The notes beneath the pieces are model-generated. The model was not told the DNA's origin. It searched no databases and saw only the letters and a list, made by a program, of their open reading frames with translations. A stretch of 64,000 nucleotides of DNA. Origin: Orbicella franksi (taxonomy: Eukaryota). The position numbers and the translations under genes were made by a program. The stretch lies in contig OZ116706.1 in the NCBI GenBank assembly GCA_964199315.1, positions 11,780,001-11,844,000 on the forward strand. The letters are read 5' to 3'. The number at the start of each line of letters is the position of its first letter. The first letter of the stretch is position 1. Of this stretch, positions 1-64,000 are shown in pieces.

Positions 1-22656: not shown

Positions 22657-22965
22657 CTTTCTATTTCCCCTGATCTGATAGAAAGTAAAACCAGTCATGT
22701 ACACTAGAGAGCTTGTGTCACACTCCCCACGGTCATCAATCAATTCACATACATTGACCTCATCTTGAGCATCGAGACGCCATTTGTAGTTGTAAGAGAC
22801 ACACTTCTCGTTACGACTACAGGCTTCCAAACAGCCTAACCAGTCCACGTCGTAAATTGTTTGGGAAATGAGTCCCGTAAAAGCGTGATTTCGAATCCCA
22901 CGAAAACCGAAGCAATTCACTTGAATTGAAAAGAGCAAGAAAAGGGAGAGCAATGACGAATTCAT
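22657..22965 (-). CDS. PAN/apple + fibrinogen-related (FReD) gene, coding exon 1: signal peptide + PAN/apple-like domain
   Basis: MNSSLLSLFLLFSIQVNC signal, CLEACSRNEKCVSYNY...CEL motif, donor AAG|GTAAAG in phase 0. Confidence 0.75.
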
Positions 22966-25467
22966 TGTGCAGGTTTAGACCAGATGCACAATTTGTATTC
23001 TTATGGGTCTGAATACAGTTTGATTTGACATCAGTTTCCTTTCGCCTTCAATTTTAGCTGACACAAACAAATATCACGTCCCTTTTTTCCCGACACTTTG
23101 CCGCACATCTAATTAATGTTCTACAATGAATAGTGTCTTGCGTAAGAGTGTCTTGCGTAAGACACTTGTCATCTCGCTTGACAAAATGTCACCAACAGAA
23201 GTTGCCAAAGCTAAAATTCAATTCGTCTTTACTATTTTCGCAATTTACATGATCGCGCATTAGACACAATAAGAAAAGTTAGGTTCGTTTGTTTGTTGTT
23301 GTTGTTTAGCTGATAGCAAAAGTTCAGAGAAGAGTAAAATAAGAAAATCTTTTTCTTTTTTAATGAAAAAGTAATTATCAGAATTTAAAGTGCCGGATGC
23401 AAAGATTGTTTTTCAATACACTAACTCATCACTATTATTGTTTTAATTTTAATTAGCGCAATGGCCTTGTATGTACCAACTATAATCAGTATTATTTTTT
23501 TAAAAAATTTTAGATATTTTAAATTTTGTAGTTTAAAATGATGAACTGAGATACATGATTGGTTAAAAAGGTATCAATTTTTTTTAATTGAAAACTATTG
23601 TCCTCCCGTTCTCTGTCTAATTTATGATTCTTTCTTTCTTTCTTTCTTTCTTCTTTTTTGATGAAGTTTTATAGTTTTACAGATTATGTGCTACATTGAT
23701 CCGTCGTGTCGACTTTTCACCCGGAAGGGAAAGCGACGAACAAGGTGCTGTCACTTTCGTGTGTAAATACTACAGAAGACCAATTAAATTTTCGTCCAGC
23801 GATTTGAATTGAGATAATTGAGCTATTGCATGTAAAGGCAAGTTAAAACTTACACTGTATCTCAAAATAGGTATGTTTGATGTGTTCTTTTAGTATCAAT
23901 CAGTTTGATTTCCAGTTAAACTATAGCTGCTGTGTACCGGCTATTGGAGCTGAGCGAGCATCGTTTTGCAAATTATAGAGCATGACGTATGTTTCGGATG
24001 CTGTGTTGTTAGTGCAATCACCTCCCCTTCTCATATGGAAATATATTGTGAACCAAATAGAAAATGGCGTTCCTATCTTTTCTCAGAAAATAATGCACTT
24101 TTGAGGTCTCAAACAACTGCTGATCGCACTCACGCGTTATGCCCAGACACAAAACCTCGTTTGTGCACAAAGAAAAAGGCTATAGAAGAGAGACCTTTGG
24201 TCGTTTTATTACAGATTTTAGTCTGGCGCTGAGTTAAAATACGTTCGTCTGTTATATCGTTCGTCTTGTATTTATAATTAACTAGACGAATTATATATGT
24301 ACGGCACCGTCTATGACGGGTAAACTCGTTAATTTTCTGTGGTGTTCCACACGATGACATTAAATTTTGAATGACGTTATCAACCAAAGATCGTTTTGGA
24401 TACGTCAGTGTTGTTGAACGTGAAACATTAACACTGCAATGTTCCCAGTCGTGAAAGTCACTAAATTTGGTAGCTATACAATGCAGGTTGCACACAGGGT
24501 TAGAAATTACATATCTTCAAAGTTTACCCGAGACATACGAGAGGTCTTTAACCGGCTTTGAGAGCCCCTCCTGTAAGCTAGTACGAGAAACATCTGCCTC
24601 AAGATCCCTTCCCCCTCCTCCCCCCCCCCCAAAAAAAAAAACCCAGCCCTGTCTGAAAAGGATTGCCATAGAAACAAATAGGTGACGATAGTAAACCGTT
24701 CAAAGAAATGGCCTCACGTCATCGTTATATCTCCGTTGTTTTGTGCGCCGTTACCCGTGTCAGCCTAACGAATTCACAGTTAATTTGGGTGTGTGTACGC
24801 GTAAGAGGCAAAGTTTGGCAAATCGTAGAGACGTTCCAAGTGGCCACAGCCTAGTTTCCAGGGTTTTCCCTTGAAATCTCCAAATTTCGAAGGAAAAGCC
24901 CTTAAAACGAATTTGACGTGGGCGATATTTTCGAGACGTCTTGTAGATGGACCACAAAAATAAAGGAAATCGTCAAACTTTAGACTGTGCGCTTAAATCT
25001 CATTTCTCATAACAAAAAGTGCTGTAACGAGGAAGAGATTTCTATGGCACATTTCAACCAGATTTTAGGGCGGAAATGACTGTACGTCTGACACGAAAAA
25101 CGGAAAAATACGATGTACTTGAGCAGTCTTCTCTCCTCTTTGTGATCTCTGTCACTGAGGAACTTTCCATTGTTTTCAAACTGTTTTTGTTTGTTTTTGT
25201 TTTTTTGTTTGTTTGTTTGTTTGTTTGTTTGTTTGTTTTTTTAGCAAACAGTTGTTTCCAGGTGATAAGTCATTTTCGCCGGCGTGATTATCGACTTAAT
25301 AGTCATACTTGCTGAGGTGTCAATGGTCTTTCGACACTTTCGTTTGTCGTAAAAGGAGGTTTGGTCGTTTCAACGGACTTCCTAAGTACATATAAGCTTG
25401 TGTGAGTTTTAATTCTCTCTCAGAGCGGTAGTGCGTCATTGTTGGGGAAATCAAACTGACACCCCTC

Positions 25468-25570
25468 AGGGGGGGGGGGGGGGCACTGTCATATATGGGC
25501 TATGTAGGTATGTGCCGCTGTGAAGGGTATGGTTTTCAAGCAGTTTACTCTAGGATAGGGTATATAAATC
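25468..25570. mobile_element. MITE end fragment, related to 2038-2410
   Basis: G-tract followed by CATATATGGGCTATGTAGGTATGTGC, a reverse-complement-like match to the 2345-2370 end. Confidence 0.5.
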
Positions 25571-25973
25571 ACTGCGATCCGCAACATAATTTTACGATCT
25601 TAACATTGTTGATTCTGTTTTCTTTATTAAACTGGCATCAGCACATCTTTCTCCTTGAGTTACTATTTCAAGGAAAAGTAATTATTTCCTTTACTCTTGT
25701 TCAAACTGTCCCGAAACAGTGCATGGTTGTTCAGATAAGTAATTTGTTGTACACAAATTATGGCAAAGAACTGTGAAAGACATCCATGTTCCCGAATCCC
25801 ATCCCGAGTTTTTCAGTTTATACTAACTACTGATAACTGCCTAGAGATTATTTTCTTTACGTATATTCCAAACATGGGAAAATAAGAGCCTTCTTCTGTG
25901 CTCTTTGTCTCAGCCGGCAAACAACAACAACACTCAAGGTAAAGTCCAATGTTCTCTCACTGGTATTGGCGGG

Positions 25974-26168
25974 TAGACCTTTTTAGCTTGGGTGGTTTGT
26001 CGCCACATTTCAAACAATGTGACGGTACTCTTGAGAATTTTTGCTTTCAAATTTCCAAATAGTCGCGTGTATATGAATGAATAATTTTTAGATGGATAAT
26101 AGGACAGTTATCTAAAGAATATCAGGTGGTTTGTAATGAAAAACAAACCGCCCAAGCTAAGGAGGTCT
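25974..26168. mobile_element. MITE, same family as 11024-11217, opposite orientation
   Basis: TAGACCTTTTTAGCTTGGGTGGTTT ... AAACCGCCCAAGCTAAGGAGGTC. Internal CGCGTGTATATGAATGAATAAT is the reverse complement of copy 1. Confidence 0.8.
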
Positions 26169-27039
26169 GTTATTAGATAACCGGACAAATCTACTTTTGG
26201 TAGTGCTAGAGAATTCAGAGTTCAGAGCATAATTAATGACTCACTAGGCTTAGAAAAACAGTTTGCCGCAAGCTTACTTGTCAAAATTTTGACCCTTTGC
26301 AGGTGAGGATGTTAATATTCAGATAGGATAATAAATTGGTGGTTAAAATTGTATACATTGCCAATTGTCAGGTGGTTTGAAGACGCAATTTTTTTGCGCT
26401 AATCAGTTGTCATAATCTTTTCCTCTATTGTAACATCGTCCCACTGGATTAAATTCAGTTGGGGTGGTCGAAATAGTTTAAGTTTATTGATGATGAAAAT
26501 CGCATGTCTGCCAGATAGATGTTTCCTAATCGGTTAAACGCCACCCTAAGCATAACTTTACAGAACTGGTGCAATGTTAATCGCCGGGCGTTTCCTGCCG
26601 TGTTCACAATGTGGCGATACTTACTTGAAAGATTGAAAGGATTTGCTGTCGAGCGAGAAATTTTGAACACATAAGGATCAGCATGCAGATCCTATTCTAA
26701 ATTCCAGATTAACGAGGATAGCACAACATCCTAGGTAGAATCGCCGCTATATCGCAGTTACCGTTAATCCTAAATCCTCAGGGTTTATTTTCTTAGCAAC
26801 TTTGAGGGGGGCTAAACTTTAGGGAAGAGAATTAAACTACCCAGTATTTTCAACGGCTACGAAGTATTAAGGGAATGGAAGTTTAAAAAATTATAAAACC
26901 TTGTTCCAATATTTCCTGCTCTAAGAAAGAGATTAAGAAAAATGTCTCGCACGACATGCGACAGGCGAAGAACAGAGAAATGGTTATCACTTTTAACACT
27001 AGTGAATAAATAAAAGATCATATACTTGAACTGCCGAGA

Positions 27040-27415
27040 AAGATCTGCTAGATATGAAGACATGATCGATCATTTATATACACAACTTAAGCAGTTGAGA
27101 AATTAAGGGCTGAAAAAAAATACGGGCTTGAACTGGATTCGAACCCATGGCCTCCGCGATACCGCTGCAGTGCTCTCCCAACTGAGCTATCAAGCCAACT
27201 CGGAGTTCGTAACGTTGTGAGTTCGTAATACATGTATACCCGTAAGGTGGTGAAGAATGCAAGTGAATATTATATGAACGATCATATATTTGACCTGGGG
27301 AGAAAGATATGAGGGCATGATTGATCGTCGCAGTTATATATACAACTTAAGCAGTTGTGAAAGTAGAAGCCTGAAAAAATTTCAGGTTTGAACGGGATTA
27401 GAACCCATGACCATC
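27040..27415 (-). mobile_element. tRNA-derived (Thr-GGT-like) SINE/tandem repeat, ~1.5 units; tRNA-like core 27125-27196
   Basis: GGCTTGATAGCTCAGTTGGGAGAGC...GGT...GGTTCGAATCC..CAAGCC with A and B boxes. The anticodon stem is imperfect. ACAACTTAAGCAGTTG is repeated ~240 bp apart. Confidence 0.75.
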
Positions 27416-29257
27416 ACTACTAAGTGATATTAGTTTGCCTTAACAATCCCTGTCACCCATCTATGCTTCTGATTCGAGATGGGCACTGCGACGTCAAAGT
27501 GTCGTACTTATGCAATATCGCAATGAACCCAGCCAGTCGATCCGAAGCGCTCACGATAGTTGTTGTAACCTGGTATTTAAAGACATTGTATGAAAATGCC
27601 TGATCAGTCTGAACGCGATTCAACACTGTGCTGGTTGAACGCGATGCAACCTTGTGATCCCCGGCTAGGGCATGTTGTAAGCTTTTTAACGTTCTGGAAC
27701 ATTGTGGTGGCTTACTACAGTTTTCTCGAGACTCGGTAGCCTCACTCAACGAATGCCCGCCAGGCGTGATCAGGATTAGCCGCGCGTGCCAAATTGACGC
27801 AAGGAACCCTGAGAAGAAATGAAAACAACTTCAGCAGTTGAAACGCGCCAAACCACTCTGCTATACGTAGCGATAGTTTCAAATTGTTTTTAAACATGTG
27901 TTTAAGCCTAGCACCGATAAAATATAACAAACAAGACAGATAAACAGCTGGTAAAGGAGTTCTAATTTACTGCTGCTTTTGCGCACGCAAAACATGGCGT
28001 CACATGAGCACTCGCTTAAATACAGGGCATGCGCGGCTCAGTTCCCGCGGGTTGGTTCTTTGATCCATGATCCAGGATTTTTCGAGGACCTAACGTACAA
28101 CCCATGATGAAATTTTCAGAGTAGATTTGTAGGAGTAAATCGCATTTAGAGCCAAAATTAAAAAAATAAATTACTATGCAAGACAGATTTTGAGTTATTT
28201 TTGAAATAGGCAATATTTCACCTTTTTCTTTTGTTTGTGAAAAATCTGCCTTGAAGATTTTTGTTTTACTTTGCATAAATGTTTAAACAGAGCCAGTTTA
28301 TAATTCTTGAAATTGTGAGGTTGGGTCTTACGGGAAGATTTGAGAAGAATGTCATTAAACCTAATAGTGCCCAATCTCAATGGGCACTCGGTTGTTCATT
28401 TTGGCTTTTCATGAATAACGTTTGAATAAGCCATTTTGCTCATGTAAATTTTTCCTAGTTCCATTCCCTTGTGGGGGCAAGAAGTGATCACTCGGCCAAA
28501 AATGGCCTCATTAATTAATCAAATAGATCAAATTTTGCCACCACGATGCAAGGAACTGGAGGTAGCGTTAGCAAAATGGTGTATTGTTCAAGTAACACAT
28601 ATACATGTAATGGTAAAAGACTTAAGCAAACAGTAATTAGGGAAAGGAAAAACATCTTGGAAAATTTTTCGAAAGAGTTAAAATTAAAGTTGGGCTGTTA
28701 TAATCTATCAAAACTGTAGTAAGCCACCTTGAGGGCGAGTAAACAGAAATGACCACTAATGCAGCTTCATTTAACAGACCCCTTACAACTATGTTATGTT
28801 GTAGTAGCCAGGCCAAACTGTGTTGAATCACGCTTGCTGAGATCTACAGCCAATTGTTAAAGTAACGTCCCTGGATAAAAATGTCACTTTCTATTAGGAG
28901 TTTGAAGACTGACAAGTCTGAACCAGAAATAATGACCTCTCGTAATTAAGAGTTGTGACGTAACCCTTTCCTCCTTACGTTCTTCGATAAGCTCGTTGAA
29001 TGTCTTATTGAGCGAGCCTGATTCGAGATCCATCATATGATTTGTGACGAATTTACTGTTTTACAACTCTCCTGGTTGTTTACCGTTCTGCGTGGGTGTC
29101 GTTAATATTTCATCTAACTTTCTCAAATTCATTGATAATTCATCAAGTTTAAACAAGGGAAGTCATGATCGTGGCGGTGTTTGGACATTTGATCTTAATT
29201 ATCATAGATTTTTACGATTTTATTTCTCCGTTTTCTCCTTAGCTTTAGTTTGAGAAG

Positions 29258-29402
29258 ATATATCAAACACTCAAGACAGTGTTTGACCACATTTCCAAAC
29301 ACCTCGATGTTCGTCAAAAATACTCCGCTGCGCGTCGTATTTTCAACTCTCTTCCCGGTTTTTGGAAATGTGGCCAAACACGGCCTTTCGTGTTTGATAT
29401 AT
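29258..29402. repeat. Hairpin core of a larger (~28950-29410) interspersed repeat
   Basis: Arms ATATATCAAACAC..GTGTTTG.CCACATTTCCAAA / TTTGGAAATGTGG.CAAACAC..GTGTTTGATATAT. Confidence 0.75.
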
Positions 29403-30020
29403 TACTTAAGCATATTTATGTAAGTCGAACACAACGAAATCAAAAGTAAACTATTATTTTAAACTACACCTGATGCTAAACTAGAAACCGGGATAAGCTC
29501 CGGCCTGGTGGGCCACTTGCAGACTTTACCTCTTTACCTTTTACTGATGTTAAACTAGAAATGACTTCGTCTGTAATCTTATCAGACTTAAAACTCAGAC
29601 ACGATTAGTTCTAACTCTGTTAAAATCAAGGGGGTCCGTGTAAATCACCGCCTTAAGACGTCCTAATGGTCAGAAGCCTATTAGATCACTGTTATTTCTT
29701 TCAGCAAGACAGAAGTTACGTTGATCCTGTCTCTGCTGAAAGGTAAACTACTCTGAAAACTCACGCTTTTTTTCCCTACACATGCTTCTTACCTAGGTAG
29801 GTGTTAAACTTGCAATTGTTCACTATTCGATCTTGGTTCAAAAAATGTTCAAAATGTTGTTGAAATGATGTTGTTTACAGTAGCCAATGCGCTTAGCTAC
29901 ACCTAGCTGTAGTTTACAGGCATTCCACTTAAACTGAAAGAAACAAATATATCAACTAAACCAATAGGCTTAAAAATCCCAACAGGCGAGAGGCAGACCA
30001 GTTGGATGAATTGGGGAAAA

Positions 30021-30096
30021 TGGTCAGAGCGGGACATAAACCCGAAACCTTCAGATTTCCAATCCAGCGCCCTAACCACTGGGCCACGATGCCTCC
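30021..30096 (-). mobile_element. tRNA-derived SINE head
   Basis: Reverse complement GGAGGCATCGTGGCCCAGTGGTTAGGGCGCTGG...TCCCGCTCTGACCA: intact A box, decayed B box. Confidence 0.65.
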
Positions 30097-30746
30097 CCCT
30101 TGGTTGACGTCATCATTTGTATTTCCAATTCACCCGATGGAAGAAAAAAAAAAAAAACGTAATAATCACTATCATAAGCGTCCTTGCGTAGTTTTAAAGA
30201 AATCGATTTAAAACCTCTTTAAAAATTATGAATACAAACTGTTCAATATCACAGTTAGAGGCTTTTCTGCAAGGAAATGTCTCGGCAAGCATAGTTCTCT
30301 CTTTGTTACCAGAAGAGACCGATTTTGATACATTAAAGTTCTAACATGGTGGGGTAGGGGGATTAAAACAATAGAGATTGTTCAGTGGTATTAGTCCCCT
30401 GAGCCTCTAGTCGAAGCCATGTTTAAAATTGAAAAAAATTCTAAGTGGCTTATTAATAAAATGCCCATGTTCAGAATAGGCCATACTCATTTTCTCATAA
30501 TTGAACTGGAACTTGCTTGTAACTAAGACTTTACAAATGAAAATGGTATTTATCTTTTTTTTATGATATATCCCCGCATGAGCCTCCATTGCATGCTAGT
30601 TCCAGTCCAATAGCAAAGCGAGGTCTAAAAAAAGATTGCATTATATTTAGAGGCTGAGACAACATTAGCGTGCTCTGAGAGGAATAGAGGTAGTTTAGCC
30701 GAAGTTCATTTCAAAAACGTACCTTAACCACCTCATTTCGCTCAAT

Positions 30747-31135
30747 ATGGGTGGTACCAAGAACTACCGTTGGGGAACATGCAATAGTTAAAATTAATAT
30801 TTTAAGAGGAGGACTCCAATCAGGCCAAGAGGTGGTTTTCAGGAGGGTCCTAAATAGTGATGCCAGATGTCCCGAAAAACTGCATAACGCCCTGAAAGAA
30901 ATGCTGGAATGGGGTATGGAAATATTGATACCCTTTCCGAAGCCATCGCAAGGAATCGAACGCTGTCAACGCTGGATCTATACTCGTTCCCGTGAAAATT
31001 TTACCGTCGATAAGATTACTAGATCGTCAAACCCTGCGCCATTCCGGTTTCTTTGTCTGAGTCTTGCGGGGATCCAAATTTCAATGACGCCACTCGACTC
31101 GTGGACATCGCTATTCCGAACACACTGGCCTTTTG
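30747..31135 (+). pseudogene. Decayed THAP zinc-finger domain (transposase N-terminus) interrupted by a 70-bp insertion
   Basis: Removing 30789-30858 (AATAGT direct repeats) gives MGGTKNYRWGTCNSDARCPEKL...IPFPKP..ERCQRWI...ENFTVDKITR, and a later HWP. Confidence 0.55.
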
Positions 31136-34100
31136 AAGCAAAACCGATGCTGACTTGAAGAGATCAGGTCATAATCATAATCATAGAAATTAGAAATAAA
31201 CTTACTAATCAAAGATGGGCTCCTTCTGTAAATTAAGCTCAATTTAATACAGTCAAAAATATTAGAGCACGTTCCAAACAGCACATACCCATGTTTGCTT
31301 TTGCCAAGTTTACAGGAAAGGCGATGACCTTAATTTCCGAATGACAAAGAAAAATTGACAAAGATTAATGGTATTTTAAACTACCGATTAATTTTAAAAG
31401 CTCTTCTGTCGGAGGGGCAAGGTTTGATGGAAACAAGTTATCACTCATTTCTTCAAATCTCTAGTTTTAATTTTGCTCTGCACGTTTGGCAAATTTGGTG
31501 TGCTTAAGACTGAAGCCTGTTCCAGGCTTTAAGGTTCAACGAGCCAAGTAGCCGTTATCCCTATAGCTAATCCCGCCCCTCTCTTTGTTTGCTTTAATCA
31601 TTGTACAAGATTCCTTGAAAAAGTCCGTTCATTAGTCTTTGAGCCTTGAATAGGCTAGTTAACTTCGGTAATTGTTTTCCCAGCTGAAAAGATGCTCTTT
31701 AAAACTGGCTTAATAAAATACAGACAGTTTTCTGGGCCACCAAGGAGTGCAACACTGGCACGAGATGGGCTGTGTTATTTTTTAATTTGTTTATTTATGT
31801 ATTTATTTTGCATTCTCTGTTGACATATATTATTTCTTGGCTCTGGTCAGACTATTACTTGCTGAAATTTCAATACCCATGCGATGTACCAATATGAGGA
31901 AGCATTTCGTTGACAACCTTTTGTCATGCTCCTTAAAGGCTTTTTATCTCCTTTAACTTGTGAACAGTTTAATGAACTTGGCATAGAAAACAAAGGTATA
32001 ACCTCCGGCCCTTATTTTTAGCCGGACTTACTTTGTTTCAGGCATTCCTTTCTTTGGCATGTTACCAAGACACTGGATTATTTTAATCGCTTGCCCCCTA
32101 GGGTTATTTTAGGCCATTAACTGCTCTGTATTTTTTAAGTTTGTCGTTTTTATTATTTTTGCTGTTGTTGTTGTCATCTGTTCTTTCTTTTAGAAACAAG
32201 TTTTCTCCATAATAAACAATAAATTATTTTCTCTATGTTTTTCCACCGTCCAGTGAGAAAAGAATTGTGGTAAAAAGCAATTCCCATTTTCGATGTTCTC
32301 GTTTATTTTGTATTCTCTTTAGTTTGAAGAGGAATGATATGCTAATCGTAACCAGGCCCTGAAGGAGTGAACAGTGCGAACATATGGAACACGAAAATGA
32401 AAAACAGTGCCCCTCTCATTTCGTCCTTCCGTGCCCAGTCTGTCTGGGCAGTGTTCGAGGAGTTCATTCAATTGTGGGAAATAATTCTTTTCTAGAATTT
32501 AACACTTCCTATGGCTATGTGCTAACAATAACAGAAAGGTGCGACTGTTGTTAATCCTAATTTACCGCTGCGAGCGTGGGGAAGAAAAAGGCTTTAGTAT
32601 TCTGTTGATTAATTCTTTGGAAAGGTCATCACGTTCTTTTCAAACTTAATAAGGGTGATAACCTCGCGCTCTCACGGTCTAGAAATAGAAATACTTATTT
32701 AATGAACACGATGACAACCCAGCGAGGCTGAGATGCTGTGATAACGCGATAAAGAAGGATTTCCGTGGATCGCAGTATGAAGTTTTCAACCTGTTTATCG
32801 AATGCCAGCCCTGATATTTCATGTCACAATTTTTAAAAGTTGTTTTGGAGTTGCCGATGACAGAGCATGAAAATTTGAAATATTCGACAGTATTATAATC
32901 GTGAGGGGAAAATTGTGGAAGGTGTCTGACCAAAGATGTACGATCATGAACGTTCGGCTCACAACGGCGTGAACAGTATGATAATATATCAGTTTATATC
33001 TTTGACTAAAGAGCCACTAGATGTTTTTCAATCTTATTTTCAAACTCTCAACGGAGTAATTTTTCTCCTTATGAACACCTTGCTGGTATTTCTTAAATTT
33101 GCTTCTCTGTCTAGCAAAAACAGCCCGCATTAGTTTCTATAAGTGTAAGAGCTCTTTTCTGATGGCGAGTGTGAGGAGAAAGGTTAGTGGGTGAGACTGA
33201 ATTGCGAAGTAGACATCGAAGAAAGCAAATATTTACAGCTGTCATCAGTATATACTTCATTATCACTATATGAAAGTAGATGTTTCCAGTTGTTAAGGTT
33301 GATATGAGTAACACTGAAATGTTATACGGGAAAGAAATCATTCGAAAATATCCTAGGTATAAGAGCTGCTCGACAACGTACAATAAATTGCATGTACCCC
33401 ATACCCATATTACTTTTTCTGTTACGTGAGGACATACTTAGTAAAATGTAAGTGTGTTTTTTTTTCTTTCACACTCATTTGACCACAGAGCGGAAGCCGT
33501 TTGCCACATATGTATTTTTCTTGTTTCTGTGTTTTCTTTTCTCTTAATCTAAGGCCTGTACATCCTTCTTATATAGATAATGCCTTGCTAATTGTCAGGT
33601 GAATGTAAAGGCTTACTGACTATCGGCTTAAAACTCCATGGCGACCAAGCCAGTGATTATGAACACTCATGAGAGCCGGAATTATGCGGTTGGGAACGTA
33701 TCGCCAAATTAGGGCACGAAATTCCTTACAGTTCTGCCATGCACAAGATAGTTAAATATTTCTGTTACCAGAACTTCCATCAAAGCGCACGTACGTACCT
33801 AAAGTTTCTAGGTCTGAATGATGTCAAAAGCAATTGGTGCAGCCCTGAAAGTATAATGGGATTTGACCGCACTTTATCAATCCAATTGACTTTTCTTGTG
33901 TTTACGTGTTCTTTTTTTCTTTTATTACGTCATCGATGACCAAAAATAGATTTGTCTAGGTACCCTAAAAAAAGAGTTAAGAGAAAACGTACCTATTTAG
34001 GTAAAGTTTTTAACACCGTCTAATACAGTTAAGTCACAAATCATGCTTCTATACCTTTTAAAAGAATACGAGGCAGCTTATGATAAGGTAATCTACCCCA

Positions 34101-37100
34101 TAACCACGTAACCATGACGCTACCACGGTAACACAAGCAGCGTCCATCAACTATTTTTGTCCACAAGTAATTAAGTAGATCTATTCCAAATTATAGCGAC
34201 TGCCAAGGGACATTTTCAAAATTATAAGGTGTTGGTGCTTATGGTAGGAAACGCAAGCGAGGAAATGTCTGCACCCCATTAATTTATTGACCAGACAAAC
34301 CACAAAGATGCAATCACACAATTTAATCTCCTATAACCCGATCAAGAGATGGTCAGCATCCGACAAATTTAGCGGCGGAAAGAACGTGTGGCAGGAGGGC
34401 AGCGTCACTAGCTGGCCTTCTTTCTCCATGCTTCACCAATGCTTCTAACAGGCTCAACATGCCATGCAGCTTTCGTGGTTCAATTCATGTCGCAGCTTAG
34501 AAGGCGTTTGCAGCAGGAATGTTCATGTCAGCGTAGACGTTTGCCATCATGGTGTAGGCACAGGTAACACAATCTGAAGGAAAAAACCCTGAAATGTTAG
34601 TACAGAGGGTTTATGACCTCCCCAACTAATACTGAGTGTGCGGCGGAAACTGGTAAAGCACGATAATCGTTTTGGCCGACAGTATAGTCATTAGTTACTA
34701 AGCTGAATTTAGGATATTGAGAAACGTGGTGACACCCTCTTGTGAACATATTTACGCCGTATGACGTCCTAAGATTCTAAAATCCTGTATAAGACTCGTG
34801 ATAACGCACTGTTGGTGGATATACACGTAGGAGTTGTGTCGGAGTGGCACGTCTTGGATACCACCCGCACTTTCCAGACAAGGAAGTCTAAAGAAATATT
34901 GCTGTGCTTAAATTCAAAGTGGGAAGAGGTTTTCTACACAACAACAGATTAGCTACCCGCCTCCTAAAAGCGGTAAATTAAACTTCGAAGGAATTTTAAG
35001 CTTTCATGGCATTCTCTGCCAAACCAGCGCTAAGATACCTCCTTCACTAAACAATGTTGTAATCTCAATCCACCGTGGGAAAATTAGGCTTTCCGTGCGA
35101 GAGGCAGTCCCAAACGATCGAGTTGCATGTTTTACGTTTATTAGGCTGCCACACTTATCCTTAGAGAAAAATGAGAACAAAGCCGGCAGATTAGTTACCT
35201 AACTGTTCAACACTATCGCGACACGCCTTGCCTATATTTACTGTTGACTCTATTTCCAAGCAGTCCATTTCAATTTAGTTTATCGATTATTTCTTTAGCA
35301 GACATTCTCAGTCAAACCCTCCAATACGCCATGATATCAGTTACAAAACTTTAACAGTCGCGATCTTGAACAAAACGAATGAAACGTAACCTTAGTCAAG
35401 AAAGAGTGGCATGAGAGCGCATTTTTCAACGCCAAATATAGTCATAAATTGTTACTAATAATCCATTTTTCGTACGGAAACACCGAATGTGTTCGAGTAC
35501 TTTGTACTCGTATTTTGGCAGTAGCCCTTGTTGAATTTAAGGGTTTGGTCACGCGATTCTTAGACATGTCAGGTTCAGGACTATTTTCCAAATGCTCTAA
35601 AATAGGACTCCATTCTAGTTATAGCGAATAGTATTTTGAAAGTGTTGCAAAACTTAATAAATTGATTAATAACGGATTGTCATGTCCAACAAAAACAAAG
35701 GCCGAACTTAAAACAACTCGTTTTGTTTGACTTAAAACGTTGCCCTGAATTCCGCTTGTGTTGTTTATGGTTGCTAGTATTCCATCATAAAATAGTCATT
35801 CGTTTCGTTTGTTGTTTGTCTCTCACCTGCAACTTAGCAATCTGAAGACTACATCATGAACCAAGCGACAAAGACTTAACTCCACAAATTACCAACCAAA
35901 AAGAACCTAATAACATTTATAGTAAACAAACGTCCTAGCTCAGACATGGTACGCTAAACATCTGAGTGGCTTTAAACATCCCCTGCCAGACGAACTGGCT
36001 CGATTGTGTTTCTGCATTTACTCTTCTGCATCAAGATGGATTGTTTATCAGCACATTACAAAAGGGCGAGAAATCCAACGAACAGCAGCAAAATTTGACT
36101 TGTTAAAAACGAAAGAAATATCTGTTTTTGTGAAACAGAGCCTCCTGGCCAATTCATACTGGGCAACAACAGTAGTGTAGAGACGTCAGATCCTTCACGG
36201 ACCCTCCCCTTGAAAACGGGGCGAACACTGAGTTGTCGTAAGGCAAAGAGCAACAAAATACCTTTCAGTTAGAGAAGCTACGTTCGTAGGAGCCACCTCA
36301 TTGCAATATCTACGGCGACCTTGTCACAAACAAACCTTAAATACGAATACTACTTCAATACAGAAATCAGCCTATCACCATAGGCTGCAGACAACAAATG
36401 ATCCTTCAGTGGCCTATTTACATCACTTACATGCAATGAAGATCGATGGAAACCGTGGCAAGAACAGTCAACCGAAAAACTGATACTCGTGGAAAGACTG
36501 ACGAGTTTTGACTTTGCAAAGTATGCAGGTCCATACCCAAATGTTAAGCGTACGACGGCGACGCGATTCATGTGCGGCCTGCTGCATGAGGTGGCCTCAG
36601 TAAAGAGGCGTGGATTTCAATCCAGATGTTGAGAGTTACCGCCTGTTGGCCATCAGGCACCTACCATGTTTAGCACTTAAGGTCGAGTGAAGCCCTTCCT
36701 TAATCATAGAATTGTGGAATTGAAACAAATGTCGAATAAATGCCTTCCGGCAGCTGTCTCCACAGAGAAGCTGAGAGATGATGTTACATATTCCGCTATA
36801 TACTAAAACCAAGAGGTGAATGGAAGGAGAAATCTCCCATTCAGCCGTTGACCCGAAGACCAGTGGCCTAGACGACTTTCATTTTTCTAAATCCTTCTAA
36901 CGCATCCTAAGTAGGCTGTATTATGTAGTATTTCCTTGATTAGAGAAAGGCTAGACGACTGCTGAGCAGGGCACAGTCATCTTACCGACGGTGCATAAAC
37001 TTTACCTTTGAAATAATTCTAAAGCTATAAGAGTTACTGACTACTGAAATCCGGCAATATGCAGTGGACGTGATTACCTCAATAACAAAAGCAGTGTGAT

Positions 37101-40100
37101 AATTTTAGGCAAAAGGAGTTTCAGTGTAGATTTTGATATTAACAAAATACTTCCCAAAAGAATACTCTTAAACTATTTCTTGATGTTGTCGATGCTTTTC
37201 AAGAAAACGTACCCTAAACGATAAAAGTGATACTTCAAATTTGTAATTGCACAGTTTAGATCATTCCAATGATGATCGAGCGGTCGTTTTAGTTCAGACA
37301 GTCAGTGTGCTTGTTGTAAAAGAACTGAAGGAGTTAACAAGCTGTCCTCGGGACGCTTCTTGTCAAATTTGGAAATGTAGGGATGTTGATTTACTCATAA
37401 AATCTCAACATTATTCGTGAACCTCGTGCAGCTAAAGAACAACATTACTCGCCCATGAAGAGGTTTCTAATTGAGCAAATCGTCGTGGCAGAGTACTTAC
37501 GCGAAAGCTACTCTTTTTTCAAATGTTAAATTTGCCCACGGCCAGTACTCCGTGTGTTTTGCTACTCTCGCATCACTGATACAGTATAGAACATCGGCGT
37601 GACAAGCTTTTCTCTCTAAGAAACGTTCTCAGTACTACGGCTTTGTCCTCTGGGTTACTCTCATCGTGCTCAGTTCTCGTCATCCATATTTATTATCGTA
37701 AGTAAATGGCAATTCAAACCCGCGAGTTTGTTTGAAAACTGAGTTTAAAAATGACCTTCATTGGGCAAGCATCCTTCCGTGAGGAATAGTGTTGTGAAAA
37801 CATATTATACATATATGCACCGGCCACATACATGGGAACACCAGCATTGACGAGCTTCAAGGAAAACGCAGAAGTGTTTCTTGACGAGCCAGTCACTGTG
37901 ATTGATTTGAAAACACTTGCGATGAAAGATTTTTCGAATGTCCCGGATTTTTCCTTTATTTTGTTTTACAGTTGAAAAATTTCAACGAGGGCCTGAAAGC
38001 ATTCTCTTCATAGAGCTTTAAATTTTAAAAATTATTGCTAAATTCAGTAGTTTCTCCCGGCTTAGCACATTGTATTGTAATAAAAACATAATAATAAATA
38101 TAATGTAAAAACAATTGCATTTATTTATTGAACTGATCGGTCATCCAGCAAGGGCCCTTGTGTACGTGTGGGAAACACGCTGCATAAAACACATGATGTA
38201 CCTTCCAGAACTAGGTCACATTGTTGTCTTTAACGAAACACTGATTTCTACAGAAACAGGAAGGAAAGCATTATAAGCTTTAGTTCCTTTATTGCGTCAC
38301 CCACCAAACGGAGTGTCACCAACTCAACGGCTATCATCTATTATCTTTCGAACTCACCAAATAATCATTTCTCAATATTACGTAACCAATCTTAAGGATT
38401 AAATGAAGATTTCCTATCAGGAAAATTAGATGAAAGACTTTCAATATTGAAATAAACTTCATCGTTATATGATACTATTGATATGGTACTGACCGATCAA
38501 TGTAGCTAAATCTTTGCGGGCTCGTCACGGGCGGTTCACATCACGCGGCTTTGAAAACATAGTACGATTGATAAATAAACAGCTTAATTGAGCGATGATA
38601 GACAACGAATAGCTGTCTGTCCATTTGGAAACATATGGTGATAGTTTACACCAACGCTTTAGGCGAGGATAGCCATTTTCAAAACATATCACTTTAAGAT
38701 TTGCGGTACAAATCACATTGCTTCATAGATTTTCCTTGGTAAAAGGCAGTTGAGTGGTATGGTTTAAAGACGACTTCCTGTTCTTGCGTTTTTAAGCCAT
38801 CTACTTTTACCTGAAGGATTCTTCTGAAAGCAGACTTGTTCGTCACAATCGCTTGCCTCCGTTGTGCATGTCGTGAGCGCAAATTTAGCTAGACTTGAAA
38901 CCTTATACTCATTGAAATAATGAGTTCCTATTCATGTTAATGCGACACTTATCTAGATTCTTATCAGTATATTAAGCTAATTAAGTGTATGGTGTGAATG
39001 GTGTCTGGTTTCATGTACGCCAAGATTGGTTTAACACAGGTCAAGAGGGACGTGTGACTTTTCTGCTGTGGAGGATTACTCAGCCCTTTTACAGACCTGC
39101 ATAGATCCGTCGAAAAATCCAAAGAATGTGCTTTTGAGTGAGCGCGTTTCCTTCAAGAATAACGCTTGATAAAGGCCATCGATCTGGAGGAACAATGTCA
39201 ACTCAGGAAGTTGAGCAATTTCAGTCTTTCCCACAAATCCAGATGTGTCGAGTTGCTACTGCTATCGGATGAAGATCTTTGTTCTCATCATCACGGAATA
39301 AATGAAATGTTTCTTTGTCTTAAATAGCTAACCTAATCAAAAGCTTTTCAAATGCACTGGATGGATTTCGTCGGCGTCTCTGTGCTTTCTTCGGCTCTGA
39401 TAGTAAATACTCATCAGCGTGGGAAAATAAGTTAGCCTTGTCAACAGCCATTCCTCTCTCAACGGTAACACGCACTTTTGTTTAAAGCAAAGCAATTTTA
39501 GCATTTCCAATAGTGTCGGAATAGTGGTGCCTCGTTGATATCTTATTGTTAATAGGTTGGTAGTTCGTGCCGTAGATAAATTTTTAAACTAAAGCTCGTT
39601 TTGTTAGAGAGCAATTTGTAATGATCTACCTTCATTATTTCAAGGGAAAAGGACAGAGAAAAAAAATTATAGGGCGGCCTGTTTTGTGTTTAACTTAGAA
39701 TGCATAAATTGATGGGTGTATCGGCCAAAAGCTCTGAATTGCGCCGATCTCTCGCTATCTTAAATAAATAAACCGATCTGGGGGTGCTACCAATTTCCGT
39801 CAACTATCATACCAAACAAACAAACGTTTAAACAGTGTAAAGTGGTTATCTTTAACGAAGGTCAGCGTTAGTAACATGAACACCACGCTACCAGTCTTAC
39901 ATTCAAAAAATCTTGATAATTTCAGAGGAACTCGACTTTTTCCGCAGCTGGTTTTGAAGGCCGCTGTTGAGAATTGATCTTCAGTTTAAGAGCCGTGAAA
40001 TATTGGATAGACAAGATTGTCAGCTTTTAGATTCGGTGCTATTATCTTTCATCAAAAGAGGAGAGGTCTAACCTTGCCTCTCAGCCCCGCTTAACACAAA

Positions 40101-40223
40101 CCTTTCTTAACTTTTCTTTTCCTGGTGCGGCTGCAAGCTATCCTAGAAAAGCTGCCCTTGTTTTTGTTGGTTAAGGACCAAAACAAGCAAGACCACAAAA
40201 TATGACGGTCATGATTTTTTTCG

Positions 40224-40255
<32 letters not shown>

Positions 40256-40385
40256 GCTGTTGTAAAACACTAGATGTATTTAGCAAATTTATAATTATTT
40301 TGCAAATTAAAGGCTCCTGCAAAACTTTTTTCTTTTACTTGGAGAACAAGCTCCCGACAGTATAACCAAGGAGGTGTTCTTTCCT

Positions 40386-40421
<36 letters not shown>

Positions 40422-40678
40422 TTATCGCAACTCTAAATTCAATAATACGTTCCGTATGTGCATGTGACGTGTTGAGTATCATAATGAGTGGCATTTGACG
40501 TTCTATTTTGGGACAAGGTCTCGTCCCAGTGCCTTCCCCTAAAAGAATTGACAAATACCTAGGCTGTCATCAAAGTATTAATTGCTGTTTATTGCCTGTT
40601 TGCCAAAGAACTTAGCAGCTTGCGTGAATCGGGTGCGACAAACGAACGCAGCGTCTGTGAAGTATACAACAAGTCGTA

Positions 40679-40766
40679 ATGGAGTCTTCACCTCCACTCT
40701 CGCTGAAGGCTAATGCTTTTTCCATAGCTTCTCTGATGTCTTCCAGAGATGATCGAAGCGATTTTG
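40679..40766 (+). CDS. Tbx20: T-box factor Tbx20 paralogue A, exon 1 of 7 (model 40679-45235, 399 aa)
   Basis: MESSPPLSLKANAFSIASLM, an eh1-type FSIxxLM motif as at the vertebrate TBX20 N-terminus. Donor G|GTAAGT. Confidence 0.85.
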
Positions 40767-40951
40767 GTAAGTGCTCAAAACCGTTGCTGGTATTTTAACA
40801 CACTTATCAGCTAAGTCATCCGTTTTGAGATTTTCACAAAGTGGCGCAAATTTTTGAGCGTGTTGGACGTACCGTACTAAGAATCCCTCAAAACAAAGCA
40901 TACTGAGCTCGTTATTGTGTTACAAATCATAATTTGTATTCTGTCATTTAG

Positions 40952-41195
40952 ACCCAAGAGAGTCTCCGAAGGACAGAGAGAGCGCTTCCGAAGACGAAAG
41001 CGCCCAGCCACCACCGGCCAAAAGGATGAAATCCTTGTCAAGTGAAGTAGCCACCGACGACGAAGACGGCGGCGAAGTGTTCGAAAACCCGTTCAAGGAC
41101 GAGTTGAAGAACATAACTGTGGAATTGGAAGGGAAAGAGCTATGGGAACGATTCAGTGAACTAGGAACTGAAATGATCATCACCAAGGCTGGAAG
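40952..41195 (+). CDS. Tbx20: Tbx20-A exon 2
   Basis: ...LEGKELWERFSELGTEMIITKAGR. 244 nt, phase 1 to 2. Confidence 0.9.
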
Positions 41196-41584
41196 GTGAA
41201 ACATCCACTGTTGGAATGTTAAATGTACTAACCTGGAAAAAAGCGGCGTTTACGTTGTGCCACCAACTGATCCATGCGCTAACCGCTAATAAATCGGTGC
41301 CGGAAGTCAAAGTTGTTAAAAAAGATAAGAGCTGTTTTGTAAACAGCTTCTTTACTTTCGCACAAACAGACAACATTTTGCCATTAACGTTTCTCACGGG
41401 TGTGAATTAGCTCATTCACGCAAACAAACTACTGAACCTAAAGTTATGATTTGACACCTGATAAGTGATGTAAGTCACAATCTCGATGATTTAATTTGCC
41501 AGACACGTAACTTTACGGACTTTATGTAAATAACTATCTATATTATCCTGCCAGGTAATTTGAAGTTTGCCCCTTTGCTTGCAG

Positions 41585-41858
41585 GCGAATGTTTCCCACA
41601 CTAAGAATATCCGTAAACGGCGTCAACCCTAAAGCAAATTACATGGTCCTAATGGATATTGTGCCTGTTGACGACAAACGCTACAGATACGCCTACCACC
41701 GTTCAACATGGCTTGTGGCTGGTAAGGCTGATCCACCAGCTCCTGTTAGACTTTATATGCATCCAGATTCACCTTTTACAGGCGAGCAGCTGTTAAAGCA
41801 GATCATATCGTTCGAGAAAGTAAAACTGACCAACAACGACGGCGACCGTAATGGGCAT
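41585..41858 (+). CDS. Tbx20: Tbx20-A exon 3 (T-box)
   Basis: [59 protein letters not shown] is the Tbx20 signature. 274 nt. Confidence 0.95.
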
Positions 41859-42241
41859 GTAAGTTCTAAACGGTATCACTTTCTGCATTATATCTGCCGT
41901 TAAGTTTGACTAAGACATTCGTTGTAAAATAGCCAGAGATCAAATTCGTATTCTTTATTTACTACGTTTCCCGTTTGCAGCGTCCACGAGAAAGCAATTG
42001 TAGTTTCCTAACATCCTCACCATTCTTATGCCATGAGATCTATTTCAAAGAAACAACTAGATTCCAGCTACATTTATGCGCCAGAAACTTGATCGATTGA
42101 CCCAAGTTTGCTGTGTCTGTCGTTTCCTCCTAGGAGATTGGGAAAACACGCCACTGAATGAAATGACGTTTTCTTCATAACTCAGCTCTCTATCCTTCCA
42201 TAAAGCGTCTTAATGATATCTTATGGTTTCAAACCTTGCAG

Positions 42242-42400
42242 CTTATTCTAAATTCCATGCATAAATACCAGCCAAGAGTGCATATCATTCGTAAACGTGA
42301 CCACACAGCTTCTGTAATCAATCTCAAGTCCGAGGAGATGAAAACATTCACCTTTCCAGAGACGAATTTCATCGGAGTAACAGCGTACCAAAATCAACTG
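42242..42400 (+). CDS. Tbx20: Tbx20-A exon 4 (T-box)
   Basis: LILNSMHKYQPRVHIIRKRDHTAS..VTAYQNQL. 159 nt, canonical splice sites. Confidence 0.95.
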
Positions 42401-42978
42401 GTAAGTCATCGGAAGCGAACTGTTCCATTCAATCCTACGTTTCTTTCATTTCGCAAAATTCACCTTATTCGAATCTCAAGCTGTTCGAATCTACTTGAAC
42501 AACAGACAAACCTTGGAATAACAAAATGTTTTTTACCTGCTTTCATTTTAATTAAATTATCATTTAATTAGGAAAAGCGCATGCAACATCGACAACTACA
42601 GTCTTTGATCCTTCTCTCTTAGCTATCTACCCTGAAACGCAAATGCCATCGCCTAACTGAAGGGAATTAATAGTATTAGTGTGCTTGTCAACAACAAACC
42701 AAAACAGGTTTTTTTTTTCATGAAACGCTGTGAACTTACAACCCAAGCTTTTTCCCACCATAAGATGTAATTTTCGATGTGGAAAAAAAATGACAGAGCT
42801 GGATCGTGATCGGAAATATGTTCAAATTAAATCTAGAAAACTAAGAAACGGATATGGTCTCCTTGCACATTTGCAAGCCTTTTTTCAGTCATCGCTGTCA
42901 ATTTCTTTTCGCGTGATCCTTACCTAATGATATGTTTGATAACTACTAGAGTTCCGTCTTTAATTTTCCGTTCTGTAG

Positions 42979-43055
42979 ATCACACGATTAAAAATAGACA
43001 GCAATCCATTTGCCAAAGGTTTCCGGGACTCAGCACGTCTTATTCCAGTAGAAAG
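42979..43055 (+). CDS. Tbx20: Tbx20-A exon 5 (T-box end)
   Basis: ITRLKIDSNPFAKGFRDS. 77 nt. Confidence 0.95.
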
Positions 43056-43552
43056 GTGGGTGGAACTTTGGTCAGACAAACAAAAGCTGAGTTTGTCAAC
43101 TGAGTACCTATGCTATTGTTCTCTAGACTGGAGTAATTCAAATTGTGGTTAGATGTTTCTGTTCAATTGAAGATTATGTTATCCTTAGTCTAGAAAACAC
43201 ATAACAGACCGGATGAAGAAAACTTTTGAAAATGTCTATTACCGTTCCCACTACTGGAAGCAGTACTTTCAATTACATTCCTAGTTTTCTTCCAAACAGT
43301 TTTTTTCTGACACAGCTTTTGTCTCCTTCTCCTTCTTCTATTTCTACCGTGAAATGACAAGTGTCATCAGAAAACGTATTCCTTTGAGACTGCGGAATGA
43401 TGCATAGCATTCTGCGAAATATAAAATAATACTGTTCTCTTCACTTCGACGATGATGAACCAAAGTACCTTAGAATAACGCTCCTCCAGGGCTATCGTAA
43501 ACCGCCTACCCAAAGCAACAACTAAAAATGGTTATTTTCTGTTCTTTTTTAG

Positions 43553-43710
43553 AGATTCCTTTCACGACAGCCATCCGCATGCAATGATCCCAGACCCGAT
43601 GTACACTTCTGTTCCCTTCCCTCTTATGCCACAGTTGGGTGTTAACAACAGATACCAGTTACCCAAGATGGGTTGCAGATCGCAGGACAAGGCGTCTTTC
43701 TTTCAATCAG
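43553..43710 (+). CDS. Tbx20: Tbx20-A exon 6
   Basis: Polypyrimidine TTTTAG| acceptor and CAG|GTAACT donor. Open in phase 2 to 1. Confidence 0.7.
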
Positions 43711-45035
43711 GTAACTTTTGATATGTAAAATAAACAAAGTGTTTGGGAAGACCAGACCCAATACATGTGGAAAAATGTCCGTTTACCAAACAGAGAAAGC
43801 AAACATAATGGAAAAGAATCTACATCACACAAAAACATAACGAACAACAAAATTAGGAGTTTATTCATATTACCCTAATGGGTGGCATCTAAAAATTAAT
43901 CGATTCTTACCACAATCTACTTATAACGACTTCTTCTGCACTGCTCGTGCAACTCAATAAAAAAAATTAACTAGAAACATTGAAATTTTTGATAGAACAA
44001 ATTCTTTGATATAGACTCTGACTCGTGCTCGTGATACAAGAGAAGAAATGGTTTCTACTCTTGAAGTTGACATTTTCTTGTCAAGGATTGATCTTGTCTA
44101 GAAATATTTTTAGTTGCTTCATGTAAGTATAAGATAGGTAAAAATGTTTGGACTGATAAAGGAAAAAGCGCCTTTGGAACTTAAACCCGTGATACCCGCA
44201 AGGCAAATCCCTACAAAACCACACTTCTTGAAAGTGACGATTGTCACAATCGTTGTCGATAATTGGTCCTTTGTATTTCAAGCTGCATAGACAGTTCTTT
44301 CTGTGGTGGAAAACTGTAATTTACAAAACATCAGTTCACTTTGTAGCAGTTTACTTGTTGCTCCAATAGTTAAGTAATGTCACAATTACTTTTGTTGCCT
44401 GGTTTGCATTCTCCTCTTCATAGCCATTTTTTTCGTTTAGTAGATCTCGGAAATCCTGCGGGCGAATTTTGCTTTCGGAATAGTTCATGATTGCTTATAG
44501 TAAGGATGGATACTGTTATTTCTGGCAGTTGTAATTTCATGAAAACAAATTGGTTAATTTGAAAATTTTATGAAGAGTACTCCTCATATAAGCATTTGCA
44601 CTGTGCGATGAAAATTCTGGAAAGTTCCTAAGTCGGAGAAAGCATCGGATCCACTCCTAGTTCAGTTCATCGACACCCAGACAAATTTATTTGAATGAAA
44701 CCTAATACTAGATTCAATTTGCTCAAGAATAGTGGGTCTTTATTCCTTTATAAACCTTTTTGTCGTCTTGTTTGATGGGAGAATTGCATCGGAGCTCTTT
44801 ATTTTTCTTTCCGTCAAAATTTTCCTGTTAACTCGTATTCAAAGAAATCTAACTGGATACCCGAGAGCTGTGGTTTTATGAAGAACGGCATTAAAAATAC
44901 ATTCCACTGGTCTGGCGTCTAATTTTGGCTACCCGCTTTTATAGGTTGCACCTTCAATAACTTCTAAAAACGTCTTGTGATTTCCTGCTTAGTCCTTTTT
45001 TTTAAATTTATGTCCTTTACAATCGTTTATTCAAG

Positions 45036-45235
45036 GTTGTCTTCCACCACCATCACCAGCTATTCCAAGGGTACCATTTACGGGAGTTCTGAGCGCGTTT
45101 CGCCAGCAGAGCTTACCTAATTTACTATCACCGACATTTGCTTCACCCAAGCCTATTGGAACACTGGAGGTACCTCCCCATCCACCTTACAGCGTTCACG
45201 GAGAGTTCCCTAGCTCAACATTGCCGTTCTTCTGA
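45036..45235 (+). CDS. Tbx20: Tbx20-A exon 7 (Pro/Ser-rich C-terminus)
   Basis: TTCAAG| acceptor, phase 1, open to TGA at 45233-45235. Confidence 0.65.
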
Positions 45236-46199
45236 GCTCTCAGGCTTCTAAACTGTGTAAAGTCTGGATAAACTGTCGAGTGTTCATAACGATGGGGAAG
45301 CTTTACATAGATACCACCCTCATGTCGAGAGGCACATGCAAAGAATAACGTCATCTCTGTCTCTGGCTCTGGGCCCATGTTTAAGCACAACGATTTTCGC
45401 GCCCTTGCTTCACCTTCCTTCTCCATCTTTCTTCTGGTATTTAATAAAGAAACGTTCCACTGAACACCTAAGTTAAAGACCTTTTAGGTGGATTTAAAAA
45501 AAGCAAGCCCGGATTTTAGCCATATTCGTTGTAAAATAAGAAGCATTTGACCACCCACTATGTACGATAATTTAAGTATATTTCTCGTTTTATATCTTAG
45601 TGGTAGCCATTAAGGCGCAATTTTAAATTAAACTTCATTGTGGAGAAGAATTAAATAACGAGTTCACAAACTGCGAATAGTTCTAACTGCCATCCTAACG
45701 TTGTTTACTATATTTCGTAGGGAAATTTCGCGGTTAACGTGAAGAGTTTATTTTACAATTTTGCACATCTGTTTTCTTCTTTCTGTATAAAGCTAAAGGT
45801 TTTCACGAAATCTGACATACTTCATTGCCTCGTGTTTGTAATTCAAATATACAAGTAAAAAGTCCTCGTTTTGAGCAGATAGCGGTAGGTCTTATAGACC
45901 AGTTTAATTAACAACTTTGGATATCTTTCTTTTATATTTTTAAATTGTACTTTTTACACTTCCCTTTGTGTTACAGACGATTTCCATCTCTATTACATTA
46001 AAGATTTTAAAAATGATATTTAATTAAAGTAAATAACTAAAGAATTGGATCAACCACCTTTCTATCTTTTTGTCTGTATGTTCTTAACTTCTTCTATTCT
46101 AAGTTACATATTTATTACCAGTATTTGATATATATTTTAAAATTTTTAATTCCAAATGAAGAAATGTAAAAGGAAAGACAAAACTTTCACCATTCGCAA

Positions 46200-47170
46200 G
46201 CAGGTAATTTAAATGGTGCACACCAATTAAAGTATTTGTTCTCCTGTTGATGAGTTTGATGTACGTTGTTTAAGTCTGTTAGCGCAGTTAAAATCTTTGA
46301 ATTTAGGAACCAAAGATGAATTGCCCAACGTACGAGAAAATAAATTTCAGATTGGGCCCTAAGATTTGATGCCCTTTCAGGATGAGCTTAAAAAAATCGT
46401 ATGGCGTTTAAAAGTTTCTCTCGCCTGCAAGATCTTTTCATTGTCTTTGACCAAAGAAGAGCTCCACCAAGTTAACAGATAGAATTTAATTGGACTTGAG
46501 ATACATCACCCTTAACTTACAGTAGAACTTCATGGGTGCTCTTAGCTAGAAAAAATATCAACATGCAAAGTTTAGAGTCAACCAAAATAAACTGTATTTG
46601 TAATGTATCAATCCGAAATAGAAAAAAGAAAGTTTCCTGTCCAATATTACCTAATTATAAGAACGTCGTGGTCTACAGACCCAAGACTGACGACCGATGT
46701 TGCTTTGTCGAATTTTTCGCGCATCAATCGAATCCGACCGCACAAACAAAACTACTGCATTATATCAATCCCAGCGCTAAGGTATATTCTACAAACTATG
46801 TCAGGCCTCAGCCATATTCCTACTGGATTCGCGATGGCCTTCTTTTTGCCTTTGCGAATTTTCGTGCCCAAGCATTTCAAGCATTTTGCATTCTTATCTT
46901 GCAATCTATATTTGATCCTTTTTTTAAAGGCGCAAAAAGTGTTTTATTTCTCGAAGTGCTACCAACAGAACGCCTAGTCGGACACGACAAGAGAGTCGAG
47001 AAATTTATATTCCAAAAAATTCGCCAATGGATGGCTATGATTACACGCCAACTTCTACGGCCTGAAAAGTTATCAAGAAATGTTTCTAGATCGAGGAAAG
47101 AGAATATTTATGTTGACATTCCACCTGAAAGGGTCAATGGGTTCCTCCGAGTTAAAAAAGTGGTTTCATG
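46200..47170 (-). mobile_element. Possible heavily decayed reverse-transcriptase fragment (Penelope-like?)
   Basis: Only scattered short motifs across minus frames (NFSTL, LFVR..KIRQ..IG, KDFN), with many stops. Confidence 0.25.
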
Positions 47171-47219
47171 TTGACAGTTTAAGCTTAGTTTTCAGATCAT
47201 CATTTAGTTATGATAGTTA

Positions 47220-60150: not shown

Positions 60151-63100
60151 TATTAATACAACATAACTGTATGTTAAAATGTAAATGTTGGATAAGAAAA
60201 GCAAATAATTCGCTTGCTTTAACCGTTTTTTCTTTTTTTTCTTTTGTTTTGTTTTTGTTTTTGTTTATTTATATCACCTTAGGTAACATGATGTCATCAT
60301 ACTCACTAGTATGCGCTGAAAACTTTAGGGAAAATGTATTTCATTAATCATGTAAACTAATATTTTCATGCTTGTTTTGTACTTTTGACTTACAGTACCC
60401 TATGGGAAGTAATATATTCTACAATAAGTATTAATTTAAAGGAAGATTGTTATTTTAATAATATGATTTATATTTATTAACCAGGAAAGTAAAGTAAATA
60501 TTTGCACAACTTAGAGATCATCTTTGAAAGTTTTAAGCAGACCATCCTTAAACGAAACAGGTGAAGATTGCGTAGAACTGGTACTAGTACGTTGTGTGTT
60601 CCACTTGGAGAACCCGATAAGACCGCCACAATAAAGTTAACATAGTTAGTAAACATAGTACTCGTACACTGTATTAAACAGTGCAAACAACATAGTACGG
60701 GTATGTTTACATGTAGCTTATGCTGAAGAATGACTCTTGTAGAAGCCTGATATATAACATAGTATGATATCAGAACTTCCCCTTTATAGGAGATCCCGTA
60801 ATAAATTCTTGACATAATCTTGAAGGCGAACATTTTAATACGAATATTGTTTCTACGGGCCAGGGAGAATATTTTTATTTTTCTGCCTATTTTAGGCTGA
60901 AAATAAATTCTTGTAAACATTCTTAGATTATAGCGTATGACACTTCCATTTCATTGCTTTGATGGCGTTGAAGTAATTTTGGAACTACACTGCAGCCAAT
61001 AAAGCCTGCTGTGACACACATAACTTCTTGCAGAAATATTACTAGCATCGAACATGCGGCTAATGCTATTTTTGCTGGGTTTTTTTTATGTGGGGTGGGG
61101 CTAGTTTAGCCGTTTAGAGAAAGAAATAATTTTAAATCGTGTAGTTAAAAACATATAATTGCATTATATTTACACATTTTCAGCACACTAAATTATATTC
61201 CTTTAAAAATCTCAGCCTTCTTAAAATATTCCTATAAAATATATTCTTATAAAGAAAAGAGTGCACATAAATCGATCTGTGATCTATGAAGAAATTTTCT
61301 CTCAGTAAACAGTAGCAAAACGAAAAAAAATATTCTACTTACAGTGTAGTCTTACTTTTAAAATCAAAGCTGTTTTGCTTTATATTTCAACGGAAACGAC
61401 TCTTGCTGAATCTTCAGTGATCATATGCTATGGCTATAGTAATCGTTCAGTAAATGAAGTCGAGAATCTGGGATACGAAAGATGATTGATATGTAAACAA
61501 CCTCGCCAAGATTTAGGAATACGCTCGCTATTTTGAGAAATGTTTCATCTAAATGTATACAGCTTTGTGTGGAGATGTCATTTTAACGGAAACACCCTGT
61601 CAAGTTACAACTTTGTAAGCGTCTTGTTTTTATAGTATCTTGCGACTGATGAAAGTAAAACCTCAGAAAGATTAGGTACTTTTTACTTTTGGAACATGTC
61701 AACATCACCTGATAATAGGCAATTCAATGAATTGGTCAAACAGCACGACAATGCGTACACATCCAGTGAACATTTTGCCTGTGCAGACACTTTTCTATCT
61801 TTGGCCTCTGTACCGATTTTACCGATTTATATTCACTCAGTCAAAAATCTTGTCCCACCACGCCTCTCTCCGTCACCCCAGTTTTCGCGTGATCAGCAGG
61901 CAAGAAACAAGGAACTCGCTTGAAAGGGAACGTCTGCTACACAGGCTAGAAATTTACAGTCATTCTCAGGCAATACATTTATGTACAAGGTAATCTGGAT
62001 TATATTGTTTTCGAAAATTTAAGGTGGCTCAGAACCTTCCTAGTAGAATTTTTTAAACTTTTCAAAAGTTGCATCTCCGAGCTCGTGTTTGAGCTTTATC
62101 AATTAAAGCTTAAATTAAGGGTGTTTTACCAGGTTGTACTCTCGCTATCGTAACCTATTAAGCTATATTAAAGGTTCGCCAATTGCTGGGCATTTATGTG
62201 ATACCAATATTGTAGCCATCACTTGAGAAACAGTGGTAGTATTCACTCGTCAGCTTCCTTAAACATCTTGGCAAAAATATCTTCAGTTTACGGCCAGACT
62301 GCTTATCTTCCCGACATCACATAGTACAAAAATACACTGATACAAACGCCCTCTTTTCCAAGTGGGGGTAGACGCATTAGGAAGTTTTGAAAGTTCAATT
62401 GAGTTATTTTAGTGACTCAGACATAAGATATTTTTAGTTTGTCCTATGAACTCAATGCTTTTACTAGGCGAAAGAATAACTATAAATATTCAGTTTTTAT
62501 TTCACCAGTTAATTAACGGTGATCTTAGGGTATTCTGAGCTTATTATTTTAAACTGGTATTATAAAATAAGAGCATTTATACGATTGATCTTGGTATAGT
62601 TGCCGACACGCAAGCTAAAGACCTGTCTTTTATTGGCTTGAAGTAATCACTTTTACCGATATACACTGTAAAATGGAGAGTCAACGAGTCTTTAATTTTA
62701 AATCAAAAACATAAAATGTCGATTCACATGTGAATTTTAACTAGTTCATTTCAGAGATATTTCCCATGTCAATAAGTAATGCATTCTTTTGTAAAACACG
62801 AGACTGTGAACTTTTGTTTGACCGTTCTTAGACACTGATCTTGTACATTTCAACAACCTTGTGAGAAAAAAAATATGAATTATGAAACACATACGTGGCG
62901 CGCCATACCCAAAGAGGAAAATTGGCTGACCGTTGAATCTCCAGAGGACTAGCTATGCAAGATAGAGCTAAAAAGAGATCAGTGCTGCTGTTATATCATG
63001 GCTGAGGTCGGGTTTAAAATCATTTTGCCTTGTTTGTTTTCAAGTTGTTGTTATTGTTATTGTTGTTGTTGTTGTTGTTTTTAGTTATTTCATGGAGAGC

Positions 63101-63216
63101 CCCTTTGGTGAGGTTCAATAAAGTACGTATGTGTATGTTTGCAATGCAATCCCACATCCGTGCAAATTAACCAGTCGAGAGGTAAAACCACAGCACGAAA
63201 TAGCAACTTTACTGTT

Positions 63217-63560
63217 CCGTAAAGCTGCCGTAAAGCTGCCGTAAAGCTGCCGTAAAGCTGCCGTAAAGCTCGTATTTACGGAACTTTACGGATCTATACG
63301 AAATCGTAAAGTTGAACTTTAAGCGTCTTTACGGGCTTCTGTAAAGACGCATAAGGGGATACATTTACGGAACTTTATCGTATCGTCAAGTTGGGTGAAG
63401 CTGTACTTTACTATGTCCGTAAAGTTTTTTTAAAGCACTGTAAAGGCATCCTTTCATACGGCTTTATGGACACGTCGCGTAAAGCTGTACTTTACTATGT
63501 CCGTAATGCCCTTTAAAGCGCTGTAAAGGCATCCTTTCATACGGCTTTATGGACATCAAA
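63217..63560. repeat. CGTAAAG/CTTTACG motif array: (CCGTAAAGCTG)x5 plus a ~75-bp direct repeat
   Basis: 11-mer tandem at 63217-63270. Direct repeats 63398-63472 and 63482-63555. Confidence 0.85.
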
Positions 63561-64000
63561 GCGACGTAAATGCAAGCCCAATATCGTCCGCATTTTGTTC
63601 TGTTCAGCACTCCAATAAGCTCAAGCACTTTTTATGAAATGAAGTACTCGTGTAAGTTCAGTTAAATTAATATAGTAAGCCGGTAAGTAGTTACATAGCT
63701 GGAACATTTCTCATTCAACTCGTATCTTCTCCAGTGAAAAAATTAAACGCAAGCAAAAAGTTGCAGTCATGTAATCATTTATTTTAAAATGTAATAAATC
63801 AGACTCAATAAGATACATGTAGTTTCTTGGCACCGCAGACGTTAAGTACATTTTACGAATATACAATCATCATGCATAAGTTTAAAATGGAACAGCAACT
63901 CATTGCATCTAACTTAGGAAAAATGTGTTAATAATTGTAAAAGTACTCTTAATTCAGACTTTTCAAGTCAACTAAAGCAACTATTAATATAACCAATTGA

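Follow-up and report, generated by a model that had tools for sequence, protein, structure and literature searches.

Concerted evolution of tandem gene families is reportedly captured by the models of Walsh 1987 and Teshima & Innan 2004, in which paralogues are said to 'escape' from conversion at high divergence. For transcription factors, a described case is that of the paired Dlx genes of the annelid Capitella teleta, where a gene-conversion tract of 150 bp was found in the homeobox (McDougall et al. 2011, PMC3199776). In the sea anemone Nematostella, NvTbx20.1 and NvTbx20.2 are known paralogues that are co-expressed in the circular and parietal (body-wall) muscle (PMC10060217). The two genes have been knocked down or edited together, and the double knock-down disrupts the body-wall muscle (bioRxiv 10.1101/2021.08.19.456976). 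These two studies make no mention of a DNA-identical exon 3 or of gene conversion in the NvTbx20 pair.

Here we analysed the orthologues of NvTbx20.1 and NvTbx20.2 in the coral Orbicella franksi, where both genes lie in a window of 64,000 nucleotides (contig OZ116706.1, positions 11,780,001 to 11,844,000). From the comparison of sequences we conclude that a central patch of exon 3 has very probably been subject to recurrent interlocus (non-allelic) gene conversion between the tandem Tbx20 genes. As in Capitella Dlx, the genes are linked paralogues of a developmental transcription factor, and a short tract covers an exon of the DNA-binding domain (150 bp there, 204 to ~305 bp here). The two systems are also alike in that the tract can spill into an intron, as in Nematostella Tbx20. 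The GC content of the Capitella tract is like that of its surroundings; for the Tbx20 tract, no clear GC signal was seen in a small number of sites. In contrast to Capitella, where one species is affected and other annelid pairs have no sign of conversion, the Tbx20 exon appears converted in at least four hexacoral lineages, and there is direct cross-species evidence against silent-site constraint, after an old duplication. The mosaic of a converted core and diverged flanks, the homology-dependent maintenance and the misleading gene trees resemble what the models of tandem families describe; the Tbx20 case differs from them in that the unit is part of one exon and the rest of the genes escaped long ago. 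The mechanism is thus known. In the searchable literature, with subscription journals outside its scope, we found no report of conversion or concerted evolution in Tbx20 or T-box genes, and as far as this literature goes the Tbx20 case, its replication across lineages and the sharp common borders are new.

The window contains two seven-exon T-box genes in tandem, both on the + strand and in the same orientation, with a distance of 11.3 kb from exon 3 to exon 3. Their features are as follows.

40679..45235, + strand: Tbx20 paralogue A, orthologue of Nematostella TBX20 XP_032233341.2 and of Orbicella TBX20-like X1
~40679-40765, 40951-41195, 41585-41858, 42242-42400, 42979-43055, ~43551-43787 and ~45026-45235, + strand: exons of paralogue A, from tblastn of P0163 and splice sites
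41585..41858, + strand: exon 3 of A, 274 nt, T-box profile positions ~26-116
41634..41837, + strand: putative converted tract in A, 204 nt, 68 codons, with the identical run bounded exactly at 41634 (left) and 41838 (right)
42242..42400, + strand: exon 4 of A, unconverted comparison region, B partner 54008-54166, A-B pS 0.93
42979..43055, + strand: exon 5 of A, unconverted comparison region, B partner 54835-54911, A-B pS 0.96
50407..58557, + strand: Tbx20 paralogue B, orthologue of Oculina patagonica P0170 and of B-type proteins of Porites and Montipora
~50407-50505, ~50866-51110, 52887-53160, 54008-54166, 54835-54911, ~56172-56360 and ~58402-58557, + strand: exons of paralogue B, from tblastn of P0170 and splice sites
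52887..53160, + strand: exon 3 of B, from the T-box profile match and splice sites
52936..53139, + strand: putative converted tract in B, partner of 41634-41837

Exons are numbered according to our gene model, with which the RNA-seq splice joints agree. For paralogue A, the joints 40765>40951, 41195>41585, 41858>42242 and 42400>42979 were observed, all of them GT..AG (run X23), and transcription of paralogue B is seen from RNA reads of the same run that carry letters specific to B, including reads across its junction of exons 3 and 4. Both A and B are thus real, spliced and expressed genes. Exon 3 matches the T-box profile PF00907 with 110.9 bits in A and 104.6 bits in B (cut-off 26), and exons 2 and 4 match as well. 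Over the full length, the best named matches come from the TBX20 proteins of Nematostella, Stylophora, Orbicella, Montipora, Acropora and Exaiptasia, with vertebrate TBX20 next; proteins of Oculina and Porites are also among the closest full-length relatives. The N-terminus of copy A is near-identical to Orbicella faveolata TBX20-like X1. Both proteins carry an N-terminal eh1-like FSIxSL motif (KANAFSIASLM in A, KATAFSIASLM in B), which is aligned across cnidarian Tbx20 proteins.

Some differences from the assembly were seen around gene A. All mapped DNA contigs, from two organisms, carry C>T at 40985, C>T at 42410 and a 1-nt deletion at 41318, the first of which is also found in RNA. At 40983 and 41184, about half of the RNA reads show the other letter of a C/T pair, and these look like heterozygous exon 2 sites in that individual.

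When comparing A to B, the tract stands out from the rest of the coding sequence. Its 68 residues (ANYMVL...KLTNN) are the same in both copies, and 8 of its 204 nucleotides differ, all synonymously (positions 41660, 41684, 41720, 41726, 41768, 41810, 41822 and 41831). Nucleotide identity is 96.1% in the tract, compared to 70.8% in the 5' part of exon 3, 61.9% in its 3' part, 69.8% in exon 4 and 68.0% in exon 5, and the longest perfect runs that remain between A and B are 41 nt. The Nei-Gojobori pS is 0.175 in the tract (8 differences at 45.7 synonymous sites) versus 0.869 outside (60.7 at 69.8). Furthermore, silent changes affect 8 of 64 degenerate conserved codons in the tract versus 47 of 78 outside (Fisher's exact p = 4.5e-9). 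The first-pass annotation, which had been made by eye, described this tract as sharply bounded, and we reproduced its coordinates, the 68 identical residues and the 8 silent differences exactly. Its counts for the neighbouring exons also agreed with our recomputation: silent differences are present at 26 of the 42 amino-acid-conserved codons of exon 4 and at 10 of the first 18 codons of exon 5. The codons just 5' of the tract had been called saturated, and 7 of the 12 conserved codons among the 16 compared there do differ; the introns, described as unalignable, were left unaligned by BLASTN of the A region against the B region, which aligned exons alone. That unchanged codons merely cluster by chance within a saturated alignment has a negligible probability in our estimate. 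Nothing speaks for it except that the tract was chosen after inspection; a scan statistic that corrects for this choice was matched by 0 of 5000 permutations, and three other lineages repeat the pattern.

A near-identical exon in two copies could also be an assembly artefact, where collapse or polishing pasted the exon of one copy into the other. Indeed, the short-read contigs of runs X1 and X10 are interrupted within the tract, in which words are common to A and B. However, the copies still differ at eight sites, at which RNA reads carry either all A or all B letters, and in the read sets of two organisms, each flank, that of A and that of B, is linked to the tract by contigs of its own. These independent read sets support both flank-to-tract junctions, which disposes of the mis-assembly that the first-pass annotation had asked to exclude with reads. 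The same pattern is moreover present in the independent assemblies of Oculina, the Tara scaffold and Nematostella, and we consider an artefact extremely improbable. The A stretch was found in 20 runs from 11 studies and the B stretch in 20 runs from 15 studies. Inside the tract, word depth approximately doubles, and A shows no letters besides its own except those of B, at precisely the eight sites. Reads of the B copy lie on A from 41634 to 41838 only, with loose ends.

Low silent divergence between old paralogues could alternatively result from selection at the level of the nucleic acid, such as an exonic enhancer, a splicing signal or an RNA structure, that holds the silent sites of the tract so that the paralogues simply did not diverge there. 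To compare this possibility with conversion, we used DNA of both genes from Nematostella (L008), a Tara Pacific coral metagenome scaffold (L015) and Oculina patagonica (L025), and DNA of a single type from the A-type contigs L009-L014 and L016, the B-type transcript L017 and Exaiptasia (B, L018). Montipora foliosa, Stylophora pistillata, Porites lutea and Acropora cervicornis were compared as proteins only. Between O. franksi A and its orthologues, tract pS was 0.22 for Oculina, 0.53 for L015, 0.59 for L009, 0.90 for L016 and 0.87 for Nematostella, versus 0.21, 0.26, 0.42, 0.70 and 0.74, respectively, in exons 4-5 of the same pairs; between O. franksi A and Exaiptasia B, it was 1.05. Orthologue pS in the tract (0.22-1.05) is thus no lower than in exons 4-5. 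Within each lineage that has both copies, the following was observed between the paralogues.

O. franksi: 8 A-B differences in the tract, paralogue pS in exons 4-5 of 0.94
Oculina: 5 A-B differences in the tract, paralogue pS in exons 4-5 of 0.86
L015 coral: 12 A-B differences in the tract, paralogue pS in exons 4-5 of 0.79
Nematostella: 0 A-B differences in the tract (204 nt), paralogue pS in exons 4-5 of 0.88

In the 204-nt tract, orthologues differ at 10-46 positions, compared to 0-12 between the paralogues inside each lineage. Exons 4-5 show the opposite among these corals, with a pS of 0.21-0.26 between orthologues and 0.79-0.94 between paralogues. The informative sites follow the same division. 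For O. franksi and Oculina, the ratio of sites supporting species pairing to sites supporting orthology is 7:0 in the tract and 1:65 in the other coding sequence (Fisher p = 4.9e-9); the tract ratios are 14:0 for O. franksi and L015 and 38:0 for O. franksi and Nematostella.

The constraint explanation has in its favour that no other part of the protein is as conserved as the tract and that the borders of the tract coincide in three corals. Against it, silent sites are saturated between species (pS 0.87 for Nematostella, 0.90 for L016 and 1.05 for Exaiptasia B, with 0.53 for L015 A), the silent changes shared by the two copies are species-specific at all of the tract sites counted above, and the RNA fold of the tract is no better than that of shuffled sequence (z = +0.92). 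We therefore regard it as very unlikely. The equal conservation of silent sites across distant orthologues, which the first-pass annotation had named as the observation that would speak against conversion, is absent; Nematostella and L015 even lie above their values in exons 4-5. As a separate candidate feature, a synonymous-constraint element was rejected on the same grounds, that is, the distant orthologues without silent-site conservation and the RNA fold.

Phylogenies of the two regions are incongruent. In the tract tree, the paralogues pair inside the species in all four lineages with both copies, whereas exons 4-5 pair the orthologues. With the tract data, the AU test rejected the orthology grouping (p = 0.0012 and 0.0006). 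With the data of exons 4-5, it rejected a clade of O. franksi A and B (with the additional copy C described below; p = 6e-13) and a clade of L015 A and B (p = 5e-5); the Nematostella pair as a clade was not significantly rejected by these exons (p-AU 0.079). Overall, exons 4-5 and the termini do not group by species. Species pairing in the tract only had been predicted for conversion, and it is seen in four lineages; that conversion would mislead gene trees is seen directly in the wrong grouping of the tract tree. Together, the incongruent trees and the unconserved silent sites support the original proposal that ectopic gene conversion homogenises part of the T-box while the rest of the genes diverges, and they indicate that conversion took place independently in at least four hexacoral lineages.

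To date the duplication, we inferred a protein tree without the exon 3 columns and rooted it with octocoral Tbx20, where one type only was found. In this tree, Nematostella copy 1 groups with coral A (support 88/87), and Nematostella copy 2 groups with Exaiptasia beside coral B with weak support (64/40). A duplication restricted to Nematostella was rejected (p-AU 0.0065), a rejection that comes solely from the longer protein alignment and not from exons 4-5. The types also have their own motifs: KANAFSI and WERFSELG are common to the A-type genes, and TKSGR and P-x-QRE are common to the B-type genes. The tree and the type-specific motifs thus place the Tbx20 duplication in the hexacoral ancestor, before the split of sea anemones and stony corals. 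This split is several hundred million years old.

The sea anemone genes show the pattern in its most extreme form. In Nematostella (GCA_932526225.1, OW051994.1), the stretch 12806-13110 (+) differs from 26762-26458 (-) at 1 position over ~305 nt. The near-identical stretch includes the whole of exon 3, from ~4 nt upstream of it to a point ~28 nt inside intron 3. Moreover, both copies carry Nematostella-specific residues, namely an M-to-L change and the flanks SGVQPK and DTDHNGH. The spill into the intron and the species-specific residues in both copies are explained only by homogenisation at the DNA level and not by selection on the protein. Homogenisation in Nematostella appears to be very recent or ongoing. 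In Exaiptasia diaphana (LJWW01000051.1), the B-type gene is present, and of the A-type gene we found exon 5 alone, at 26935-26861 (-), in tail-to-tail arrangement; this exon sits inside a called gene without a recorded Pfam match. The pair is arranged head-to-tail in the corals (the window, L015 and L025) and tail-to-tail in the sea anemones (L008 and L018), which suggests an inversion in one of the two lineages. The orientation of the pair does not matter for conversion.

In O. franksi, the last homogenisation seems to be old rather than recent, since the dS of the tract (~0.20) is near the divergence of the Oculina orthologues (pS 0.21-0.40) and far above that between copies B and C (0.02-0.04). 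L015 A, L015 B and L017 B each differ from the O. franksi tract at 24 positions, an equal distance that gives no donor direction. A signature of GC-biased conversion was looked for by comparing GC3 of the tract to that of exons 4-5, and no clear signal was found: in the tract, GC3 is 0.46 for A and 0.43 for B, versus 0.40 and 0.41 in exons 4-5, small differences over few sites, and in Nematostella it is 0.75 in the tract versus 0.67 and 0.55.

The borders of the patch are the same in three corals, starting at the Ala-Asn-Tyr codons and ending at Thr-Asn-Asn. The coral tract lies wholly inside the exon, and intron spill is seen in Nematostella only. The coral flanks within exon 3 (16 codons before and 7 after the tract) hold paralogue-specific residues and follow orthology, with V-NGV-NPK and DGDRNGH in A and L-NGV-SLD and GTDENGH in B. 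Random independent events alone do not predict such common borders, and either a homology limit or selection on the flanks must be added.

We propose the following mechanism. The patch encodes the stretch of the T-box DNA-binding domain that is conserved most strongly, and a break in one copy would be repaired from the other copy. Every such event would reset the silent divergence in the patch, while the ends of the exon, the other exons and the introns go on diverging. The process may sustain itself, as strong constraint on the protein would keep the core similar enough for pairing during repair, so that the core never escapes. In corals, the borders may be set because the flanks are too different, or because selection removes conversions that erase paralogue-specific residues.

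The genome contains further T-box copies that can be compared to this pair. A third Tbx20 copy (C) is located at C9:12355816-12359262 (-) (L005/L006), inverted and ~525 kb downstream of the window. It is a duplicate of B with 96-97% identity; the duplicated part starts in intron 2, at window position ~51528, and reaches at least 63135. Intron 3 of C holds an insertion of 2.1 kb, and no exons 1-2 were detected in the 15 kb upstream. Three replacements affect otherwise invariant T-box residues (RYRY>RSRY, IVLNS>IFLNS and TAYQ>TAHQ). Copy C probably represents a truncated duplicate in decay; that it is a misplaced haplotype is less likely.

A second example of an exon-3-only pattern like that of Tbx20 was found in a Tbx1/10-like pair, at C12:7258938-7259216 (-) and C12:7282462-7282740 (+) (L023/L024), 23 kb apart and in opposite orientation. 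Here, considering the O. franksi copies only, exon 3 differs at 10 of 273 nt (pS 0.14, 2 residue changes), with a pS of 0.63-0.88 in exon 4 and unaligned introns. In a third tandem T-box pair (C12:8665909 / 8693234), exon 3 is just 66% identical and no sign of conversion was found.

Lastly, we considered the functional meaning of the conversion. The 68 residues of the tract remain 94-100% identical even where two copies have long gone without exchange and are saturated at silent sites; for instance, O. franksi A and Exaiptasia B differ at 55 nucleotides and 4 residues of the tract. Purifying selection alone thus keeps the protein the same. As none of the 8 differences in O. franksi changes a residue, and the residues would not differ without conversion either, conversion there is probably a neutral by-product. 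A wider tract, as in Nematostella, carries amino-acid changes between the copies. The first-pass annotation had raised the possibility that conversion locks the paralogues onto shared targets, and in a selective version of this idea, conversion is favoured because a homogenised DNA-binding core keeps two co-expressed factors on the same targets. This would fit with the homogenisation of the same exon in four lineages and also in the Tbx1/10-like pair of the O. franksi genome, and with the Nematostella Tbx20 genes being co-expressed in body-wall muscle, where they were knocked down together (PMC10060217; bioRxiv 10.1101/2021.08.19.456976). However, purifying selection suffices to explain the identical residues, and the coral conversion stops before the paralogue-specific residues. 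Such a lock is not needed to explain the data, and we consider it unlikely. Going beyond recurrent conversion of the Tbx20 patch, it is conceivable, and we suggest it only tentatively, that the core T-box exon of hexacorals may be a permanent hot spot of concerted evolution, held under conversion without a break since a Tbx20 duplication older than the split of sea anemones and stony corals. It would affect more than one T-box pair, given the pattern in the Tbx1/10-like genes, and selection on paralogue-specific residues would police its borders.

The Tbx20 pair provides a clean and replicated natural experiment, with one old duplication, a single-exon patch and four lineages, and with a wider tract in the sea anemone. 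It could thus be used to measure the homology that conversion needs and whether selection sets the borders of a tract. For Nematostella, the finding means that probes, shRNAs, guide RNAs and short RNA-seq or single-cell reads from exon 3 cannot separate Tbx20.1 from Tbx20.2. Furthermore, trees of cnidarian T-box genes are usually based on the domain, and these will show false lineage-specific Tbx20 duplications unless exon 3 is removed. If the core T-box exon is indeed a hot spot, domain-based phylogenies of cnidarian T-box genes would carry a systematic distortion, and co-expressed paralogues would be unable to diverge in their DNA-binding cores.
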